A DNA stretch of 64,000 nt from Candidatus Levybacteria bacterium RIFCSPHIGHO2_01_FULL_40_16 (GTDB lineage: Bacteria; Patescibacteriota; Microgenomatia; Levybacterales; UBA12049): positions 1,594 through 65,593 of the forward strand of contig MFNS01000007.1 of assembly GCA_001783805.1 (NCBI GenBank). Reading direction: 5' to 3'. The translations under genes were made by a program, and so were the position numbers. How positions within the stretch are numbered: the stretch's first letter is position 1; every line of letters begins with the position of its first letter. Under the pieces are notes generated by a model. It ran no database searches. It was not told where the DNA came from and saw nothing but the letters and a program-made list of their open reading frames with translations. This document shows, piece after piece, positions 1-64,000 of the stretch.

Positions 1-2185
1 TCATTTCGTTGTCAAAAACCGAAACCGAAATGCCCGATACCGTTGCCCCATAGAATCCGAGTTTTTTAATCGCGTCGATTAATTTTTCTACTTCATCAGG
101 GGTTTTCGCAGTAATCGCTTGCGTAATAATTGTCTTTATCCCGGATGCATTGATAGATTTATTGATAAATCCAAAAGATGCGGGAAGCGTTTCGTTAAAC
201 AAAATTCTACCCACAGTCGTTTCTTCATTTTTATCTTCGACTCTAACTAGGATTGGCTCGCGAAGGAGTATAGCTTTGACGCTGTATGCCAAAAGCGCAT
301 CCTGCATATCTTTAAATATCGGGAGTCCCGCTTCGCCGCGAGACGAGTCTTCACGTCTTGATGCTTCGTCAATCGAAGTTAAGTAATAGATTCCAACTGC
401 CATCTCTTTGTTAGGAAGCGTAATTGCTCCTCCGTCCGCGGGTTTGAGCAAATTATGTTTTGGCATCATGAGAGTAATTGCTTCTTCCTGAGCTTTTTTG
501 GACAAGGGAATATGCACGGCCATTTGATCTCCGTCAAAGTCGGCATTGTAACCCGCACAAACACAAGGATGAAGGGCAATCGCCGACCCTTCAATTAAAA
601 TCGGATAAAATGCCTGGATACCTAGCTTGTGCAGTGTCGGAGCCCGGTTGAGAAGAACCGGATGATTTTTGGTAATTTCCTCCAAGATATCAAATACCTC
701 CGGCGGACGCTTCTCAATAAATCTTTTGGCAGATTTGATGTTGGGAGCAAATCCCCTGATAATCACTTCCCTAAGCACAAAAGGTTTGAACATTTCCAAA
801 GCCATTTCTTTGGGAAGACCGCACTGAGACAAAGTCAGCTGAGGACCAACGACAATTACCGAACGTCCGGAATAGTCAACTCTTTTACCCAAAAGGTTTT
901 GCCTGAATCTTCCCTGTTTTCCGCGGAGCATGTCTGACAATGATCGCAAAGGGGAAGAGGTAATCTGAGAACTTCTTTGCGCAATATCGATTAACGAATC
1001 AACTGCTTCCTGAAGCATTCTTCTTTCATTTTTAAGAATTATCTGTGGAGCGCCCAAACTCATCAAATGCTTTAACCGGTTATTTCTGTTAATCACTCTT
1101 CTGTATAAATCATTTAGGTCGGAAGTCGCAAAACGTCCTCCGGAAAGTTGAACCATGGGTCTCAAATCCGGCGGAATAACCGGAAGCACTGAAAGCAACA
1201 TAAAGGTTGGCAGGATTTCCGCCTTGCGGATTGATTCAATTAATCTTAATCTTTTAATGAGTTTCAAATATTTTTGCCCCTTGGCTTTTTCGGTTTCTTT
1301 TCGCAAAGTGGCGATTAAATTTGTAATATCAATTTTTTCCAATAATTCCAGGAGTCCTTCCGCACCGGTTCTGATTGTGAAGAAAACCGGAATATCATAT
1401 TCCAAGATTTTGAAATATTCGTCTTCCGAAAGTACGCCGCCGATTCTTAACCCTCTTAAAAGTTTTAAGAGGGCGTCATAAATCTCATCCAATTTTTTGC
1501 TTTCCAGATCTAGTCTTTCGGTCAAGGCTGTGACTTTCTGTCTGGTTGTCAGTTCTATTTCTTGTTCGATAAGCTCTCTTTGTTCCGTTTCGGATTTGCT
1601 GGAAAGAGATTCTTTTTTCTTCTGAGTCATTTCCTCCTGCACTTTTTTCTCTTCAAGATTTAATTTCTGTTTTAATTCCTGCTTTTTCTTTTCGATGTAA
1701 TCTGAGAAGGAATTCAAAGCTTCTTTTTTCTTAGTTTCATCAATATTGATAACCAGGTATGAGGCATAATAAATGACAGATTCAAGGCTTTTTTGAGACA
1801 TATCCAAGAGAAGCGAAAGGGGTGAAGATGAGCCCTTGAAGAACCAAACGTGGGCAACCGGGGTCGCTAAGTTGATGTGCCCCATTCTTTCACGTCTGAC
1901 ACGGGATAGCGTAACTTCGACTCCGCACTTGTCGCAAATTATTCCTCTATATCTGATTCTTTTGTATTTTCCACAATAACATTCCCAGTCTTTGGTTGGC
2001 CCAAAAATCCGTTCATCAAAAAGTCCGTCTTTTTCCGGTCTTAAAGTCCGGTAGTTAATGGTTTCCGGCTTGGTTACTTCGCCGTAGCTCCAAGCCAAGA
2101 TATCTTTAGAGGAAGCTAAAGAAATCTTTAAAGCTTTAAAGTCCAAAATTGTAATATCTTTCATTTTTTTATCTATATTATTCAT
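1..2185 (-). CDS. rpoC: DNA-directed RNA polymerase subunit beta' (RpoC), C-terminally truncated by the window edge. The N-terminus starts at the ATG at 2183-2185, or 2162-2164 for the MKDITIL start.
   Basis: Reverse-strand translation from 2185 gives [45 protein letters not shown]...[24 protein letters not shown]...[12 protein letters not shown], the canonical beta' N-terminus with the [12 protein letters not shown] catalytic motif. It lies directly downstream of rpoB. It is absent from the ORF track only because it runs off the window. Confidence 0.95.
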
Positions 2186-2189
2186 ATTT

Positions 2190-5100
2190 TTAAGCTTCTA
2201 CTTTGTTATCCTGCGCAGGCGTTTCTACCGAAGCGGCAAGCTGTAATTCCAAGGCATCTTTCTTAACTTTTTCTTCTCCGCTAATTGGCGGATTCTTCTC
2301 GATAATGCTTCCCTCAATTGTCATGGGTACCAATGTTTCCGGAACAACTGTTGCACCGATTGGAGTAATATTCAATCCTAAAGATGCAAGCTCTTTTATC
2401 AAAACCTTGAATGATTCCGGCACCCGCGGGGTGGGAATATCCACTCCCTTGACAATTGCTTCGAAAGCTTTAGCGCGTCCCACGACATCGTCGGATTTGA
2501 TTGTCAACATCTCCTGAAGCGTGTATCGCGCCCGATGCGCATCCAAGGCCCAGACTTCCATTTCTCCCAGACGCTGTCCTCCCATTTGCGCTTTTCCGCC
2601 CAGTGGCTGTTGTGTAACCAAAGAATATGGCCCCGTAGAACGTGCGTGAGTTTTATCTTCAACCATGTGGATAAGTTTCATAATATATTCTACTCCGACC
2701 ACTACGGAATTTTCATAGGCCTCCCCCGTCCGGCCGTCATATAGAGTTGTTTTCCCGTCTTCAGGAAGCTTTGCCTGTTTTAAAGAAGCAATTATCCGGT
2801 CTTCCCCGACCTCTTCAAAAGCAGGGATTCCGACTTTGACACCTAATTTTGCACAAGCTAATCCCAGATGTGCTTCCAGCAATTGTCCCAAATTCATACG
2901 AGCCAAAACTGAAATCGGAGAAATAACAATATCAATTGGCGTACCATCCACGATATAAGGCATATCCGCTTGAGGCAAGATCTTGGAAATAACTCCTTTA
3001 TTCCCATGACGTCCTGCCAGCTTGTCTCCGACCACAACGTGCCTGAATTGGGCTACTTCAATAATAATCTTCCTCAAAGTTCCGGGTTCCAATTCATCTC
3101 CTTTTTTTCTATCCAAGACCTGCACGCTGATAACGGTTCCTCTTTCTCCATGAGGCATTCGCAAAGATGTATCTCTGACTTCTCTGGCTTGTTCTCCAAA
3201 GATCGCTCGCAAAAGTCTTTCTTCGGCTGTCAGCTCTGTTTCTCCTTTTGGAGCAATTTTACCAACCAAAATATCTCCGGGGATTACATCCGATCCCACA
3301 ACCACTATTCCTTCTTCATCAAGATTAGCCAAGTCTTCTTCGGAAACATTTGGAATATCGCGGGTTGTTTCTTCGGGGCCTAGTTTTGTTTCAACTACCG
3401 CCGCTTCGTGTTTTTCGATATGGATTGAGGAAAGGGCATCCTCTTTGACCAATCTATCCGATATCACAATCGCGTCTTCATATCCTAATCCATCCAAAGA
3501 TGCATAAGCAATCAAAAGATTCTGTCCTAGCGCCAATTCTCCATTGTCCGAAGACGGTCCGTCAATCAAGAGATCGCCTTTTTTGACTCTGTCCCCATCT
3601 TTAACTACCGCTCTTTGTGTATAGGCAGTTGCCTGAGAAGTTCGTTTGAAAGAATCGATCTGATAAGTTATCTCCTCAGATCTTGACTTTCCTTTGATGG
3701 TTACCTTATTTGCGTCCGCATAGATAATTGTTCCGTCAAACTGCGCGCGGACAACCCGTCCCATGACTGAAGCGACAACTTTCTCCATATCCGTACCGAC
3801 TATTGGACTTTCCGGCGCAACCAAAGGAACAGCCTGACACTGCATATGCGTACCCATCAAAGCTCTATTTGTTTCATCATGGGAGACAAAAGGAATAAGC
3901 GAGGCTGAAGTTCCGACAACTTGCCTTGGAACAACGTCAATAAAATCAACTTTTTCCTTTTCGACTTCCATAAATCCGCCTTGATATCTGACAGGAACAC
4001 GTTGGGCCTCGATGGTGTTTTTGGTTAGAGTACCCGCATGGGTAATATAAAATTTCCTCTCATCATCTGCAGCCAGATAAACGATTTCGTCCGTTGCGGT
4101 TACAGCTGTATCATTGCCTCTTTTTGCCTTATGAACTTTTCTGTAGGGGGTTTCCAGAAATCCATGCTCGTTAACCCTGGAATATAAAGCCAAATAAGTA
4201 ACTAAACCGATATTGGGCCCTTCGGGACTTCTAATCGGACAAATTCTTCCGTACTGAGAGCTATTGATGTCTCTAATCGAGAAGGCTGCTCTTTCTCTGG
4301 AAATTCCGCCTGTTCCCATGACTGTCAAACGGTTGAGATTATCTATTTCGGACAAGGGATTTGTTTGATCAAGAATGGTTGAGAGCTGAGATGTCCGGAA
4401 GAACTCATTGATTGAAGCCATAATTGGCCTGGCATTAATGAGTGCCCCGATTGACGGCGGAATATCCGGCTGGATAAGACTCATTCTTTCTTTGACACTG
4501 CGCTCCAACCTTAGAACTCCAACCCTAAAAGCTGTGGTTGCAACCAATTCCCCAACCCTTCTGACGCGTCTGTTAGCTAAACTGTCAATATCATCAACGC
4601 CCTCTTCTCCCTGAGCCAACCTAATGAGGAAACTTATTGTTCCTAGAATATCTTCCCGGGTTAAAATGCTCACGTTTGACTCTGCGAAGCCCGGCATTCC
4701 GTTAAGTTTTTTGTTTATCTTGTATCTTCCTACTTCACCCAAATCATAACGGCGGGAATTGAAAAATAATCCGTCAAAATTCTCTTTAACTTTTTCAAAA
4801 ACAACCGGTTCTCCTGGATGCATTTTCTTAAATATCTCAATAATTGCATCTTTGGAGTTGCCTGTTTCATCTTTCTGCAGCGTATTTTCTATGAAGGTTG
4901 TTCTCCCTTCTGTCTCCAATCCCTTGAAAGATTCCTTAATGTCTTCATTTGAGGAGAATCCGATTGCTCTTAAAAATGTTGTAGCCAAAAACTTTCTGCG
5001 CCTATCGATTTTAACCGTAACTGTTTCATGTCTGGTGGTTGAGAATTCGAGCCATGATCCATGAATTGGCCTTATTTCGGCCGTATACAATTTTTTACCA

Positions 5101-5567
5101 GTGACGTTGTCGTGAACTGCGGTAAAAAATACTCCCGGTGAACGGACTAGCTGATTAACAACTGTTCTCTCGACACCATTGATAATAAAGGTCCCCCTGT
5201 CGGTCATTTGCGGAATATCTCCCAAAAAGACTTCTTGTTCTATCGTGGCATTGGTTTTTTTATTGGTCAGGGTTGTTTCTACGTAGAGGGGCGCATCGTA
5301 CATGAGGCCTTTGGAAAGAGCAATTTCCGGTGTGTTTGAACTCTTGCCTATTCTGTATTTTTTGAATTCCAATCTCCAGTTTTTTTCCGTAAAATCATCA
5401 ATCGGAGAAATTTCTTTAATTATTTGCCCAATTCCAACTTCGAGAAACCATTTATAGGAACTTTTTTGTACATCCAGAAGGTCTAGTCGTGGCAAGAAAG
5501 AGTATTCTTTTCCCCAGTTTTGTCGGACAGTATTAGTTTTTTTATCAAGTTTAGTCATCACCAACAA
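2190..5567 (-). CDS. rpoB: DNA-directed RNA polymerase subunit beta (RpoB)
   Basis: 1125-aa ORF with conserved beta-subunit blocks ([32 protein letters not shown]-like, [16 protein letters not shown]-terminal [13 protein letters not shown]). Followed by rpoC. Confidence 0.97.
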
Positions 5568-5640
5568 AAAAAACGCACAAGGCGTACCACCTTTACTTCG
5601 TTTTCGTATAGAGTAATAAATTTATACCACATCCTCCCGC
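5568..5640 (-). promoter_or_regulatory. rpoBC promoter (TTGACA-17-TATAAA) with a ~70-nt leader
   Basis: Minus strand reads cTTGACAtgggcgggaggatgtggTATAAAtttatt... then ~70 nt to the rpoB ATG. This is one of the few long leaders in the window. Confidence 0.5.
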
Positions 5641-5716
5641 CCATGTCAAGCCCCCAAAAAAAGATTTTTCCTGAGGCTTAACCCCAGGGGTCGCCGCACG
5701 AAAATTTTTATGTTCA

Positions 5717-6136
5717 CTATTTTTCGCTGCGAGGACGGGGAGCTTGTCCTAATTTCTTTTTCATAAAGCGGGCTTCTGCTTCCTCGGTGTATCTGTAAGA
5801 CCTTGGCCTATATTCGGAAGTGTGAGTATTTATTTTGTCTTTAAGTAATGGAAACTTTTCTAAATCTTCTAATTTGCAGGCTGTTGTTCCTCCCGCAAAA
5901 ATAACAAATCCTCCTTCTGCCCAAAGTTGTATGGAAGGATTATGCTCTTGTGATGTTTCCTTTCTTCCCGTCAGCAACGCTGCAAAAGGTTTACCTCTGG
6001 AAGGAAAAACTACAATTGCCACATCTCTTTTTGTAAAGTTTCTAAGTGGCACAAATTCAGCTCCATTATTTTGAGGCACATAGCCTTTGAGTTTTTCCAT
6101 GTCGCGATTATAGCAACTTACATTAAATAAAACCAT
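5717..6136 (-). CDS. hypothetical protein (139 aa), sitting where rplJ/rplL would normally precede rpoB
   Basis: ORF only; no motif recognised. Its start is 35 bp from the alaS start, with overlapping -10 boxes. Confidence 0.4.
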   Translation of the reverse strand: MVLFNVSCYNRDMEKLKGYVPQNNGAEFVPLRNFTKRDVAIVVFPSRGKPFAALLTGRKETSQEHNPSIQLWAEGGFVIFAGGTTACKLEDLEKFPLLKDKINTHTSEYRPRSYRYTEEAEARFMKKKLGQAPRPRSEK

Positions 6137-6171
6137 AGATTAGAATGCGGAATTGAGATATAATAGTATAT

Positions 6172-8145
6172 ATGACAGCGAAGGAAATTATTGAAAAATA
6201 TATTGCGTTTTTTGAGAAACGCGGGCACAAAAGAATTGAGAATGCTCCTCTGGTCCCGCAGAATGACCCAACTACCCTTTTCACCTCATCCGGTATGCAG
6301 CCTTTGGTCCCCTATCTTTTGGGAAAAGCTCACCCAATGGGAAAAAAATTGGTAAATGTTCAGAATTGCTTCAGAGCTGTGGACATAGATGAGGTCGGAG
6401 ACAATCGCCACACAACATTCTTTAGAATGCTGGGAAATTGGAGTTTAGGTGATCCTGCCCGCAATGCTCCGCAAAGCGATGCAGGCGGGTACTTTAAGAA
6501 AGAACACCTCCCTTGGATTTGGGAATTTGTCACTAAAGATTTAAAAATACCAATCAGTAAACTTTATATAACAGTTTTTAAAGGATACAGGGATATTCCA
6601 AAAGATGCCGAATCAGAAAAAATCTGGACTGATATTCTTACAAAAGAAGGATTGGATCCCAAAGAAAGAATATTTTTTTACGACACGCAAAACTGGTGGT
6701 CCCGCACCGGAGAACCGGATAAAATGCCTGTGGGTGAACCGGGCGGACCGGACTCGGAAATCTTCTTCGATTTCGAAACACCCCATACTACAGAGTATGG
6801 AAGGAAATGTCATCCAAATTGTCAATGCGGTCGTTTTATGGAAATTGTTAACAGCGTGTTCATGGAATACCAAAAGCAAGAAGATGGCAGTTTTAAAAAA
6901 CTTCCTCAACAAAACGTTGACCATGGTGCTGGCGTGGAAAGACTTCTGTCTGCAGTTGAAAACCAACAGGATATTTTTCAAACTTCTCTTTTTAAACCAA
7001 TCGTTAACGCAATTGAACAGATATTAAAAAGTGATTATAAAATAAATAGTCGAGCAATCAGAATTATAACGGATCACTTAATAGCTTCTACTTTTATTGC
7101 AGCAAATGGAATTATTCCTTCAAACAAAGAACAAGGATATATCCTGCGGAGGCTTTTAAGAAGGGCAATTCGATATGGGAAACAATTAGGAGTTGACAAA
7201 ATATTTACTTCTGATATTGCTTCTGTAATTATCAAAAATTATTCAGATACAGATTCTGATCTTACCGAAAAAGAAAAACTCATCAAAGATTTATTCAACG
7301 AAGAAGAAAAAAAGTTTGCTCAAGTTATCCAAGAGGGACTTAGGAGATCGGAAAAGATATTTGAAATAAAAACCCCAATTAAAACAGGCTTATATTCAAA
7401 ACTAATGCAAATTTCCGACAAAAAAGAACTGTTTAGAAATATTTACCGTAATAAAATTCCAAAGAATATTTTAATACCCATAGGGGAAATTAAACTGGCA
7501 ACTATAAGCGGGGAAGAGGCGTTTAATTTATATCAGTCTTTCGGCTTCCCGATAGAAATGATCATTGAGCTTGTTCAGGAAAAAGGTTTATTAGTTGATA
7601 TAGAAGCATTTGAAAAAGAAATAGAAAAGCATCAGAAAATTTCTAAGGTTGGGGCGGAGAAAAAGTTTAAGGGTGGGTTGGCGGACACCTCGGAAAAGAC
7701 TATCATGGGGCATACGGCAACGCATTTACTACATAAAGCCTTAAGAGATCTCCTTGGCGAAAATGTTCATCAGACCGGCTCAAACATTACTTCCGAGCGA
7801 ATCCGCTTTGATTTTAATTATGATAAAAACCTTGCTCCTGAACAAATCAAGAAGATTGAGGAAGTAGTTAAGGAAAAAATCCGTGAGAATCTCCCTGTCC
7901 ATTTTGAAATGCTTTCCTTAGCAAAAGCGAAAGAAATTGGCGCAATCGGACTTTTCGATGAAAAATATGGACAAACTGTCAAGGTTTACTTTGTTGGACC
8001 AAAGACCAAAGACCAAAGACCATATTCTATCGAATTTTGCGGAGGCCCGCATGTCGCGTTTACTTCAGAGATAAAAAGTTTTAGAATAATTAAGCAGGAA
8101 AATATCGGCAAAGGAAACCGTAGAATTTACGCTAAAGTTGGTTAA
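6172..8145 (+). CDS. alaS: alanyl-tRNA synthetase, short form (catalytic + editing domains, no C-Ala domain), carrying a 36-nt in-frame element
   Basis: NDPTTLFTSSGMQP and GNWSLGD[PARNAPQSDAGG]YFKKE match the AlaS class II motifs, here interrupted. The editing-domain HTATHLLHKAL and CGGPHV zinc motifs are present. The protein is 657 aa versus ~870 typical. Confidence 0.9.
   Translation: MTAKEIIEKYIAFFEKRGHKRIENAPLVPQNDPTTLFTSSGMQPLVPYLLGKAHPMGKKLVNVQNCFRAVDIDEVGDNRHTTFFRMLGNWSLGDPARNAPQSDAGGYFKKEHLPWIWEFVTKDLKIPISKLYITVFKGYRDIPKDAESEKIWTDILTKEGLDPKERIFFYDTQNWWSRTGEPDKMPVGEPGGPDSEIFFDFETPHTTEYGRKCHPNCQCGRFMEIVNSVFMEYQKQEDGSFKKLPQQNVDHGAGVERLLSAVENQQDIFQTSLFKPIVNAIEQILKSDYKINSRAIRIITDHLIASTFIAANGIIPSNKEQGYILRRLLRRAIRYGKQLGVDKIFTSDIASVIIKNYSDTDSDLTEKEKLIKDLFNEEEKKFAQVIQEGLRRSEKIFEIKTPIKTGLYSKLMQISDKKELFRNIYRNKIPKNILIPIGEIKLATISGEEAFNLYQSFGFPIEMIIELVQEKGLLVDIEAFEKEIEKHQKISKVGAEKKFKGGLADTSEKTIMGHTATHLLHKALRDLLGENVHQTGSNITSERIRFDFNYDKNLAPEQIKKIEEVVKEKIRENLPVHFEMLSLAKAKEIGAIGLFDEKYGQTVKVYFVGPKTKDQRPYSIEFCGGPHVAFTSEIKSFRIIKQENIGKGNRRIYAKVG
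6454..6489 (+). repeat. 36-nt GC-rich hairpin element inserted in frame, copy 1, inside alaS
   Basis: cctgcccgcaatgctccgcaaagcgatgcaggcggg. It splits the conserved GNWSLGD|YFK motif and is 33/36 identical to the metG copy. It folds as a 13-bp imperfect hairpin. Confidence 0.8.
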
Positions 8146-8148
8146 GCT

Positions 8149-10452
8149 ATGAATCTGCCATTTTTTAGTAGATTTAACAAGAAAGTTCTACCTTTATATT
8201 ATTTAGTTCTGATCCTAAGAGACGAAAAGGCTCGGGCAGTAATCTTTGAAGAGCTCGAAGGCAGAGTAAAAATCATCGGGCAAAAAGAAGAACATTTTTC
8301 TGTTTCTATAGATGCCGTCTCTCAGGAAGAACTTTTGGAAAAATTAGATAAAGCAATTTCGGGAGCCGAATCAACGCTTCCTGAAAATATACAAACGCAA
8401 AAAACAATTTTTGGAGTTAAGGAATCCTGGACAGACAATGATCAGATAAAAAAGGAATATCTCGCAAAACTCAAAAAGGTAAGTTCGGAATTGGGATTAG
8501 TCCCGATTGGTTTTTTGGTAATAGCGCAGGCAATTTCACATTTATTGCAAAAGGAGGAAGGAGCGCCTGTTTCCGCAATCCTTACGGAAATTAACAAGAA
8601 AAGTGTAACAGTAACACTTTTGCGAGCGGGAAAAAGTATAGAAACAAGAAGCTCCGAGATTCACGATTCTATTCCCTTTACCGTTGACACCCTCTTAAAA
8701 CATTTTAATATTCCGGAAATTCTACCATCCAGAATTATAATCTTTAACGGAAAAGAAGATTTAAGTCAGGAATTTATTTCCCACGCCTGGAGCAAAAGTT
8801 TGCCTTTTCTTCATCTTCCCCAAATATACTCTCTGCCTACTGGATTCGATGCGAAAGCAGTCCTTTTTGGCGCAGCCACACAAATGGGATTTGAAGTTAT
8901 GGAGAAAGATATACCAGCAACCACTGAAACACAGAACGAAACAGAAACGCAGAATTTCAGTGCCTTAGAGAAACTCAGTGATTCAGCGGTTGCAAGAGAA
9001 AAAAATCTCATCGAAGAGCCAATACTTTACAAAAATTTAGGAGCTTCAGATTTTGGATTTGCTAAAGATGTAGATGTCGCGAAGATGGAGTTTCAAGAAG
9101 AACAACCTACCCGTAATGTCCACCAGGACGATGCAGGCGGGAAAGTAATTCCTCAGATTGACGAAGAAGAATATGCAATACCCAATCCGCCTAAAAAACC
9201 CGACAATATCTTAACCTTAGCAATAAATACCCTAGCTGCGATTTTAGGCTTAATATTTACAATTGCTGAGAAAATAAATATTAAAAAAATCTTATCTTTT
9301 GCTACTTCGGGAAAATTAATAACCGTGGTTCCGGCAATTTTAATTTTGATTGTTGCGCTGATCGTTAGCTACTTCCTATTTCTAAAAGCAACGCTTGAGA
9401 TAACTGTAGATCCAAAGATTCTTGAGCAGAATAAAAGCGTGCTATTCTCGACAACTAAGCCGACCGATCCTAGCCAAAATATTATCAAAGGAGAGTTTAT
9501 AACAACATCCGAAGATGGCTCTGTCTCAACTCCTGCTACCGGAAAAAAGGATGTTGGCACTCCCGCGAAAGGAACAGTCATAATTTACAATGATAGTGAT
9601 ACCGCCAGAACCTTAGCTGAAGGGACAATATTAAAAGCTCCCAATGGACTTGAATTTACGCTTGATTCGTCAACTACTATAAAAGCGGTTGCATCTCACT
9701 CGGCAAATGAAAATCCCCCTCCTGAAAAAACTACAGCGAACGTAACCGCTGATCAACTGGGCAAAGAATCCAATCTTCCTTCAGGTACAAAATTTTCTGT
9801 AGCATCTCTTAATACATCTGAAATAATAGCAATAAATGATAATCCTTTTTCCGGCGGAACAAAAAAAGAAGTGACCGTAGTTTCAAAAAGTGACTCAACT
9901 AAATTAGAGGGGGATCTTCTTAAGCAATTAGAAAATAACGCCAGAAAAGATCTTCAAGAACAAGTTGGGCAAGATAAAATTTTACTTTCTGCTTTTATTT
10001 CGGAGACTTTAAGCAGTAAATCCTTGAATGTAAAAATTGGAGACGAGGTAAATCAAGTAACCTTAACCGGAACAGTTGAGTATCAGGGGCTTTCGTACGA
10101 CAAAAACGACATGATAACATTTGGCAAATTTCTTCTTTCCAAAGATATCCCCCTTGATCAGGAAATTGATTTTAATAATATTAAAGCATCTGTTCTTGAT
10201 ATAAAAAATAAAAATGATGAAGAAACAGAAGCAAGTCTGAGTATCAAAGCGCTCTTGCTACCAAAAATTGATGAAAATAAATTAACAAAAGATTTAAAAG
10301 GAAAACCTTTTAAAACTGCCGAAGATGTACTTTATAAATTGCCTCAAGTTGCAAATGTAAAGATCAAGCTTTCTCCTAATCTCCCATTGCTGCCAAAGAA
10401 CTTACCGGCAAGAGAAAAAAATATAAAAGTTTTAATTAAAATAAATGGGTAA
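8149..10452 (+). CDS. large hypothetical membrane protein (767 aa) with a central TM segment. The N-terminal ~250 aa are loosely FtsA/PilM-like. It contains copy 2 of the in-frame 36-nt element.
   Basis: ORF with a hydrophobic stretch ILTLAINTLAAILGLIFTIAEK...VVPAILILIVALIVSYFLFL. The insert encodes PTRNVHQDDAGG. Confidence 0.5.
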   Translation: MNLPFFSRFNKKVLPLYYLVLILRDEKARAVIFEELEGRVKIIGQKEEHFSVSIDAVSQEELLEKLDKAISGAESTLPENIQTQKTIFGVKESWTDNDQIKKEYLAKLKKVSSELGLVPIGFLVIAQAISHLLQKEEGAPVSAILTEINKKSVTVTLLRAGKSIETRSSEIHDSIPFTVDTLLKHFNIPEILPSRIIIFNGKEDLSQEFISHAWSKSLPFLHLPQIYSLPTGFDAKAVLFGAATQMGFEVMEKDIPATTETQNETETQNFSALEKLSDSAVAREKNLIEEPILYKNLGASDFGFAKDVDVAKMEFQEEQPTRNVHQDDAGGKVIPQIDEEEYAIPNPPKKPDNILTLAINTLAAILGLIFTIAEKINIKKILSFATSGKLITVVPAILILIVALIVSYFLFLKATLEITVDPKILEQNKSVLFSTTKPTDPSQNIIKGEFITTSEDGSVSTPATGKKDVGTPAKGTVIIYNDSDTARTLAEGTILKAPNGLEFTLDSSTTIKAVASHSANENPPPEKTTANVTADQLGKESNLPSGTKFSVASLNTSEIIAINDNPFSGGTKKEVTVVSKSDSTKLEGDLLKQLENNARKDLQEQVGQDKILLSAFISETLSSKSLNVKIGDEVNQVTLTGTVEYQGLSYDKNDMITFGKFLLSKDIPLDQEIDFNNIKASVLDIKNKNDEETEASLSIKALLLPKIDENKLTKDLKGKPFKTAEDVLYKLPQVANVKIKLSPNLPLLPKNLPAREKNIKVLIKING
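9106..9141 (+). repeat. 36-nt in-frame hairpin element, copy 2 (diverged)
   Basis: cctacccgtaatgtccaccaggacgatgcaggcggg. It has the same ends (cct..c and cgatgcaggcggg) and the same length as the alaS and metG copies. Confidence 0.6.
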
Positions 10453-11155
10453 ATATTATTACAAAAAAAATGCACAAGATAACTTTAAGAAATATCTTCG
10501 TCTGACAAGCGGTCTTCTTTTATTGATCGGCATTTCAATTATTTTATATATTTTGTTTCCTATAATATCTTGGCGAATATATTTCAGCCCCGCATTTACT
10601 TCTCAAGATTTTACGCTATCCATTCCCCGTGCAAATATTGTTGATCTGGCAAGAAATTTAATAGATCCAACCGACTACACCAGGGCTGAAAACTGGTTTA
10701 AAAACTTCAAACCCGCCTCTAACCAAAAAAACCAAGTTGATGCTTCTTCTTATACCATTTCTATACCAACGATAAAGATAACCGAGGCTGTAGTTTCTAC
10801 AATTGACAACGATCTGGCAAAACACTTGGTCAATTATCAAGGCACAGGCATCCCCGGCAGGAATGGAAATGCGGTAATTTTTGGTCATTCAACTCTTCCG
10901 CAATTATTTAATCCCAAAGATTACAAAACAATTTTCGCCAATGTTTACAAACTTAAGAATGGAGACATGATTTATGCCACCGTCACTGGCGTCACTTATT
11001 CATATAAAATATTTAAGACAATAGTCGTTGATCCCGAGAACAGTTCCGCACTGGTTCAGGACTATGATAATTCTTATCTAACCTTAGTGACTTGCACTCC
11101 CCCCGGGACAACTTGGAAACGGTTGATTGTTAAAGCTGTACTTATAAAAATATGA
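10445..11155 (+). CDS. sortase family transpeptidase
   Basis: N-terminal TM segment, the catalytic His motif AVIFGHS, and the TLVTCTP (TLxTC) active-site cysteine motif. Confidence 0.8.
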   Translation: MGKYYYKKNAQDNFKKYLRLTSGLLLLIGISIILYILFPIISWRIYFSPAFTSQDFTLSIPRANIVDLARNLIDPTDYTRAENWFKNFKPASNQKNQVDASSYTISIPTIKITEAVVSTIDNDLAKHLVNYQGTGIPGRNGNAVIFGHSTLPQLFNPKDYKTIFANVYKLKNGDMIYATVTGVTYSYKIFKTIVVDPENSSALVQDYDNSYLTLVTCTPPGTTWKRLIVKAVLIKI

Positions 11156-11264
11156 AAAAAATCTGGCCGACTTTTTACCGACTCATTAATTCCTTTCTTT
11201 ATTTTATCCTTTCCGTATTTAAAGCTGCAGTTTCTATAGCCTTAAAACAAATAAAGGAATAATT

Positions 11265-12563
11265 ATGAATGACAAAAAAACCTTCAAGGAACAGATTGAT
11301 CAGCAAGACGCTCTTAGCGCTATCCGGAAAAAACTTGTCGGCAAGGCTCTTAACTATAAAGAAATTTATAGCATAATGGACCAGATCGCCAAAGAAAGAT
11401 TAGGTCAGGTCGTGACGACATATTTTGCGGCGTCCGGTTACGCGCAGGGATTCACAGATCAAGAACTTTATTTCCTCACCAAGGCAATGGTTGAAACAGG
11501 AGAAAAATTGCATTTTAAAGGAATCGTTGCCGATAAACATTCAATCGGAGGAGTTCCCGGAAATCGCACAACACTTATTATCGTCCCTATCATTGCCGCA
11601 GCCGGATTTTTAATTCCCAAAAGTTCTTCCCGGGCAATAACCACCAGCGGTACTGCAGATGATATGGAAATTCTGGCTCCGGTTATCCTGTCAAAAGAAA
11701 GAATCCTGAAAATAGTTAAGAAAATAAAAGCTTGTATTGTTTGGGGAGGAAATTTCAACATCGCTCCTGCAGATGATGTAATTATAAATGTCGAGAAAGA
11801 ATTAATGTTTGAAAGTTTTGATAAAATTATTATTTCTATAATGGCAAAAAAAGTCGCTTTTGGAGCAACACACGTCGTGATAGATTTGCCTTATGGACAC
11901 AGCCTTAAAGTTACGCACCTTAAAGATGCAAAAATTCTTAAGAGTAAATTTGAAAATATAGCAGAAAAGTTCAAGATCAAAATACGGGTGCTAATTCACA
12001 GAACAGATCAGCCTGTCGGACGGGGAATCGGTCCCACTCTTGAAACAAGAGACGCTTTAAGAGTTTTGGAACAGACATTCGACAAGCCCTACGACTTGGA
12101 AGTCAGAAGCATAACCTTAGCAGGAAGTCTTTTGGAGCTCTGTTTAAAAGATTCTCCAAGGCAATTACAGGAATACGTCAAGAATACTTATGGAAATTGC
12201 ACCGGTTGGGCAACAAAGATTTTGCAAGACGGTCTTGCTTTGAAAAAAATGAAAGAAATTATTTTCGAGCAAGGAGGCAATCCCGATACTGAAAGTTCAA
12301 AATTAATTCCGGGTAAATTTATTTACAAAGTGAAAGCAAAGACTGCTTGTGTAATTAAAAATATAGACAGCAAAAATCTAACGCTTTTAATAAAAGCTTT
12401 AGGTGCGCCTCTGCAGAAAAAATCCGGTATTTACCTGGATCACAAAGAAGGAGAAAGAGCAGAAAAAGGTGATGCCATTTGTACACTTTACAGCGAAAAC
12501 GTGTATAATCTTAAACAAGGAAAAAAGACGCTCAAACAATATCCGGTATTTGATTTTAAATGA
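11265..12563 (+). CDS. thymidine phosphorylase / AMP phosphorylase family protein
   Basis: DKHSIGGVPGN (DKHSTGGVGD phosphate-binding motif) and TTSGTADDMEILAP, as in the pyrimidine-nucleoside phosphorylase family. Confidence 0.75.
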   Translation: MNDKKTFKEQIDQQDALSAIRKKLVGKALNYKEIYSIMDQIAKERLGQVVTTYFAASGYAQGFTDQELYFLTKAMVETGEKLHFKGIVADKHSIGGVPGNRTTLIIVPIIAAAGFLIPKSSSRAITTSGTADDMEILAPVILSKERILKIVKKIKACIVWGGNFNIAPADDVIINVEKELMFESFDKIIISIMAKKVAFGATHVVIDLPYGHSLKVTHLKDAKILKSKFENIAEKFKIKIRVLIHRTDQPVGRGIGPTLETRDALRVLEQTFDKPYDLEVRSITLAGSLLELCLKDSPRQLQEYVKNTYGNCTGWATKILQDGLALKKMKEIIFEQGGNPDTESSKLIPGKFIYKVKAKTACVIKNIDSKNLTLLIKALGAPLQKKSGIYLDHKEGERAEKGDAICTLYSENVYNLKQGKKTLKQYPVFDFK

Positions 12564-13516
12564 AGAAATTAATTATTATTGTCTTAGTTCTCGCAACCGT
12601 TTCCCTCGGAGGCTTGTTGTGGTGGATAAACGGAACGTCTCCTGTAAATCCAGCTAACAAGGAGTCTGCTATATTTGTTATTCAAAAAGGATCCGGTTTG
12701 AAGGAAATAGCTCTGAGGCTTGAAGCCGCGGGGCTTATTAGAGATCGTATAATTTTCTTCCTTTACGCAAGATTTGGGAGATTCGAAGGGAAAATTCAAG
12801 CCGGAGATTTCCGCCTAAATCCGTCTATGAGCGTTGAAGAAATTGCCCAAAATTTAACGCATGGAACTTTAGATGTTTGGATAACAATTCCTGAAGGAGA
12901 AAGGGGAACAGAAATCGCAGATACTCTCAAAGAAAAAATACCTACATTTGATCCTTCTTGGACGATTATCCTGACCCAAAATGAAGGCTTTCTTTTTCCG
13001 GATACTTACCTTATTCCCAAAGACGCAAGTATAAATAGTATCATTATACAAATGAAAAATAATTTTGAACAAAAATACCAATCCCTAGATACTTCCAAAA
13101 CCAAACTCAGCAAGAGTGAGATAGTCACATTGGCATCCCTGGTGGAGAGAGAGGCAAAGTTTGCAGAAGATAGGCCGTTGGTCGCAAGCGTGCTCTTGAA
13201 CAGATTTCAAATTGGAATGAAGCTGGACATTGATGCCACAGTCCAATATGCTCTTGGGTACTCAACGGAGGAAAAAACCTGGTGGAGGAAAAATTTAACT
13301 TTTGAAGATTTGAAAATTACCTCTCCTTACAACACTTACAGAAATGCGGGTCTTCCTCCAACTCCAATTGCCAACCCGGGAATTGAGGCCTTGCGTGCGG
13401 TAGTCAATCCAGCGGATACTAATTTTCTGTATTATATTTCCGACAAAACCGGGCATTTGCATTTTGCCAAAACACTCAACGAACAAAGCGCAAATATCAA
13501 AAAATTCGGCCTCTAG
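12560..13516 (+). CDS. mltG: endolytic murein transglycosylase MltG (YceG family)
   Basis: N-terminal TM segment, YceG-like block, conserved GLPPTPIANPG and YYISDKTGHLHFA near the C-terminus. Confidence 0.8.
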   Translation: MKKLIIIVLVLATVSLGGLLWWINGTSPVNPANKESAIFVIQKGSGLKEIALRLEAAGLIRDRIIFFLYARFGRFEGKIQAGDFRLNPSMSVEEIAQNLTHGTLDVWITIPEGERGTEIADTLKEKIPTFDPSWTIILTQNEGFLFPDTYLIPKDASINSIIIQMKNNFEQKYQSLDTSKTKLSKSEIVTLASLVEREAKFAEDRPLVASVLLNRFQIGMKLDIDATVQYALGYSTEEKTWWRKNLTFEDLKITSPYNTYRNAGLPPTPIANPGIEALRAVVNPADTNFLYYISDKTGHLHFAKTLNEQSANIKKFGL

Positions 13517-13528
13517 GTTTCGTGGGGT

Positions 13529-14179
13529 TTAATTAACGTGGCGGGAAATTCCTCTGAAAAATCTCCTGACTTTAGGTTTTTCTTCAACCACTTCCTTTTG
13601 CTCCTCTGGCTTGCTCGCCGACTCGGCTTTCGTAGCCACTCCGGCGAAGGAGGGCTCTTCATCTGTCAGCTCATCAGGCAGAGCTACCGATTTATCTATT
13701 TTGTGAAGAATGCCTGAAACATTTTCTGCTCCTTCTTCCGAAATTGCTCTTAATATCTTTTTACCTTTTTTTGTCCTCAACAAAAATACCACGATGCCTC
13801 CGACAAGAGCGTCCAATAGAAAACCGCTGAAAAAATTATTGTCATGCCATGAGCTTGCTTGCCCTGAGGCAGTCGTTGGGTCATTATCTTTTTCGGTCTT
13901 CTCTATTTTTTTTCCCGAGTCTTTTTCTTTTGAAATAATTTTTTTAAAAAAATTTAATAAAGGCGCTGCTGTTTTAATGCCCGTTGCAATTCCGGACAAT
14001 GAAGATATAGGAGCAGAAACACTTTCCGCTATCACATTCGTATTGTCCAAAACTTTGTTTGCCTTGGAAATTGTCCTGCGGAAATCTCGGAGAATAAAAA
14101 ACACCTGAATTCCCAATGCCAAAAGCAGAATTGTTAGAATAATAATAACTGCAAATAAAGCAATTTGAGGAATATCCAT
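13529..14179 (-). CDS. hypothetical membrane protein (N-terminal TM, then a charged coiled region; DUF948-like)
   Basis: ORF; a hydrophobic N-terminus followed by a low-complexity K/E-rich region. Confidence 0.4.
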   Translation of the reverse strand: MDIPQIALFAVIIILTILLLALGIQVFFILRDFRRTISKANKVLDNTNVIAESVSAPISSLSGIATGIKTAAPLLNFFKKIISKEKDSGKKIEKTEKDNDPTTASGQASSWHDNNFFSGFLLDALVGGIVVFLLRTKKGKKILRAISEEGAENVSGILHKIDKSVALPDELTDEEPSFAGVATKAESASKPEEQKEVVEEKPKVRRFFRGISRHVN

Positions 14180-14236
14180 ATTAATTCACGATATCATTAA
14201 CCATTTTCCCTGTCAACCCCAATAAAATGATATTCT

Positions 14237-14872
14237 CTATATCTTAACCTCTATGTATCTTTCCAAAATTGTTGTCCGCTTAAAATTGTTCACTGATTTT
14301 ATGGTGATTTTTGCACGTCCAGGAAAGACATTGATAGTTTTTTTAAAATTTCCATCTTTATCCAGACTTGCCGGTTCGGAGTTTATGAAAACAGTTGCGT
14401 TAGGATCAGTTTTGCCAATTACCGTGACTACTTGTGACGAGACTATAGAATTCTCCGCAGGGGCTGAAACTCTAAGCGAGGGGTTAAAAATAGCAGACCG
14501 GTACTGAAAAATTATGTAAACCAAAAGTACAATGAATATCAGGAGAAGGACTTTCAGGGTTTGCGTAATTTTAAATTTCGATAGCGAGAAATCGCTATCC
14601 TTAGTTAATCCTTCTGGAAGTACTTTTACAAATTTGTCTTCTGCATATTCCCTTTTGAAAAGAGCCAGAATTTCATGCTCCGGTAAGCCCAGGAATCTGG
14701 CATAATTCCTGACAAACCCATGAGCGTAAGTGCCTTGGGGCAATTTTTTATAATCTCCCTTTTCTATTGCTTGCAGAAAAGAAGCTCTGATTTTTGTTGC
14801 TTTAGCAACTTCATCAAGAGTTAAGCCTCTTTTGATACGTTCTTCGTAAAGCTTCTCGCCTACATGAATCAT
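14237..14872 (-). CDS. rodZ: RodZ-like protein (HTH_XRE domain + TM + C-terminal domain)
   Basis: N-terminal helix-turn-helix RGLTLDEVAKATKIRASFLQAIEKGDY, then a single TM segment and a C-terminal beta domain. Confidence 0.6.
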   Translation of the reverse strand: MIHVGEKLYEERIKRGLTLDEVAKATKIRASFLQAIEKGDYKKLPQGTYAHGFVRNYARFLGLPEHEILALFKREYAEDKFVKVLPEGLTKDSDFSLSKFKITQTLKVLLLIFIVLLVYIIFQYRSAIFNPSLRVSAPAENSIVSSQVVTVIGKTDPNATVFINSEPASLDKDGNFKKTINVFPGRAKITIKSVNNFKRTTILERYIEVKI

Positions 14873-14909
14873 ATAAAATTAAAAATTAAAAATTGAAAAT
14901 TAATAATTG

Positions 14910-17078
14910 TTACTGTTGGTGCAGAGCATTGATGATTTCATCAGCATTTTTCATCAATACATCTCTCGGCTTTGACCCCTCTGCGTGGCTCACAACTCCT
15001 GCAGCTTCCAGCTGGTCCAAAATTCTGGCCGCTCTTGAATATCCGATCGAAAGCCGTCTTTGCAAAAGCGATGCCGAAGCCCGGTCATACTGGCAAACAC
15101 TTCTGATTGCCTCTTCAAAAAGCGCATCTTTCCCATCGCTCCCGATAGATGCACCCCCCTTCTTAAGAACAAGAGGGTTAGAAAAAACTTCTTCCGTATA
15201 TTCAACCGGCGGATTTTTAGCTTTAAGGAACTCGACTAGTTTTCTTACTTCCTTGTCCGAAACAAATGCTCCCTGAATACGGGTGGGTTTAGCTTGGTCA
15301 GGCGGAATGTACAACATGTCTCCCCGCCCAAGCAGTTTTTCCGCTCCGGGGGTATCGAGAATTACCCGGGAATCAATCATGGAAGAAACATTGAAAGCAA
15401 TCCGGCAGGGAATATTTGCTTTAATTAATCCGGTTATAACGTCAACCGATGGTCTTTGTGTGGATACTACCAGATGAATTCCGGTTGCTCTGGCCATTTG
15501 AGCAAGACGGGCAACTGCATCTTCAACATCCACAGGCGCAAAAGCCATCAGATCGGCCAGCTCATCGATTAGAATTATAATGTAGGGAAGAGCTTGAAAA
15601 CCGGCTAGTTCATTGCAGGCATCGATATTTCTGACTCCCCTTTCCGCGAAAGTCTTGTATCTTCTGTCCATTTCATCCATTGCCCACCTCAAAGATTTCA
15701 AAATTTTTTCAACTTCCACAATTACCGGAGTCATCAAATGCGGTATGCCGTTATAACCGGTCAATTCTACTCTTTTCGGATCAATGAGAATTAGCCTGAC
15801 CTCTGCCGGAGAAGCTCTAAAAAGAAGGGAAGAAATAAAAGAATTAATGAGGACCGATTTTCCCGAACCGGTTGTTCCGGCAATTAAAACATGCGGCATC
15901 TTCGCAATATTGGCAACCACCGGATTACCCGAAACGTCCAGTCCTAATGAAACAGTCAGTTTGGATTTGCTTTTGTTCATCACCGAAGATTCAAGCATGG
16001 TTTTCAAAGTTACAATTTCCAAACTTCGATTGGGAATTTCTATTCCGACCAGATTTCTGCCCGGAATCGGCGCTTCAATTCTGATTTGACCGGTTGGAGC
16101 CTCGGTTCTTAAAGCCAAGTCATTGGCCAAGGCGGTAATTTTGGATAATTTTGTGCCTAAGCCCACCTCCAAAGCATATTGGGTCACTGCCGGGCCTAGA
16201 TTTACCTCAACCACCTTTGCCGTAATTGAAAAACTCTGCAAAGTCTCTTCTATTTTTGCCGCAATATCTTTGATGTTTCCCCGGTCAGCCTTTTGTGAGG
16301 TTGTCTCGGATAATAGGGAGAAAGGGGGATATTCCCAAAGGCCGGCTTTGGTCAGAGGGTTGCTGACTAGCTGATCCCCGAGAAGTGAAAATTCTTTTTT
16401 AATTGAAGATGCATTAATAATTGGAGCAGCGGTTGATAAATTTGGCAGCATCTTTGATCCGCCTTTGATCCGCATCGGATTTTCTTTAAATCCCGATTGG
16501 CGCTTGTTCTTAAAAAACCCGATGAGCCCGCTTGGAAAAAGCCGATGCAGATTTCGGAAGATGCGTTGTATAAAGGCAAAAACCTGATCCACAGAGGTGT
16601 TGAAAAAGACAATCAAACCGACCAAAACCCCTACGAAATAAATTAGATTTGCGCCAATCTCCGTCAGGGGATTCGCAATCATCCGAAAAAGTTCTCTTCC
16701 GGCTATTCCGCTACCTGTCAAAGCGGAAAGAGATATGAAGAAAAGTAAATACCCCAAGGAAACATTGAGTCCGGATAAAAATAATCTTAATTTTAAGAAC
16801 AAAAATCCAAAAAATATTAAAACGAAAGGAAAAAGGATAGCTATGCTGCCGAAATACTGCTTCAAAAGCTCACTGATGAAAATAAAAGATGTGCTGTTTT
16901 TGGTGAAAAAAGACAGAAGAAGAATTATACCTAGAACTATGAACCCAAACGCAAAAAGAGAATAAACAGTGCCCTTTTTTAGCTTTAATCTTAACTTACT
17001 TTTATGATAATGCTTTCTCCTGGCCATATGAACTATTATATACCCCTTCGTTTTCAAAATAAAAGGGGTAATGCCCAA
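14910..17078 (-). CDS. ftsK: DNA translocase FtsK/SpoIIIE
   Basis: N-terminal polytopic membrane domain; motor domain with Walker A AGTTGSGKSV and the LILIDPKRVEL block; C-terminal gamma domain. Confidence 0.9.
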   Translation of the reverse strand: MGITPFILKTKGYIIVHMARRKHYHKSKLRLKLKKGTVYSLFAFGFIVLGIILLLSFFTKNSTSFIFISELLKQYFGSIAILFPFVLIFFGFLFLKLRLFLSGLNVSLGYLLFFISLSALTGSGIAGRELFRMIANPLTEIGANLIYFVGVLVGLIVFFNTSVDQVFAFIQRIFRNLHRLFPSGLIGFFKNKRQSGFKENPMRIKGGSKMLPNLSTAAPIINASSIKKEFSLLGDQLVSNPLTKAGLWEYPPFSLLSETTSQKADRGNIKDIAAKIEETLQSFSITAKVVEVNLGPAVTQYALEVGLGTKLSKITALANDLALRTEAPTGQIRIEAPIPGRNLVGIEIPNRSLEIVTLKTMLESSVMNKSKSKLTVSLGLDVSGNPVVANIAKMPHVLIAGTTGSGKSVLINSFISSLLFRASPAEVRLILIDPKRVELTGYNGIPHLMTPVIVEVEKILKSLRWAMDEMDRRYKTFAERGVRNIDACNELAGFQALPYIIILIDELADLMAFAPVDVEDAVARLAQMARATGIHLVVSTQRPSVDVITGLIKANIPCRIAFNVSSMIDSRVILDTPGAEKLLGRGDMLYIPPDQAKPTRIQGAFVSDKEVRKLVEFLKAKNPPVEYTEEVFSNPLVLKKGGASIGSDGKDALFEEAIRSVCQYDRASASLLQRRLSIGYSRAARILDQLEAAGVVSHAEGSKPRDVLMKNADEIINALHQQ

Positions 17079-17151
17079 CGAAGCCCCGCTCAGCGGGGCG
17101 GAGTGGCATATACCAAAAACCCAGACTACGAGTTAAACTTTAATCGTATCT

Positions 17152-17170
17152 GGGGGGGGCGCAGATCCCC
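17152..17170 (+). repeat. GC-rich boundary motif, copy A (ggggggggcgcagatcccc), directly upstream of TGaTATAAT
   Basis: A G-run/CGCAGATCC/C-run in otherwise AT-rich DNA. 16 nt downstream is TGATATAAT (17184-17192), then 6 nt, then the GTG start at 17199. Confidence 0.7.
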
Positions 17171-17198
17171 ACAAGTTTTCTTGTGATATAATTTATCT

Positions 17199-17627
17199 GT
17201 GGATAAATTCATTGGGATATTAATCGTATCAACCTCAACTATTCTCTATGCGTTTCTCTATCCATTATTGAAAAAAGCTAATCAGCAGTTACCGCCTTTT
17301 ACTACAATGGCCATCTCTATGTTTATACTTTTCCTTCTGGCAGCTTTCTCCAGTATCTTCTTGGAGAATGGATTACAAATTAAAACTAATATTATCAAGA
17401 ATAATCTTCAGATTTTACTTACAGTAGGGGCGATAAATTTTATTGCCTTTTGGCTAGCAATACTTGGTTTCAAGTATATGGCTGTTTGGCAACAGGATAT
17501 GTTTGCGCTGATTACTCCAGTAGTTGCGGGTATATTTGCCTATTTTCTTTTGGGAGAAAAAATGAATCCTAATTTATTTACTGGTTTGATTATCATGGGA
17601 GCAGGTCTCTACATCGCTCTAAGATAA
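17199..17627 (+). CDS. EamA/DMT-family half-transporter (4 TM), GTG start, leaderless
   Basis: 142-aa polytopic ORF with EamA-like hydrophobic repeats; TATAAT lies 6 nt upstream of the start. Confidence 0.55.
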   Translation: MDKFIGILIVSTSTILYAFLYPLLKKANQQLPPFTTMAISMFILFLLAAFSSIFLENGLQIKTNIIKNNLQILLTVGAINFIAFWLAILGFKYMAVWQQDMFALITPVVAGIFAYFLLGEKMNPNLFTGLIIMGAGLYIALR

Positions 17628-17653
17628 TAGCTCCTCAGGAAACGAGTAGACAT

Positions 17654-17671
17654 GGGGGGGCGCAAATCCCC
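17654..17671 (+). repeat. GC-rich boundary motif, copy B (gggggggcgcaaatcccc)
   Basis: Same motif as A; followed by TGATATAAT (17681-17689) and the ATG at 17696. Confidence 0.7.
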
Positions 17672-17695
17672 ACAGACTTTTGATATAATTACCTT

Positions 17696-18238
17696 ATGGC
17701 TAGTGAAATCCATCCAAATAAAGAGTTTAATAAGAACCCTATTGAAATTGCATCTTCTGACGGAGAAATTGTTCTTAGGCAATTTACGCTCCGGGATTCG
17801 GAAGAAATTTTTTCCTTAATCGATAGAAACCGAGAACATTTGTCTCAATTTGGAGATGATACAGCAGATAAATATCCAACCCTACAGTCAGTACGGAAAA
17901 GTATAGAACATCCTAAGAATCCGGAAAGATTACGATTTGCAATCCGGAACAAACAAGGTCAATTTGTAGGAAGCATAAATCTGACACCATATGAGACAGA
18001 TTCAACGCAAGGAGAAATTGGATATTATTTGGGCGCTGAATTTCAAGGAAAAAGATATATGGGAAAAGCAGTTGAGATAATAACAAATTATGGATTTGAT
18101 TTTCTAAATTATAAAACTATTTATGGGGACATTGTCGAAGGAAATACTGCTTCCGTAAACGTTCTTCTTAAAGCCGGCTATCAGGAGACCGGAAAGCACG
18201 GTGAGAAAATCCGCTACTCAAAACAAAGAGGAATGTGA
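17696..18238 (+). CDS. GNAT family N-acetyltransferase (RimJ/RimL-like)
   Basis: IGYYLGAEFQGKRYMGKAVEIITNYGF acetyl-CoA binding block. Confidence 0.75.
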   Translation: MASEIHPNKEFNKNPIEIASSDGEIVLRQFTLRDSEEIFSLIDRNREHLSQFGDDTADKYPTLQSVRKSIEHPKNPERLRFAIRNKQGQFVGSINLTPYETDSTQGEIGYYLGAEFQGKRYMGKAVEIITNYGFDFLNYKTIYGDIVEGNTASVNVLLKAGYQETGKHGEKIRYSKQRGM

Positions 18239-18244
18239 ATCGGA

Positions 18245-18470
18245 GTGAGCGTTGAAACAAGCGCGTTAAAAAATTATTGAATGAGTTGTCAGGGGAATTC
18301 CTCAGCGAGCGAAAGCGAGATTGAGGAAGGGGTGAAATTACCCGACTAACGAATGAAACAATTTTAGCGCGACTTTCACAGCTCAAGAGTTTTTGGTACC
18401 TTTGTCGGCACAAAAGTACATAAAAAAATAAAAATGAGATTCTGAAACTAGTTCAGAATGACAATTTGGA
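18245..18470 (+). ncRNA. structured intergenic repeat / candidate ncRNA, copy 1 (~225 nt)
   Basis: Shares >85% identity with 41862-42085 and a diverged copy at 33510-33695. Helices (cgcg+aaaatt / aatttt+cgcg closing stem; cctca/tgagg; gtac(c)tttg-tcgg-caaaagtac; attctgaa-actag-ttcagaat) show compensatory changes between copies. Confidence 0.55.
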
Positions 18471-18474
18471 AAAA

Positions 18475-18498
18475 GGGGGGTGGCGCCGCCGATCCCCC
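18475..18498 (+). repeat. GC-rich boundary motif, copy C (ggggggtggcgccgccgatccccc)
   Basis: Fused to the 3' end of ncRNA-like copy 1; followed by TATAAT (18542-18547) and the ATG at 18554. Confidence 0.7.
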
Positions 18499-18553
18499 AA
18501 CAAGGCAACCTGATATATTTTGATATACTCCTCCTTTTTGCTATAATTCCACA

Positions 18554-19597
18554 ATGATGAATCCCGAAAACAGAAGTCGCCTTAATCAAATTCCAGCAAG
18601 CGAATCGCTTAGGAGTTGCGAACGACTTAAACCCGGTTATAAATTACTTTTGGCAGGACCAGGATTTCTGGGAGGGTTTGCATTTAAGGAAGTGGGAAGA
18701 ATAAATGAAATTCTTAAGTCAGTAGGAGATTTCGATGAAGCACTAGCGAGAACTTTATTGTATGAATATTTTTCAATTCACAGTCTTTTTTCACGAATGG
18801 TAGGTAAAGAAAATATAGTAGTGATAAAGACTTCAACGATAGAAGTAAAATCTTCTACCAACAACATGATCGCTGCCTTAAAACGAGTGCAATTCCCCGA
18901 TAATTCTGAATTTAAACAAATAGACGCGGATTTCTTAAGTCAAGGCTATCTCAATTGGCCAAGAGACGCATATACACTATTGGACGATAAATTAATGGTG
19001 GATAGTACTGCTTTAAAAATTAATGGTGACAATATTATTAAATCTAGTTTGGGTGAAGGAGGACAAGTTCTTGTTAGGAAAAAAGCTATTCTCGTTACTC
19101 CAGGTATCTGGAAATATAATAAGACTGAAATTAATAGTTTGCAAGGGCAGGGTTACCGAGTTGGATATTTGCCATTTGTAGATGAAACAAAGCAGAAATA
19201 CGATTTTATGGAAACACATATTGACGGCCATTCGACGCTAATAGAGGACCGTGAGGGAAAATTAAATTTAATCGTTGCAGATTCTTACTCCAGGCAAGGA
19301 AATAATACGAGAAAATTTATTAGAAGAGCTGCAGAAACAATTGGGGCTGAAATGATTGAGGTTGATGATAGAAATCTACCGCCCTTAGCTTTTAATGTAC
19401 TTCAATTCGAAGATAATTCGATAGCCATGACAAACTCTAAAGCCAAAGATCTTGAGTTAACCATATATGACTTAGTTGGCAATGACAAAGTCTTCACTAC
19501 GGAGGTTCCATTAATTAATGTACCAAAACTTACTTTAGGAGGAATCCGTTGCCTAACTAATACAATTCCGAATTGGGTTTTGAATAAATATAATTAA
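18554..19597 (+). CDS. hypothetical protein with a guanidino-modifying-enzyme (agmatine/arginine deiminase / amidinotransferase) -like C-terminal Cys motif
   Basis: C-terminal GGIRCLTNTIP resembles the catalytic-cysteine motif GG(I/V)HC(I/L)T of the GME superfamily. The rest is unassigned. Confidence 0.45.
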   Translation: MMNPENRSRLNQIPASESLRSCERLKPGYKLLLAGPGFLGGFAFKEVGRINEILKSVGDFDEALARTLLYEYFSIHSLFSRMVGKENIVVIKTSTIEVKSSTNNMIAALKRVQFPDNSEFKQIDADFLSQGYLNWPRDAYTLLDDKLMVDSTALKINGDNIIKSSLGEGGQVLVRKKAILVTPGIWKYNKTEINSLQGQGYRVGYLPFVDETKQKYDFMETHIDGHSTLIEDREGKLNLIVADSYSRQGNNTRKFIRRAAETIGAEMIEVDDRNLPPLAFNVLQFEDNSIAMTNSKAKDLELTIYDLVGNDKVFTTEVPLINVPKLTLGGIRCLTNTIPNWVLNKYN

Positions 19598-19605
19598 TTT
19601 AGGCT

Positions 19606-19627
19606 GGATGGGGCGCCGCCGCAGACC
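19606..19627 (+). repeat. GC-rich boundary motif, copy D (ggatggggcgccgccgcagacc), between convergent gene ends
   Basis: Same G-run/CGCCGCC/GCAGA(T)CC composition. Confidence 0.6.
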
Positions 19628-19646
19628 AGAATTTTACAGGGCTTAA

Positions 19647-19928
19647 TCAATATCTTCTGTATTTATCGTGTTTTCCGATATCCAGGAATAAAGCTGTGCC
19701 CTTGTCTATCCAGGAAAAGAAAATTCGGTTGCCCCTATTAATTCTAATTGTCCAAATACTGTTGCCTTTAAGTTTTTCTAAATTTAAACTTGGATGATTG
19801 GGATTTTTAACAAATAGGGTTATCGCTTTAACTGTTTTAGTAAAAAGTTCAAAATTATTGTTTAAGAATTTCTTTCGGGAAGTTAAATACCTTGAAGAAT
19901 ATGTGATCTTTATGCATGCATTAAGCAT
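19647..19928 (-). CDS. type II toxin, RelE/ParE superfamily (YoeB-like)
   Basis: 93 aa; LKGNSIWTIRINRGNRIFFSWIDKGTALFLDIGKHDKY matches the RelE/YoeB C-terminal pattern. It overlaps the upstream Phd/YefM antitoxin by 8 bp. Confidence 0.75.
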   Translation of the reverse strand: MLNACIKITYSSRYLTSRKKFLNNNFELFTKTVKAITLFVKNPNHPSLNLEKLKGNSIWTIRINRGNRIFFSWIDKGTALFLDIGKHDKYRRY

Positions 19929-20190
19929 TTGCTTCTTTTCTCATTTCCTCCAAATCAGCTTCAAGTTCTTCCTTTGTAGAGATTGTTTTTGTCTTTCCGG
20001 CTTCATACTCTCTCAAAGCTTCATTAAGCACTGCATCTAATTGGATTTTTTCTAAAAGATCAAGACTAATAATAGCCCCTAGCGGTTTATTGTTAGACAT
20101 AACAATAATTGGCTCTTTGGATTTATTTGCATCTTCCAAAACCTTCTTGTACCCTCTTTGGATCTGTCTTGCTGATACCGTATTAAACAT
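19921..20190 (-). CDS. type II antitoxin, Phd/YefM family
   Basis: MFNTVSARQIQRGYKKVLEDANKSKEPIIVMSNNKPLGAIISLDLLEKI is the YefM N-terminal fold signature. The ORF-track start at 20253 is a TTG; the likely start is the ATG at 20188-20190, which is 6 nt after TATAAT. Confidence 0.75.
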   Translation of the reverse strand: MFNTVSARQIQRGYKKVLEDANKSKEPIIVMSNNKPLGAIISLDLLEKIQLDAVLNEALREYEAGKTKTISTKEELEADLEEMRKEANA

Positions 20191-20196
20191 GCAATC

Positions 20197-20237
20197 ATTA
20201 TACGCCTTTAAAATGTGTATGTCAATATGACATACAT
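20197..20237 (-). promoter_or_regulatory. yefM-yoeB promoter (TTGACA-17-TATAAT-6-ATG) with an overlapping 9-bp inverted-repeat operator
   Basis: Minus strand: tgTATGTCAtatTGACATACAcattttaaaggcgTATAATgattgcATG. The IR TGTATGTCA/TGACATACA overlaps the -35. Confidence 0.65.
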
Positions 20238-20244
20238 TAATTCT

Positions 20245-20285
20245 GCCCTTCAATCACGACCGGTAAAAAAGGGGGGGCGCAGATC
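20245..20285 (+). repeat. GC-rich boundary motif, copy E, extended form (cttcaatcacgaccggtaaaa + gggggggcgcagatc)
   Basis: The 5' extension is shared almost exactly with copy G at 20921-20964. It lies between divergent promoters. Confidence 0.7.
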
Positions 20286-20330
20286 AGATTTACTGACTTC
20301 GATAGAAACAATCTATATAATCCACCCATT

Positions 20331-20567
20331 ATGCCAACGAAAGAACGGCCGGCACAATGCCTACTCGGTAACGGAGAGTGCCCTAAATCGTGCGAAAATT
20401 ACGCAATGTCTAGATTGATAACTAATAAGTTGGGCGATAATTTTGACCCTTTCCTATCGAGGCTTCGGGTAATATTTGGGGATGGTTTTAGTAGAGATAT
20501 AAGGGTTGGCGACGTAGCAAATGCTTTAAAAAAGTGCATTAGCGAAAAGAAACCATCTCTATTATGA
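20331..20567 (+). CDS. small hypothetical protein (78 aa), Cys-rich N-terminus
   Basis: ORF preceded by TATATAAT (20315-20322) 9 nt upstream. Confidence 0.4.
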   Translation: MPTKERPAQCLLGNGECPKSCENYAMSRLITNKLGDNFDPFLSRLRVIFGDGFSRDIRVGDVANALKKCISEKKPSLL

Positions 20568-20596
20568 CCGGCAGAACGTGGGGCGCCGCCGATCCC
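20566..20596 (+). repeat. GC-rich boundary motif, copy F (gaccggcagaacgtggggcgccgccgatccc)
   Basis: Same family; followed by TAGTATAAT (20632-20640) and the ATG at 20643/20647. Confidence 0.7.
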
Positions 20597-20646
20597 TTAT
20601 CGGACCAAATAACGCATTCTAGCCGGATTTTTAGTATAATAAATGT

Positions 20647-20901
20647 ATGAAAGTCAAAAAATTTGGCTTTTTAAAACCTCGAATACCCAATCTCTTACTC
20701 ACTTTTATTATTCTGTTTTTACCTTTATTTAGAGAGCAATATAACGGAGGACAATATGTAGCCTGGTACAGGCTAATCGATTTATTGATTGGTTCTTTGA
20801 GGCAGCCCGGAACCCTAGGTTTGTTTTTTCTAACGTTAGTTTTTTCCTTAATAATCTATTTTTTCGTATCGTTAGTAATTTTTAAGATAATTCAGAGGTG
20901 A
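20647..20901 (+). CDS. small hypothetical membrane protein (84 aa, 2 TM)
   Basis: ORF with two hydrophobic helices; leaderless architecture. Confidence 0.4.
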   Translation: MKVKKFGFLKPRIPNLLLTFIILFLPLFREQYNGGQYVAWYRLIDLLIGSLRQPGTLGLFFLTLVFSLIIYFFVSLVIFKIIQR

Positions 20902-20915
20902 CTCAAAACGAAAGA

Positions 20916-22580
20916 CTAAACTTCAATCACGACCGGTAAAACCAGGGGGCGGCGGCGCAGATCCTTAAAGATTCTTCTTTCCGCGACTTCTCCAATTAAT
21001 TTTCTCATATAAATCCAATTTGTCACACGGGCTTTGCGCGGATTTAAAGCTTTATGCATGTCCTGCGACAATTTGGAGCTTAGATGCTTGATGTCGTATA
21101 AAAATCCTCTGACAATAATATCCGGGGCTCCCAAAAGCTGTCCTGTTGCCGAATCTATTTCTGCGAGAACTATAATTATTCCGGCTTCTGATAATTTTTG
21201 TCTGTCCCGGAGAACAAAACTCTCCAACTCTTCTCCGGATATTTCATCCACATAAACATTTTTGGTCGGAATTGTCCTGCCCAATTTTACCTGACCGTCG
21301 ACAAACAAAAGTTCCTGCCCGTCTTCCAACAGGAAAATATCATTTTTATGATACCCCAATTTTTCTGCCAATTTTCTGTAGGCAAACATGTGTCGGTATT
21401 GTCCGCCGATAGGAATTAATTTTTTCGGTCTGACTAATTTTATTAACTGTTCCAGCTCATCCAATGATCCGTGTCCGGAAACATGAAAATCTTTGGACAC
21501 CGGGGAGTAGACAACTCTCACTCCCCTGCGGGTTAACGTATCGACTAATTCGTAAACAGAAGTTTCATTGCCGGGAATCGGATCAGAGGAAAAAACAATC
21601 ACATCTTCTTCCCGTAATTTCACATCCCTGTGTTCGCCATTGGCAATTCTGGTTAACGCGGAATTCTCCTGCCCTTGGCTTCCCGCGACAATTAAAGTTA
21701 ATTTATTATCCGCATGATTTTTCAAATTATCTATCTCCACCTCAATATCTTTTTTCAAATTAAGATATCCCAAATCTCCGGCCACTTCCCTATTCCTAAT
21801 CAGAGACCTACCGACAAAACAAATTCTTCTTCCATTATCAACAGAGGCTTTAATAATTTGATTAAGTCTGGCAATATTGGATGAGTAAGTCGTCACAATA
21901 AATTTACCTTTGCACTCTCTCATTTCGCGGTTGAAATGCTCTAGTAATCCAATGTCTGATTGCGTCCTGCCTGCTCTTTCCGCACCCAGACAATCGGATA
22001 ATAAACACATTGTTCCCTGTGACGCTAATTGCGAAATTTTTGCATAATCGGATTTTTTTCCATCAGACGGAGTGTCATCGAATTTAAAATCACTACCATG
22101 GTAAAAATTCCCAACCGGTGTTTTAATAAAAATATGCGAGGTGTCAGAAACGGAATGGGTAACGGGGATAAAGGAAAATCTAAAACTGCCGATGCTTTTT
22201 TCCGGCTCATTGAATTTAACTGTCTGCACTCTTTTTTGCGCTTTAAAATCTTTTAATTTGGCATTGGCAAAGGCCGCAGTTAAAGGAGTGGCAAAAATTG
22301 GAAAATCAGGCAGTTGGGGCAATAAAAATGGCAAAGCCCCGATATGATCTTCATGTCCATGAGTTAAAAGCATGCCAACAATTCTTTTCTTGTTCTGCTT
22401 TGCAGAATTTAGCAAATAAGAAATATCCGGCAGCAATAAATCAACTCCCAGCATAGTTTCATCGGCAAAACCAAGTCCGCAATCAACGATCAGGATTTGA
22501 TCATTGTACTCATACAGATACATGTTTTTGGTGACATTCCCAATCCCGCCAAGAGGAATAAAAGATAATTGATTATTCAT
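20916..22580 (-). CDS. rnj: ribonuclease J (beta-CASP metallo-beta-lactamase)
   Basis: HGHEDHIGALP (HxHxDH) motif and beta-CASP blocks. The C-terminal tail is read through a repeat copy. Confidence 0.85.
   Translation of the reverse strand: MNNQLSFIPLGGIGNVTKNMYLYEYNDQILIVDCGLGFADETMLGVDLLLPDISYLLNSAKQNKKRIVGMLLTHGHEDHIGALPFLLPQLPDFPIFATPLTAAFANAKLKDFKAQKRVQTVKFNEPEKSIGSFRFSFIPVTHSVSDTSHIFIKTPVGNFYHGSDFKFDDTPSDGKKSDYAKISQLASQGTMCLLSDCLGAERAGRTQSDIGLLEHFNREMRECKGKFIVTTYSSNIARLNQIIKASVDNGRRICFVGRSLIRNREVAGDLGYLNLKKDIEVEIDNLKNHADNKLTLIVAGSQGQENSALTRIANGEHRDVKLREEDVIVFSSDPIPGNETSVYELVDTLTRRGVRVVYSPVSKDFHVSGHGSLDELEQLIKLVRPKKLIPIGGQYRHMFAYRKLAEKLGYHKNDIFLLEDGQELLFVDGQVKLGRTIPTKNVYVDEISGEELESFVLRDRQKLSEAGIIIVLAEIDSATGQLLGAPDIIVRGFLYDIKHLSSKLSQDMHKALNPRKARVTNWIYMRKLIGEVAERRIFKDLRRRPLVLPVVIEV
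20921..20964 (+). repeat. GC-rich boundary motif, copy G (cttcaatcacgaccggtaaaaccagggggcggcggcgcagatcc), embedded in the 3' end of rnj
   Basis: Near-identical to copy E. On the minus strand it encodes the last 15 aa (LRRRPLVLPVVIEV) of the RNase J ORF. Confidence 0.7.
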
Positions 22581-23625
22581 TTGTTAAAAACTGTTTAATG
22601 TTTTCCGCTGTAACTTTTACGGTTTGTGTTTTCTTCTCCACAATCATCCGGGCTGCTTTTCTACAAACTCCTTCAATTGAGCGCTGAAGACTTCTGATTC
22701 CCGAATCATATCCGAGCGGCCGGATGATGGTTGGCCAAACCATATCATCAATAGAAATCTGCTCGGAGACAAGACCTGTCTGTTTTAATATTTCCGGAAA
22801 TAAATATCTTTGTGCAATTACGGTTTTTTCTTCATCCGTATAGGAGGGCATCTGAATAATTTGCAAGCGGTCAAGTACCGCGGTCGCAATATTGGTTGTG
22901 TTGTTGGCTGTGGCGATAAATAAAACTTTGGACATATCGAAAGGATAATCAACGTAATGATCGACAAAAGCTTTATTTTGTTCCGGATCCAAAAGTTCAA
23001 CTAAAACACCCATAATATCTTTTCTTCCCGTTTCGGTCACTCTGTCCAGCTCATCCAGCAAAATTACGCAATTTCTACTCCGAGCATGGATTAGGCTTTT
23101 CATCACCAGTCCCGGTTCCGCGTCCAAACTTGAGCGCGATTTTCCGCGCAAATCACTGGCGTCTCCCATTCCACCAAGCGGTATTCTTTCAAATTTCCTT
23201 CCCAGACTTTGGGCAATTGAATAAGCCAGAGTGGTTTTCCCGGTTCCGACCAGCCCGACCAGACAAATTATCGGCGAACGGGCAATATTGTTTTGATTAT
23301 GAATATTTAAAATAAGTGAAGAGAGATATTCCAAAATTACATTTTTGACACTTGGTAATCCGTAATGATTTTTATCCATAATTTCTTTGGCCTGAACAAT
23401 ATCCAGAATGTCTTTTGTTTCTTTATTGAAGGGCAAAGCCAAAATGCAATTGACGTAATTGGAGAAATTCTCAAAATTGATAAAAGAATTTTCTCCTTTA
23501 AGACTCAAGCGCAAAACGCTAATTTCTTCTTCCAATTTTTCGGCAAGATCCGCGGGTAATTGAGCTGCTTTTATTTTTTCTTCAATTTCTATGATTTTAC
23601 TTTCCAAAGGAGCATTCGAATCCAT
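22573..23625 (-). CDS. Lon-like AAA+ ATPase module lacking the N-terminal LON domain and the S16 protease domain
   Basis: KNHYGLPSVKNVILEYLS + CLVGLVGTGKTTLAYSIAQSLGRKFERIPLGGMGDASDLRGKSRSS is the Lon AAA+ core (DHYGL..VKERILEYL; GPPGVGKTSL; RGHRRTY). The ORF ends at the AAA/protease boundary and overlaps rnj by 8 nt. Confidence 0.7.
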   Translation of the reverse strand: MDSNAPLESKIIEIEEKIKAAQLPADLAEKLEEEISVLRLSLKGENSFINFENFSNYVNCILALPFNKETKDILDIVQAKEIMDKNHYGLPSVKNVILEYLSSLILNIHNQNNIARSPIICLVGLVGTGKTTLAYSIAQSLGRKFERIPLGGMGDASDLRGKSRSSLDAEPGLVMKSLIHARSRNCVILLDELDRVTETGRKDIMGVLVELLDPEQNKAFVDHYVDYPFDMSKVLFIATANNTTNIATAVLDRLQIIQMPSYTDEEKTVIAQRYLFPEILKQTGLVSEQISIDDMVWPTIIRPLGYDSGIRSLQRSIEGVCRKAARMIVEKKTQTVKVTAENIKQFLTNE

Positions 23626-23658
23626 AGCTTATATAAATTGTACAATTAAAAACAAAAA

Positions 23659-23700
23659 ATTAATAGTGGGATTTGCGGAAGTGCTAACCCGCCGGCGTAG
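23659..23700 (+). repeat. direct repeat R, copy 1 (ttaatagtgggatttgcggaag + ~16 nt partial)
   Basis: A 22/22 nt match plus an 11/16 tail with 25195-25235. It lies 34 nt upstream of the Lon-like start. Confidence 0.7.
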
Positions 23701-23812
23701 CGTAGCCTCAAGCCCACACCCGATGTGGAAAAGTGAAAATGCACGTTTTTTGGAAAAAATTATGCCGAAGAACAAAATACAAAGAATCAAAAAAAAACTA
23801 AGCTTCAAAAAA

Positions 23813-24532
23813 TTAAGCTCTATTCACTCCCGAAGAACGACCACCCAAGTCCGGATAGGAATCGCGCCGAGGCAGAAACCAATCGACGTGCAGGTAGCCA
23901 TCCGGATCGATGTAGGCGTTAATCAAATCGCTGCCACTACGAGACCCAACACGAGCCCGAGTATTTCCTTCATCTAAGTATTGTCCTTTGAAAAGTTTAC
24001 TGTCCTGACTTGCGATAAGGTATTGATTCAAGCTGAGTAATTGCCTTTTTGCCTTACCAAGTTTATTCATGAGCTCATCCACTGTTGTTTTGGTGTGCGG
24101 CGCATTGACACTAACTTCATAGTCAAACCAGCCAAATGGGTTCCCGTCATTAGCTACGCCATTGCCTTCTTGAACGCTTCTGCTTTGCATTTTGGGAAAC
24201 ATTTTACCTAGAATATGACGACTTTCCTGTGTTGCCAGAGCTGTTGGAAGATAGCCCAGCCTTAATTCCTTCTTTTCCAGATCGGCTAATTCTTCTTTTG
24301 TGAAAGGACAAGGGGTAACCTCAAATTTAATACCTGCAAGTCTTCCTCTTTCCTGCCAAATAGTCTGAAAAGTTTTGGTCACCAATTCCGGAGTTAAGGT
24401 CCCTCTCTTATGTTCCTTATTATATTCTTGAATTACAGGAGTTATTAAATCTGCAAACTGCGACGCATTTAATACGTACACTATATCTCGATTATTAAGA
24501 TGTTCCTGTGTCATAGGTTTAGTTTGTATCAC
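23813..24532 (-). CDS. hypothetical protein, paralog A of an uncharacterised family (239 aa)
   Basis: Clear similarity to 28155..28934 over the C-terminal ~150 aa (GKMFPKMQ/GQMYPKMK; NQYLIASQDSKLFKGQYLDEGN/STYILVSQARKNLTGHYLDKGS; GG-R motif). Confidence 0.5.
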   Translation of the reverse strand: MIQTKPMTQEHLNNRDIVYVLNASQFADLITPVIQEYNKEHKRGTLTPELVTKTFQTIWQERGRLAGIKFEVTPCPFTKEELADLEKKELRLGYLPTALATQESRHILGKMFPKMQSRSVQEGNGVANDGNPFGWFDYEVSVNAPHTKTTVDELMNKLGKAKRQLLSLNQYLIASQDSKLFKGQYLDEGNTRARVGSRSGSDLINAYIDPDGYLHVDWFLPRRDSYPDLGGRSSGVNRA

Positions 24533-24578
24533 AACTATAAGCTAGATGTCAAATTTTGGAGATTTAGGCAGGAGATTT

Positions 24579-24908
24579 TTATATAAATAATGCGCGGATA
24601 TTTTTAAAAACCGTGCTTCTGGTTGCTGCGGTTAACTGGCCGACGGTCTTTTTTATAATAGTCGTGTCTGCCGTAAACAGCTTATCCGGCCGCACATAAC
24701 TAATAATTGGCAGACCGCCTGTCGCAAAATCAGACTGCTTAAGACAAATTGATATTTTGCTTGTATACGGTTTTGAAGTAATTTGACACAAAATAAGGTT
24801 ATTAAATTCAACGTTTGCCAAAACAAGGGCCGGGCGCACTTTCTGACCTTTTAAATTAGAAAACGGGAATGTAACGAGAACGACACTGCCTACTGCAAAC
24901 TTGCCCAT
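24579..24908 (-). CDS. mazF: type II toxin MazF/PemK family endoribonuclease
   Basis: GSVVLVTFPFSNLKGQKVRPALVLAN...ILCQITS matches the MazF/PemK signature. The likely start is MGKFAVGS at 24908. Confidence 0.75.
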   Translation of the reverse strand: MGKFAVGSVVLVTFPFSNLKGQKVRPALVLANVEFNNLILCQITSKPYTSKISICLKQSDFATGGLPIISYVRPDKLFTADTTIIKKTVGQLTAATRSTVFKNIRALFI

Positions 24909-25129
24909 GCCTTGTCCTCCTCCGGCCGATTCCAATCGCGATCGAGTATTTTTTCTGATAACAACAGCGTATCGGCCACAGATTTATCCCGCATGGGCGC
25001 TGCAACAATTCTTATTTCACCTCTTTTTACCCGCAATTCAACTCTATCGTTAAGACCGCTTTCGTTGATTAGCGGCTTAGGTATGCGTATCCCGCGGGAG
25101 TTTCCTATTGGAATTAGTGTTGTTATCAT
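24890..25129 (-). CDS. mazE: type II antitoxin MazE/AbrB (SpoVT-AbrB domain)
   Basis: MITTLIPIGNSRGIRIPKPLI is a swapped-hairpin AbrB-type N-terminus. TTGACA-17-TACAAT lies immediately upstream (25139-25167). Confidence 0.7.
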   Translation of the reverse strand: MITTLIPIGNSRGIRIPKPLINESGLNDRVELRVKRGEIRIVAAPMRDKSVADTLLLSEKILDRDWNRPEEDKAWASLQ

Positions 25130-25194
25130 AGTAATTACATTGTACATACCAATAATGGCCTTGTCAAGTCCGAATTTGAATTTTAATGCTGAAA

Positions 25195-25235
25195 TTTAAT
25201 AGTGGGATTTGCGGAAGCGCGAACCTGCAGGTGTT
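25195..25235 (+). repeat. direct repeat R, copy 2; overlaps the last 15 codons of pnp
   Basis: ttaatagtgggatttgcggaagcgcgaacctgcaggtgt. On the minus strand it encodes ...GSTPAGSRFRKSHY* of PNPase and lies ~28 nt upstream of the mazE -35. Confidence 0.7.
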
Positions 25236-27574
25236 GATCCTAAAGACCGCCCGCCCGGAGTTCTTCTGTCTCTCCAATTGCCGGTACCCCTACTTGCTCC
25301 TTGGGAAAATCTTTCCCTGCGGAATTGTCTTGCCAACGGATGTTCCGAAGGAACAGTTCCCATTACCGGCGGAGCCATCGGAGGCTGTGGTTCCCCCTGA
25401 TTAACTACCGGCGGAATTTCTCTTTTGGGCGGAACATTTCCGCCTTCCGCTCCAAATAACATGGATAAATTTGTTCTTCCCTGATCATCAATTTCCACCA
25501 CCTTAACTTTGACTTTTTGTCCGATAGAAACCACATCCAAAGGATTGCGGACAAATCCCTCTTTCATCTTGGACACATGCACCATGCCTTCTTTGCCGGG
25601 TAAAAATTCCACAAACGCTCCAAAAGGCAATACTCTCTTAACTTCGGCTTCCTCAAAAATTTCTCCAACTTTTACTTCACGGGTTATTCCTTTAACCCAT
25701 TCTACGGCTTTGGCAACTGCATCTTTATCTGTTCCGGAAATCGTGACAATTCCGCTGTCTTCAACATCTACAGTTGCGCCGGTTGTAGCAATAATATTTT
25801 TAATTACGCGTCCCCCGGGGCCAATCACTTCGCCGATTTTGTCCACCGGAATTTGCACTTGTTCGATTTTTGGCGCATATTCTGAAACTGCTTTTTTACC
25901 CGTTCCGACAACCGCAATCATTTTTTCCAGAATAAACAAGCGTGCAACTTTGGCTTTTTCAAAAACCTCTTTAATTTGCTCAATAGTTATTCCCAAAATT
26001 TTTACATCCAGCTGAATTGCCGTAATTCCTTCGTTAGTTCCCGCAATTTTGAAATCCATGTCTCCTGAAAAATCTTCCAATCCCAAAATGTCTGTCAAAA
26101 TTACATATTTATCCTCTTTGGAAACCATGCCCATGGCAATTCCCGCCACCGGTTTTTTGATCGGGACTCCCGCATCCAGCAAAGCTAAAGTTGATCCGCA
26201 AGCTGCAGCCATTGAGGTAGAGCCATTGGAAGATAATATTTCCGAAACTACTCTGATTGTGTAAGGAAATTCCGTTTGACTTGGAATAACCGCCATGATT
26301 GCCCGTTCGCCTAAAGCTCCGTGTCCGATTTCCCGGCGTGATGTAAATCCAAATCTTCCGGTTTCTCCGACAGAATACGGAGGCATATTGTAATGATGGA
26401 TATATCTTTTGCTTTCTTCGCCTTCCGCAGATTCGATCAGCTGTTCCATGCGGGGTGAACCTAAAGTGACAATTGTCAGAGCTTGTGTATCCCCCCTATT
26501 AAAGATCGCCGAGCCATGAGTTCTAGGAAGAACCGAAACTTGGCAGGAAATCGGCCTTATTTCATCAAATTTTCTTCCATCCGGCCTAATACCCTTTATC
26601 AAAGTATTCTCTCTGATTTTTTTGAACATTACGTGCTCAATTGCATCCGCGATCATTTTTTTATCGATAACAAACTCTTCATTTTTCGCTTTTAATTCTT
26701 CAATAATTTTGTCTATAAATTCTCCGGGTTCGCCGCTTAATTCTTTGGTTAATCTGCTTTTAATCATTCCCGAAATTTCATCCAGATAAGATTTTTCCAA
26801 AAGAGCAATCAGTTCCGCATGATGGGCGTTTGGTTTTATTTCTTCCTTTTTGGTTCCTGTTTTTTTTGCAAAATCTTCAATAAAGTCAATGATCTTAGCA
26901 TTTTCAATTTGCGCTTTCTTAATTCCCTCCAGAGCTATAGTTTCTGTAACCTGATTGCTTCCCGCTTCAAGCATCAAGGTTTTATTTTTCAAACCGGTAA
27001 CAATTAAATCCAGTTCCGAAAGTTCGGATTCGACAATTCCCGGGTTAACAATAAAATCAGATCCTGAGTTTGCCGAAGGACCGTTTTCTTTTTCCTTGAC
27101 ATATCCTATGCGCACAGCTCCAACCGGGCCTTTCCAAGGAATTGGAGAAATTGTTAAAGCCGCCGAGGTCGCGACAACCGATAAAACATCCGGAGAATTT
27201 TCCCCATCAACGGATAAAATTGTTGCAATGATTTGGACTTCTTTTTTGAATTCCTTGGGGAAAAGCGGTCTGACCGAACGGTCGATCAAGCGGGCAGAAA
27301 GAACTGCGTCATCGGTTGGCCGTCCTTCTCTTTTTACCCATCTACTTCCCTTAATTCTTCCTCCGGCATACAATCTTTCAACATACTCAACTGTTAAGGG
27401 AAAATAATCAATGTCCGCTCTTTCTTTTCCCATGACTACGGTTACCAAAACCATAGTATCACCAAGCCTGGCTAAGACGGAGGATGTTGCTTGTTGGGCT
27501 AGATTTCCAACCTCCAGAGTCAATGTTTTTCCGCCGACTTCCAAAGAGGCTGTGGTTTTTTTATTTGTAGTCAT
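25196..27574 (-). CDS. pnp: polynucleotide phosphorylase with a ~90-aa GC-rich R/G/P-rich C-terminal tail
   Basis: Two RNase PH domains, KH (IGPGGRVIKNI) and S1 domains, then a low-complexity tail. Confidence 0.9.
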   Translation of the reverse strand: MTTNKKTTASLEVGGKTLTLEVGNLAQQATSSVLARLGDTMVLVTVVMGKERADIDYFPLTVEYVERLYAGGRIKGSRWVKREGRPTDDAVLSARLIDRSVRPLFPKEFKKEVQIIATILSVDGENSPDVLSVVATSAALTISPIPWKGPVGAVRIGYVKEKENGPSANSGSDFIVNPGIVESELSELDLIVTGLKNKTLMLEAGSNQVTETIALEGIKKAQIENAKIIDFIEDFAKKTGTKKEEIKPNAHHAELIALLEKSYLDEISGMIKSRLTKELSGEPGEFIDKIIEELKAKNEEFVIDKKMIADAIEHVMFKKIRENTLIKGIRPDGRKFDEIRPISCQVSVLPRTHGSAIFNRGDTQALTIVTLGSPRMEQLIESAEGEESKRYIHHYNMPPYSVGETGRFGFTSRREIGHGALGERAIMAVIPSQTEFPYTIRVVSEILSSNGSTSMAAACGSTLALLDAGVPIKKPVAGIAMGMVSKEDKYVILTDILGLEDFSGDMDFKIAGTNEGITAIQLDVKILGITIEQIKEVFEKAKVARLFILEKMIAVVGTGKKAVSEYAPKIEQVQIPVDKIGEVIGPGGRVIKNIIATTGATVDVEDSGIVTISGTDKDAVAKAVEWVKGITREVKVGEIFEEAEVKRVLPFGAFVEFLPGKEGMVHVSKMKEGFVRNPLDVVSIGQKVKVKVVEIDDQGRTNLSMLFGAEGGNVPPKREIPPVVNQGEPQPPMAPPVMGTVPSEHPLARQFRRERFSQGASRGTGNWRDRRTPGGRSLGSTPAGSRFRKSHY

Positions 27575-27576
27575 TT

Positions 27577-27954
27577 TTATTTGGTCTTCGTTGCTTTCTT
27601 TACTTTTTTAACCTTGGTTACTTTTTCCGCCTTTGGCTCGCCGGAGCTTTCAGCGGAGGTGGCTTTCTTTACTTTTCCTTGAGGCTCTTTTTCAAAACCG
27701 ATTTTTTCTTCAATTGCGGATGATCTTTTCTTGTCAACTTTGGTCAAGAAATTAATCAATCTTCTTCTTTTGGCAATCATTGATAAAAGTCCGCGCCTGC
27801 TATGAACGTCGTGAATGTGTAATTTTAAATGCTCTGTTAGCCGGTCAATTCTGGTTGTCAAAAGCGCAATCTGTACTTCCGGACTTCCTGTATCGCCGGC
27901 AACTGTCTGGAACTCCTTGATAACTTTCTTCTTTAACGTTGTACTAAGTGGCAT
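27577..27954 (-). CDS. rpsO: 30S ribosomal protein S15 with a Lys-rich C-terminal extension
   Basis: LSTTLKKKVIKEFQTVAGDTGSPEVQIALLTTRIDRLTEHLKLHIHDVHSRRGLL; 3 bp upstream of pnp. Confidence 0.9.
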   Translation of the reverse strand: MPLSTTLKKKVIKEFQTVAGDTGSPEVQIALLTTRIDRLTEHLKLHIHDVHSRRGLLSMIAKRRRLINFLTKVDKKRSSAIEEKIGFEKEPQGKVKKATSAESSGEPKAEKVTKVKKVKKATKTK

Positions 27955-28033
27955 ATAAAATAAATTAAAATTTTCAATTAGAAATTTAAAATGAAATCTA
28001 AATGTTTAAAAAATCAAACTTAAAAATTCAATG

Positions 28034-28065
28034 TCCCGAGGAATCGGGATCCCGACGATTCGGGA
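28034..28065 (-). terminator. twin tandem GC hairpins (tcccga-NNNN-tcggga x2), followed by T-rich sequence on the minus strand, downstream of paralog B
   Basis: tcccgaggaatcgggatcccgacgattcggga. The minus-strand transcript would end in a U-rich tract. Confidence 0.45.
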
Positions 28066-28154
28066 AAAATTAAAAATTTCAAATTAAAAATTAGTTAAAT
28101 GCTATTATAGCAGTTTTCTCAAACATTCTCAAGAGAGGAATTTGAAGATGTAGA

Positions 28155-28934
28155 CTAAGCTTTCTTTACTTCTTCAAAACGACCACCCGTCTTCGGATTG
28201 TGATCCTGCGGATGCAGATTAAAATAAAGAGCCAAGAAACCATCCCAACCGAATGTGGCACAGACCACATCTTCCTCGTCGTAACGAGAATCAAGCCGAG
28301 ACCATCTGGATCCCTTATCTAAATAATGTCCAGTTAAATTTTTTCTGGCTTGGGAAACAAGAATATATGTGCTTAGCGTCTGACTTGAATATCCTAGTTT
28401 TTGGGCATGTTTTTCCAGATCTTCTTGAGTAGTATTAAGATTTGGAGTAATGATAGTCGCTTCTACTTTAATCCATCCGCCTTTTTTGCTTCCATCAGGA
28501 CTATCCTGTATAAGAGTTTCTTCTCTAACTCGTCTAATTATGCCTTCCCTAATCTGTGTAATGGGACCTGCTTTAGGATCACAAAATTTCATCTTTGGAT
28601 ACATTTGTCCCAATTTGTCGAATCCTTCTTGTCCAGTAAGCTCTTGCGGAACATAAACCATCATGGAGGGGACTTTTTTACCTTTAACGCCTGTCATTGG
28701 TTTTCTTATTTCTTTTTCTGTCCAATTGCAATCCGGCACAGAAATATCCAGTCCTATTCTTTTTCCATCTGCTTGCAATTTTGCTTTCCAAAATTTAGTA
28801 ATTGCTTCTGGAGAAAAAAAATTTGTTTTAAGCTCTACTATTGATTGTATTAAATGATCCGATCCTTTTAAAAATTCTGACATATTATTTATTAAACACT
28901 TGTGGAGCCTTTGTAGATTTTGGGAGCCAGCCAA
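28155..28934 (-). CDS. hypothetical protein, paralog B of the same uncharacterised family (259 aa)
   Basis: Paralogous to 23813..24532. It occupies the rbfA/truB position between infB/DHH and rpsO, and overlaps the upstream ORF by 43 nt. Confidence 0.5.
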   Translation of the reverse strand: MAGSQNLQRLHKCLINNMSEFLKGSDHLIQSIVELKTNFFSPEAITKFWKAKLQADGKRIGLDISVPDCNWTEKEIRKPMTGVKGKKVPSMMVYVPQELTGQEGFDKLGQMYPKMKFCDPKAGPITQIREGIIRRVREETLIQDSPDGSKKGGWIKVEATIITPNLNTTQEDLEKHAQKLGYSSQTLSTYILVSQARKNLTGHYLDKGSRWSRLDSRYDEEDVVCATFGWDGFLALYFNLHPQDHNPKTGGRFEEVKKA

Positions 28935-29839
28935 TCATCCGGAGGATTATTCTCATCTCCGCCGGCTGGCGGATTTACTTCCTCTTTGGCGAAGGCGGCC
29001 TGCTTTTCTCCAACTTTTGCCTGAAACTTTGGGGAAAAAAATGCATCCGTTTGGACTTCGGGTATTAAACCGTCTTTTGTTTTTCTAACCGCACCTTTTT
29101 TCAAAAGCATTGCTGCTGTTTCAAAAGCCAATGAGCTGGTGGTGGTACTCTGGAAATTATCTGTTGCGGCAATAATACCTGCCAATAAGTTGGAAGCAAT
29201 ATCAACATCCATCTTCAAATCCAATGAGGTCAGGAAGTTTGCCATGAGCTCACAAACCGATGATGCGCTTTTACCAAGAAGTGGTATGTCTCCGAATCCC
29301 TGATTTTCAGGCTTGTAATCGATATTGATTACTCTTGAGTCTTTAAGAGTTTCCATGTCAAAAGCTGTTCCCAAATCCGATATCCGCGGTGTTCCTACAA
29401 TAAAAACCAAGCCCGGAGCTTTTCCCTCTCTTTTGTATTCAATGTCTTTCTCATTAAAAGAAAGGCCATCTTCGCCTGCTTTTACCAAAATATTTAATTT
29501 TCCTTCTTCAAGGGTATAGGAAATTTTCTCAATTTCTCCTTCTTTATACGGAAAGGTCACTGTTAGGTCTCCATTTGCACCTCCATCAAAAGATTTTTTT
29601 ACTTTGTTTATTCCAACCAAAGAAGATACTTCTACAATCGGTTCAGTTGGACAAATAACGGAAATTTCCCTATTCTCTCCTGAAAGTGCAAGATATAAAG
29701 ATAAGGCAGCGGCCATCTCATCAATACCGGGATTTTTGCCAACAGCAATACCAATACTTTCGTTTTTGGCGAGGAGGTCTTTGATCTTTTGAAGTATTAC
29801 GTTATCCATAAATTCCGACTTAAGATTTAACCATGGCAT
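28892..29839 (-). CDS. DHH/DHHA1-like protein (NrnA-like position), catalytic motifs apparently degenerate
   Basis: Position after infB and the overall NrnA-like length. A DHH motif is not evident (GKNPGIDEMAAALSLYLAL replaces DxD). Confidence 0.35.
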   Translation of the reverse strand: MPWLNLKSEFMDNVILQKIKDLLAKNESIGIAVGKNPGIDEMAAALSLYLALSGENREISVICPTEPIVEVSSLVGINKVKKSFDGGANGDLTVTFPYKEGEIEKISYTLEEGKLNILVKAGEDGLSFNEKDIEYKREGKAPGLVFIVGTPRISDLGTAFDMETLKDSRVINIDYKPENQGFGDIPLLGKSASSVCELMANFLTSLDLKMDVDIASNLLAGIIAATDNFQSTTTSSLAFETAAMLLKKGAVRKTKDGLIPEVQTDAFFSPKFQAKVGEKQAAFAKEEVNPPAGGDENNPPDDWLAPKIYKGSTSV

Positions 29840-31425
29840 ATTAACATATCCCCCATAGTAAAGTCAAGAAAAGGAGAGAGGATAACGCCGCCTTCCTGTC
29901 CTTCTCCTATTTTCGAGACAACATTCTTACCTATCCTAACCGAATTGATTGTACTTTCTCCGATAATTTCTTCTTTTCTAATCAATCTAACCTTATCTCC
30001 GCGAGCAACGCGTCCTTCCAAAACCTTAATTCCTAAAACTTTGGTTGCATCATATGGAAAGGATGCCAGGATTTTTGCCCGTCCGTAAATTTCCTCAACC
30101 AGTGCCAATTGTTTTCCTGCCAGAACATCCTTTATCTCCGATATTAACTCGTAGATAATTTTATAGTTTTTGGCCAAAACTTTTTCTTGAGCCGCAAATT
30201 TAACAATTTCAGGCTTAATCCTGGCATTAAAACCCAAAACTATTGCATTAATTGATTTCGCCAGGAGAATATCCGTGGTCGTGATGTCGCCGGTTTTCTG
30301 AAGAGCAATATTTATTTCCGGGGGAAGCGATCTGACAATTGCTTCCAAAGATCCCTGATTATCCGCGCATAAAACAATCGAAAGTGTCGGCACTTTCTTC
30401 TCATTCAAGAAATCCTCCGGCATCGGCATCGCTTCCTGCCCGGAATGAAAAGGCAAAGGAGCAAGTGGCGGAGTTGGAAATGGAGGGGTGACGCCAGAGG
30501 AAGGGCTCCCGACAACGCGGACTGAGCCTGTCGAAGGAGCATTGGCGGGAGGGAAACTGGCGGCAGGACCCCGACCCGCGGAAACAGAACCCACGGATAA
30601 TACTAAACCTCCCACCGGCGGAACTTTTTCAAATCCCGAAACCTCCACCGCTTCCCCAGCACCTGCTTTATCCAAATGTATACCTTTGTCATTAATAATT
30701 GTTCTGACGCGGGCTTTTATCCCTTCGCATTCAATTTCATCCTTTATTGATAATGTTCCGGATTTAATAACTATCGTTGCTCTGGATCCGGATTTTTGAT
30801 CAAGACGGGACTCAATCACAATGCCTTTAAGCTTATTATCCAAACTTGGCTTCTGTTTCATAGCAAATACCAGACTGATTAACTCTAATAATTCTTTGAT
30901 ATTGGTATTGGTTTTCGCGGATACGGAAATATACGGCACATCTCCTCCGTAACCTTCCAATAAAACTTCTTCTTTCACCAATTGGCCTTTGACTTTTTCC
31001 TCCTGAATTCCGGATACATCCGCCTTGGTTAAGACGACAATAAAGGGAATTTGGGCTTTTTTGAGAATCTCAATGCTTTCTTTGGTCTGCGGCATGACTC
31101 CGTCAACCAGAGATACGACCAATAATCCCATATCTGCGGCTTGAGTTCCGCGTCCCCGCATGTGTGCGAAAGCTTCGTGTCCGGGAGTATCAATAAAAGT
31201 AATGTGTTTCTTAATTCCTTCGACGGTAATTTCCACGCTTGAGGCTCCGATTCCCTGAGTTATTCCGCCATGTTCGCGGGAGGCAACATTTGTTTTTCGG
31301 ATTACATCCAAAAGCGAGGTTTTCCCGTGGTCAACATGACCTAAGACCGCAATCACAGGAGGAATTAATGAAGCTACACTAGATAATTTTTCATTTCTTG
31401 AAATTTTATTTGATGTTTTTGCCAT
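29827..31425 (-). CDS. infB: translation initiation factor IF-2 (short form) with a ~60-aa P/S/G-rich GC-rich insertion before the C-terminal domains
   Basis: G-domain AVLGHVDHGKTSLLD, DTPGHEAF, TKAD. The insertion SVGSVSAGRGPAASFPPANAPSTGSVRVVGSPSSGVTPPFPTPPLAPLPF is encoded by 30420-30620. Confidence 0.9.
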   Translation of the reverse strand: MAKTSNKISRNEKLSSVASLIPPVIAVLGHVDHGKTSLLDVIRKTNVASREHGGITQGIGASSVEITVEGIKKHITFIDTPGHEAFAHMRGRGTQAADMGLLVVSLVDGVMPQTKESIEILKKAQIPFIVVLTKADVSGIQEEKVKGQLVKEEVLLEGYGGDVPYISVSAKTNTNIKELLELISLVFAMKQKPSLDNKLKGIVIESRLDQKSGSRATIVIKSGTLSIKDEIECEGIKARVRTIINDKGIHLDKAGAGEAVEVSGFEKVPPVGGLVLSVGSVSAGRGPAASFPPANAPSTGSVRVVGSPSSGVTPPFPTPPLAPLPFHSGQEAMPMPEDFLNEKKVPTLSIVLCADNQGSLEAIVRSLPPEINIALQKTGDITTTDILLAKSINAIVLGFNARIKPEIVKFAAQEKVLAKNYKIIYELISEIKDVLAGKQLALVEEIYGRAKILASFPYDATKVLGIKVLEGRVARGDKVRLIRKEEIIGESTINSVRIGKNVVSKIGEGQEGGVILSPFLDFTMGDMLICHG

Positions 31426-31493
31426 AATATATTACTAATTTTCAATTTTAAATTTGAAATTTTCATTGAAAATTAAAAATTAAAAATTTTAAA

Positions 31494-32747
31494 TTACTTA
31501 CTCTCATCTTTTTTTTCCTTTGGAATCTCTGGAACTTCTGTTTTTATTTCCTTCGGCTCGCTCGCCTCGCTGGAGCTTTGGCGAAGCGGGTCGGAGCTCT
31601 TTGCGGAGGCGGCTTCTTTTTCCTCTTTCTTTTCTTTTTTTTCTTCAATCTTTTTTTCTTCAACCGGTTTTACTTCCTCTTTCTTAATGGTTTTGCTTGC
31701 CCCTTCGGAGTCCCGATCTAATCGGGACGCAGTAGTGTCCTCTTCGATCTCAATTCTGTAATCGGTTAATTTTGAAGCAAGTCGGACATTTTGTCCATCC
31801 CGGCCGATTGCTAAAGAAAGCTCTTCAACCGGAACAAATACGTGAGCAACTCTTTCTTGCCCTTCCGTAGCTTTAGCGGAGGAGGGTTTGTCCAATTCCA
31901 CTCTGACATTTTTTGCAGGGGACAAAGCTTGGGCAATATAATCCTTGGCATTTTCCTGCCACTGAATAATGTCGATTTTTTCAACGCCGCCGAATTCCGC
32001 AATAATTGCTTGAACCCTGACTCCCCGCTGTCCAACGCAGCTTCCAACCGGATCTATTCCCTGTTGATTTGAGAAAACAGCAATTTTACTTCTGGCTCCT
32101 GCTTCTCTGGCAATATTTTTTATAACCACACTTCCCTTGGCAACTTCCGGAACTTCTCTTTTAAATAATCCTTCCAGAAGTCCGTTATTAGCTCTTGAAA
32201 CAATAATTTCGTCCCCTTTGAGCCCGGTTCTGATTTCCGAAATATAAACAGCTACTCTTTGATTCAAATGATATTTTTCATTGGGAATTTGCTCCGGAAT
32301 CGGCATCAAAGCTTCTGTTTTTCCGACATCCACAATGATATTTGGTCCGGCAAACCGCAGGATCATGCCATTGACAATGGTTCCAACTCTTAATTTATAA
32401 TCTGCAATGATTGCTTCTTTTTCCTTTTCTCTGATTTTTTGCAAAATCACTTGTCTCGCGGTTTGGGCTGCGATTCTTCCAAAACCGGGTGGTGTTACAT
32501 CTTTTTTGCCTTTTAATATTGTTGCTTCACCGGTATTTTTGTCCAAAGTTGCGGAATATTCTTCCAATTCAACATCCGGATGGTCTTTTTTGTAAGCAGC
32601 CAGAATCGCGTTTTTGACAGTGTCCAAAACCACTTCAACGTCAACGCCCCGCTCGTTGGCGACCTGATTTAAAGCTAATAAAAATTCACTTCTTTGAACT
32701 GCCGGCATAATATTGGCTAGTATACCAGATTCAGAATCAAGCTTCAA
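31494..32747 (-). CDS. nusA: transcription termination/antitermination factor NusA with a K/E-rich tail
   Basis: S1 and tandem KH domains (GPNIIVDVGKTEALMP, VGSCVGQRGVRVQAI). Confidence 0.85.
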   Translation of the reverse strand: MKLDSESGILANIMPAVQRSEFLLALNQVANERGVDVEVVLDTVKNAILAAYKKDHPDVELEEYSATLDKNTGEATILKGKKDVTPPGFGRIAAQTARQVILQKIREKEKEAIIADYKLRVGTIVNGMILRFAGPNIIVDVGKTEALMPIPEQIPNEKYHLNQRVAVYISEIRTGLKGDEIIVSRANNGLLEGLFKREVPEVAKGSVVIKNIAREAGARSKIAVFSNQQGIDPVGSCVGQRGVRVQAIIAEFGGVEKIDIIQWQENAKDYIAQALSPAKNVRVELDKPSSAKATEGQERVAHVFVPVEELSLAIGRDGQNVRLASKLTDYRIEIEEDTTASRLDRDSEGASKTIKKEEVKPVEEKKIEEKKEKKEEKEAASAKSSDPLRQSSSEASEPKEIKTEVPEIPKEKKDESK

Positions 32748-32762
32748 GGCAAGAAGAGAGCG

Positions 32763-33281
32763 CTAAGCGGTCACGGGCTGATAAAAATTTAATCCTTCTA
32801 ATAATGTCTCAATTATAATCTTTCTTTGATCTGAAGGGGCTTCATATATGAAATCGTCTTCTTTCTCATAGGAATATTTATATGCTCCTATTGAACCAAG
32901 ACCATCTCTTTTAAAGTTAATATCAGTGGTGCCGCCAATCGCGATATAAGCTTCTTCACTCATTCCTTCCTCCTCAGGCCGCCAGTAGCTAACGTGGACA
33001 TGTCCGCTTGATTTAGTTGGAAAAGAACATTCGTCTTCCAACCACCATTCTCTAGCTTTAAACTCTTCGCCATTAAGAATCTCTGTTTTTTCTGCTTTAA
33101 AATCAATCGTTGACATGGTTGCAAACGTATCGCTAATTGCTTCAAATAATTCTACATCTGTAGGTTCTTTTTTGGATAAGACTGTCAGTTTTTCTAATGT
33201 TTTTGCGCGGTCGGTAACTGGATTATAAAATTCAATAGGTTTTGGCGCCTCATTAGATAATCTTGGGGCTTCAGCGGTCAT
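32763..33281 (-). CDS. hypothetical protein (172 aa), in the rimP position but not recognisably RimP
   Basis: ORF only. Confidence 0.35.
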   Translation of the reverse strand: MTAEAPRLSNEAPKPIEFYNPVTDRAKTLEKLTVLSKKEPTDVELFEAISDTFATMSTIDFKAEKTEILNGEEFKAREWWLEDECSFPTKSSGHVHVSYWRPEEEGMSEEAYIAIGGTTDINFKRDGLGSIGAYKYSYEKEDDFIYEAPSDQRKIIIETLLEGLNFYQPVTA

Positions 33282-33509
33282 AAAGACAATTTAATAATAT
33301 AAATTCAGCAAATAAAAGTCAAGCTCGCGATTATTTTTAAGAATAAGGACTACACCTTTTTGTGTCAAGAGTATGCTGCTATGTAGCAGCGAACTTTCGC
33401 AAACTCTTGCGGACATTTTCAGACGCATTATAAATCCTTAGGTTCAGATATAAACCAGCACCAGGCGTTGACTGGCTTTGGACATAAGGATAACTCTAAA
33501 TAAATAATG

Positions 33510-33695
33510 CTTGCGAGCATTAAACAAAGCGCGTTAAACATTTTTGAGCAAGTTGTCAGGGGGATTCCTCACCCCGATCGAATCGGGATTGAGGAGGGGG
33601 TGCAAATCACCCGACAAAACGAGCCAAAAAATGTAGCGCGACTTTACCGCTCGCAGAGTTTTGGTACTTTTGCGGACAAAAGTAAGTAAAAAAAC
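33510..33695 (+). ncRNA. structured intergenic repeat / candidate ncRNA, copy 3 (diverged, lacks the 3'-most hairpin)
   Basis: Aligns with copies 1 and 2 with compensatory changes: aaaatt/aatttt -> acattt/aaatgt; cctca-...-tgagg retained; the inner loop is replaced by the self-complementary cccgaTCGAAtcggg; ctttg-tcgg-caaag -> cttttg-cgga-caaaag. Confidence 0.5.
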
Positions 33696-36151
33696 TAACT
33701 GTTAATTACTAATTGGAGATTATTAGTGGAATCGACGGAAATGTTAATTTTGTCGCCTCTTTCTATTTCTTCCTTGAGGATTTTTTGAGCCAGAACATCT
33801 TCAATATTATCCTGAATAAACCGCTTGAGAGGACGGGCTCCAAATTGCTCATCAAATCCTTCTTGTGCAATTTTTGCAATTATTTTTTCATCAAAATTAA
33901 CAGTGATGTCTTTTTCCAAAAGTTTTTTAGAAAGGTCGTTAAGCAATAATTTAATAATTTGCATAACCTCTTCTTTTCCCAAGGGCTTAAAAACAATAAT
34001 TCCGTCAAATCTGTTCAGAAGCTCCGGTCTGAATATTTCCTTTTTTTGCAAAAATTCCAACAGCTCTTTCTGAAAAGCTTTATCAATTACCGTTCCTTTA
34101 TTTACCTCCTCACGGATATATTCACTGGCTGCGTTGGAGGTTGCGATAACAATTGTATCTGTAAAAGAAACAATCTTGCCTGTATTGTCGGTCAGTCTTC
34201 CGTCATCCAAAACTTGCAAAAATAAATCAATTATTTTAGAATTGGATTTTTCAAATTCATCCAGTAAAACCAAAGAATAAGGATTTTCGCAAACCGCATC
34301 TGTTAACCCTTTTGAATCCACAACTCCCCCTAAGAAACGCTTCACAGAATCATCGGTTGAATATTCGCTCATATCAAATCTAATCATCTTATCTTCCCCG
34401 CCAAAATAAATGCCGGACAAGGCTTTTGCAGTCGCAGTTTTACCAACACCTGTTGGACCTAAAAATAAGAATGATGTTGGCTTTGTCTTACTACTAAGTC
34501 CTGTTCTTAATCTCCTCAAGGCTTCCGAAACTCCAAAAATAGCATCTTTTTGCCCGATTACATATTTGGAAAGTTCAGTTTCCAGATGAAGCAATAATTC
34601 TTTTTCTTTTTCTTTGGGAGCTCCGACTGCAATCTTGGTTCTGGATTCGACTTTGTTAATTACGTCCTGTTCTTCGATAATTTTTTTGCCCGACATAGCA
34701 ACTGCACTTGCAACATCTTCAAGAAGGGTTACACCTGCACCCGGCATTACGCAGTCCTGTAGATATTTATTGGCAAAATTGCTGGCCACTAGAACCGCTT
34801 TATATAAAATTGTAACCCTGTTGTTTTTTTCAATCTCCATACTTTTCTGTAAGAGCATTTGAAAAGCGACATCTTTATCGGGTTCTTCAAATTTCGCAGT
34901 TTCAAATACGCTTGCTAGGGTAAGTTTTGGTTCAATAAATTTCTTGTAAGATGAGGGGGTGACGTTTGCGATTATTCTAATTACGCCTTTTTGCAAATAC
35001 GGAATTAAAGCGCCCGACAGATTGGTGTTGAATGTTGAAGCGCCCAAAATATTCTCAAAATTCGGAATATAAATAATTATGTTTCCGCTATGAGAAATTT
35101 CCGTGATAATACTTTCCAAACGCTTTTCCAGTTCTCCCTGATTTACTGCTCCGGCCAAAAGAGCATCTACCAAAAGCTCGAAGAATCTTTGATGGCGCAA
35201 ATTTCCTTGCAAGTTCCCGACAAAACTATCATAAGCCAAGGCGTTGACAAAAGAGCCCCGTCCGCTTCCCGGATTTCCCACCAGAAGACAGCTTTTGTTT
35301 CTGCTCAAAGCCTCGACAACCTCCTTATACTCCTTGTCTCTTCCTAAAACCATTGGTTTTTTGTTAACCGCATAAGACGTAATATCTGTCATGTACTTAC
35401 TGGTTTCCAAAGTCCATCCGCTTACCCAACTCTCCCCAATTCCCTCGCCCCAAAAATCTACCCTGAAAGGTTGGGAAACTTGCGGGAAAACGGATTTTGC
35501 CCAAGCGGTAATGTTTTTTAAATCCTCCGTTTTGAGTTTTTTATTAAAAAATAATTTTGTTTTTTCTTCTGTGAGCAATAAATATGAAGCAAAAAAATCC
35601 AATGGATTATTATTATCCACATTTTTAAAAAGTTCTTCTTTGGAAAAATCAATTAATTGGACTTCGGATTTCGCAATTTCTGCTTTTTGCAAAACAAATG
35701 AAATGTCTTGTCTTGAAAGCAGTTCTTTGATAATTTGCTGTGTTGATTTTCCGGAAATATAATCTACCCAGCTTTTCTTAGGTTTAAAAATTGAAAATAT
35801 AGCTAGAATCCACAAAACCGAGAGAAAAAATAAAATCGGGTCTTTATACAATAAAACCGTTAAAACCGGCCAGGAAATAAAACTTATGATAAACAAAAAT
35901 TCTAGCAAAAGTAGTAGTAGCAATAGGATAACATCAGCAACAATAACCCACGTTTTTATAAACATCCCCATTCCAATAGAAAATCCTACCAATCCTTGCC
36001 GATACTCATTCTTCCAAGGCTTGAAATATGTTTTTATGAGAAGAGGCAGAGAAAATAGTTGTAAAAAAGCATTATTTAAGGAAACAAAAAAAATAATTAA
36101 TTTGTTAGGGAAATCTACAAACCAAAATCTTAAAAATCTCAAAGGCAGCAT
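33695..36151 (-). CDS. membrane-anchored ClpB/ClpC-like double-AAA+ ATPase (N-terminal ~130-aa polytopic TM region; first Walker A degenerate)
   Basis: Second NBD FLFLGPTGVGKTATAKAL, sensor/arginine-finger blocks and a C-terminal D2-small domain. The first NBD has GNPGSGRGS. The N-terminus has 3-4 hydrophobic helices. Confidence 0.7.
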   Translation of the reverse strand: MLPLRFLRFWFVDFPNKLIIFFVSLNNAFLQLFSLPLLIKTYFKPWKNEYRQGLVGFSIGMGMFIKTWVIVADVILLLLLLLLEFLFIISFISWPVLTVLLYKDPILFFLSVLWILAIFSIFKPKKSWVDYISGKSTQQIIKELLSRQDISFVLQKAEIAKSEVQLIDFSKEELFKNVDNNNPLDFFASYLLLTEEKTKLFFNKKLKTEDLKNITAWAKSVFPQVSQPFRVDFWGEGIGESWVSGWTLETSKYMTDITSYAVNKKPMVLGRDKEYKEVVEALSRNKSCLLVGNPGSGRGSFVNALAYDSFVGNLQGNLRHQRFFELLVDALLAGAVNQGELEKRLESIITEISHSGNIIIYIPNFENILGASTFNTNLSGALIPYLQKGVIRIIANVTPSSYKKFIEPKLTLASVFETAKFEEPDKDVAFQMLLQKSMEIEKNNRVTILYKAVLVASNFANKYLQDCVMPGAGVTLLEDVASAVAMSGKKIIEEQDVINKVESRTKIAVGAPKEKEKELLLHLETELSKYVIGQKDAIFGVSEALRRLRTGLSSKTKPTSFLFLGPTGVGKTATAKALSGIYFGGEDKMIRFDMSEYSTDDSVKRFLGGVVDSKGLTDAVCENPYSLVLLDEFEKSNSKIIDLFLQVLDDGRLTDNTGKIVSFTDTIVIATSNAASEYIREEVNKGTVIDKAFQKELLEFLQKKEIFRPELLNRFDGIIVFKPLGKEEVMQIIKLLLNDLSKKLLEKDITVNFDEKIIAKIAQEGFDEQFGARPLKRFIQDNIEDVLAQKILKEEIERGDKINISVDSTNNLQLVINS

Positions 36152-36204
36152 AGATTCAGTATATCACTTTTATTGTTCTTTGAGAGTGGAGAGGCCGACG
36201 AAGA

Positions 36205-36417
36205 TTATTTTTTTCGTTTCTTTTGAAAGAAAAGAATATAAAGAAGAGGTAAAACTCCAGCTGAATTAACAACTGCTAAAAAAATAAACCAATAAAGCTG
36301 ACTATTCCTTGCTGCTTTCCATAAAGCTACCGTCTTTACTATTATCTCAAAAATTGCAACAGTAAAAATTATTGGAAGCAACCAAGATAGATATTGCTGC
36401 TGATCAAATTCCATCAT
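36205..36417 (-). CDS. small membrane protein (70 aa)
   Basis: ORF with 2 TM helices. Confidence 0.35.
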   Translation of the reverse strand: MMEFDQQQYLSWLLPIIFTVAIFEIIVKTVALWKAARNSQLYWFIFLAVVNSAGVLPLLYILFFQKKRKK

Positions 36418-36466
36418 ATCTTATTTTTACTCCCAATAATTCCTCTTGTCAATATCGGAAGAAAGA

Positions 36467-37360
36467 TTAGAACCAGGAGGATTTCTTGTTGGAATCTTCG
36501 CCCATGAATTCTCTAAGAAGTTCTTTCTGTTTTCCGGTTAAGTGTCTTGGAACTATCACTTTTATTCTGACATAATGATCTCCGCGGCCACTCCCGTGCA
36601 GATGTGGAACGCCTTTTCCCCGCAATCTAATCGCAGTGCCCGGCTGGGTTCCCGAAGGAATTCTAAGTTTTAAATTTCCAGCAACTGTTTCAATATTTAC
36701 CTCTCCGCCCAAAGCCGCTAAGGCGAAGGAAATCTCCTTGACTCCGACAATATCATAGCCTTCTCTCTGAAATCTTTTGTCCGCAGTGACAGAAACAACC
36801 ACATCATAATCACCAAAGCGGATTCTGGAGCCTTCATCAACTCCTGCCGGAATTTTGATTGTTTGGGATTTTTCTCCGATATTGACTTTTTTTGTAGTCC
36901 CGTTGACTGCTTCCAGAAAATCAATGGTTAGGGAATAAGCTTGTCTTCTTTGTCTGCCGAAAGGCGATGCACCACCGAAAAATTGCTCAAAGATTTCAAA
37001 TGGATCATTAAAGCCTCCAAAATCAAAACCTGCTCCGCCGTCTCCGCCGGTTGAATAGGTGTAGGAAAAGGGTCCACTTTGAGCTCCGCCGAAAGGTCCG
37101 CCGGCTCCGCCAAATGGACCTTGACCGGCTCCTTGTTCAAAAGCCGCATGGCCGAATTGATCATAAGTCTGTTTTTTTTGCGGATCAGACAAAACTTCGT
37201 AAGCCTTGGTCACTTCTTTGAATTTGCCTTCTGTATCTTTACCCTTATTTCGATCCGGATGATACTGCAAGGCCAGCTTGCGGTAAGCTTTTTTAATTTC
37301 AGCTTCCGTTGCGTTTTTCGTAATCCCCAGCGTCTGATAATAATCTTTAGCGTCTGCCAT
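36467..37360 (-). CDS. dnaJ: DnaJ-family co-chaperone (J domain + G/F region + C-terminal domains, no Zn-finger; CbpA-like)
   Basis: YYQTLGITKNATEAEIKKAYRKLALQYHPDRN with an HPD motif. Confidence 0.85.
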   Translation of the reverse strand: MADAKDYYQTLGITKNATEAEIKKAYRKLALQYHPDRNKGKDTEGKFKEVTKAYEVLSDPQKKQTYDQFGHAAFEQGAGQGPFGGAGGPFGGAQSGPFSYTYSTGGDGGAGFDFGGFNDPFEIFEQFFGGASPFGRQRRQAYSLTIDFLEAVNGTTKKVNIGEKSQTIKIPAGVDEGSRIRFGDYDVVVSVTADKRFQREGYDIVGVKEISFALAALGGEVNIETVAGNLKLRIPSGTQPGTAIRLRGKGVPHLHGSGRGDHYVRIKVIVPRHLTGKQKELLREFMGEDSNKKSSWF

Positions 37361-37431
37361 ATTATTTTGTAATTATACAACAAACCCCGCCATGCGGGGT
37401 CATTAGAAATTAAAAATTAAAAATTAGAAAT

Positions 37432-39342
37432 TTAGTTGACTACTTCTCCCTCAACCGGCTTGTCCTCCGAAGCTTTAGCGGAGGAGGATTCTTCTTCCTT
37501 CTTAGCCTCGCCATCTCCGCCTGCTTGCTGACCAGGCTGCTGTCCTGGTTGCTGTTGGCTCATTGCCTGACCGACTTTTTGCAAACTGTCTGACAAATCT
37601 TTGGTTTTGGCTTCCAGATCTTCTTTCGAACCGGAATCCAAAATCTTTTTCAGCTCCGCTATTTTATCTTCAACCTCTTTTTTAAGATCTGCCTGCACTT
37701 TGTCTCCCGCATCCTTAAGGCTTTTTTCCGCTGTAAAGATTAGGGAATCTGCCATATTTCTGGCTTCAATTTTTTCTTTTTTCTCTGAATCCTCTTTGGC
37801 ATGCATTTCCGCCTCCTTGGTCATTCTTTCGACTTCATCCTTGGACAATCCGGTTGAACCGGTAATCTTGATGCTTTGTTCTTTTCCTGTAGCTTTATCT
37901 TTGGCTTTGACATTCAAAATTCCGCTCGCATCAATATCAAAAGTTACTTCAACTTGCGGAACACCACGGGGTGCCGGAGGAATTCCGTCCAGAATAAACC
38001 GCCCCAAGCTTTTATTATCCGCCGCCATTGGCCGTTCCCCTTGTAAAACATTTATTTCCACTTGAGTCTGATTATCCGCAGCCGTTGAGAAAACTTGCGA
38101 TTTGGAAGTTGGAATAGTGGTATTTTTGGAAATTAAAGGTGTAGAAACCGAACCCAAGGTTTCAATTCCCAAAGTCAAAGGCGTCACATCCAAAAGCAAA
38201 ACGTCCTTAACTTCTCCGCCCAAAACTCCTCCCTGCACAGCTGCTCCGACCGCCACGACTTCATCCGGATTAACCGATTTATTGGCTTCTTTGCCGAAGA
38301 ATTTGGTCACAGTTTCGATAACTTTGGGCATCCTGGTCATTCCTCCGACCAAAACTACTTCATCAATGTCCGTTACTTTTATTCCCGCATCCTTTAAGGC
38401 CAACTCTACCGGCTGAAGAGTTTTCTGCATCAAAGAATCAACAATCTGTTCCATTTTTGCCCGTGTCAAGGTCATGGTCAAATGCAAGGGACCATTTTTG
38501 CCCTGGGTAATAAACGGCTGATTAATTTCTGCCGAACTGGAGCTGGATAATTCGATTTTGGCTTTTTCTGCCGCTTCGCGGAGCCTTTGTAAAGCTTGCG
38601 AATCTTTTCTTAAATCCACATCGTTTTCTTTTTTGAATTCTGTAGCCAGATAATCAATGATTAATTGATCAAAATCGTCTCCGCCCAAATGCGTATCTCC
38701 ATTGGTGGATTTGACCTCGTAAACCCCTTCTCCCAATTCCAAAACTGAAATGTCGAAAGTCCCTCCGCCCAAATCATAAATGGCAATTGTGTGGGCATTT
38801 TTCTTATCCAGTCCGTAAGCCAAGGCCGCTGCAGTTGGTTCATTGATAATCCGCAAAACTTCCAGTCCGGCAATTTCTCCGGCTTGTTTGGTCGCTTGTC
38901 TTTGAGAATCATCAAAGTAGGCGGGAACCGTAATTACTGCCTGCGTAACTTTTCCGCCCAAATAATTTTCCGCATCGCCTTTGATTTTTTGTAAAATTTG
39001 CGCGGATATTTCCTGGGGAGTAAATGTGCGGCCTTCAACTTCCACAACTGCCATTCCGTCCCGGCCGGATTTAATTGTGTATGGCAACCATTTCATATCA
39101 AATTGTACCGATTTATCGGTAAATTTGCGGCCCATTAATCTTTTTATGGAAAAAATTGTCCGCTTGGGTTTGAGGACAATTTGATGTTTCGCAACATCTC
39201 CCACAACGTGGCTGATCGGATCAACCACCGACGGAATAACATTGCGTCCTTCCAACGAATGGATAACTTTGGGAGACCCTCCCTCCATTACCGCAACACA
39301 TGAATTTGTTGTACCTAAATCTATTCCAATTATTTTTCCCAT
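37432..39342 (-). CDS. dnaK: molecular chaperone DnaK (Hsp70)
   Basis: [39 protein letters not shown]. Confidence 0.97.
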
Positions 39343-39343
39343 A

Positions 39344-39847
39344 TTAATTTGTCTCCTTTTTCCCGACCGCTACTTGCGCCGGGCGTAAAACCTGATCTCC
39401 TATTTTGAATCCTGCTCTTAATTCCTCCATTACTTTGTTTTCATCTCCGGCTGCTGTCTTTATTCCCTCCATTAAATTCGGGTCGAATTCTTTTCCCTGT
39501 GTCTCAATTTTTTCGAGCCCTTCTGTTTTTAATATATCAAAGAATTTTTGAACACTCAACTTTAAACCTTCATCTTCGAGATGCTTACTTGATAAGAGCA
39601 GAAAATCTAAAGCTGGTAAAAGCCTCAAAATTAAATCTTTGTTAGCTTTTATCAACCATTCTTTTCGCTCCTGCGCAACTCTTTTTTCCAGATTTTGGTA
39701 ATCTGCAAAAATCCGTTTTACTTGATTTTCAAGATCTTCGATTTTTTGTTTTAAATGTGCAACTTCCGAATTTTCTGATTTCTGTGTTTCATTTTTTTTC
39801 TGCGCTTCAGTGTTTGCATGCTTTTTATTCTTATTGTCATTTTGCAT
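39344..39847 (-). CDS. grpE: nucleotide exchange factor GrpE
   Basis: Position between hrcA and dnaK, coiled N-terminus, C-terminal GrpE fold ([20 protein letters not shown]). Confidence 0.8.
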
Positions 39848-39876
39848 TTTTAATTTTTAACTTTTAATTTATTATC

Positions 39877-40605
39877 TTACCAGCCTTTGGCAATTTCTTC
39901 AATTAGGTCTCCGAAATATCTAACTGTCGGAACAATCTGGGTATAGTTAAGTCGGGAAGGTCCCAAAACTCCAACTTCACCGGTTAATTGTCCCGGAGTT
40001 TTGTAATGAGTAAAAACAAATCCGTAAGGCCCTTGCATATCCGGACCTAACTCATCACCCAAAAGTACTTGCACATCTTCAGAAACTATATCTGCAAAAT
40101 ACTTCCGGGGCGCTTCAAACTCATCCATAGTTGAGAGCAGATTTTTCATCACATCAATATCAAAAAATTCTGGCATTTCCAAAATATTGGCGTATCCCGC
40201 ACAATAAACATCTCCATCCGCAGTGGTCGCGATTGCCAAAGCTTTGGTCTTGTCCGCTAAGGATTTAGTAAGTTTGCGCAAAAATTTATCTTCTTTTTCC
40301 CGGTAATCCCAGAGACTTTCTTTAACTGAAGTTTCTTCAGTCACTGATAAATCTTTTTCTTTCATGAGCTGTTTGACGTAAAATTTCATTCCGACAGGAG
40401 TCGGCACACGACCGGCTGAAGTATGAGTTTTCTTCAAATAACCTAATTTAGTGAGCTTGACCATTTCATTTCTAATAGTTGCAGGGCTGGCGCTAAGGCT
40501 GTATTTTTTTTCCAGAGTTTCCGAACCAACGGCTTCGGCTGTTTCGATGTACTCTTCAATGAGGCTTTTTAAAATTTCAACCTGACGCTGAGTTAAATCA
40601 TGCAT
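39877..40605 (-). CDS. hrcA: heat-inducible transcription repressor HrcA; true start probably MHDLTQRQVEIL at 40605 rather than 40656
   Basis: HrcA N-terminal wHTH LTQRQVEILKSLIEEYI; operon position hrcA-grpE-dnaK. Confidence 0.8.
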   Translation of the reverse strand: MHDLTQRQVEILKSLIEEYIETAEAVGSETLEKKYSLSASPATIRNEMVKLTKLGYLKKTHTSAGRVPTPVGMKFYVKQLMKEKDLSVTEETSVKESLWDYREKEDKFLRKLTKSLADKTKALAIATTADGDVYCAGYANILEMPEFFDIDVMKNLLSTMDEFEAPRKYFADIVSEDVQVLLGDELGPDMQGPYGFVFTHYKTPGQLTGEVGVLGPSRLNYTQIVPTVRYFGDLIEEIAKGW

Positions 40606-40670
40606 AATAAAAATTGTGTTAGCAGATAATATACCACGACTGCTAATTAATGTCAAGCCCCACCCATACT
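40606..40670 (-). promoter_or_regulatory. hrcA promoter (TTGACA-17-TATATT) with an overlapping CIRCE-like inverted repeat TTAGCAG-N14-CTGCTAA
   Basis: Minus strand: cTTGACAttaaTTAGCAGtcgtggTATATTatCTGCTAAcacaatttttattATG. The CIRCE core AGCA..TGCT is retained but the spacer is 14 rather than 9. Confidence 0.55.
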
Positions 40671-40673
40671 ATA

Positions 40674-40693
40674 GGTGGGGCGCCGACCCCGTC
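40674..40693 (+). repeat. GC-rich motif, copy H (ggtggggcgccgaccccgtc), upstream of the hrcA -35
   Basis: Same G-run/CGCCG/C-run family as copies A-G; quasi-palindromic. Confidence 0.55.
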
Positions 40694-40724
40694 AAAGTGC
40701 TCATCGAGGCGTATTCGAATAGAA

Positions 40725-41438
40725 TTAAAAAGCTAATCTTGCAAGATCTTTTCCTATTTCGCCTTTATACACAACTACCTGATTTAGTTTTGCTGCTTCT
40801 TTAGGATTATGTAGAAGAGAATAACAATAACCGACTTCATTTAGTTGTCTCGTTTCTTTTGACTTGAAAGCTAGATAGTTATTGCGTGAAGTAGCTACTC
40901 CATCCATAAATAAGAACTTGCGCTTCAAGAAATAGTAAATGTCATCTTCAGAAAATCCTATAGATCTCCCACAAATTATGAGAAATAAGTGTTGGAATTC
41001 TGCGATTATATCGCTTGGATGGGAATGCGTTTCACTAATTGGCTCTATTCCTTTTATCCTACCCTTCGTTAGCTCCTTTGAGATTACCCATAGAGGCACT
41101 TCGCTGTTTTTGCCTTTAACAGGCGCTTTCTGCGCGTAAAGCGCTCTTTTGTCCTCCTTAAAACCCATCATTGACCATCTCTCCACTCCATCTCTTCTCG
41201 TCAGACTTCTCATCCTATTGAAAACATTATGCATAAAACTGTTTATCTGCATTTCTTGTGGATATTCATTTTTTGACAACAGATATTCTGGTCCACGGGC
41301 AAGCGCAAGCAGATACTCTTCGAGAAGTCTAAAGTCCCATTTCTGCGGCAGGCTATATTCTTTTTGTATGGGCGGCATATTGGTAATTTCGCTCGCCTGA
41401 ATTGTCTCTCGATTAGTCATGCGCGAATTATAAAACAA
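40725..41438 (-). CDS. hypothetical protein (237 aa)
   Basis: ORF; contains an ETHSHPSD stretch, but no family could be assigned by eye. Confidence 0.4.
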   Translation of the reverse strand: MFYNSRMTNRETIQASEITNMPPIQKEYSLPQKWDFRLLEEYLLALARGPEYLLSKNEYPQEMQINSFMHNVFNRMRSLTRRDGVERWSMMGFKEDKRALYAQKAPVKGKNSEVPLWVISKELTKGRIKGIEPISETHSHPSDIIAEFQHLFLIICGRSIGFSEDDIYYFLKRKFLFMDGVATSRNNYLAFKSKETRQLNEVGYCYSLLHNPKEAAKLNQVVVYKGEIGKDLARLAF

Positions 41439-41503
41439 TATGCATGTTTACACAACAATAAAACTGCTATGGTTAAGCCTTAAACTTGTGCTAAACTGGA
41501 AGT

Positions 41504-41845
41504 ATGAATCGCAGGAAACGGCCGGTCTGGTTATTAGTTATTAGTTTTTTGTTATTGGTAGGCCTCGCCTATTTAATTATTTTCCATTCTCCTTCAGCTC
41601 AATTTGCAATTTACTCCGCCGGCTGGCGGATTTCAATTTTACCCGTTTTCTTTTTATTGTTCTTTGCTTTTCTCCTATCATTCATCACTTATCTCCTCCG
41701 CAGTCTTCGCAGAGCAGCGTTGATTGGATTATTAATAGTAATTTATCTTGTTTTCCGCATGCTGCACCTAGATAGCCCCCACTTTCCGATTCTACTTCTC
41801 GCCCTTTTCATCACCCTCGAGCTTTTCTTCAAAAAGCACATCTAG
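41504..41845 (+). CDS. hypothetical membrane protein (113 aa, 3 TM)
   Basis: ORF with hydrophobic helices. Confidence 0.4.
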   Translation: MNRRKRPVWLLVISFLLLVGLAYLIIFHSPSAQFAIYSAGWRISILPVFFLLFFAFLLSFITYLLRSLRRAALIGLLIVIYLVFRMLHLDSPHFPILLLALFITLELFFKKHI

Positions 41846-41861
41846 CTATTGCCCAATTGTG

Positions 41862-42085
41862 AGCACTGAAACAAGCGCGTTAAAAAATTGCGGAGTGAGT
41901 TGTCAGGGGAATTCCTCAGCGAGCGCAAACGAGATTGAGGAAGGGGTGAAATTACCCGACTAACGAATGAGGCAATTTTAGCGCGACTTTCACGCGAACG
42001 AGTTTTTGGTACTTTTGTCGGCACAAAAGTACAAGAAAAAAATAAAAAATTAGATCCTGAAATAAATTCAGGATGACATGGGAAA
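41862..42085 (+). ncRNA. structured intergenic repeat / candidate ncRNA, copy 2
   Basis: Near-identical to 18245-18470, with a compensatory swap in the last hairpin (atcctgaa-ataaa-ttcaggat vs attctgaa-actag-ttcagaat). It ends 20 nt before TAGAAT-6-ATG of metG. Confidence 0.55.
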
Positions 42086-42107
42086 ATTTCTCTGCTAGAA
42101 TGACCTC

Positions 42108-43583
42108 ATGAGCAAGTTTTATATTACAACCGCTATTGATTACGTTAACGACACTATTCATCTGGGGCATGCTTTTCAAAAGATTGCCGCTGATGTTTTG
42201 GCGCGCTATCACAGGATTACGCTTGGAAAAGACAATGTTTTTTTCCTAACCGGAACCGACGAATATGGACAAAAGGCTGAAAAAGCGGCCAAATTGGAAA
42301 ATATTCCTCCAAAAGAATTTGTCAAAAAGATCTCCGATTCCGACCAAAAAGAACAAGACTCTCTGAATATTTCTTACAATCGATTTATTAGAACAACCGA
42401 TCTAGACCACGCAGAAGTTGTTAAAGAAATTTGGAATAGGGTGCAAAAAAACGGTGATGTCTATTCCGGAGAATATCAAGGCTCATATTGCGAAGGTTGC
42501 GAAGCTTATTATGTAAAAGAGGATTTGATCAAGGGAAAATGTCCCGTCCATCCAACGCTGGAAATAAAAATAGTTAAAGAGCAAAATTATTTTTTCAAAT
42601 GGTCCAAATATAAAGATTTTCTGATCGATCACATCAAGAAAAATCCTGATTTTATTTACCCCGCCCACCGCGCGAAGGAAATGCTCGAATTTGCCAAAAA
42701 TATCAAAGACATTCCTATTTCCCGGAGTAATTTTACCTGGGGAATTCCCGTTCCTGCCCGCAATGCTTCGCATAGCGATGCAGGCGAGCCCGAAGATTCG
42801 AAACAGATAATTTATGTTTGGTTTGACGCTTTGGTTAATTATTTAACTGGAGTTGGATTTTTGAAAGACAAGGAATTATTTGCTAAATTTTGGCCGGCTG
42901 ACGTGCATATTTTGGGCAAAGATAATTTACGCTGGCACGCTCTTCTCTGGCCGGCAATGCTCAAATCCGCAGGCATTGAATTACCAAAAGCCATTTTGGT
43001 AAATGGATTTTTGAATATCAACGGACAAAAAATCAGTAAATCTGTTGGGAATGTTATCCGTCCGACAGATTGGGTAAAAAAATACGGAGCGGATGCTGTC
43101 CGCTATTATCTTTTGAGATACACCAATCTCACCGATGATAGCGATATTTCCGAAGAAAAATTATTGCAAGCTTACAACGCCGATTTAGCAAATGGTCTAG
43201 GAAATCTCGTCGCCCGCGTTGCCAAACTCTGCGAAAATAATAATCTCAATTTGACTAAACTTAAACAAGATAGGCCTAATCAAATATTGGAGGAGATAAA
43301 ACCCTTGCTCGAAGGTTTTAAATTAAACGATGCCCTAAGCTATGTATGGGGATCTATAAAAGGTTTAGACCAATATATAAACAGAGAAAGACCTTGGCAA
43401 AAAGAATTAATAGAAGCGAATAAAATCCTTAGTAATATTGTGATTGGCTCTGAGGCGTTAACCTCATTAAATGAAATTGCGGAAGCGCTTAAAATATTTC
43501 TTCCCGAAACTGCGGAGAAAATTGAAGGACAATTCTGCGGACCAAAAATTATTTCCGGAAAACCCCTCTTCCCGAGAATCTAG
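42108..43583 (+). CDS. metG: methionyl-tRNA synthetase (short form) carrying the 36-nt in-frame element
   Basis: HLGH (HIGH) and KISKS (KMSKS) class I motifs; WGIPVP[ARNASHSDAGEPE]DSKQIIYVWFDAL, where the canonical sequence is WG.PVPGD..K.IYVW.DA. Confidence 0.9.
   Translation: MSKFYITTAIDYVNDTIHLGHAFQKIAADVLARYHRITLGKDNVFFLTGTDEYGQKAEKAAKLENIPPKEFVKKISDSDQKEQDSLNISYNRFIRTTDLDHAEVVKEIWNRVQKNGDVYSGEYQGSYCEGCEAYYVKEDLIKGKCPVHPTLEIKIVKEQNYFFKWSKYKDFLIDHIKKNPDFIYPAHRAKEMLEFAKNIKDIPISRSNFTWGIPVPARNASHSDAGEPEDSKQIIYVWFDALVNYLTGVGFLKDKELFAKFWPADVHILGKDNLRWHALLWPAMLKSAGIELPKAILVNGFLNINGQKISKSVGNVIRPTDWVKKYGADAVRYYLLRYTNLTDDSDISEEKLLQAYNADLANGLGNLVARVAKLCENNNLNLTKLKQDRPNQILEEIKPLLEGFKLNDALSYVWGSIKGLDQYINRERPWQKELIEANKILSNIVIGSEALTSLNEIAEALKIFLPETAEKIEGQFCGPKIISGKPLFPRI
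42753..42788 (+). repeat. 36-nt in-frame hairpin element, copy 3, inside metG
   Basis: cctgcccgcaatgcttcgcatagcgatgcaggcgag; 33/36 identical to the alaS copy. Confidence 0.8.
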
Positions 43584-43603
43584 ATTAAGATATAATAAAA
43601 CTT

Positions 43604-44761
43604 ATGATCGCTACCCAGTGGTTTAATAAATTTAAGAAATATGAGCTGAAAGTCCTCATCTCATCCTCAATTCTCTTGCTTATTTTTTCTTCTTTTTACT
43701 TTATAGAGTCAACAAGGTCTAGAGCTCAAGTCTTAGACCTAGCTAAAATTTTAAGCGATTTAAAAAATCAAGACCAGGTTAAAATTAACGAACAATTAAA
43801 AATTAATATTAAGAACATTCATGATGCCTACAATCAGATCATAAAACCATACGAAAGGATTCAGGATTTAAAAGCACAAAAACAAGATGTTAAAGATTTG
43901 GAAAAAACCTATGCGGGAATTCTGCAATATTTATCTGATCTGAATTATTCATCGGGCTCTGCCCTTCTGACGCAATTAAATAGCGATATTGACAAAAAAT
44001 ACAATGCGCTGGCTACAGCGCAAACGTTAACCCCCTCAACGCAAACAGCAAGTGTAAGCAATACTCCTCCGGGAAGCGGATATAGCTTTCAAGCAGTAAA
44101 AACCGAAAATGGAACTTTTAATGTGGCAATTATTGCTGCAGATTTGAATTCTACCAGAGTGATTGTTGATACGGCATCCGATTCCGATTGCGCTAATAAT
44201 TGTCCCGTAATGAGCTTGGGCGATTATGTTGCCAGATCCGGAGCATATGCCGGAATAAACGGACCGTTCTTCTGCCCTGCCGAATATCCCAGCTGTGCCG
44301 GAAAAACCAACTCTTTTGACACTCTCTTAATGAATAAAAACAAACATTATTTTAATTCCGACAACAATAAGTATAGTACCGTGCCTTTAGTTTATTTTTC
44401 GGGAAATTCCATGGGAGTTCGGGGACAGTCTTTGGAATGGGGACGGGACGCGAGCGTAGACGCGGTTGTAGCAAATTTTCCGCTTTATATTTCCGGAGGA
44501 AATAATGTATTTGGCGGAAGTTCCGATCCGAAAATCACCAGCCGCGGTGCCAGAACTTTTGTCGCAAATAAAGGAAATTTTGCTTATATCGGAATCGTTT
44601 ATAATGCAACTTCGGCAGAAGCTGCAGATGTTCTTAAAACATTGGGAATGGAGAATGCATTAGGATTGGATCAGGGAGGATCAACTGCGCTTTGGTTTGG
44701 TGGCTATAAAGCCGGTCCGGGCAGAGGTCTCCCTTCAGCCCTCCTCTTCGTCAGGAAATAG
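43604..44761 (+). CDS. phosphodiester glycosidase family protein (DUF2233/NAGPA-like), N-terminal TM
   Basis: C-terminal LGLDQGGSTALW resembles the NLDGGGSS motif of the family. Confidence 0.5.
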   Translation: MIATQWFNKFKKYELKVLISSSILLLIFSSFYFIESTRSRAQVLDLAKILSDLKNQDQVKINEQLKINIKNIHDAYNQIIKPYERIQDLKAQKQDVKDLEKTYAGILQYLSDLNYSSGSALLTQLNSDIDKKYNALATAQTLTPSTQTASVSNTPPGSGYSFQAVKTENGTFNVAIIAADLNSTRVIVDTASDSDCANNCPVMSLGDYVARSGAYAGINGPFFCPAEYPSCAGKTNSFDTLLMNKNKHYFNSDNNKYSTVPLVYFSGNSMGVRGQSLEWGRDASVDAVVANFPLYISGGNNVFGGSSDPKITSRGARTFVANKGNFAYIGIVYNATSAEAADVLKTLGMENALGLDQGGSTALWFGGYKAGPGRGLPSALLFVRK

Positions 44762-44785
44762 TTTGCTTACTGCTATAATAAATGC

Positions 44786-45580
44786 ATGGTTGATGTGCAT
44801 TGCCATTTGAATTTCCACTCCTTTGAAAAAGATTATGATCAAGTCATTAAAAACGCTTTTGCGGCTGGGGTGACGAAAATTATCAATGTGGGAACCAAAA
44901 TTGACTCCAGCGAAAAAGCCATAGATTTAGCGCAGAAATATAAAAATTTATACGCGATTGTCGGCGTTCATCCTCACCACGCAGATAAATTGGAATCTGA
45001 TTGGCTGATAAAACTTGAACAGTTGGCAAAAAAGCCAAAGGTTGTAGGAATCGGAGAAATCGGCATGGATTTTTTTAGCTATAAATCTAATGCGATTGTT
45101 AATCCCATTCTTCAAAGAAGAATTTTTATTCAACAAATTGAGTTAGCTCATAAGCTTAAATTGCCTTTGCAAATTCATAACCGCCAGGCAGGTAAAGATA
45201 TTCTAGGCATTCTTGTTAAGCATAAATCTTATCTCCTAAATCCCCCCGGCATGTTTCACTGCATTGCAGGATCCATAGACATATTGAAATCTGCTCTGCA
45301 GATGGGTTTTTATGTTGGTTTTGACGGAAATATAACTTATGATGGTTTGGCTCCGGGAGAAGACACGACTCTAAAGGACTTAGTTAAATATGCTCCGCTT
45401 GATAGGATTGTGGTTGAGACAGACAGCCCCTATTTAACGCCGGTTCCCAGGCGGGGTAGCAGAAACATGCCTGAATATGTTATAATTACAGCCAAGTTTA
45501 TAGCGGATTTAAAAGGTCTATCTTTTGAGGAAATTGAGGCTAAAACAACCGAAAACGCGATAAAACTCTTTATCCTATGA
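44786..45580 (+). CDS. tatD: TatD family metal-dependent hydrolase
   Basis: MVDVHCHLNF (HxH) N-terminus, GEIGMDF, TIM-barrel TatD blocks. Confidence 0.8.
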   Translation: MVDVHCHLNFHSFEKDYDQVIKNAFAAGVTKIINVGTKIDSSEKAIDLAQKYKNLYAIVGVHPHHADKLESDWLIKLEQLAKKPKVVGIGEIGMDFFSYKSNAIVNPILQRRIFIQQIELAHKLKLPLQIHNRQAGKDILGILVKHKSYLLNPPGMFHCIAGSIDILKSALQMGFYVGFDGNITYDGLAPGEDTTLKDLVKYAPLDRIVVETDSPYLTPVPRRGSRNMPEYVIITAKFIADLKGLSFEEIEAKTTENAIKLFIL

Positions 45581-47070
45581 CGAGCTTTTTCCAAAAAGTT
45601 TTTGCACGTTACCCGATAAAAACCAGAAGAGGTTTGGAGCTCCTTCCCGGATTTGTTTCCTGGACATTAATTCTCTTTCCTATTTGGGGCTCAATTTTGA
45701 TGCCCTATATCGTTGCGTATTTTATTTTATTTTTTGATGTTTATTGGTTTTTTAAATCATTTTCCTTAGCAATAAATGCGTACGCAGCTTCAAAAAAAAT
45801 CAAGAACGCAGAGCAAACAAATTGGCTTGCCAAACTCAAGAAATTATCTGACTATAAAAGGGTTAGACACGTTGTAATTATCCCTAATTATAAAGAAAAT
45901 CTTAACAAATTAAGGCAGACTGTCCGGTCTATAGCCTCGCAAACACTACCTACAAAACAAATCTACGTTGTCTTGGGAATGGAAGAAAGAGAAGAAGACG
46001 GAACGAGAAAAGCGCAGGCCATCATTAAAGAATTTAAAAATACCTTTGGTGATGTTTTTGCAACTTATCATCCGGATATGGCGGCGGAGGTCAAGGGAAA
46101 ATCCTCCAATGAATCATACGCCTCCAAAAAAGCATACTGTAAACTCATAAAAACAAGAATTATTAATATCAATTTCGCAACTGTATCATCTGTAGATGCG
46201 GATTCCGTTTTTGATAAACAATATTTTTCTTACCTTTCTTATGCATTTCTAACAGACAACAAAAGATACAACAAGTTCTGGCAATCGGCTAATGTAAATC
46301 ACAATAATTTCTGGACTGTTCCTGCACCAATCCGGATTATTGCTTTTTTTGGCAGTCTTTGGAGAACGGCACTTCTCGTTCAGAAAGACCGTTTGATTTC
46401 CAACTCAACCTATTCTCTATCCTTTTCTCTTCTCAAAAAAATCGGATTCTGGGATACGGACGTTATCCCCGAAGATTATCGGGTATTCTTTAAAGCTTTT
46501 TACAAACTTCAGGGTAAGGTTTGGATAGAACCGATCTTCTTAAAAACTTCTATGGATGCTCCTCTATCTTCAAATTATCTAAAAAGCCTAAAGAATAAAT
46601 ACCAGCAAGAAAGACGCTGGAGCTGGGGAACATCAGATGATCATTTGTATATAAAATGGTGGCTGACTGTCCCCAATGTTCCCTTCATGAGAAAAACAAT
46701 CATGCTCTACAATGTTCTTTTGGATCACTTCCTGTGGCCGGTCAATTGGTTCATCATCACTATTGCGGCAAACATCATTCCTTTCACAAATCCTGTTTTT
46801 CAAAGAACGACTCTTGGCTACAGTCTCCCCGGCTTGGCCGGATTCATTCTGACATCATGTCTAATTGCTTTACTGGCAATGGTAATCATTGATTTTAGAA
46901 ATCGGCCAAAAAATCCTTCCGTCTCTAAATTTAAAGAATTTCTATTTCCCTTTCAGCTTATTTTACTGCCAATCGTCGGATTCTTCCTCTCAACCCTTCC
47001 TGCTCTTATCTCTCATACTCAATTAATCAGAGGGAAAAGATTAGAATATAAAGTGACGGAAAAAATATAG
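45577..47070 (+). CDS. membrane-embedded family 2 glycosyltransferase (processive, Q(Q/R)xRW type)
   Basis: DxD-like DADS, QQERRWSWG motif, TM helices flanking the GT-A domain. Confidence 0.65.
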   Translation: MTSFFQKVFARYPIKTRRGLELLPGFVSWTLILFPIWGSILMPYIVAYFILFFDVYWFFKSFSLAINAYAASKKIKNAEQTNWLAKLKKLSDYKRVRHVVIIPNYKENLNKLRQTVRSIASQTLPTKQIYVVLGMEEREEDGTRKAQAIIKEFKNTFGDVFATYHPDMAAEVKGKSSNESYASKKAYCKLIKTRIININFATVSSVDADSVFDKQYFSYLSYAFLTDNKRYNKFWQSANVNHNNFWTVPAPIRIIAFFGSLWRTALLVQKDRLISNSTYSLSFSLLKKIGFWDTDVIPEDYRVFFKAFYKLQGKVWIEPIFLKTSMDAPLSSNYLKSLKNKYQQERRWSWGTSDDHLYIKWWLTVPNVPFMRKTIMLYNVLLDHFLWPVNWFIITIAANIIPFTNPVFQRTTLGYSLPGLAGFILTSCLIALLAMVIIDFRNRPKNPSVSKFKEFLFPFQLILLPIVGFFLSTLPALISHTQLIRGKRLEYKVTEKI

Positions 47071-47085
47071 TTCATAGCGCGTGAT

Positions 47086-48552
47086 ATGAAAATCCTAAAA
47101 GGGCTTGAGGGCAGTAGACAATTTTGGTTTGTAATATTCACCTCATTTTTATTTTTTATACTAAGATTTCCTTCCCTTTTTGAACCGCTCTGGTATGGGG
47201 ATGAAGGAATATATCAAGTAGTCGGAACCTCTTTAAATCATGGAAAATTACTCTATGCTCAAATTTTTGATAACAAACCCCCGCTTTTATATTGGCTATA
47301 TGCAATTCTCCAATCGGATCAATTCACAATAAGACTTGCCTCTCTTATCTTTGGGGTGCTGGCGGTAATAATGTTTTTCTTTTTATCTAAAAAGCTTTTT
47401 GAGAATGCCAAGAAAAATAATAATATCGCTTTTTTAACAACATTTATATTTGCTATTCTATTTGGCTTGCCAATATTGGAGGGAAATATTGCAAATGCGG
47501 AAAACTTCATGCTCCTTCCAATTATTGCCGCTGCGCTTCTGATCTCAAATCTCAAAAATCAAATTTCAGATCTTAAATTATTTATAACGGGTTTACTTTT
47601 GGGAATTGCGTTCCTCTTTAAAATTGTTGCAGTTTTTGATTTCGCCGCTTTTCTGGCTTTCTACTTTATCCTAAACTTTAATTCTTTTAATTCTTTAAAA
47701 AAGGCAGTCAAATTATCTCCCATTATTACCGGATTTTCTCTGCCTATATTTTTAGTTGCTTTATTCTTTGTTGCAAACGGTACTTTAATAGATTTTATAA
47801 GAGCAACTTTCCTCGCTAATGTTTCCTATGTAAGTTACGGGAATAAAATCGGTAGTCTGCCCATTCTTCTTTTCATAAAATTGGTTCTTCTGGGAGGTTT
47901 TCTTCTTTTTGCTTTAGCGAAAAGAAAAAAGTTCAACCATACGACTCTTTTTATATCAATCTGGTTTGCGTTCTCATTATTTAATGCCTTCTTTTCCCAG
48001 CGCCCATACACTCATTATCTTTTGGTTTTAATTCCAAGCCTATCCCTGATGATAGGCTTGATTTTGCTTAATAAGAAACATCAAAAAACTATAACTGCCA
48101 TATTCTTAATAACATTATTTATTATTGTAAAGGGGTTTGGTATCCCGGGACCCAATCGAAACACCAATTACTATCAAAATTTTATCTCATATGTGATAGG
48201 TGGGAAAACAACTGCTCAATACCAGGCATTTTTTGACCGGAGTACTTCTTTTGATTACGAAATAGCGCGTTTTATTAAACCTAAACTAGACATACATGAT
48301 ACTATTTTTATTTGGGGAAATAACGCCCAGCTATATCAGCTGGTCGGCGTAGTTGCCCCGACAAAATACGTTGTTGCTTATCATATCTCAAATTATAAAG
48401 ATGGTGCAACAACTACTCAAACGGGAATAGAAAAAACGAAACCAAAATTTATTGTAATAATGGCAAACAGCGGATCAATTCCCTTTCCCCTTATAAATTA
48501 TTCTAAAAAAATTGATATCAATAACGCTACTATTTATGAAAGAATTTTTTAA
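47086..48552 (+). CDS. GT-C fold glycosyltransferase (GT39/GT83, ArnT/PMT-like)
   Basis: Polytopic, with an N-terminal loop YGDEGIY...DNKPPLLYW typical of the lipid-linked-sugar transferase DE/DD motif. Confidence 0.65.
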   Translation: MKILKGLEGSRQFWFVIFTSFLFFILRFPSLFEPLWYGDEGIYQVVGTSLNHGKLLYAQIFDNKPPLLYWLYAILQSDQFTIRLASLIFGVLAVIMFFFLSKKLFENAKKNNNIAFLTTFIFAILFGLPILEGNIANAENFMLLPIIAAALLISNLKNQISDLKLFITGLLLGIAFLFKIVAVFDFAAFLAFYFILNFNSFNSLKKAVKLSPIITGFSLPIFLVALFFVANGTLIDFIRATFLANVSYVSYGNKIGSLPILLFIKLVLLGGFLLFALAKRKKFNHTTLFISIWFAFSLFNAFFSQRPYTHYLLVLIPSLSLMIGLILLNKKHQKTITAIFLITLFIIVKGFGIPGPNRNTNYYQNFISYVIGGKTTAQYQAFFDRSTSFDYEIARFIKPKLDIHDTIFIWGNNAQLYQLVGVVAPTKYVVAYHISNYKDGATTTQTGIEKTKPKFIVIMANSGSIPFPLINYSKKIDINNATIYERIF

Positions 48553-48889
48553 AGATATCCTCCAGGACAAAACTATAACTTCAGCATTTTTTATAAATAT
48601 TTTTTTGATAATTTCAGCTATTGCCTACATTTTATTTTCTTATGGAAAACTTCCTCCGTTCATTCCGGTTTTTAACCAATTACCCTGGGGAGAACAAAGG
48701 CTGGGGAGCCAATTCACGATATTTATTCCGATACTATCTGCTTTATTAATTTTTGTAATAAATATATTCATAAGCAATTTTATCTATAAAAAAATCCCCC
48801 TGATTGCCCGCATGTTTGCCGCCATTAGTTTACTTACGGGAGTTCTCACTTTTCTTTTTATCGTAAAAACTATTACATTAATAATTTAA
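48512..48889 (+). CDS. small membrane protein (125 aa)
   Basis: ORF with 3 TM helices; overlaps the GT-C gene by 41 nt. Confidence 0.35.
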   Translation: MISITLLFMKEFFKDILQDKTITSAFFINIFLIISAIAYILFSYGKLPPFIPVFNQLPWGEQRLGSQFTIFIPILSALLIFVINIFISNFIYKKIPLIARMFAAISLLTGVLTFLFIVKTITLII

Positions 48890-48891
48890 AA

Positions 48892-49941
48892 ATGATAATC
48901 TTTCTTCCTCTAATAACTGCATTTCTCATAACAGTTATAATAACTCCAATATCAATAATTCTCATAAAAAAAATGGGGCTTCTGGATAATCCTAAAACGC
49001 ACAAGCACCCTGGCATAATTCATAAAAAAATAATTCCCCGCGGAGGAGGAATTCCTCTTTTTATCGGTATTCTCTTAGCCGGAATATTTTTTCTGCCTCT
49101 GACCAAAACTGTAATTGCACTTTTTACGGCAGGAGGTATTGCGCTTTTAATTGGAATCCTTGATGACAAATATGATATTTCTCCTTATGTACGTTTTGTT
49201 GGAAATATAGCTGCGGCATTAATTGTCGTAAAATCCGGCATTACTATCCCCTTCGTAACAAATCCTTTCGGAGGGATACTTTATTTAAATTCAATAATCT
49301 TGCCTTTTTCGATTGCTCTTTCGGATATCGTTGCAATGCTTTGGATTATTTGGGTCATGAACATGTTAAATTGGAGCAAAGGAGTTGACGGCCAGATGCC
49401 GGGAATTGTCGCGATATCCGCAATAACAATTGGACTTCTTAGTCTCCGATTTGCAGGATCGGATTCATTCAGTCAGATAAGCGTAGATTTATCATTTATG
49501 ATAGCGGGTGCATCTCTGGGATTTTTAATGTTTAATTTTCATCCCGCAAAAATATTTCCGGGGTATGGGGCAACTGCAGTTTATTTATTGTTAAGTGCCG
49601 CATCTATTCTTTCCGGAGCAAAATTGGCAACAGCAATTTTGGTAATGGGAATTCCGATGATAGACGGACTTTTTACTGTCTTACGCCGGCTCTTGTCGGG
49701 AAAATCCCCATTTTGGCATGATAAAAAACATCTCCACCATCTTCTTTTAAGTTTTGGAGCCAGTCAAAGACAAATCGCATTGTTTTATTGGATAATCTCT
49801 GCTATATTAGGGGCACTTGCTTTAGTTTTGTCAAGCCGTGCAAAACTTTTTGCAATTATAATGCTTTTAATTGTTGTTGGAGGAACATTACTCTTCTTGC
49901 ATCGCATATTAAGCAAGACTTATGATAAAGACCGCCTATAA
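48892..49941 (+). CDS. polyprenyl-phosphate N-acetylhexosamine-1-phosphate transferase (MraY/WecA family, GT4)
   Basis: LLDNPKTHKHPGIIHKKIIPRGGGIPL, LGILDDKYDISP, VMNMLNWSKGVDGQ (NxxNxxDGxDGL-like). Confidence 0.75.
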   Translation: MIIFLPLITAFLITVIITPISIILIKKMGLLDNPKTHKHPGIIHKKIIPRGGGIPLFIGILLAGIFFLPLTKTVIALFTAGGIALLIGILDDKYDISPYVRFVGNIAAALIVVKSGITIPFVTNPFGGILYLNSIILPFSIALSDIVAMLWIIWVMNMLNWSKGVDGQMPGIVAISAITIGLLSLRFAGSDSFSQISVDLSFMIAGASLGFLMFNFHPAKIFPGYGATAVYLLLSAASILSGAKLATAILVMGIPMIDGLFTVLRRLLSGKSPFWHDKKHLHHLLLSFGASQRQIALFYWIISAILGALALVLSSRAKLFAIIMLLIVVGGTLLFLHRILSKTYDKDRL

Positions 49942-50866
49942 TACTTTGCGATTGCTACGGCCAAGGCAGTGGATAAAAAACACGGCTATCTTTGCCGCAA
50001 TAACATTTTCCGGCAGTCTATTTGAATGGCAAATCCTTAACAAAGTAATTCTTGCATTTATAGTATTCTGCAGTCTTTCTTCCGCAAGCTACATCATCAA
50101 TGATATTTTCGACATACAAAAAGATAGGCTCCATCCGTTTAAAAGATTTAGACCCCTGGCCAACAAAACTTTGTCGGTAAATTACGCTTTGGGAGTTGCA
50201 TTTGCCCTCATAATCTTTTCTCTTTTTCTGGGATCTTTAGTTAGTCCGGCATTTCTCGTATTGGGCGTAATCTATCTAGCCATTCAGTTTTTCTATTCCA
50301 CAATCTTAAAACCAATTGCGATTATTGATATTTTAGCCATTGCTTTGGGATATATTCTTAGAGTTTATGCGGGAGAATTGGCCGGAGGTATTCATATTTC
50401 CGTCTGGCTTTTATTAACAACCATTTCTTTATCGCTTTTTCTGGCAGTTGGAAAAAGAAGATCGGAATTAACCCTTGTCTCTCAAAATAAATCTGTAAAT
50501 ATTTCCGACGTCAGAAAAACTTTATCTCATTATTCCGAAAGACTGCTAGATGTTTATGCTTCGATTTTCGCAACTTCTACCTTTGTATCCTATACTCTTT
50601 TTACTTTTTTGGAAAACCCGCGCGGATTTAATCTTGGACTAAGCCTTCTTCTGCCGGATTTTTTGCCTGCCTTTTTTCAAAGGAAATGGTTAATGATAAC
50701 TATCATTCCTGTCGTTTATGGCCTCATGCGTTACCTGCAGGATATTTATGAGAAGCATGAAGGAGAAAGCCCCGAAAGAGTATTGACCTCTGACAAGCCT
50801 TTGCTGGCAGCAGTAATTTCCTGGATTTTTCTATTAATTCTTATTATCTATGCGATCGGTCCCTAA
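49922..50866 (+). CDS. UbiA-family decaprenyl-phosphate phosphoribosyltransferase (DPPR synthase-like)
   Basis: N-terminus LRLLRPRQWIKN is characteristic of DPPR synthase; UbiA Asp-rich motif NDIFDIQKD. Confidence 0.65.
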   Translation: MIKTAYNTLRLLRPRQWIKNTAIFAAITFSGSLFEWQILNKVILAFIVFCSLSSASYIINDIFDIQKDRLHPFKRFRPLANKTLSVNYALGVAFALIIFSLFLGSLVSPAFLVLGVIYLAIQFFYSTILKPIAIIDILAIALGYILRVYAGELAGGIHISVWLLLTTISLSLFLAVGKRRSELTLVSQNKSVNISDVRKTLSHYSERLLDVYASIFATSTFVSYTLFTFLENPRGFNLGLSLLLPDFLPAFFQRKWLMITIIPVVYGLMRYLQDIYEKHEGESPERVLTSDKPLLAAVISWIFLLILIIYAIGP

Positions 50867-50868
50867 CG

Positions 50869-51558
50869 TTAAGCTTCGCCTTTATTCCCATGATAAAAAT
50901 CATACGCGATTCCCGCAAGGCAACTCCAAGAAAAATACCAGAGTAATTCTGTAACTGGAATGTTGCCAATAATCTTTATTCCAAAAGCTGTATTAGCTAG
51001 CAACCAATATTTATCCCAATAACCTGGGGATATAAAGTTAAAAAGCAAGATATAAATTGGAATAATTACTGAAAGAGATAATATACCAGACATTATAGAT
51101 TGCATCACCAAATCTTTTCTTATAAAAACCATCATAAAGGAGAGTATAAGAAATACAAAAGAACTAACAAAAATTGAATTAATCTTCAATAAATTATTAA
51201 ATAATAACAGCGAAAGAATGCCAATGACAAAGAAAACAAAAAAAATAATTCTGTGTCCTTTTTCATGTTTACTACCTTCCTTTTTAAAAAGAACTTTATA
51301 GATGGTCGCTGCTATTCCAGTAAATGCAAAACCAAATAAAAAATCTTCCAGGAAGATTTTTGCATCACCAAATAAAAGTGGAGGGCGCCAATAATCTTTA
51401 AAGTACCAAAATTCAGCAATTAGGCCAGCTAACCCGCCTACAACACTTGCTTTAATTAATATTCTTCTTACTTCCTTTTTTAAAAACAAAAAAAATACTG
51501 ACCAAATTAACAATAGGAGAATTGATAGCAGTAAATAAATATATTTATCCACAACCAT
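50869..51558 (-). CDS. polytopic membrane protein (229 aa)
   Basis: ORF, ~7 TM helices. Confidence 0.35.
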   Translation of the reverse strand: MVVDKYIYLLLSILLLLIWSVFFLFLKKEVRRILIKASVVGGLAGLIAEFWYFKDYWRPPLLFGDAKIFLEDFLFGFAFTGIAATIYKVLFKKEGSKHEKGHRIIFFVFFVIGILSLLLFNNLLKINSIFVSSFVFLILSFMMVFIRKDLVMQSIMSGILSLSVIIPIYILLFNFISPGYWDKYWLLANTAFGIKIIGNIPVTELLWYFSWSCLAGIAYDFYHGNKGEA

Positions 51559-52391
51559 TATTGTTTGATTGCATATTGAGCGCTAATCCAGCCTGTTTTT
51601 TCATCGGTAAGCTTTATTTCGAACCACCCCACTTTTTCGGAAATTAATTCATAACTTTCTCCGGGTTTTATTTGACCTATCTCGGCAGAGTTAATTGAAC
51701 TATTTTCTCTGACCCTTAGAAACCCTGTCGGTGTGTCCAAAATTAAAACTTTAGAAACCGTAACAGATGAAGATAATGTTGCTGTTGGAGAAGCAACAAG
51801 CGGATTAGATAAATCAGCATTAACTCCCAAAAAAATCAGGGAGCTAAGTCGAAATCCTAAAGCAGTTTTAATTCTTATTGACTTATCTTTATATCCGTCC
51901 CTGGTGAGCCTTAAATCGTGATCGGATTCGCTGACTTGTTTCAAAAGTAAAGGTGTTACCCCAACCGGATTACTGTCCAAAAAAACATTGGCTTTGTCAG
52001 GTAAAGAAATTATCATTACCTCAACGTCTTTTTTATTTTCCAAAGGCGATAAACTTATAATACTCCCATCGCTCTCGCCATTATCAGCGAATGCTCTATC
52101 AACAGCCGTCAAAGTCGACTTATTGATAGTAATCTTTATCTCATATGGTCTGAAGCTCCCGTCAGGAACTAATTTGATAGTATAATCTCCAACAGCTAAC
52201 ATCTGTGCTAAATCACAAGCACAAAATGGGGTAGTTCCTACTAATTTATTTTCCAAATAAACTCTGCTTTTGGGACTGGATGTCACTTGGAGCGCGCCTT
52301 TTCCGGACTGTCTGTCAAGAAAAAATAAAATACCAAAGAAAATTACAACCGCAATTAAAAGGGGCGCCAAAAACGACAAAATTTTCTTCAT
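51558..52391 (-). CDS. PEGA-domain protein with a C-terminal SH3b-like domain, signal/TM N-terminus
   Basis: Two PEGA-like repeats (SSPKSRVYLENKLVGTTP; DKANVFLDSNPVGVTP) and GWFEIKL...GWISAQY. Confidence 0.55.
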   Translation of the reverse strand: MKKILSFLAPLLIAVVIFFGILFFLDRQSGKGALQVTSSPKSRVYLENKLVGTTPFCACDLAQMLAVGDYTIKLVPDGSFRPYEIKITINKSTLTAVDRAFADNGESDGSIISLSPLENKKDVEVMIISLPDKANVFLDSNPVGVTPLLLKQVSESDHDLRLTRDGYKDKSIRIKTALGFRLSSLIFLGVNADLSNPLVASPTATLSSSVTVSKVLILDTPTGFLRVRENSSINSAEIGQIKPGESYELISEKVGWFEIKLTDEKTGWISAQYAIKQ

Positions 52392-52498
52392 AAAACTTTT
52401 GTAAAAACAATTATAGCAGAAGGGATGCTAAAATCTGAATTGGTTTTAATGTTTTAAAACATTAAAGTATATTTAGTTAGTGATATAATTTATTAATA

Positions 52499-52831
52499 AT
52501 GATCACTTATGGTGATTTTGAAAAAGTAGACATCCGAGTTGGAAAGATTATCAGAGTTGAGGATTTTCCGGAGGCTCGAAAACCTGCATATAAATTGACT
52601 ATCGATTTTGGCCCGGAAATTGGCATTAAAAAATCCAGCGTTCAAATTGTTGATTTATATAAAAAAGAGGATTTAAAAGGATTATTAATTCTTGGAGTTG
52701 TAAATTTTCCTCCAAAACAAATCGGTCCTTTTATATCTGAGGTTTTAACAGTAGGAGTTGCAAACGAGGAAGGACAAGTCGTCTTAGTCCGCCCCGACAA
52801 AACCGCCGTCCTCGGCTCCAAATTATTCTAA
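52499..52831 (+). CDS. tRNA-binding protein (CsaA/Trbp111, EMAP-like OB fold)
   Basis: FEKVDIRVGKIIRVEDFPEARKPAYKLTIDFG matches the Myf-domain signature. Confidence 0.75.
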   Translation: MITYGDFEKVDIRVGKIIRVEDFPEARKPAYKLTIDFGPEIGIKKSSVQIVDLYKKEDLKGLLILGVVNFPPKQIGPFISEVLTVGVANEEGQVVLVRPDKTAVLGSKLF

Positions 52832-53269
52832 TATATTTTTGAGTTTTTCTAAAATCTCTAAAGTAAAAGGTTCATTTAATTTTCCTTTACTTACCCATTC
52901 AAAGTACTCTAGCTCTGTAGATTTACCATTTAATACTTTTAAGGTATATCTAACATGATAATTATTATCCTTAGAAATCATCTCAAACATTTTATTTTTA
53001 TCGAATGAGGTTATTAAATATTCTGACCAGACACCGTTGCGATTTACATTTCTATATATGGTCCCTAATTTAGGTAGCTTTTCGTTCGCTTCTTCTTTAA
53101 TTATGGAATCTATCCAAAGAGGAGTATTTTTGGGATTTAATACAAATAAAAAAACTTTATTAACTGGCCTGTTAATTTGAATCACGAGTTTATTTTGTTT
53201 CATTGACAAGATTATATCAGAAGATATAAAAAATCCCCTCTCGGGGAATTGTAAATTGTTAAATGTCAA
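52823..53269 (-). CDS. SRPBCC (START/Bet v1-like) family protein; start probably the internal MKQNK
   Basis: Length and beta-alpha-beta pattern only; weak. Confidence 0.35.
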   Translation of the reverse strand: MTFNNLQFPERGFFISSDIILSMKQNKLVIQINRPVNKVFLFVLNPKNTPLWIDSIIKEEANEKLPKLGTIYRNVNRNGVWSEYLITSFDKNKMFEMISKDNNYHVRYTLKVLNGKSTELEYFEWVSKGKLNEPFTLEILEKLKNILE

Positions 53270-53281
53270 TTGTTAATTGTT

Positions 53282-54931
53282 TTAGTAGTCCATGCCGCCC
53301 ATGCCGCCCGGAGGCATTCCACCCGGCATTGCGTCTTTCTTCTCCGGCAAATCCGTAACTAAAGCTTCTGTAGTTAAAATCATCATCCCTACACTGGCTG
53401 CATTTTGAACTGCCGTTCTAACGACTTTCATGGGATCGATTATACCTTGCTCTATCATATTCACGGCTTCTTGATTTATCCCCATAACGTTTATTCCCAT
53501 ACCATGCGCATTTGAGCTTCGTATTTTCTCTATCATTGCTTCTCCATTGTATCCGGAATTTTCCATCAACGTCTTGAAAGGTTTCTCCAGGGCTGCTTTT
53601 ATAATCATTAATCCGGTTAATTCATCATCTCCAGCCTTAGCGTTTTCTAAATGTTTATTATTTATTTCTTGTGCTACTTCTAACAAGGTAATTTCGCCTC
53701 CTGGCACTATTCCTTCTTCTAAGGCCGCTTTTGTAGCTGCGACCGCATCAATAACTCTTTCTTTTTTATCCTTAAGTTCAACCTCTGTTGCAGCCCCAAC
53801 ATTTATAACAGCAACGCCGCCGGAAAGTTTTGCTAAGCGCTCCTGTAGCTTTTCCTTATCAAAATCCGAAGTTGAAGCTTCAATTGTTTTTCTTATTTGA
53901 ACAATTCTTGAAGCTATTTTTGTCTTAACTCCCTTTCCTCCAATTATTCTTGAGTTCTCCTTATCCGCCCATACTTTATCCGCGCGTCCGCAATCTTCAA
54001 TGGTAACAGAGTCAAATTTTCGTCCGGTATCCTCCGAAATTACAGTTCCGCCTGTTAAAATTGCAATATCTTCTAACATTTCTTTTCTTCGGTCTCCAAA
54101 TCCGGGTGCTTTAACTGCTAACGTATTAAACGTTCCTCTTAATTTGTTTACTACCAAAGTCGCTAAGGCTTCTCCATCTATTTCATCTGCGATAATGACT
54201 AAATTTTTGGAGACTTTGACTAAATTTTCCAGGAAAGGTAGAAGTTCGTTAAGAGCGGAGATTTTTTTATCGGTAATTAAGATATAAGGATCTTCAATTT
54301 CCGCTTCCATTTTGTCCGAATTGGTAACGAAATATGCCGACGCATAGCCCTTGTCAAATTCCATTCCTTCTTTGTAGTCTATTTCCGTTGAAAGACCTTT
54401 GCCTTCTTCAACTGTAACAACTCCATCTTTTCCAACTTTTTCTAATGCTTCTGCTATCTTCTTGCCAATCTCTGAATCACCTGCCGCAATCGTAGCAACC
54501 TTAGTAATGTCTCCCTTTTTGACTTCCTTTTTAACTTCTTGTAAATAATCAACAACAATTTTGACTCCACGCTCAATTCCTTTTTTTATAATCATTGGAT
54601 TTGCTCCTGCCGTTATCTGTTTTATTCCCTCTTCAACTATTGCTTGAGCTAAAATTGTTGCTGTAGTGGTACCGTCTCCCGCCACGTCAGCGGTTTTGGA
54701 TGCAGCTTCTTTCACCATTTGTGCTCCCATGTTTTCAAACTCATCTTTAAGCTCTATTTCCTTAGCAACTGTTACCCCATCGTGGACAACAGATGGGGCT
54801 CCCCATTTTCTATCAAGAGCTACATTTCTCCCTTTAGGACCAAGCGTTGTTGCAACTGCTCTTGTCAATTGATCTACTCCTGATTTTAATTTTATTCTTG
54901 CTTCCTCGCTGTAAATTATTTTTTTTGCCAT
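53282..54931 (-). CDS. groL: chaperonin GroEL with a GGM-type C-terminus
   Basis: [31 protein letters not shown], the [12 protein letters not shown] motif and the C-terminal [14 protein letters not shown]. Confidence 0.97.
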
Positions 54932-54935
54932 AGAT

Positions 54936-55232
54936 TTATAAAATTATTGCCAAGATATCGTCCTGGCTAACCATTGTCCATTCTTCCGGACCAACCTTGA
55001 CTTCGGATCCTCCCCATTTTTTGTACATGACTTTTTGTCCGACTCTCACCACAACCGGCTGTTTTTCTCCCTTGACGACTTTTCCATCTCCGACTGCCAT
55101 AACTAGCCCGATTTGGGGTTTTTCTTTTGCACTATCCGGCAGAATGATTCCGCTGGCGGTTTTAGCTTCCGCTTCCAGAGGTTTGATAAGCACATTGTCA
55201 AACAGTGGTTTTATATTTAATCTCTTTGCCAT
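54936..55232 (-). CDS. groS: co-chaperonin GroES
   Basis: [12 protein letters not shown]...[14 protein letters not shown]; 4 nt upstream of groEL. Confidence 0.95.
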
Positions 55233-55384
55233 AAGTAACTGACAGAATATACAACAAAATTAAAAAACTGTCAAGAGTTAGTCCGCGGAGTTGACATGTT
55301 CTCCTTTTCTCTATACGATAAATCCAGCACCCTTTATTAAAATTTAAATCATAAAGCTATGTAAGCTTTTAGAGGTGCTGGATA
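55233..55384 (-). promoter_or_regulatory. groESL promoter (TTGACA-17-TATATT) plus an upstream 10-bp inverted repeat ATCCAGCACC-N43-GGTGCTGGAT (CIRCE-core-like AGCAC/GTGCT arms)
   Basis: Minus strand: cTTGACAgttttttaattttgttgTATATTctgtcagttacttATG. The IR arms are at 55322-55331 and 55375-55384. Confidence 0.45.
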
Positions 55385-55400
55385 AATTCTAGGGATAAGT

Positions 55401-56516
55401 ATGTCCATCTTTTCATCATACAAAAAAATATTCTTATTAGGTTTTATCATCGTAATCCTTATTGCAATTCCATTCTCCGTATATCTTGCCCAAAAACGCC
55501 AGCAAACAACTACCAAAGCAGCTGCTTCTACTGTTCTTTCCTTTGAACCGGCTTTGGCAACAACAAAAGTAGGTGACATTTTGGTCTTAAATATCATGCT
55601 GGATCCGGGCGTTGGCACATCTGCAAATCAAGTTTCTTTCGTAAAATTATCGATTAACTTTGACCCAGCAAAATTTACAACGTTACCCACAGATAGTCTT
55701 AAGCCAAGTCCGGAATCTTCAAATACATTAACTACTATACTTGACGGTCCCACATATGATAATGCAGCCGGAAAAGCTACTCTGTCCTTATCTATCGGAG
55801 CAGATCCGACCAAAGCCGTGACAACAAAAACTAAAATCGCAATACTTCAACTTAAAGCGACTAACTCAACCACCCCCACTACTCCAAACATAACTTTTGA
55901 TTCCGCTCCCAACACGCAAGTCCTGTCAATTGCCTCTTCAGACCAGACAAGCGAAAACGTACTATCAACAACCATTCCTGCAAAAGTAACTGTTACTTCC
56001 ACAGCAGTAACTATCACGCCAACCTCTATCCCCGTTACTTCTGCTCCCGGCTCCCCAGGATTACCGCCGCCGTCATCTTCGTCGCTGACTCCTGTTTGCT
56101 CAATTCTGGGAGTTAACGGCTTAACCAACGGAACTGCTCCATATCCTCTCACTTTCACGGCAACGGGAAGCGACTCGGACGGCACTATTACCAAAATTTC
56201 TTTCAATTTTGGGGACTCAATTGAAGATTTAACCACGGGAGGCGGAATAGGAACGAGCTCTGTAAGCGGACAGCTGCTTCACACCTATAAAACTCCCGGA
56301 ATTTATACTGCCTACGCAATTTTAACCGATAATACCAACAATTTAAGCGTTCAGCAACCCAGCTGCACTAAAACGATTACAATTACAGGACTGCAGACTA
56401 GCCCAACTATAATTACTCAGCCGCTTCCTCCACCCGGAAACGGAAAGATTATCTTTGGTCTTGGAGCGATAGGAATTATCTTTACAATTATCGGTAGTGC
56501 CCTGCTACGTCTCTAA
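55401..56516 (+). CDS. cell-surface protein: signal/TM, cohesin-like region, PKD domain, C-terminal hydrophobic anchor preceded by LPPPGNG
   Basis: PKD signature LLHTYKTPGIYTAYAILTDNTNN; T/S/P-rich linkers; C-terminal QPLPPPGNGKIIFGLGAIGIIFTIIGSALLRL. Confidence 0.55.
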   Translation: MSIFSSYKKIFLLGFIIVILIAIPFSVYLAQKRQQTTTKAAASTVLSFEPALATTKVGDILVLNIMLDPGVGTSANQVSFVKLSINFDPAKFTTLPTDSLKPSPESSNTLTTILDGPTYDNAAGKATLSLSIGADPTKAVTTKTKIAILQLKATNSTTPTTPNITFDSAPNTQVLSIASSDQTSENVLSTTIPAKVTVTSTAVTITPTSIPVTSAPGSPGLPPPSSSSLTPVCSILGVNGLTNGTAPYPLTFTATGSDSDGTITKISFNFGDSIEDLTTGGGIGTSSVSGQLLHTYKTPGIYTAYAILTDNTNNLSVQQPSCTKTITITGLQTSPTIITQPLPPPGNGKIIFGLGAIGIIFTIIGSALLRL

Positions 56517-58261
56517 TTGCCCTCTTCAATCATAGATAGAAGCGCTTCTTGAGGAATTGATATTTTTGCCTGGGAAATCATGCGGGATTTTCCTTTTTTC
56601 TGTGCTTCCAGTAGCTTATCTTTCCTTCTCCTGTCTCCTCCTGACATCTTGGCTAAAACATCTTTTCTAAAAGGCGGAATTTCTTCACGGGCTACAATCT
56701 CCCCATCTACAACTCCTTGAATAATTTGTCTGAATTGCTGTCTTGACAAAGAGTCTTTAAGTCTGGCGGCTTTTTTTTTCGCTTCACTTATTGCCTCATC
56801 TTTGTAAGCCAATTCCGATAAAACGTCAATTCCGATATCATTCACTTTTATTTCTACCTTTGCCAAATCCGCTTCTTTATAAGATGTAACTTCGTAATCC
56901 AGGCTCGCAAACCCTTCCGATGCCGATTTCAAATCCGAGGAAATTCCTCTAATAAACATGCTGTAGGGCATATCGTAGGATAGGACCGCATAACTTTCAT
57001 GGTAACTTAGATCCAATAAGCTTCCTTTCCGACTCTGGCAGATATTCATAATCGGTCCTACATAATTTTTCGGACTATAAACTATCAGTGTCATGTAGGG
57101 CTCAAATATTGTCCCATCTTCTTTTTTATCATATAGAACCTGGGGCATTGTCAGCAAAATTTCCAAATTAAATTCTTGTTTTATTCTTTCTTTAACAATC
57201 TGCGCGTGCAAAAGTCCCAAGAAACCTATTCTAAATCCGCTTCCCAAATACGATGAGTATTCTTCCGTGTAAGTTAGGGCCGTATCATTTAAAGTTAGTT
57301 TCGCCAGAGATTCTTTTAGATAAATATAATCTGATGTAGCTTTTGGATAAACCCCGAAAAATACCATTGGTTTTGGAATCTTATATCCAGGCAATGCTTG
57401 AAAATTGTTACTTGTTAATTGTAAATTGTTAATGGTTATCGTATCTCCAACACGCACTTTTCGGATATCCTTAATTCCCGTAATAATATAACCAATTTCT
57501 CCTGTTGCAAGGCTACTCGCAGAGACTAGGTGTGGAGAAAAATATCCGAGGTCCGTAATTTCTGACTCAAGATTATTCTGATAAAATTTAATTTTTTCTC
57601 CTTTTGAAACTTGTCCATCAACAATCCTGACGTAGGCAACTACTCCGCGGAATTCGTCGTATACAGCATCAAAAATTAACCCTCGCAATGTTTTTTCTTT
57701 TCCCCCTTTTGGCGCAGGGAGTTTTTTAACAACAGCTTCTAAAAGTTTGTCCACGTTTCTGCCTGTTTTTGCAGAAATACAAATTATTTCCTCTTGCTTA
57801 AAGCCAAAAGTCTCAATTAGCTCTTTACTGGTTATTTCTGCTTGTGCGCTGGGCAAATCAACCTTATTAACTACGGGAATTAATACTAAATTTTGTTTTT
57901 TCGCTTCCCTAAAATGCGCCACGGTCTGAGCCTGAATTCCTTGAGTCGCATCTACTAACAATATTGCTCCCTCGCAGGCAGCCAGAGTCCGGGAAACCTC
58001 ATACGAGAAATCAACATGGCCGGGAGTGTCAATTAAATTCAGAATGTAGAATTCAGAATTAAGAATGTATTTCATGCGGACAGGAGCAAGCTTAATGGTT
58101 ATTCCTCGTCTGCGGCTGATTGGATTTTGGTCCAGAAATTGCTCCTGCATTTTATCTTTTTGGATAGTATTGGTTATTTCCAAAAGCCTGTCTGCAAGAG
58201 TAGATTTTCCATGATCAACATGAGCGATAATTGCAAAATTCCGAATATTACCCTGAATCAT
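56513..58261 (-). CDS. lepA: elongation factor 4 (LepA)
   Basis: IRNFAIIAHVDHGKSTLADRLLE, DTPGHVDF, the LepA-specific C-terminal domain. Confidence 0.92.
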   Translation of the reverse strand: MIQGNIRNFAIIAHVDHGKSTLADRLLEITNTIQKDKMQEQFLDQNPISRRRGITIKLAPVRMKYILNSEFYILNLIDTPGHVDFSYEVSRTLAACEGAILLVDATQGIQAQTVAHFREAKKQNLVLIPVVNKVDLPSAQAEITSKELIETFGFKQEEIICISAKTGRNVDKLLEAVVKKLPAPKGGKEKTLRGLIFDAVYDEFRGVVAYVRIVDGQVSKGEKIKFYQNNLESEITDLGYFSPHLVSASSLATGEIGYIITGIKDIRKVRVGDTITINNLQLTSNNFQALPGYKIPKPMVFFGVYPKATSDYIYLKESLAKLTLNDTALTYTEEYSSYLGSGFRIGFLGLLHAQIVKERIKQEFNLEILLTMPQVLYDKKEDGTIFEPYMTLIVYSPKNYVGPIMNICQSRKGSLLDLSYHESYAVLSYDMPYSMFIRGISSDLKSASEGFASLDYEVTSYKEADLAKVEIKVNDIGIDVLSELAYKDEAISEAKKKAARLKDSLSRQQFRQIIQGVVDGEIVAREEIPPFRKDVLAKMSGGDRRRKDKLLEAQKKGKSRMISQAKISIPQEALLSMIEEGN

Positions 58262-58329
58262 ATAGATGATATTATATCGGAAATCGCAGCCTAATGCGGA
58301 AAACTTTCAAAATCAAATAAGAACAGGGA

Positions 58330-59622
58330 CTAATTAGGTCTTGTAGGATTTGAGTTTTCAGCTATTATAGCTCTTGCGCAAACCTGAACCAACAAAGCTT
58401 CATTCCACAAGATATGATTATTGTTTGGGGTAAGCCCTCCTCCGCGTTGGTCTAAAAGTTCTGGAAGATAACCATGCTGGTTCTGAAGATCAATTACTTT
58501 TTTGAGACAGACTAATCCTTTCGCTTGAAATTTTTTGCCTGTGTCACGATCTCCATTATTGGATAAATTAATTGCCTTCTCCAATAGTATCTTTGCTTCA
58601 AAAAGAGCTCCCATTGTCCAGATAGCTTCTTTTCCTTCAACGCCATAATAAGTGTCTCCTATGAAACGCTTTTTCCCTGGCCATTGACCATTACCCAATT
58701 GACTATTTGATTTTATAAAATATGGCGAAAGAGAAAATCCATCTAATGCTCCTAATCCAAGAGCTACAAGCGTAGCTAAATCAGTTTCACTATGGTGTCC
58801 GAAGGGAATCGTGTGCTCTTTGGGATAATTGTCCTCAGCAAATTTCCTGGCATTGAACACTGCTCTTTTAATTGATTTCTTAGAAACTGCCGAAACAAAT
58901 GAGCTAATTTGCTCTAATCCTTTAGCAACAATTGCAACCGACGAAAGAGGGGCGGGACTATAAACAGGACATCCTTCCCACATGGAAGATTGCTCAAGCT
59001 CTGTTACTTTAATTCTTGATAGATATCCAACGATTGATTCTACTGCATCCTGCCGGCTCGTATCCAAAGAGATAAGATTCTGTTTCAAGCCTGAACCTAA
59101 GCTTATTAATAATTCTCCCCAGCAATCAGGCTGATTCTGTCTATCCCAAAAAGCTTGTCTTCCATCTGTTTCAAAATGTATTGGCGGAGCCTCCCTAGTT
59201 AGCACTCTATAGCCTAACAAGTGCCCTTCCTTATCTTTCGCTTCTTCAGATTCTTGCTCAAACGCGCTTTTCCAAGGCTCACGATTAGCCAGATCAAGCA
59301 TTTCCTTCATAAAACTCGCGGCTGACTCAATAGCCTTTCCCCCTATTTTCGATTCGGGAGGAAAAATTTTGAGGAAATACGGATCCCAAAAAGCGCCCGC
59401 AGTTATTGAGCCGTCTCTAACCCAATGACGGTGGTATGGATGGACATTGCGCTCTTTCGTTGAGGCGGGAAATAAACCCGTTACAGGGTTTTGCGCCTGC
59501 AATATGGTGGGAACGCTACTTTCGATAAGTTTTCTATAATTTTCTTGAGAAGATAACAACTCCTTACCATTCGCTGGAGATAAAGCCTGCCCTATGGGTT
59601 CTTTTTCTGTTAAAGAAACCAT
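58330..59622 (-). CDS. glucoamylase-like (GH15-related, (alpha/alpha)6-barrel) protein
   Basis: YHRHWVRDGSITA (GH15 W-x-R-D motif), LWNEALL, overall length; tentative. Confidence 0.35.
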   Translation of the reverse strand: MVSLTEKEPIGQALSPANGKELLSSQENYRKLIESSVPTILQAQNPVTGLFPASTKERNVHPYHRHWVRDGSITAGAFWDPYFLKIFPPESKIGGKAIESAASFMKEMLDLANREPWKSAFEQESEEAKDKEGHLLGYRVLTREAPPIHFETDGRQAFWDRQNQPDCWGELLISLGSGLKQNLISLDTSRQDAVESIVGYLSRIKVTELEQSSMWEGCPVYSPAPLSSVAIVAKGLEQISSFVSAVSKKSIKRAVFNARKFAEDNYPKEHTIPFGHHSETDLATLVALGLGALDGFSLSPYFIKSNSQLGNGQWPGKKRFIGDTYYGVEGKEAIWTMGALFEAKILLEKAINLSNNGDRDTGKKFQAKGLVCLKKVIDLQNQHGYLPELLDQRGGGLTPNNNHILWNEALLVQVCARAIIAENSNPTRPN

Positions 59623-59700
59623 AAATAAAGCCTGAAAGCTTAAAAAGCTTAACCTTATTCAGACTATCCTTTATTTATTGCCTTGTCAATGTTTGGAGGA

Positions 59701-61368
59701 CTAAGGACTAAGATGGGTTCCGTCAATTGCCTCTTCGCTTTTGCTCAAGATTTCCCTCCAATTCCCAATTTTCTTAAAAATTAGTAAAAATGTACTTGCT
59801 TCTTTGACGTTAAAAAACCAAGTTAAGAAAAGATAAAAAGAAAGACCAATGAAACTTGAAATGCCTGTAAGAAATATCAGATTTATAGTCCGAGTGGTGT
59901 CAAAAACTAATTGATCCAACAGTTTTATCGGAATATACAGGGAAATGCCTGTAAAAAATGTTGCAATCATAATCTTAAGGGGTGGCAAGAACAACAAAGC
60001 TTTCGGAAACCCACCTACTTTTCTATCAAGAAGAATAATCAGTATAATTAATTGTAGAACATTAGCCAAGGTAAATGCTAGCGCAATGCTTTCAATCCCC
60101 ATGCTTTGGACGATTACAAAATAATATCCGAGTATAATAAGGAGTACCGTTGAAAATGCGCTAACAATTAGAGGAATAAAAGAGTTGTGTAATGCATAAA
60201 ATGCGCGGTAAAAAAGAACAATCAGGGCTTGGGCAAAAATAGAAAGAGATAAAAATGCCAAGATGTGACCGGTCAAAACTGTTGCCGTCCAGTCGAATTT
60301 ATCCGCCCCGAAAGCCAGTCTCACAATGGGAATACGTAGAACCAGCATAATAACTGAGGCCGGAAGAATAAGATAGAGCATTTGATTGAAGCTTGTAATA
60401 AAGGTTATTTTAAAATCGGCCAAATTGTTTTTTTCGCGGGATAAAACCGGAAATGCCGCTTGAGCAATACTAAGTCCAATCAGTGAAACTGGCGCGAACA
60501 TCAGAGTTTTTGCCGAATCAAAGAGTAAATTAGTACGTCCGGGCTGAGCCATAAAGGCAATAATTGCCGCAAGAATAATTGTGCCCACTTGTTGAACTCC
60601 GACCTGAATAGTACGAGGCCACATCAGCATAAATACTTTGTTTAGTCCCTGCGCTTTAAGAAAATCGTAGGACGGAACAAAAGAAAATCCAATTTTTTTA
60701 GTAAGCGGGGCTTGAAGCGCCACAAAAATAATCGCACCCAGAATGACACCATAGGGAACAGCATAAATTCCAAAACGTTGATGAAACAGCAAGATACCAA
60801 TTATTATTCCGACATTGTAAAATGCGGCTGCTATTCCAGGAATGAAAAAATGATTATATGATTGCAAGAGCGCGCTAAAAAACGTACCGATTATATAAAT
60901 TATCTGACCTATAATAATAATCCGCATTAAATTAGCCATAAGCTCCATGTCGGGACGAGAAAAATTTTGTCCACCGTTGAAAATAGTCAGTATTTGTGGG
61001 GCAAAAATTACCAGCACAAGCGAGAAAGCTACAAATACGGTAAGCCCCGTTACCAGAAGCGTTGAAGCCATTTTGTGAGCTTGGCCTTCTTGATTTTTTA
61101 CTAAATATTCAGAAAAAACCGGTATAAAAGCTGAGGCCAGTGCCGCTGCAATAGCTAATTGGAAAATGGTATCGGGAAGTATTGAAGCATAATTATAAAT
61201 ACCCAAAGTATTAGATGGCCCAAAAATAGAGAATAACAATCTTGTACGCAGTAAGCCTAAAATCTGAGATAGAATAACGGTTGCCATGATTATAAAAGCG
61301 GCGGAAAGAATATTGGTTTGCCGGCGAAGAAGCAGAGTGAAACTTTTTTTCAAAAAATTCTGGACCAT
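59701..61368 (-). CDS. murJ: lipid II flippase MurJ (MviN)
   Basis: 14-TM MOP-superfamily topology; N-terminal LGLLRTRLLFSIFG and FIPVFSE blocks. Confidence 0.85.
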   Translation of the reverse strand: MVQNFLKKSFTLLLRRQTNILSAAFIIMATVILSQILGLLRTRLLFSIFGPSNTLGIYNYASILPDTIFQLAIAAALASAFIPVFSEYLVKNQEGQAHKMASTLLVTGLTVFVAFSLVLVIFAPQILTIFNGGQNFSRPDMELMANLMRIIIIGQIIYIIGTFFSALLQSYNHFFIPGIAAAFYNVGIIIGILLFHQRFGIYAVPYGVILGAIIFVALQAPLTKKIGFSFVPSYDFLKAQGLNKVFMLMWPRTIQVGVQQVGTIILAAIIAFMAQPGRTNLLFDSAKTLMFAPVSLIGLSIAQAAFPVLSREKNNLADFKITFITSFNQMLYLILPASVIMLVLRIPIVRLAFGADKFDWTATVLTGHILAFLSLSIFAQALIVLFYRAFYALHNSFIPLIVSAFSTVLLIILGYYFVIVQSMGIESIALAFTLANVLQLIILIILLDRKVGGFPKALLFLPPLKIMIATFFTGISLYIPIKLLDQLVFDTTRTINLIFLTGISSFIGLSFYLFLTWFFNVKEASTFLLIFKKIGNWREILSKSEEAIDGTHLSP

Positions 61369-61405
61369 TGTTTACTTTTACAGTATAGCATGCTAAAATG
61401 GCGCA

Positions 61406-61648
61406 ATGCCAGTAATAAGAAGTGCCAAAAAAAAATTAAAAGCCGATAGAAAAAGGGAATCCGTTAATAAAAAAGCACAAGTTTTTATTAATTTTGTTAT
61501 TAAAAAAGCTCAAAGAAAACCATCTCCGGAAAGCATCCGAAAAGCTTTTAAGGCCATTGATAAAGGAGTAAAGAAAGACATCTTTCACAAGAATAAAGCA
61601 GCCAGACTCAAATCCAGATTGTTAAAGCTTATTGCCAAAAAGTCATAA
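61406..61648 (+). CDS. rpsT: 30S ribosomal protein S20
   Basis: MPVIRSAKKKLKADRKRESVNK...; 80 aa, basic and helical. Confidence 0.85.
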   Translation: MPVIRSAKKKLKADRKRESVNKKAQVFINFVIKKAQRKPSPESIRKAFKAIDKGVKKDIFHKNKAARLKSRLLKLIAKKS

Positions 61649-61765
61649 TCCTTAATGAAAGCGAAAGTTTTAAAATCAGCCGGAACAAAAAAGACTAAAA
61701 AGAACAAAAGATAAGCTCCATAAGGCTTTGACAAAAAGCCTAAATTCCCCTAGACTAAATTTATC

Positions 61766-62305
61766 ATGTCAGACAATCTGCCTTCTATAAATTTAATAAA
61801 AAATAAGCAAATTCCCCTATTTGATAAATTCATGGATTGGATTTTAACAATCGGCCGCTTAATCGTAATAATAACTGAATTTGTAGCAATATTAGCTTTC
61901 GTTTATCGATTTTCTCTTGATGAGAAGCTTGTTGAACTGCATTCCGCAATCAAGCAGGAACAAAATATCATCTCTATTTTTAAAAATGACGAGAGTAAGT
62001 ATAGAAATTTGCAAGACCGTCTTAACTTAGCTGCAACTTTTTCGGAAAAGGCTACCAAGATCAACCAAACGATTACAAATATCACAGATATTGCAAATTT
62101 AATACCAAGTCAAACAAGAATTAATAATTTTATTCTGAATAAAGATCGGATAAATATAGACTTTAACGTAACCTCCGTATCATCCTTGGCAAGCTTTATA
62201 AACCCTCTTAAAAGCTATCCGGGAATCAAATCTATGAGTATCGATAATATAGAAAGCAAACCATCCGTTGGTCTTTCCGCTAATATTACCGCCATACTTA
62301 AATAA
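61766..62305 (+). CDS. type IV pilus assembly protein PilN-like
   Basis: N-terminal TM followed by a coiled region; order PilN-PilO-small protein-FN3. Confidence 0.5.
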   Translation: MSDNLPSINLIKNKQIPLFDKFMDWILTIGRLIVIITEFVAILAFVYRFSLDEKLVELHSAIKQEQNIISIFKNDESKYRNLQDRLNLAATFSEKATKINQTITNITDIANLIPSQTRINNFILNKDRINIDFNVTSVSSLASFINPLKSYPGIKSMSIDNIESKPSVGLSANITAILK

Positions 62306-62308
62306 AAT

Positions 62309-62923
62309 ATGCAAAATAATTCTCAAGATTTAATAAAAAAAGGATATTCCCCGACCATTCCATATCTAACTCCGGAAAGGAATCAAAAATTTTTTGGTAT
62401 AGTATTAACCCTTTGTGCTTTATCCTTTTTTGGATTTTTTGCGATAAGACCTACGGTCTCAACGATCCTAAAATTACAAAAAGAGCTTTCTGACAATCAG
62501 TTTGTTTTAGATCAACTTAAAACTAAAATAAAAAATTTAACCGAATTAAGAAAACAATATTTTAGCTTACAAAGCGATCTGCCAACGATAACTAGTGCAA
62601 TCACCATACAACCGGACGTCCAACTTCTTTTTGCACAGATACAGTCTATTGCGCAAGCGTCAAGCATTACTATAAAAAAACTTCAGAATTTTGAAGTAGA
62701 GATTTCAAGCGGGAGCAAAGGTACCAGGAAAGATTATTATGCCTATTCTTTTTCAATTGCCGGGACTGGGTCTTTTGAGAATATATCTAAGTTCATATCA
62801 ACGCTTACGAATATGGAAAGAATTGTTAATATTGACGTTTTTTCCATCAATATGACTGATCAAGACAGCGGATCTTTAGGATTCGATATTCAGGGGTCTG
62901 CATTTTTCAAAGATAATTTATGA
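62309..62923 (+). CDS. type IV pilus assembly protein PilO-like
   Basis: TM + coiled-coil + C-terminal ferredoxin-like region; adjacent to PilN-like. Confidence 0.5.
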   Translation: MQNNSQDLIKKGYSPTIPYLTPERNQKFFGIVLTLCALSFFGFFAIRPTVSTILKLQKELSDNQFVLDQLKTKIKNLTELRKQYFSLQSDLPTITSAITIQPDVQLLFAQIQSIAQASSITIKKLQNFEVEISSGSKGTRKDYYAYSFSIAGTGSFENISKFISTLTNMERIVNIDVFSINMTDQDSGSLGFDIQGSAFFKDNL

Positions 62924-62932
62924 GTTTTTGAT

Positions 62933-63223
62933 ATGAAACAAAAGGATATTTTAATAATTCTAATTCTTCTTTTCATCTTTGTTCTAGCCTGGATCGGAGG
63001 AAACATTTATCATAGCGGAGTAAGCTCTACAATATCCGAAACAACAGCTAAAGATATCGCGCCTATTACTCCGACTTTTGACACGAAGACTATTGATAAA
63101 TTAAAATCCAGAAAAAAAATAGTTCCATCTTTTGAGCTTGAGAGCGTAACTCCTACTCCCATTGTTCTGCCTACTCTACCTCTCTCCCCAAACGCTTCTC
63201 AGGAAGGAAAGCTGTTGTTGTGA
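62933..63223 (+). CDS. small secreted/TM protein (PilP-like position), P/T-rich
   Basis: ORF, N-terminal TM. Confidence 0.3.
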   Translation: MKQKDILIILILLFIFVLAWIGGNIYHSGVSSTISETTAKDIAPITPTFDTKTIDKLKSRKKIVPSFELESVTPTPIVLPTLPLSPNASQEGKLLL

Positions 63224-63254
63224 TCCATTCGATAGACTCAGGATCATATTGAGG

Positions 63255-64000
63255 AAATCAAAATATGAGAAGCAAATTGCTCAACAGAAGAATTCCGACA
63301 ATTCTAGGTATTATTTTTATTTTATTAGGCATACTCTTAACAACTCCTATCATTAAGAATCAAACCATGTTTAAAAGTAGCGCTATAAATTCACAAGAAC
63401 CCCAAAATGTAAGAATGACGAATATTTCGGATCAATCCTTTACCGTAACTTATCAAACCAAACTGCCTTCTACCGGTTCTATTAGTTACGGGAGCGATAA
63501 AAAATTAGGAGAATCCGGATTGGAAGACGCAGATAAACAAACAGGATCTTTTTCTCCCAAAAAAATTCACAGCATATCTGTAAATAAACTAACGCCTACT
63601 ACAAAATATTATTTAACAATTATTTCAGGATCTAATACGTTTCTAAATAACGGAGCCCCGTTTGAGGTAACAACCGGAAGTACTATTGCTTCTCCATCTG
63701 CCAATCAGAATGAGATAAAAGGAAAAATTGTTTTACCGGATGGCAGTATTCCTCCTGAGGCGCTCGCATACTTAAGTACGGAAAATTCACAACTTTTATC
63801 TACTATAACTGCCAAGGATGGAAAATTCAGTTTTTCATTAAAAGGGTTGAGAACTAACGATCTTTCTAGTTACCTCAAGGCAACTGATAGCGCTGTTTTC
63901 AAAATCTCCACTACGGATGGCTCTTTAAATTCAACCGTATTAGTATCTTTAAATCAGGCAAATTCTATTCCGGTTATAACACAATCTAATAATTACGATT
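63255..64000 (+). CDS. fibronectin type III domain protein (pilus-associated), 3'-truncated by the window
   Basis: ATG at 63255; N-terminal TM; NVRMTNISDQSFTVTYQT...YGSDKKLG... is an FN3 signature. Confidence 0.5.

Follow-up and report, generated by a model that had tools for sequence, protein, structure and literature searches.

We describe a 36-nt GC-rich hairpin-forming sequence, here called E (family consensus CCTGCCCGCAATGCTTCGCATAGCGATGCAGGCGGG), that is probably a non-autonomous mobile DNA element, spread horizontally and filtered by selection to tolerant surface loops of the proteins that carry it; we put the probability of this reading at roughly 0.7. The initial annotation of the window, by which we mean the whole 64,000-nt stretch of Levybacteria DNA analysed here, had proposed that a tiny, palindromic element resembling the RPEs of Rickettsia is mobile and has spread recently, and this proposal is supported both by close relatives that are empty at the sites in question and by the invariance of E beside diverged flanks. 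Searches of the literature with DNA strings, peptide strings and keywords returned no description of E.

The window carries three copies of E, all on the + strand, inside + strand ORFs and read in one shared frame. Copy 1 (6454..6489, +; CCTGCCCGCAATGCTCCGCAAAGCGATGCAGGCGGG; two differences from the consensus) lies in alaS (6172..8145, +; 657 aa; Pfam tRNA-synt_2c, 6e-112, and tRNA_SAD) and encodes PARNAPQSDAGG, and copy 2 (42753..42788, +; CCTGCCCGCAATGCTTCGCATAGCGATGCAGGCGAG; one difference) lies in metG (42108..43583, +; 491 aa; Pfam tRNA-synt_1g, 5e-98) and encodes PARNASHSDAGE; Candidatus Levybacteria bacterium RIFCSPLOWO2_01_FULL_39_24 has a MetRS that matches the product of this metG at 100% identity. 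Copy 3 (9106..9141, +) is diverged, matching copy 1 at 27/36 positions; it encodes PTRNVHQDDAGG and lies in the gene for an unannotated 767-aa protein (8149..10452, +) that is syntenic downstream of alaS in relatives. Pairwise identities among the three copies are 33/36, 27/36 and 25/36. The coordinates, the 33/36 identity of the alaS and metG copies and the diverged third copy reported in the initial annotation were all reproduced, and the translations bear out its statement that E lies in frame in all three genes, each time in sense. Pattern searches of the window returned the same three copies and no others, with 0.00 matches expected from 100 dinucleotide shuffles. A covariance-model search, in which copies 1, 2 and 3 scored 62.1, 60.5 and 44.9 bits (E-values of 1.6e-11 to 1e-7, copy 3 having the value of 1e-7), found no fourth copy in the window. 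Each window copy is predicted to fold into a 13-bp hairpin with two 1x1 internal loops, at MFE values of -18.3, -14.8 and -13.8 kcal/mol and z-scores of -2.8 to -2.1 against shuffles; the pairing given earlier departs from this one only by omitting the two terminal pairs. In copy 3, the upper stem is retained via compensatory changes (C14-G23 to U-A and U15-A22 to C-G).

Comparison with close orthologues shows E to be an insertion of exactly 36 nt that joins its flanks seamlessly. In AlaRS, the insert separates GNWSLGD from YFKKE at a point that aligns with the junction of D101 and Y102 in Aquifex aeolicus AlaRS (PDB 1RIQ). The motif GNWSLGDYFK is uninterrupted in 109 of 120 homologues, in agreement with the earlier claim that E splits a contiguous GNWSFGDYFK motif, and the three closest AlaRS relatives (73-77% identical) have the contiguous motif and an empty site. 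The MetRS insert is placed between WGIPV and P(N/E)D, the window reading WGIPV, insert, PEDSKQ, and the closest MetRS relative (85% identical) is also empty, as are the nearest relatives of every AlaRS or MetRS with an insert, at identities of up to 92-95%. At the DNA level, alaS of an empty relative (L120) reads GGAGAT directly followed by TATTTT, compared to GGTGAT, E and TACTTT in the window; metG of another (L124) reads CCTGTT directly followed by CCCAAT, compared to CCCGTT, E and CCCGAA. This DNA comparison revealed no target-site duplication at the documented empty and filled sites. The linker of the 767-aa ORF that holds copy 3 is of low complexity and poorly conserved, and the orthologues of this ORF in four relatives (L120-L123) are without the copy. 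A metagenome scan for an empty-site alaS allele of this species found none, the junction 28-mer matching only an unrelated AT-rich alaS.

Two questions had been attached to the original proposal, namely whether orthologues share the peptide and whether the insert is an assembly artefact, and the proposal withstood both. The closest AlaRS and MetRS relatives do not share the peptide, and every full-length strain variant in the 90% clusters of AlaRS and MetRS retains the insert, these variants being seen on 14 and 24 contigs, respectively, from several sources. An assembly, adapter or chimera artefact could account for an identical sequence in many MAGs from different projects, but this explanation is effectively refuted by the 14-24 independent contigs of the species, by the several assembly types involved (by record name, the carriers include short-read assemblies, Microflora Danica [MFD] assemblies with a complete chromosome among them, and a single-cell genome [SAG]), by the in-frame, sense and frame-0 bias of the copies and by diverged copies with compensatory changes. 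Phage and plasmid collections also speak against it, given that E had no match in the phage collection and no more than five partial matches, all at chance level (E-values 1 to 4), among the plasmids; in IMG/VR, only one contig contained E.

The placement of E relative to reading frames is strongly biased. Among 121 copies, 80 lie inside long ORFs, 72 in coding sense and 8 in antisense (p = 5e-14). Frame 0 is used by 69 of 85 coding copies, though five of the six frames are open, and the frame that contains TAG is avoided by coding copies. Frame 0 encodes a stop-free, hydrophilic, Pro/Gly-capped 12-mer (PARNASHSDAGG) with a GRAVY of -1.11, compared to +1.06, +0.58 and +0.32 for three of the remaining four open frames. 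Of 60 copies, 32 fall in the first or last 15% of their ORF, and the protein flanks of E are 1.6-fold enriched in K and E residues, with K/E-rich linkers favoured. In the AF2 model of MetRS (pLDDT 87.7), the insert is the sole low-confidence coil in its region of an otherwise confident fold, and the earlier suggestion of a surface loop thus has the backing of a model for MetRS; in the AF2 model of AlaRS, region 23-105 is entirely of low confidence, and the model is uninformative on the insert. The alaS and metG inserts of the window genome are, most probably, translated and form additional surface loops, and the predicted tryptic junction peptides are NAPQSDAGGYFK for AlaRS and NASHSDAGEPEDSK for MetRS.

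We considered that the 36 nt might instead go untranslated, being excised from the RNA as a mini-intron or bypassed by the ribosome like the "byp" hairpins of yeast mitochondria. The latter are short GC-rich mobile hairpins in AT-rich coding genes; their length is not a multiple of three, and they contain stops, whereas the length of E is a multiple of three and one open frame is in use. A stable hairpin within the universally contiguous AlaRS motif and the presence of copies in tRNA-derived fragments would be in keeping with such a process. However, orientation, frame and stops would then not matter, yet 69/85 coding copies are in the hydrophilic stop-free frame. No intact tRNA interrupted by E was found either, and in silico deletion of E yields no new tRNA, which places the tRNA-associated copies in truncated fragments. 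We know of no bacterial machinery for such excision or bypass, and we regard this explanation as highly improbable.

E is not private to the window genome: the family, which hardly varies, extends across genomes labelled CPR and PVC. When GTDB genomes were scanned, at least 118 genome stretches proved to carry it; among the matches listed, and going by genome labels, 77 loci are CPR and 22 are PVC (here Verrucomicrobiota, Kiritimatiellia and Lentisphaerae), the remainder being without a firm label. Even at the 12 positions that the search pattern did not constrain, E hardly varies, and 60 copies share one identical sequence (again among the matches listed); as the pattern did constrain the other 24 of 36 bases, this near-identity across phyla is in part overstated. 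The ends of E are sharp, with flank information of about 0 bits outside positions 1-36 (maximum 0.26 bits/position, 119 copies), and no insertion-target consensus was found in the flanks of these copies. Carriers labelled PVC include one 4.18-Mb Verrucomicrobiae chromosome (OY969715.1), and those labelled CPR include JBAQFJ010000001.1 (Microgenomates, 1.02 Mb) and a 776-kb Levybacteria contig. A Lentisphaerae MAG of 60% GC has E in its PurL as a clean insertion of 12 aa that is missing in 49 of 49 homologues with a locatable site, including those 75-86% identical. The sites comprise unrelated genes and intergenic DNA, and one copy lies inside a MITE. Of the 118 loci among the matches listed, 116 have a single exact match and two have doublets with identical tRNA-derived "spacers." About 10 further, partly degraded copies were present in 751 kb, and comparison of the copies shows that diverged, apparently decaying ones coexist with near-perfect ones.

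Variants of the hairpin keep or improve its pairing. The E2 variant pairs A11 with T26, one copy (L059) has a perfect stem, and three stem pairs are changed on both sides, an outcome reached by 0 of 500 shuffles, with the covariation statistics limited by the near-invariance of the family. The sense and antisense strands fold at -19.0 versus -17.8 kcal/mol for E and at -23.5 versus -19.5 kcal/mol for E2, the slight advantage of the sense strand being due to G.U wobbles. Sibling hairpins share the ends of E (CCYGCC...GGCGGG), and in different lineages the same AlaRS and MetRS sites have been struck time and again, both by E and by these siblings. Further GC-rich peptide inserts were noticed at hot spots near E sites. 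Upstream of tRNA genes, we observed tandem units that consist of a tRNA 5' fragment and E; promoter scans of the tRNA-linked units gave weak signals.

These properties bear on whether E could be a functional nucleic-acid module under purifying selection, that is, a protein-bound or translation-modulating hairpin whose mobility is incidental or ancient. Near-invariance of all 36 nt across phyla, the zero synonymous change in E at the alaS site shared between lineages (see below), a stem preserved or improved in variants, the slightly better folding of the sense strand together with the strong sense bias, and the tRNA-fragment units, which could be transcribed, would all agree with a selected function. 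We nevertheless consider this reading unlikely. The closest relatives of every carrier are without E, and thus no host gene needs it; the hosts are functionally unrelated, and copies are also intergenic and in a MITE; degraded copies persist; a search of Rfam 15 gave no match at E <= 10; and the copy number per genome appears low.

At the shared alaS site, E occupies the identical position in Levybacteria (the window and L123) and in Gottesmanbacteria (L071, AlaRS 49% identical), where the flanks differ at 47-57% of same-amino-acid codons and E differs at 0 of 10 (Fisher p = 0.0009-0.009), suggesting that E at this site is not a product of ordinary coding evolution. The same position in both lineages, together with the highly conserved flanking motifs, could also be read as a sign that copies pass from one orthologue to another through DNA uptake followed by homologous recombination (allele transfer or gene conversion) rather than through transposition; the recurrence at AlaRS and MetRS sites would then have this origin. 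One sequence (P0004) carries the window's rare E variant with identical local flanks, yet is 81% identical overall, which suggests that P0004 is a recombinant or chimeric sequence. As an explanation of E, however, recombination is very unlikely, given that the synonymous differences in the flanks reach right to the E boundary and that it offers no account of more than 70 unrelated genes or of PVC genomes of 55-63% GC.

Least credible among the biological alternatives is the view of E as a stray repeat of CRISPR type or as something made by a Cas1- or casposase-like integrase. A 36-nt length with a hairpin would suit this idea, a few non-coding copies lie between imperfect 14-16-nt direct repeats (L119, L080, L012 and L087), and some copies adjoin tRNA genes; casposons have a TSD length and tRNA targets that resemble these flanking repeats and tRNA sites. 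CRISPR repeats, however, form regular arrays with unique spacers, and among the matches listed no array was present in 118 loci, the multi-copy loci having identical tRNA-fragment "spacers" instead. No duplication is seen at the empty/filled pairs, and just 7.5% of E copies lie between direct repeats of 9 nt or more.

Returning to E as a mobile element, we envisage that an enzyme encoded outside E would copy or move it in trans, that E would pass horizontally among bacteria sharing groundwater, freshwater and soil habitats, and that roughly unselective insertion would be followed by selection that leaves only tolerable copies. We propose that this selection filter could be the reason that coding copies are almost always in sense and in frame 0, that copies keep to protein tails, to K/E-rich linkers and to a small number of permissive loops, and that the same AlaRS and MetRS positions are used repeatedly by E and its siblings. 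Counting against this reading, several families have inserted between one identical pair of codons, which takes a very high insertion flux combined with strong selection, or else a targeting rule that escaped detection. No mobilising gene was found in the window or in 8-kb blocks around 119 copies, and when the 1,471 ORFs of 119 loci were clustered all against all, housekeeping families emerged and no recurrent transposase-like neighbour. The one other family is a Cys-rich protein, about 570 aa long and unmatched in Pfam, that adjoins TraG-like genes. Two candidate movers were rejected: a transposase between oppositely oriented E copies, where the two loci concerned enclose EF-P/toxin-antitoxin-like and SecDF-type genes instead, and a reverse transcriptase adjoining metG in L124, to which nothing in the window corresponds, metG there having HrcA-GrpE-DnaK-DnaJ as neighbours. 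By analogy with the HUH/Y1 "peel-and-paste" enzymes of the IS200/IS605-RAYT type, we speculate that the mover might recognise a folded single strand, an idea to which we give low credence. Such recognition would explain the seamless gain and apparently seamless loss of E, its conserved stem mismatches and wobbles, and a preference for DNA that is transcribed or structured.

Should this be confirmed, E would rank with the smallest known mobile elements and be one of very few shown to reside nearly unchanged in genomes of unrelated phyla. It provides a tractable case for how a bare hairpin can be moved, as well as a natural experiment that may show where AlaRS, MetRS, SecA, EF-P, PurL and further essential proteins have loops able to accommodate 12 added residues. 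In CPR metagenomes, the presence or absence of E at a site could serve to track strains and lineages. E and the GC-rich inserts at neighbouring hot spots inflate apparent protein divergence and should be masked in alignments. The sharing of E between CPR and PVC genomes hints at DNA exchange between episymbionts and their possible hosts or neighbours.

Several known systems resemble E in part. The small dispersed repeats (SDRs) of heterocystous cyanobacteria were reportedly described by Elhai et al. in 2008 as imperfect palindromes of 21-27 nt that behave as mobile insertions, and they are said to be common to several genera, nested in other repeats and without a known mobilising enzyme. They differ from E in phylum and in sequence, and to our knowledge, neither systematic in-frame residence in essential genes nor inter-phylum spread has been reported for them. 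IS200/IS605 elements have no DDE-type terminal inverted repeats, make no target duplication, excise seamlessly and have hairpin ends. E is like a miniature of this type in its seamless junctions and lack of target duplication, but these elements have a fixed 4-5-nt target at the left end (insertion being 3' of it) and separate left and right hairpins, whereas E is a single hairpin with no detectable target motif. DDE-type MITEs have terminal inverted repeats and a duplication of fixed length; E has no duplication at the documented sites, and where direct repeats of the length given above do flank copies, their geometry is variable.

REPs are imperfect GC-rich palindromes of 20-40 nt with conserved stem imperfections and a presumed ssDNA hairpin substrate (PMC3733652, PMC3116915), and their hallmark is a GTAG or CGTC tetranucleotide at one end (PMC3733652). 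E is likewise an imperfect palindrome within this size range, but it has no GTAG or CGTC: it reads CCTG at its start and CGGG at its end, the reverse complement begins CCCG, and its flanks are without a conserved tetranucleotide. REPs are also extragenic, species-specific and usually arranged as inverted doublets (REPINs) flanking a RAYT gene, an organisation not seen for E in the window or in the 8-kb blocks around its copies; a model search of the first 100 of at least 118 loci found no closely spaced inverted E pairs. It is conceivable, though doubtful, that E and its CCYGCC...GGCGGG siblings represent a minimal mobile class of their own, in which a single hairpin of 21-54 nt would move seamlessly in and out under no known rule (DDE duplication, IS200/IS605 target or REP head). 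Such a class might have spread between Patescibacteria and Verrucomicrobiota, perhaps via imported ssDNA, and would continually remodel the surface loops of essential enzymes in ultra-small bacteria.

The closest functional parallel is with the RPEs, which are about 150 bp long (length criterion of about 100-150 bp), form ten families and occur only in Rickettsia (PMC10969869). Both RPEs and E are palindromic repeats residing in frame in unrelated housekeeping genes; for RPEs, the added peptide is thought to be compatible with the fold and, as for E, no transposase is known (PMC10969869). At 36 nt, E is four times smaller, has sharp ends, is near-invariant and resides in CPR/PVC-labelled hosts. 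It is set apart from RPEs by size and hosts, not by a comparison of sequences, and the resemblance between the two is one of function, not of homology.

The 36-nt GC-rich hairpin element E lies at 6454-6489 in alaS (6172-8145), at 42753-42788 in metG (42108-43583), and at 9106-9141 in an open reading frame (8149-10452) for a 767-aa protein without assigned function. The initial annotation placed the three 36-mers at these positions and described them as in-frame hairpins, and inspection of all three confirmed the frame, strand, fold and host identities (AlaRS, MetRS and the 767-aa protein). All three copies are on the plus strand within plus-strand open reading frames and share a reading frame, encoding PARNAPQSDAGG, PARNASHSDAGE and PTRNVHQDDAGG. 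Pairwise identities were 33/36, 27/36 and 25/36. In every copy the fold is a hairpin of 13 bp whose stem has two 1x1 internal loops, with energies of -18.3, -14.8 and -13.8 kcal/mol and z-scores from -2.8 to -2.1. Scanning the window for the pattern, whether allowing three mismatches or fewer or specifying the two arms alone, gave exactly these three copies, with 0.00 matches expected in shuffled sequence. A covariance model scored them at 62.1, 60.5 and 44.9 bits and found no further copy in the 64-kb window. The window AlaRS is short (657 aa) and has a lineage-specific insert of ~17-30 aa, KELFRNIYRNKIPKNIL, at 7420-7470 (residues ~417-433), which is common to 24 of 119 other homologues and is AT-rich and unrelated to E.

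The synthetase sites are empty in close relatives. The motif GNWSLGDYFK is contiguous in 109 of the 120 best AlaRS homologues, including the closest relatives (73-77% identity), and the closely related MetRS (85%) is likewise empty, so the peptide is not an ancestral feature of all relatives. Compared as DNA, the alaS of a 75%-identical relative reads GGAGAT/TATTTT where the window reads GGTGAT/E/TACTTT, an insertion of exactly 36 nt without target duplication in the one relative compared. The 85%-identical metG reads CCTGTT/CCCAAT versus CCCGTT/E/CCCGAA. The diverged third copy, in a non-conserved low-complexity linker of the 767-aa protein, is missing from four syntenic orthologues. Judged from these alignments, the E copies are insertions, and seamless ones. 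The idea that E is an artefact explains the observations less well, and an assembly artefact was ruled out for the synthetase copies: every full-length strain variant of AlaRS and MetRS retains the insert, in sets of 14 and 24 contigs drawn from NCBI, JGI, ENA and Logan, and the insert is thus fixed in this species. Two AlaRS variants, P0004 and P0372, carry the window's rare E variant with a Y-to-D change after the insert, and P0372 also has R-to-L inside it; P0004 is only 81% identical overall yet matches the window exactly around the insert, which indicates recombination, chimeric assembly or read errors. In L124, from the closest relative, metG has an empty site and a gene for reverse transcriptase (1-824, minus strand; RVT_1, 4e-19) lies ~2 kb upstream of it, where the window has HrcA-GrpE-DnaK-DnaJ; this is probably unrelated.

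The same codon boundaries have been used repeatedly. The AlaRS position between GD and YFK holds E in three genomes: that of the window, that of another Levybacterium (L123) and that of a Gottesmanbacterium with only 49% AlaRS identity. Among these three alaS carriers, codons for the same amino acid differ at 47-57% of flanking positions versus 0/10 within E (Fisher p = 0.0009-0.009), so the three are not ancient orthologous stretches under ordinary coding evolution. Spread by homologous recombination alone explains the observations less well than mobility does. Overall, the AlaRS site is filled in 11 of 120 homologues, four with E-type inserts and seven with other hairpins (encoding PASPDERTSRGG, PASPARLDSAKRDGGQGG, PASPKTSSRGG and similar peptides), and the MetRS site in 10 of 120 (E, PASPQGG, PAFAKASAGK or PASPASGVASPQGG); the nearest relatives of each carrier, up to 92-95% identical, have an empty site. 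The DNA of these sibling hairpins spans 21-54 nt and has the feet CCYGCC…GGCGGG in common with E. One sibling, S (36 nt, CC[CA]GCCTCGCCCGACGAG…CGAGTCGAGGCGGG; peptide PASPDER(T/A)SRGG; outer feet as in E), is itself dispersed, with copies in alaS of L121 (10283-10318) and, on the minus strand of L089, in a GAPDH-like gene, where it follows an E copy (minus-strand positions 5620-5655) at a distance of 9 nt. Other fixed positions in Levybacteria-type AlaRS (P0020, P0038-P0071, P0107 and others) and MetRS (P0128, P0171, P0178) carry short inserts known as peptides that look GC-rich (GLPATPSQASGLRGGR, GLPAGRQ, SASAKATDG, DSSRGE and QALPAGR). These genomes thus seem to carry in-frame hairpin inserts as a rule.

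The proposed spread of a tiny palindromic mobile element was supported by the empty sites and extended by a scan of one genome per GTDB species, in which the arms alone were specified (24 of 36 bases fixed) and E was found in at least 118 genome stretches. In 119 copies with full flanks, information drops to about zero directly beyond positions 1 and 36, which sets the unit at exactly 36 nt. The search pattern leaves 12 positions unconstrained, and these are nearly constant too; sixty copies are identical to CCTGCCCGCAATGCTTCGCATAGCGATGCAGGCGGG, and the loop holds most of the variation. By the labels on the records, the 118 loci listed comprise 77 from CPR (Microgenomates, Parcubacteria, Saccharibacteria, Berkelbacteria and others), 22 from PVC (Verrucomicrobiota, Kiritimatiellia, Lentisphaerae), nine from low-GC "Gammaproteobacteria" (a doubtful label), one from "Bdellovibrionales" and nine with none of these labels. 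Locus GC ranges from 31% to 63%. The ten contigs titled 'uncultured Gammaproteobacteria' or 'Bdellovibrionales' (L001, L011, L018, L032, L041, L055, L080, L110, L111, L117; GC 31-46%) may be mislabeled; the few gene contexts viewed are housekeeping (tRNA clusters, a ValRS-type synthetase, ribosomal protein S16), like CPR loci. Some PVC loci lie on contigs of 0.5-1.9 Mb, and one lies on a complete 4.18-Mb chromosome. As a test of whether PVC copies are genuine, we examined PurL of a Lentisphaerae MAG (60% GC), which has a clean 12-residue insert, PARNASPSDAGG, between SPFYAGE and LPAGLMHPRR; it is missing in 49/49 homologues with a locatable site, including those 75-86% identical. E was absent from a reference phage collection, matched a plasmid collection only partially (five chance-level hits), had no match in Rfam, and occurred once, in an intergenic position, among 2.9 million viral contigs.

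A covariance-model search of 751 kb around known copies added ~10 copies to the near-perfect ones, scoring from 55 down to 25 bits, some with indels or out of frame. As a population, the copies resemble those of a mobile element. Pairing in the stem tends to be preserved or strengthened in variants: in the third window copy C14-G23 becomes U-A and U15-A22 becomes C-G, subfamily E2 (…GCTACGCATAGCGTTGC…, peptide PARNATHSVAGG) turns the A11/A26 mismatch into a pair, and the L059 copy has a perfect stem. Three pairs changed on both sides, a number reached by 0/500 shuffles; the uniformity of the family keeps formal covariation modest. A selected RNA or DNA module, to which stem maintenance is relevant, explains the whole less well than a mobile element.

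Orientation, frame and position biases point to a selection filter. Within long open reading frames lie 80 of 121 copies, 72 sense and 8 antisense (p = 5e-14). Five of six frames are stop-free, and 69 copies use frame 0, whose peptide PARNASHSDAGG has a GRAVY of -1.11. Of the four remaining open frames, three encode hydrophobic peptides (LPAMLRIAMQA, +1.06; PACIAMRSIAGR, +0.58; PPASLCEALRA, +0.32). The outer 15% at either end of the host frame holds 32 of 60 copies, K and E residues are enriched 1.6-fold beside inserts, and recurrent hosts include the GrpE N-terminus, SecA, TrpRS, ValRS, EF-P, ribosomal protein S9 and TraG-like C-terminal tails. The suggested tolerance in surface loops fits the AF2 model of MetRS (pLDDT 87.7, pTM 0.89), where, within its region, the insert alone is predicted to be unstructured and has low confidence (residues 220-226 fall below 50), with confident structure on either side. 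Excision from the RNA, or bypass by the ribosome, explains the observations less well. Non-coding copies show a weaker bias to the orientation of neighboring genes (roughly 29 to 8), so the peptide filter may act together with a strand preference of mechanistic origin. Some TraG/TrwB-like coupling-protein genes with E in their C-terminal tails adjoin tandem arrays of two to three genes for a Cys-rich family (~570 aa, no Pfam match; L115:1-7229, L081:3349-7997, L075:5023-7997, L016:4884-7063).

Five non-coding copies lie in truncated 5' fragments of tRNAs, within the D-arm or D-loop region, directly upstream of an intact tRNA gene (L019:3640-3960; L078:3130-3390; L109:355-510; L110:790-945, minus strand; L041:35-110). 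Each unit comprises tRNA nt 1-11/15, E, the next ~10 nt and upstream spacer; either one unit or a tandem pair of identical units (periods 120 and 89 nt) precedes the intact tRNA, and in three of the five, E is inserted between TAGC and T. Deleting E in silico restored no tRNA. Possible readings of these copies are expressed E-RNA units, survivors of lethal tRNA-gene hits, and a clue to the target. In the Verrucomicrobia MAG KR13_Ju.mb.40, E is nested in a MITE-like repeat of ~165 nt that has GAGTCAGTTTCAAAAGTCC as its terminal inverted repeats and occurs at no fewer than three places (L008:1-260; L014:1150-1400; L029:1780-2030), so another small element has carried E along. Some copies are abutted at both ends by imperfect 14-16-nt direct repeats or sit within short tandem repeats (L119:5040-5160; L080:1985-2060; and, on the minus strand, the copies at L012:3931-3966 and L087:7861-7896). 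Direct repeats of at least 9 nt surround 7.5% of copies versus 1.3% of control positions, and may mean that long target duplications arise now and then or that E favors slippage-prone DNA.

The mobile-element reading best accounts for the presence/absence pattern and the frame bias together, and no rival equals it. E is non-autonomous, given that it cannot encode anything; it would have moved in trans and been transferred horizontally between genomes, after which selection would filter the copies. Flanks carry no target consensus (at most 0.26 bits at any position), the hairpin imperfections are conserved, and older copies decay. Origin from a CRISPR/Cas1-type integrase explains the data less well. 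HUH/Y1 enzymes insert and excise seamlessly, without duplications, and recognize imperfect hairpins, and for these reasons a single-strand hairpin-recognizing activity of this kind is the most economical candidate mover. We nevertheless consider it unlikely, because the IS200/IS605 target, the REP/REPIN hallmarks and a nearby candidate gene are all missing; the gene neighborhoods of E copies contained no candidate mover gene. There is a modest but genuine chance that the mobilization is mechanistically new.

Specialists in mobile DNA and CPR would be surprised that a 36-nt element is nearly invariant across CPR- and PVC-labeled genomes, sits inside a universally contiguous AlaRS motif, occupies codon boundaries that repeatedly gain and lose inserts, and has no known mover. 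Full-text searches with DNA and peptide strings, and keyword searches, gave no description of E in a corpus that mostly leaves out subscription journals. E lacks the fixed target of IS200/IS605 derivatives and the GTAG/CGTC head, doublets and extragenic habit of REP/REPIN sequences, and differs from DDE-type MITEs and CRISPR repeats in their defining features. Rickettsia palindromic elements are in-frame palindromes in housekeeping genes (PMC10969869). The proposed likeness to them is supported as a functional one, given that E too sits in frame inside housekeeping genes, but E is four times smaller, has an unrelated host range and falls outside that family. We classify E as miniature hairpin mobile DNA residing in frame in genes. 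The small dispersed repeats of cyanobacteria, reportedly 21-27 nt long in the 2008 account of Elhai et al. (reference 43 of PMC3116915), are the nearest system to E in both size and behavior.

Follow-up and report, generated by a model that had tools for sequence, protein, structure and literature searches.

Displaced copies of the RNase J gene end separate small gene cassettes between rnj and ftsK in a clade of Levybacteria

Islands that integrate at the 3′ ends of conserved genes, including tandem arrays, have been described at tRNA and tmRNA genes (Islander; PMC4383910) and at ssrA in Dehalococcoides (PMC3146451), and the tycheposons of Prochlorococcus are likewise islands at gene 3′ ends (bioRxiv 10.1101/2020.12.28.424599). 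In such islands the target gene remains whole, a displaced piece of its 3′ end lies at the far boundary, older inserts are pushed outward, and partial copies of the target are scattered in the hypervariable region beside the core gene. Accretion at the 3′ end of fda in Streptococcus involves CIMEs (term per PMC5704250 and PMC6323972), units at the end of a housekeeping protein gene which are flanked by att-type repeats, lack recombination genes of their own, and adjoin and depend on a cognate integrase-bearing ICE or IME. The plasmid-borne dif modules of Acinetobacter are small toxin–antitoxin (TA) or single-gene modules without a recombinase, bounded by short recurring 28-bp XerC/XerD sites of alternating orientation and shuffled between replicons, presumably by a host recombinase acting in trans (PMC6449649; PMC13141974). 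Integrons and CALINs hold unrelated, compact single-gene cassettes, TA pairs among them, that are separated by a recurring site and reassorted.

Each of these systems shares features with a locus in the 64-kb window analysed here, by which we mean the whole 64,000-nucleotide stretch of Levybacteria DNA. The target gene is rnj (20916–22580, minus strand), encoding an RNase J of 554 aa with the Pfam domains Lactamase_B, beta-CASP and RNase_J_C, and the conserved far flank is ftsK (14910–17027, minus strand; leaderless promoter TATAAT at 17035–17040). The original prediction for this DNA held that seven copies of a GC-rich motif separate small accessory genes between the two. All seven are present, reading on the plus strand at 17152, 17654, 18475, 19610, 20271, 20580 and 20945. 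A 13-nt motif pattern with at most two mismatches gave seven matches in the window, compared with 1.98 expected in shuffled sequence, and six of these lay within the 3.8-kb array on the same strand, where about 0.06 were expected; within the 64 kb the motif is confined to the rnj–ftsK locus, with essentially none elsewhere. The 21-nt extension said to be common to copies E and G matches exactly, and copy F has a diverged version. Copy G had been taken for a separator outside genes, but it sits within the rnj open reading frame. Together with its extension it encodes the C-terminus of RNase J, KDLRRRPLVLPVVIEV followed by the stop codon, which is conserved across Levybacteria in all relatives examined, and the Pfam alignment of the RNase J C-terminal domain reaches the last residue. 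The motif itself is the coding 3′ end of rnj, and copies A to F are displaced, partly decayed duplicates of this 51-nt end. The resident end (20916–20966, minus strand) comprises the last 16 codons and the stop, and holds the core GGATCTGCGCCGCCGCCCC.

The displaced copies, all on the minus strand, have decayed to different degrees. Copy A (17133–17171), the ancestral rnj end beside ftsK, consists of GGATCTGCGCC, poly-C, an internal deletion and then GATTAAAGTTTAA. It is followed by CTCGTAGTCT…TATAATAGTT…ATG, and matching sequence lies 3′ of the intact rnj stop in three loci of related genomes that hold no insert (L092, L099 and L109) and after the last displaced end in four others (L001, L089, L091 and L110). 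Copy B (17654–17674) is a core remnant at the promoter-side junction of a GNAT acetyltransferase gene. Copies C (18475–18499; core and shortened tail) and D (19610–19627; core only, GGTCTGCGGCGGCGCCCC, encoding LRRRP with CGG codons) form the right and left junctions, respectively, of a putative insertion carrying the gene p347. Copy E (20248–20285) is a displaced end (z = 16; E = 5e-5) which has lost two of the core Arg codons, and copy F (20557–20597), which overlaps the final codons of p78, is a frameshifted end (…CGGCGGCGCCCC…GTTCTGCCGGTCATAATAGAG) derived from another allele, recognised by nhmmer (E = 2e-3) with a profile built from 32 resident rnj ends.

Between these copies lie the cassettes. 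Nearest ftsK is a single-domain EamA transporter of 142 aa (17199–17627, plus strand; GTG start; family match E = 6e-14), with the promoter TGATATAAT at 17184–17192, and next to it the GNAT acetyltransferase (17696–18238, plus strand; E = 3e-22), with TGATATAAT at 17681–17689. A repeated structured element of 230 nt with a terminal hairpin follows (18239–18474, plus strand), which in relatives adjoins the rnj stop or a displaced end. The p347 cassette (18554–19597, plus strand; TGCTATAAT at 18539–18547) encodes a protein of 347 aa that had been called GME-like. No match was returned by a sequence-family search, but Foldseek pairs its AlphaFold model (pLDDT 85) with DDAH, with arginine and agmatine deiminases and with amidinotransferases (E = 1e-7), so that the earlier label holds and a pentein/GME-fold enzyme is predicted, in which residues H222, D224 and C333 are invariant. 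The TA cassette with its operator and promoter (19647–20245, minus strand) comprises an antitoxin (19921–20190) and a toxin (19647–19928); of the proposed YoeB/YefM assignment the antitoxin half stands (PhdYeFM), and the toxin has only a sub-threshold ParE/RelE-like match. The last two cassettes are p78 (78 aa; 20331–20567, plus strand; TATAAT at 20316–20321) and p84, a hydrophobic protein of 84 aa with no family (20647–20901, plus strand; TATAAT at 20635–20640, 6 nt before the ATG). Elsewhere in the window is a type IV pilus gene (PilO). A perfect TATAAT, 6–9 nt before the start codon, is found in six units including the antitoxin, rather than in the five first proposed, and the TGn extension in only three. 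The leaderless layout is not special to the array and also occurs at ftsK, alaS and some eight further core genes of the window.

The gene order lonAAA-rnj-ftsK-HTH is conserved across Microgenomates, with a gap between rnj and ftsK of anything from 8 nt to over 7 kb. In 75 species-level relatives, no cargo gene of the window was found. We examined 35 distinct loci of the clade (given below by L numbers), in which rnj is at least 74% identical. In three of the 35 there is no insert and rnj runs directly into the ftsK promoter; other relatives have one to seven unrelated small genes in this position, with full-length displaced rnj ends between them. Searching with a profile of resident ends revealed one to three displaced ends in 16 of the 35, with E-values down to 3e-16 and many at the full 51 nt including the stop codon, and none in eight loci with inserts. 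Since the same ends recur in independent assemblies, they are unlikely to be assembly chimeras. Differences between displaced and resident ends fall at codon positions 1, 2 and 3 in a ratio of 30/20/91, and in L097 all seven are at third positions and leave the amino acids unchanged. This bias shows that the displaced copies once worked as gene ends. One displaced end in L088 shares 95.7% identity with the window's resident end and is closer to it than to the resident end of L088.

Seven cargo families, namely GNAT, TA, p78 and four more, recur across the arrays in differing order and with different neighbours. GNAT homologues are 84% identical in L083, L104, L112 and L125 and 64% identical in L107, and a p78 homologue (58% identical) directly follows rnj in L120. 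The sequence common to recurring cassettes stops within the core GGATCTGCGCC; similarity between the window, L083 and L107, for example, spans the GNAT promoter and ends inside the core of copy B. In L107 the tail, operator and TA unit occur as in the window and the neighbours differ on both sides: the TA unit continues through GGTCTGCG directly to the 230-nt element and p347 is absent, whereas the window has TA, core (D), p347, core (C) and element. L107 and the window thus appear to be a before/after pair for the insertion of a single cassette, p347. The gain, loss and shuffling of cassettes for which relatives were to be compared are all seen, with the repeat at the junctions, and the arrays show an insertion hotspot, reassortment between arrays and breakpoints at the core. 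Five independent assemblies of the species carry the window's own array with 100% identity, so that it is sedentary at strain level and shows no sign of current activity.

We consider it likely that cassettes have inserted repeatedly at the rnj core with regeneration of the gene end, and that this is the overall explanation of the arrays. In the ancestor of the clade the ftsK promoter would have lain no more than about 25 nt past the rnj stop. Small units, each one gene or TA pair with its own extended −10 leaderless promoter, would then have entered at a core of approximately GGATCTGCGCCGCCGCC (codons D-L-R-R-R) within the terminal 51 nt of rnj, or at a pre-existing copy of this site. With every insertion rnj would keep an intact end and the previous one would be displaced as a direct repeat, giving the order rnj-end, cassette, old end, cassette and so on to the oldest end and ftsK. 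Displaced ends would decay because they are no longer under selection, and those in the window would have shrunk to the GC-rich core chiefly through slippage at (CGC)n and poly-C, and also through deletions. The insertions may have proceeded through circular cassettes recombining at the core, with indirect support from the pair formed by L107 and the window; the weakest step is the catalyst, which would be an unlinked site-specific recombinase acting in trans. The three resident Arg codons are CGC CGC CGC in 33/33, 33/33 and 28/33 distinct clade sequences, respectively, and only 13.8% of the Arg codons of the window's core genes are CGC, AGA being preferred. That these codons are kept as CGC despite this preference, and despite freely varying synonymous sites nearby, suggests that the core is constrained at the nucleotide level.

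A more ambitious reading, which we put forward tentatively and with some doubt, is that the clade has independently built a dedicated, integron-like platform for gene capture, made up of a site in rnj codons (CGC CGC CGC), a recombinase in trans and promoter-bearing single-gene circles. The spare rnj terminus on each circle would mean that the essential gene is never broken. A tyrosine or serine recombinase had been suggested as something to look for nearby; none was found by Pfam annotation in the window or within 10 kb either side of rnj in nine clade genomes, and the roughly 80 cargo ORFs of the 35 arrays include no integrase, integrase fragment, phage gene or replication module. Nor were rnj ends found away from rnj loci in JGI metagenomes, or in IMG/VR.

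Ordinary homologous recombination between rnj and the 51-nt ends, for instance after natural transformation, would dispense with a dedicated recombinase; exchanges would resolve in the GC-rich core as the best-conserved stretch, and the first duplication would be a rare illegitimate event. Consistent with this are the absence of a recombinase anywhere near the arrays, the pilus gene in the window, and the left boundary of the L040 duplication, which lies about 12 nt further 5′ than in other loci. The tail of copy E is also identical to the resident end at 21/21 positions despite the diverged copy between them, resembling gene conversion. Because the TA unit homologue in L107 has a tail different from that of copy E, this identity suggests that gene conversion or homologous recombination between ends may indeed contribute as well. 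As a full account, however, we think it unlikely. Displaced ends arose many times independently and their left boundary is constant within about 10 nt of AAGGATCT, and ends of only 51 nt, often 80–90% identical, are a poor RecA substrate. The invariant CGC CGC CGC against codon preference would not be predicted, and a Campbell-type insertion would still require a circular donor with an rnj end.

The arrays might instead be the decayed remains of a few integrase-bearing islands or prophages inserted in tandem at the 3′ end of rnj, with no mobility of single genes. Such behaviour is known at the ends of tRNA, tmRNA and protein genes (PMC4383910; PMC3146451; bioRxiv 10.1101/2020.12.28.424599), and in L040 and L126 a 5.4-kb multigene block lies between two rnj ends. 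We regard this as improbable, given cargo free of integrase and phage genes, the lack of rnj ends in IMG/VR, units consistently of 0.3–1.6 kb with the promoter 10–40 nt from the junction, and single-gene units (GNAT, TA) that recur bounded by the core in several arrays. The weakest alternative, a small regulon of a GC-box transcription factor, is very improbable and draws on five copies lying upstream of a −10 box, but the spacing varies from 12 to 42 nt, copy D has no adjacent promoter and copy G is intragenic, the motif is missing from the other leaderless promoters of the window, and the copies descend from coding sequence and in relatives span the full 51 nt of the gene end, stop codon included.

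Among known systems, a MITE or REP-type dispersed repeat is rejected, as all copies are direct and at one locus, with no dispersed copies and no inverted partner. The earlier comparison with an integron or other cassette array holds for the cassette array and fails for the integron, so that the original prediction as a whole is partly supported; the layout is integron-like, with no visible recombinase. Unrelated single-gene cassettes are reassorted among relatives as in integrons, but no intI with attI and Pc was found beside the array in the window or within 10 kb either side of rnj in nine clade genomes. The repeat, which is coding sequence, shows no imperfect-palindrome hairpin (R''-L''/L'-R'), and single-stranded folding of four copies on both strands gave z-scores of −0.6 to +1.0 against shuffles. 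Every unit has its own TATAAT, and cargo genes of the clade face either way with respect to rnj (45 reverse, 38 forward), unlike mostly promoterless cassettes in one orientation. The insertion point, moreover, lies inside the coding end of a housekeeping gene. The original prediction missed the origin of the repeat in rnj, and with it the right comparison: the repeat is an att-type direct repeat of elements that insert at gene 3′ ends, not an attC-like site.

As in tandem accretion, the target is regenerated and a displaced 3′ direct repeat marks the far boundary. The rnj arrays differ from the 3′-end islands in their protein-coding target in a CPR lineage, in their single-gene units, in the 51-nt duplicate with synonymous variants, and in the absence of an integrase or replication module from all of about 35 arrays. 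Like CIMEs, the units are flanked by att-type repeats and have no recombination genes; CIMEs adjoin a cognate integrase-bearing element, and no such partner was found at rnj in the loci examined. From dif modules the arrays differ in repeats that are direct, 51 nt long, coding-derived and chromosomal; the repeat has no dyad or hairpin signal, and the cumulative GC skew gives no indication of a terminus within the window. The arrays follow the known logic of 3′-end integration and tandem accretion, miniaturised in a CPR lineage to single-gene cassettes that bear promoters but no integrase.

Levybacteria are ultra-small groundwater bacteria, and the CPR/Patescibacteria have tiny genomes with few recognised mobile elements. 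To our knowledge, how they acquire accessory genes is little understood. The rnj-end hotspot is a reproducible route by which single accessory genes (defence, TA, transporter halves and small enzymes) are gained, lost and rearranged throughout a genus-level clade with the essential rnj undisturbed. It also shows, as a practical lesson, that a GC-rich "motif" between genes in AT-rich DNA can be a fossil left by the end of an adjacent gene. If a recombinase does act in trans, the locus would represent an independently evolved, integron-like capture system whose site is embedded in coding sequence, relevant to the biology of mobile elements and to the hunt for new site-specific recombinases.

The 3.8 kb between ftsK and rnj contains seven copies of a GC-rich motif (A to G, at 17152, 17654, 18475, 19606, 20271, 20578 and 20950), all on the + strand, and a renewed search of the window, which has a G+C content of 39%, bore out each position in the original prediction. 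The motif array is real and far from chance: a relaxed 13-nt pattern had 7 matches over the two strands of the 64 kb where 1.98 were expected, and six of these seven matches fell within the 3.8-kb array. The 21-nt extension said to be common to copies E and G is an exact match. Copy G and its extension lie within the rnj ORF (20916-22580, - strand), to which the Pfam model RNase_J_C aligns up to the last residue. On the - strand they read AAG GAT CTG CGC CGC CGC CCC CTG GTT TTA CCG GTC GTG ATT GAA GTT TAG, which translates as KDLRRRPLVLPVVIEV*, the RNase J C-terminus, and this terminus is conserved in all Levybacteria relatives inspected. The motif, G5-(CGCCGCC)-GCAGATCC, is the reverse complement of the D-L-R-R-R-P codons. 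On this evidence copies A to F are partial duplicates of the final 51 nt of rnj, here called displaced ends to distinguish them from the resident end of rnj itself.

The locus was compared across 75 species-level genomes, 40 metagenome contigs and nine close relatives retrieved through an exact protein match. Across Microgenomates the order lonAAA-rnj-ftsK-HTH is kept, with a rnj-ftsK gap of 8 nt to more than 7 kb, and none of the window's cargo genes was found in the 75 species-level genomes. Duplicated rnj ends were seen only in the window's own clade (rnj ~74-89% identical). Among the 35 distinct loci of this clade three are insert-free, the ftsK match starting 23-29 nt after the rnj stop, and in 16 a profile built from 32 resident ends picked up between one and three displaced ends, at E-values as low as 3e-16. 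Many of these displaced ends are full-length with the stop codon included. The array of one relative, L083, for example, runs rnj / DsrE / end / GNAT / end / 193 aa / end / 76 aa, SET / ftsK. The profile detected no displaced end in eight insert-bearing clade loci, and none was detected in more distant insert-bearing Levybacteria (L003, L004, L026, L028 and others); therefore, either other routes into the hotspot exist or the ends there have decayed past recognition.

Cassette gain, loss and shuffling between ftsK and rnj, as implied by the original prediction, was seen among relatives. Homologues of the window GNAT occur in the L083 lineage, at 84% identity, and in a second relative, L107, at 64%; the toxin-antitoxin (TA) pair also occurs in L107 and p78 in L120, and four more cargo families are common to other arrays; order and neighbours differ. 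On the promoter side of GNAT, the window, L083 and L107 share …GGTAATTATATCAAAAG…TC as far as the core, the site within the rnj end, which reads GGATTTGCGCC, GGATTCTGCGCC and GCCGCGCC, respectively. Past this core divergence is complete, into EamA in the window, another cassette in L083 and unrelated DNA in L107. The TA unit has cores at both sides in the window and in L107. The latter reads TA-GGTCTGCG-CCCCCCCC-hairpin/230-nt element, and the window TA-GGTCTGCG-GCGGCGCCCC-[p347]-GGGGGATCG-GCGGCGCCACCCCCC-hairpin/230-nt element. This difference would be the expected product of one cassette inserted at an internal core, and it accounts for copies D and C. All sequences are from metagenome assemblies, but five independent ones agree at 100.0% over 4.2 kb of the window array, with no strain-level cassette variation among the five. 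This identity supports the reality of the array and shows that it is fixed at strain level, without sign of ongoing mobility.

The ~230-nt element is itself multi-copy, at 18239-18474, 41859-42086 and 33515-33694 in the window (all + strand) and, in relatives, at 1271-1448 and 3468-3713 of L107, 11764-11977 of L088 and 1005-1226 of L101, as well as in L127, L108 and L094. It has blocks of strong conservation and a variable hairpin in which changes compensate one another: of 27 predicted pairs, 4 have both bases changed. The G-U pairs are consistent with the window + strand. In several relatives it adjoins the rnj stop codon or a displaced end. It matches no Rfam family; it may represent a structured RNA not yet described or else a MITE of Levybacteria.

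The core appears to carry a signal at the nucleotide level. Its three Arg codons (rnj codons -13 to -11, window 20949-20957) are CGC in 33, 33 and 28 of 33 distinct clade rnj ends, and adjacent synonymous sites vary freely. In core genes of the window, CGC supplies 13.8% of the Arg codons and AGA 47%. AGA also predominates at the five other well-conserved Arg positions among the last 80 rnj codons, and more distant Levybacteria have mixed codons at the three-Arg position. Displaced copies nearly always have their left boundary within ~10 nt of AAGGATCT.

Repeated Campbell-type insertion with regeneration of rnj is the best-supported account of the array. Small units would insert repeatedly at the core within the rnj end, and each insertion would regenerate rnj, pushing the previous end outward; we infer a recombinase acting in trans, which would catalyse the insertion. 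Each unit is a single gene, 0.3-1.6 kb long, whose promoter lies 10-40 nt from the junction. Neither an integrase nor an integrase fragment was found in the window, in any array examined or in the flanks. IMG/VR gave no match to a phage or plasmid attP bearing the rnj end, and in JGI metagenomes no rnj ends occurred outside rnj loci, all 40 matches being either the rnj end itself or a displaced end a short distance beyond the gene.

The main rival is homologous recombination between ends, which probably contributes, because the tail of copy E is identical to the resident tail (21/21) though the diverged copy F intervenes, and the tail of the L107 TA unit differs from that of the window TA unit. 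A simpler origin, in which the resident end was duplicated and the copy then decayed at random, is excluded by two observations. Displaced and same-genome resident ends differ at 30/20/91 sites at codon positions 1/2/3 (eleven ungapped full-length copies), with all 7 differences in L097 third-position and silent, and a displaced end in L088 matches the window's resident end at 95.7% identity, more closely than it matches L088's own. Also rejected is the idea that every insertion copied the resident end as a long target-site duplication, as the differences are mainly synonymous and another lineage's resident end can match better. Displaced ends were thus formerly working ends, exchanged among lineages while selected to encode the RNase J terminus.

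Copy A is the oldest of these. After the rnj stop, the insert-free loci L092, L099 and L109 have CTTGTAGTCT…GTATATAATAGTT…ATG, which comprises the ftsK promoter and start; in L001, L089, L091 and L110 this sequence comes after the last displaced end. Copy A reads GATTAAAGTT TAA CTCGTAGTCT… and then continues into the ftsK-promoter sequence of the insert-free genomes; it is therefore the ancestral rnj end, severed from rnj by all later insertions. A 66-nt insertion (~17041-17106, - strand sense) lies between this end and the ftsK -10 box, with a GGTATAT duplication at its flanks and a hairpin, CCCCGCTGAGCGGGG, inside; it is single-copy in the window and absent from the corresponding position in L001, L089, L091, L110, L092 and L099. 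L001, the closest species-level relative, has a second direct repeat (CCCGCGGGTCGGAGTCCT / CCCTGCGGGTCGGAATCCT, 11660-11690 and 12699-12722) around its single insert, just inside both rnj ends.

The cargo was largely as predicted: the single-domain EamA, GNAT and PhdYefM antitoxin were confirmed, and the toxin of the TA module has only a weak ParE/RelE-like match. The 347-aa protein p347 (18554-19597) is covered by no Pfam model and has no sequence-family or PDB sequence match; a model built from 19 homologues (pLDDT 85) has a pentein/GME fold and matches DDAH, arginine and agmatine deiminases and amidinotransferases in structure comparison. His222, Asp224 and Cys333 are invariant in this family, which numbers only ~30 sequences out of 5.8 billion and is apparently confined to Levybacteria. 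As markers of the rnj hotspot elsewhere p347 homologues failed, the sole one with retrievable DNA lying in a different context. Neither GNAT nor p347 has meaningful relatives among viral contigs. The longest array seen (>7 kb; L097, 5360-12608) resembles a small defence island occupying this same hotspot, with AbiEii-like, LexA-like repressor and TIR-like proteins, a restriction enzyme-like ORF with an N4/N6 DNA methylase and two EamA half-transporters (motifs read by eye). A second TA pair (MazE-like / PemK; L077 7434-8002) lies between pnp and the Lon-like AAA gene at ~24.6-25.2 kb, ~4 kb from the array, and its gene calls vary among assemblies. In six array transcription units the predicted leaderless layout is present: 6-9 nt separate a perfect TATAAT from the start codon. 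As an array hallmark this layout does not hold, because ftsK, alaS and about eight other core genes share it; leaderless extended -10 promoters are the house style of this genome.

An integron is ruled out by the lack of intI, by a repeat without folding signal on either strand (z -0.6 to +1.0), which also rejects an attC-like hairpin, by cassettes with their own promoters and by cargo of mixed orientation across the clade. The proposed GC-box regulon site is contradicted by a motif confined to the rnj-ftsK locus, with variable spacing and one copy within a gene. A dispersed repeat was rejected as its identity, and so was a tRNA or tmRNA fragment, the window having neither; Rfam gave no match at the gathering threshold, the sole relaxed match (FMN, 15.8 bits against a threshold of 66) being at chance level.

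The cassette-array reading was right in spirit, having overlooked that the repeat is a displaced gene end. The same regenerate-and-displace logic is established for islands inserting at tRNA, tmRNA and protein-gene 3' ends (PMC4383910), and tandem arrays of this type are known in Dehalococcoides ssrA islands (PMC3146451) and Prochlorococcus tycheposons (bioRxiv 10.1101/2020.12.28.424599). Compared with these, the rnj array is unusual in scale, with single-gene units, and in its missing integrase. Because its repeat is a displaced gene end, the array is a variant of the 3'-end-targeting integrative elements, miniaturised and integrase-less, in a CPR lineage.

Follow-up and report, generated by a model that had tools for sequence, protein, structure and literature searches.

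Three copies of a structured intergenic element in Candidatus Levybacteria, candidate members of an uncatalogued family of non-coding RNAs

Copies in the window and their shared fold

The window, i.e., the whole analysed stretch of 64,000 nucleotides of Candidatus Levybacteria DNA, contains exactly three full-length copies of a folded element, all on the + strand, when it is searched by a covariance model with the filters off. The matches lie at 18244–18397 (copy 1, 156.2 bits), 41858–42010 (copy 2, 162.5 bits) and 33512–33665 (copy 3, 137.3 bits), which are the three places named in the first-pass annotation, and no score above 25 bits is obtained in the rest of the window. Read in reverse, none of the three copies scores more than 25 bits, and the limit is 29 bits with other loci included. 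The 20-base core motif occurs three times in the window, against 0.00 occurrences expected from shuffles. The copies are spaced by 8–15 kb, and between them are housekeeping operons, hrcA-grpE-dnaK-dnaJ-clpB and others.

The unit of the family is about 190–230 nt long. Its domain 1 is a long rod (P1–P5) that contains tandem G·A mismatches and ends in a three-way junction composed of an invariant G-rich strand (GUC-A-GGGGR), the hairpin P6, variable in both sequence and length, and the hairpin P7 (GGGGUG...YACCC). Junction position R78 covaries with Y142 (GC 31, AU 24, other 3). The CCC strand of the junction has two mutually exclusive pairings, the 5′ GGGGR-YACCC one and the P7 hairpin, both compatible with the data, so that the junction fold is provisional. 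Domain 1 is followed on its 3′ side by a conserved single-stranded RAG-U(3–5)-GG tract and then by the hairpin P8. Every one of 55 copies has P8; its stem shows compensation, and its tetraloops are mostly YGGY. Many copies of subfamily A carry a further hairpin, P9, 3′ of P8, and extra hairpins of 17–20 nt are inserted at fixed points among copies. The outer stems may be wholly re-coded with the core retained (for example at L012:2764–2909), and a second class of copies differs from the main class in the P7 loop (e.g., CGGACAAU for GGGGUGAAAUUACCC).

All features of the three copies given below are on the + strand. In copy 1, domain 1 occupies 18245–18386, where GTGAGC (18245–18250) pairs with GCTCA (18381–18385) as P1, and the MFE z-score of this strand is −4.5. 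The single-stranded U-tract, GAG-UUUUU-GG, lies at 18390–18394 between domain 1 and P8, and its columns are near-invariant in two family alignments (A6 and A8). P8 itself, GGTACCTTTGT-CGGC-ACAAAAGTAC, is located at 18395–18419. The block that follows (18420–18463) consists of an A-rich linker (18420–18438) and the optional hairpin P9 with GACA, ATTCTGAA-ACTAG-TTCAGAAT-GACA (18439–18463), which is common to copy 2 with a compensatory change from T-A to C-G.

Domain 1 of copy 2 is at 41859–41999, and its P1, formed by GTGAGC (41859–41864) and GCGAAC (41994–41999), has the tandem G·A form. In the core of this copy, GUC (41902–41904) pairs with GAC (41958–41960), the G-run is at 41906–41910, P6 is formed by 41914–41918 with 41936–41940, and P7 by 41944–41948 with 41953–41957. 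The U-tract (42003–42007) and P8 (42008–42032) together span 42003–42032, and the A-rich linker with P9 and GACA, ATCCTGAA-ATAAA-TTCAGGAT-GACA (42054–42078), spans 42033–42078. Copy 3 belongs to subfamily B: its domain 1 is at 33512–33655 (MFE z-score −5.65), with TGCGAGC (33512–33518) paired to GCTCGCA (33649–33655) as P1, and its 3′ part (33659–33694) contains a U-tract (33659–33662), P8 (33663–33684) and an A-run (33685–33694), whereas P9 is missing. Directly past this A-run, at 33695–33697, comes the stop codon of clpB, which is convergent.

The end-to-end alignment that had been claimed for the three copies does not extend to copy 3, which aligns only to P8, because it has no P9. The change from ATTCTGAA/TTCAGAAT to ATCCTGAA/TTCAGGAT, which had also been listed, is real and separates copy 1 from copy 2. 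The compensatory replacement of AAAATT/AATTTT by ACATTT/AAATGT in copy 3 is genuine and lies in P4; the CCTCA/TGAGG pair that had been described as preserved is indeed kept, in P6, and the inner loop is replaced in copy 3 as observed, the tip of P6 being CCCGATCGAATCGGG.

Covariation, strand specificity and conservation of the family

The family was collected by pattern scans and a covariance model. This wider search, of the kind proposed at first reading, brought the number of distinct copies to about 60, drawn from Levybacteria genomes (MAGs) and from groundwater/aquifer or soil metagenomes. In the model-fitted alignment of 60 copies, 93.9% of the cells are standard pairs, and 32 of the 43 pairs are changed on both sides, in 279 such cells, which was matched by 0 of 500 shuffles; the covariation first read from three copies survives the addition of the others. 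When the pairing partners were moved by 1–3 columns as a control, at most 43% of the cells pair. The alignment of 46 copies by MAFFT only, that is to say, not fitted to the structure, gives 90.3% of cells paired and 20 pairs changed on both sides, again with 0 of 500 shuffles reaching this result.

The fold is specific to one strand: in 45 of 46 copies the + strand gives the more stable structure, and its mean MFE is −50.5 kcal/mol against −40.9 kcal/mol for the − strand. The U·G wobble, from which a weak preference for the + strand had been drawn, is present, but the preference itself is strong. A U·G pair in P3 occurs in 57 of 58 scorable copies and is invariant in the 46-copy MAFFT alignment. 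In P4 and P7, G·U (17 and 20 copies, respectively) takes the place of the A-U or G-C of other copies. Single-stranded DNA can form G·T and G·A pairs as well. The element has the general marks of a structured non-coding RNA, i.e., a fold conserved through compensatory change and a strand-specific fold.

No known RNA family had been recognised in the element at first sight, and the searches agree with this. The covariance models of Rfam 15 gave no match at gathering score in the whole window, eight further loci gave no match on the element with a permissive search included, and no description of it was found by literature searches. Below threshold, the Rfam models that come closest on copy 1 are those of FMN, with 15.8 bits (gathering 66.2), and SNORD107, with 18 bits (gathering 50). 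The conserved hairpin of the FMN riboswitch forms a T-loop, and the riboswitch hairpin GGGUGAAAUUCCC aligns with the main-class P7 (GGGGUGAAAUUACCC) with E = 0.31; a relative of the FMN riboswitch was ruled out by the score far under gathering, the single matching hairpin and the other loop of the second P7 class. Resemblances to box C/D, K-turn and T-box were dropped, as their motifs do not fit, and type I toxin–antitoxin, attC, CRISPR leader, retron and DGR were dropped for want of partner genes or arrays. An integron attC array does not agree with window copies lying many kilobases apart between housekeeping operons, nor with the mixed orientations at other loci. Phage records and viral contigs contained no true copies; the single viral match (L005) is inside an ORF and is unrecognised by the covariance model. 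The family is new and uncatalogued; it is also large, elaborate in its fold and highly conserved.

Where the genomic position is conserved, the individual copy is under strong purifying selection: between species, same-site copies are 75–99% identical, against 43–68% at the third codon positions of the flanking genes. For example, domain 1 of copy 2 is 99.3% identical to the same-site copy in L032 and 96.4% in L042, while in these comparisons the third codon positions of metG are 62–64% identical and the upstream ORF 68–72%. Six more same-site pairs show 75–95% identity versus 48–57%, and one further pair has unrelated flanks. The sites retained across species follow ychF and RNase J and precede metG and femAB, with flanking proteins that are 46–82% identical. 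Paralogues on one contig are 52–99% identical (median about 66%); most copies that share a contig are old and diverged, and their fold is kept through compensation.

Individual copies are nevertheless dispensable, as the copies upstream of metG and downstream of clpB are lacking at the syntenic loci of four other Levybacteria. Upstream of metG, the window, L032, L042 and L040 have the copy, which in L040 is a different subfamily variant, and L091–L094 lack it; the clpB-downstream copy is absent at L092 and L094. In L091, the 273-nt spacer upstream of metG contains no decayed remnant of the element. Comparison with the empty site of L092 shows that the extra DNA reaches 13 nt past each conserved end. 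The protein of 347 aa downstream of copy 1 has homologues with different upstream genes, so that no clean empty-site comparison is available for that copy. About 140 kb of other Levybacteria DNA (L085–L094) yielded one clear and one weak match only.

Gene context and transcription signals

The copies are intergenic, dispersed and in either orientation, and their neighbours are diverse housekeeping genes. Among 88 neighbouring proteins, no transposase, reverse transcriptase, Cas or other family is recurrent or enriched. Both neighbours were called for 38 copies, of which 15 lie in convergent, 21 in tandem and 2 in divergent regions; the deficit of divergent regions has a binomial p = 0.02 if 20% of regions are assumed to be divergent. 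Relative to the flanking genes of tandem regions, the orientation is sense in 10 cases and antisense in 11. For the element in general, the downstream gene is co-oriented with it in 13 of 41. A co-oriented upstream stop codon lies at a median of 51 nt before P1, and a convergent downstream stop at a median of about 23 nt beyond a reference point some 20 nt after P8, that is, close to the 3′ end of the unit. Mixed orientations occur on single contigs (L047, L012 and L079), and so do head-to-head pairs. On the 5′ side the flanking sequence is rich in A, and position −1 is T in 44 of 53 copies. As a separate observation, the GC skew tracks the coding strand, and it is therefore uninformative on replication-strand bias.

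The promoters reported beside copies 1 and 2 are present, i.e., TTGATA-16-TATAAT with an ATG 6 nt later downstream of copy 1 (18520–18556), and ATGACA-17-TAGAAT before metG, adjoining copy 2; both belong to the downstream genes. ATGACA was dropped as the −35 box of metG, because the extended −10 of this gene (TGnTAGAAT) is conserved even in species that lack the element. Copy 3 is the only window copy with a promoter-like site upstream, TGGACA-18-AATAAT on the + strand (33479–33508), which ends 4 nt before P1. In the family, sigma-70-like promoters ending within 12 nt upstream were found for 3 of 53 copies, against 3.5 ± 1.8 in shuffled flanks, so there is no enrichment, although 20 copies have a divergent upstream gene. 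A TTGAAG-17-TATTTT block is confined to one subfamily. No canonical terminator was called by the scan on the + strand, where the U-tract (U3–5) comes 3–4 nt (GAG) after P1. Read on the − strand, P9 of copy 2 with its U-run is called as terminator-like (42074–42054). Canonical terminators are not enriched in the window (12, against 9.5 ± 3.6 expected).

The ORFs predicted over the copies had been described as minus-strand frames of 81 and 60 aa. This is correct for the 81-aa ORF over copy 1 (18168–18413), while public annotations place the 60-aa call that overlaps copy 3 on the + strand; an ORF of 86 aa lies over copy 2 (41952–42212). These frames are not conserved: they differ in strand, frame and extent, and none is kept between copies. 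A coding role, whether as a small-protein gene or as a type I toxin–antitoxin, was rejected, for the 17–20-nt insertions and the changes in P6 length break any frame.

Interpretation, rival readings and significance

The best explanation, which we hold with about as much confidence as doubt, is that the window copies are three members of an uncatalogued multi-copy family of structured non-coding RNAs of Candidatus Levybacteria (Microgenomates, CPR). We infer that the element acts as RNA. The first-pass annotation had left the choice between a non-coding RNA and a MITE, and the evidence favours the former. Copy 3, whose upstream gene is divergent, would be transcribed from a promoter of its own, and copies 1 and 2 through read-through of the upstream gene, which has the same orientation. 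A trans factor encoded elsewhere would use the conserved junction as its binding platform, and each copy would in this way become part of a small and stable ribonucleoprotein; lying between two stems, the U-tract would serve as a protein-binding site of the Sm/Hfq type, and P8 would protect the 3′ end. Both the Sm/Hfq-site and the ribonucleoprotein ideas are suggested by resemblance only. The fullest form of this proposal is that Levybacteria possess tens of paralogous genes for small-RNP RNAs, with an Sm-like U-tract between stems, a three-way-junction platform, purifying selection like that of rRNA and no counterpart in known bacteria, which we think quite unlikely to hold as a whole.

Several known systems resemble the element in part. 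Weinberg et al. reportedly described in 2010 orphan multi-copy motifs such as TD-1 (Treponema denticola), Dictyoglomi-1 and Chloroflexi-1. Like these, the element has dispersed intergenic copies in one lineage, a covarying fold, no steady gene association and either orientation; unlike them, it is larger, with a domain of about 150 nt that includes a three-way junction and with a 3′ hairpin, is restricted to a CPR lineage and has demonstrated same-site selection. It shares with the omega-RNAs of HEARO/IscB and TnpB the multiple copies, the strong structure, a length of about 150–300 nt, the spread through the genome and presence or absence between relatives, but those RNAs are joined to an iscB or tnpB ORF and have a guide segment at one end, whereas neither gene occurs among the 88 neighbours, no variable single-stranded guide is evident in the element, and no Rfam HEARO or IS605-orfB match was obtained. 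Sm/Hfq-binding small RNAs and Y RNAs (YrlA) are likewise modular, with several paralogues and a tract like RAG-U3–5-GG between stable stems; the likeness is a short motif only, no linkage to an rsr/Ro, hfq or Sm gene was noticed, and no Rfam Y RNA match was found. Correia, ERIC, BOX/RUP and REPIN repeats are comparable in being intergenic, enriched at gene 3′ ends and patchily present, with a long imperfect hairpin and terminator- or promoter-like pieces. In contrast to MITE and REP repeats, the element has no TIRs or TSDs at its borders, is diverged yet compensated, is conserved at the same sites, and contains a three-way junction with invariant unpaired core bases.

Among the rival readings, a cis-acting boundary element of transcription units at gene ends seems rather unlikely. 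Domain 1 would then be an elaborate, possibly factor-binding bidirectional terminator or a 3′-end protector, framed by the A-rich 5′ flank, the closing stem P1 and the U-tract, with P9 and its U-run stopping the transcripts of the − strand. The scarcity of divergent regions, the stop codons near both ends of the unit, the T at −1, the conserved U-run after P1, the terminator-like call on the − strand of copy 2, the mostly undetectable promoters and the lack of enrichment of canonical terminators in the window all suit this layout. However, a terminator needs neither a 140-nt junction with invariant unpaired bases nor conservation near that of rRNA; the fold is strongly specific to the + strand, yet the element is almost equally sense and antisense in tandem regions; the terminator scan did not pick up the U-tract, which lies 3–4 nt off the stem; an element with one copy per about 20 kb (3 in 64 kb) cannot be the general terminator; and syntenic genomes lack it at the same sites. 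A MITE is unlikely, because no transposase, target-site duplication or conserved ORF accompanies the element, and we give only a small chance to the wider reading of a non-autonomous mobile element, either a MITE or a derivative of the IS200/IS605 type, whose folded + strand would be the substrate of a transposase encoded elsewhere. Dispersed intergenic copies in either orientation, presence or absence at the orthologous metG and clpB sites, the other subfamily variant at the metG site of L040, the head-to-head pairs and a Y1 transposase gene in one Levybacteria locus (L087) are in its favour, and single-strand DNA transposons likewise fold strand-specifically and leave no target-site duplications. 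But the border check proposed earlier found no target-site duplication or terminal inverted repeat, the empty site of L092 is 13 nt off each conserved end, and the flanks of copies 1 and 2, L032 and L042 have no common direct repeat. The arms of P1 enclose domain 1 only, and the unit continues through P8 and P9. There is no transposase, tnpA, tnpB or iscB among the 88 flanking proteins, and no covariance-model match near the Y1_Tnp gene of L087. Neutral decay is not seen either, since same-site copies stay alike where synonymous sites are saturated and the ychF, RNase J, metG and femAB positions are kept across species; old, compensated copies on the same contig are the opposite of a young homogeneous MITE family.

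It is very unlikely that the element works at the DNA level alone, folding as single-stranded DNA (an initiation/primosome or recombination site) and never needed as RNA. A strand-specific fold whose own promoters are undetectable in most copies would agree with this, DNA would tolerate the G·T and tandem G·A pairs, and the motif TAGCG(C/T)G may resemble the CS-6 box of plasmid single-strand origins. Nevertheless, the orientation is unrelated to that of the neighbouring genes and is mixed on single contigs, which counts against this reading because a replication-linked role predicts otherwise, and the copies sit in housekeeping regions of the chromosome, not on plasmids or phages, without any integron-like array. 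Scarcely probable is a cis-regulatory leader, riboswitch-like or T-box-like, of a downstream gene such as metG. Copy 2 and its same-site counterparts are directly upstream of metG, other copies precede genes of the femAB family, the CCC strand, with its mutually exclusive pairings, could act as a switch, and P7 weakly resembles the FMN riboswitch hairpin. This reading is largely refuted by the orientation statistics, the downstream gene being co-oriented in less than half of the cases and the neighbours diverse; moreover, the extended −10 promoter of metG is downstream of the element and exists without it in syntenic species, no expression platform is seen, and no Rfam riboswitch or T-box model matches.

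To our knowledge, the genomes of CPR bacteria are very small, and hardly any non-coding RNAs have been described from them apart from the universal ones. The element is a measurable share of the intergenic DNA in some Levybacteria, and a single copy has changed at about 1 in 144 positions while the flanking third codon positions are about 62% identical. It is an immediately testable orphan RNA class. Should it prove to act as a boundary or terminator instead, it would reveal how the limits of transcription units are set in a genome stretch that has no enrichment of canonical terminators. If the small-RNP reading should be true, the family of structured RNAs would belong to the machinery of RNA metabolism or translation as a part peculiar to this lineage of organisms with reduced genomes.

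Three copies of one fold and its anatomy

The three related stretches claimed in the first-pass annotation are borne out, and all of them lie on the + strand. With filters off, the window holds exactly three full-length matches to the covariance model, namely copy 1 at 18244-18397 (156.2 bits), copy 2 at 41858-42010 (162.5 bits) and copy 3 at 33512-33665 (137.3 bits); the next-best matches are the reverse strands of the same three places, at 25 bits or less. Moreover, the window contains a 20-base core motif three times, where shuffled sequence predicts 0.00 occurrences. In domain 1 (the rod P1-P5 capped by a three-way junction with P6 and P7), copies 1 and 2 are 90.8% identical, and copy 3 is about 78% identical to either. 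The first-pass annotation could name no known RNA family, and indeed none in Rfam 15 matches the element, nor was any description of it found in the literature.

In the + strand fold, P1 pairs G[C/U]GAGC with GCUCGC or GCUCAC, or alternatively with GCGAGC or GCGAAC, which gives two central tandem G·A mismatches. P2 consists of xAAA with UUUx' (G-C, U-A and C-G are all observed), and is followed by an internal loop with conserved CAAAG opposite AC, by P3 (CGCGUU with AGCGCG, one of its pairs being an invariant U·G), by the A/U-rich P4 with many double changes, and by P5 with another tandem G·A. The junction is formed by GUC with GAC, then A-GGGG-R-AUU, the hairpin P6, variable in sequence and length, and P7 (GGGGUG-loop-YACCC). 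After P1 come (A)GAG, a U-tract of 3-5 U, GG, and the 9-10-bp hairpin P8, which is found in 55 of 55 copies and whose tetraloop is mostly CGGC or CGGU (YGRY in 44 of the 55). The 3′ end is an A-rich stretch, to which one subfamily, including copies 1 and 2, adds P9 (AUCCUGAA-loop-UUCAGGAU) and GACA.

Some copies carry entire additional hairpins at fixed points. Among the other loci compared with the window (L-numbers), ACCCCGC..GCGGGGU is inserted between P3 and P4 at L024:4626-4784, L040:1313-1479 and L048:12988-13148, a different hairpin occupies the same point at L031:73-239, and large insertions are located in P8 and near P2 at L036:1669-1817; that is to say, modular expansions are tolerated by the fold. 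A possible binding site, the motif (T)TGAAACAA(A)G, is found both in the P2/J2-3 region (window 41867-41875) and in the P9 loop (window 42057-42066), where many copies read CCTGAAACAAGTTCAGG, and again 25-40 nt ahead of certain copies (L026, L034, L084). Outside the repeat family, a GC-rich hairpin, GGGGGGTGGCGCCGCCGATCCCCC, lies at 18476-18500 between copy 1 and the downstream promoter, and it has no U-run after it.

Covariation, strand and the junction

The compensatory changes listed for the three copies are genuine, except that the change from ATTCTGAA to ATCCTGAA distinguishes copy 1 from copy 2, the hairpin concerned being absent from copy 3. The covariation was kept when 60 model-aligned copies were used: standard pairs fill 93.9% of cells versus 82.2% in shuffles, 32 of 43 pairs are changed on both sides (279 cells), 0 of 500 shuffles reach the observed value on any measure, and sliding the 3′ partners by 1-3 columns leaves pairing in only 32-43% of cells. 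Because a model alignment is fitted to the structure, the count was repeated on a plain MAFFT alignment of 46 copies, which gave 90.3% paired (35-45% with slid partners) and 20 pairs changed on both sides, again matched by 0 of 500 shuffles. In the deeply diverged copies that the model alone detected, the junction-closing helix GUC/GAC is re-coded as AUC/GAU, ACC/GGU or AAC/GUU, and at L012:2764-2909 all outer stems are re-coded and the core is kept.

In 45 of 46 copies the + strand, which a wobble pair had weakly favoured before, folds more stably than the complementary strand, with a mean fold energy of -50.5 versus -40.9 kcal/mol. The U·G of P3 is present in 57 of 58 scorable copies and in all 46 of the MAFFT alignment, and G·U and A-U alternate in P4 (G·U in 17 copies), as do G·U and G-C in P7 (G·U in 20 copies). 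Since these G·U pairs would be A·C mismatches on the opposite strand, the functional form is the + strand, which is taken to act as RNA, action as single-stranded DNA being less likely.

The CCC strand of the junction has two options. It can pair with the 5′ G-run (GGGGR with YACCC), which extends P5 and turns the junction into a rod, or with the 3′ G-run, which forms P7. In the former, the R-Y pair covaries cleanly (GC 31, AU 24, other 3), and one diverged copy with GGGAG and CUCCC fits it; in the latter, P7 is 94.9% canonical, and a second class of copies shows changes from U-A to G-C. Each pairing is compatible with the data, and a single tertiary R-Y pair atop P7 would fit too. Main-class P7 also matches a conserved hairpin of the FMN riboswitch model, and for this reason that model gives the element a weak score, 15.8 bits where the gathering score is 66.2; the likeness is a shared motif, not homology.

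Distribution and same-site conservation

MetRS from the gene next to copy 2 matches its counterpart in Candidatus Levybacteria bacterium RIFCSPLOWO2_01_FULL_39_24 with 100% identity, and the contig is also present in Rifle aquifer assemblies. When one genome per species was scanned with a pattern, true copies turned up in four MAG loci of Levybacteria, and two contigs labelled Proteobacteria were matched as well. True copies are present in L007 (CAZMNS010000009.1) and L024 (DATLNW010000043.1), from MAGs labelled Gammaproteobacteria and Lysobacterales; these are probably misbinned CPR contigs, the element being otherwise seen in Levybacteria only. JGI metagenomes, scanned with a different anchor pattern, gave 59 loci, of which two (L030, L057) are chance matches and the remainder carry true copies. 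Distinct copies number 54 once duplicates are removed, and within these same loci the covariance model added further copies, more divergent ones not required by either pattern. Phage records and viral contigs held no true copies; the sole viral pattern match, L005:1708-1772 on an IMG/VR contig, has the same GTCAGGGG-hairpin-GGGGTG-loop-ACCCGAC layout, lies within a 239-aa ORF, is not recognised by the covariance model and is probably due to chance. A 5S rRNA gene (L052:6-122, 75.9 bits) lies about 1 kb from one copy.

The neighbours are housekeeping genes of many kinds. Of the 88 proteins encoded alongside, metG and ychF account for four each, and RNase J, femAB, Fic, histidine kinases and others for one or two each. 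No transposase, reverse transcriptase or Cas family recurs among them, and attC arrays, CRISPR, retrons and omega-RNA were rejected for want of partner genes. A coding sequence was rejected as well, since strand and frame vary among the ORFs that overlap the copies, and indels disrupt every frame. One public gene call, L003:9333-9969, spans 637 nt across copy 2, yet its product has 34 residues, an annotation oddity. In the 38 copies with both neighbours called, the element lies between convergent genes in 15, between tandem genes in sense in 10 and antisense in 11, and between divergent genes in 2; it thus favours gene 3′ ends, in an orientation unrelated to its neighbours.

In four other Levybacteria with the syntenic order hrcA-grpE-dnaK-dnaJ...clpB / small ORF / metG-tatD... 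(MetRS 68-76% identical), the copy upstream of metG is absent, as is the copy downstream of clpB where the clpB end is covered (L092, L094); L091 shows no remnant. In L092 the stop codon of the small ORF directly adjoins the metG extended -10 box (TGCTAGAAT), whereas the window has the element between them, with 13 nt on either side; this comparison reveals no target-site duplication, and the extra DNA ends away from the conserved borders of the element. Where the site is shared, domain 1 of copy 2 is 99.3% identical (143/144) in L032 and 96.4% in L042, against 83-84% for metG overall, 62-64% at its third codon positions and 68-72% for the upstream ORF. Likewise, same-site pairs downstream of ychF or RNase J and upstream of femAB or metG are 75-95% identical, their flanking proteins 46-89% and third positions 43-68%. 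Copies sharing a contig range from 52% to 99% identity (median about 66%), and most are old. By these comparisons, the element behaves as a gene family kept by purifying selection, with copies gained or lost now and then, and not as a young, neutrally decaying MITE family. At the metG-upstream site, the P6 modules of L042:212-357 and window 41858-42010 differ (GCAAACTTGTC versus AGCGAGCGCAAACGAGATT); each is frequent among other members of the family, and an exchange of modules between paralogues is suggested.

Expression signals and possible role

Signals of expression are slight. Sigma-70-like sites that end 12 nt or less from P1 were found for only 3 of 53 copies, a number equal to that expected from shuffles (3.5 ± 1.8); in all three cases, copy 3 among them (TGGACA-18-AATAAT, 33479-33508), the upstream gene is divergent. 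A TTGAAG-17-TATTTT block lying 12-16 nt upstream is conserved in one subfamily. Read-through could transcribe copies 1 and 2, as each begins shortly past the stop codon of a gene in the same orientation (6 and 13 nt, respectively). Three different species each have a typical copy head to head with a strongly diverged one (L012:2610-2909, L079:955-1253, L070:11664-11966), the 5′ ends being 13-55 nt apart, which leaves no space for two external promoters. Downstream, the gene of a 347-aa protein found only in Levybacteria follows copy 1 with the sigma-70-type promoter TTGATA-16-TATAAT-6-ATG (18520-18556), and metG follows copy 2 with another of this type, TGC-TAGAAT-6-ATG (42093-42110), its extended -10 being conserved in L091-L093; start codons only 6 nt past the -10 box imply leaderless mRNAs.

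That the element is a cis-acting boundary of transcription units is a minority reading. The sequence on its 5′ side is rich in A, 44 of 53 copies having T at -1, and P1 is followed by a U-run, a layout that resembles a bidirectional terminator around domain 1; P9 of copy 2 with its U-run was also called terminator-like on the - strand. Between 33000 and 42500 of the window, intrinsic-terminator-like sites number 12, against 9.5 ± 3.6 in shuffled sequence, and this lack of excess suggests that this stretch seldom uses classical terminators. A mobile element, the MITE alternative of the first-pass annotation, is improbable given the missing target-site duplication, the conserved same-site copies and the old paralogues. 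A Y1 transposase gene of the IS200/IS605 type is located on another Levybacteria contig (L087:7157-7810), with no element copy nearby. The chance of a single-stranded DNA element is slimmer still, and a regulatory leader is the least credible of all, leaders and riboswitches being largely ruled out by orientation relative to the neighbours.

The RNA reading is supported by covariation, the + strand fold and same-site conservation. The U-tract between two stable stems resembles, as far as layout can tell, an Sm/Hfq site, and the favoured role, held at about even odds, is that of a putative small RNA forming a ribonucleoprotein. The element is best explained as a multi-copy family of structured + strand RNA that is new, restricted to one lineage and subject to strong purifying selection.
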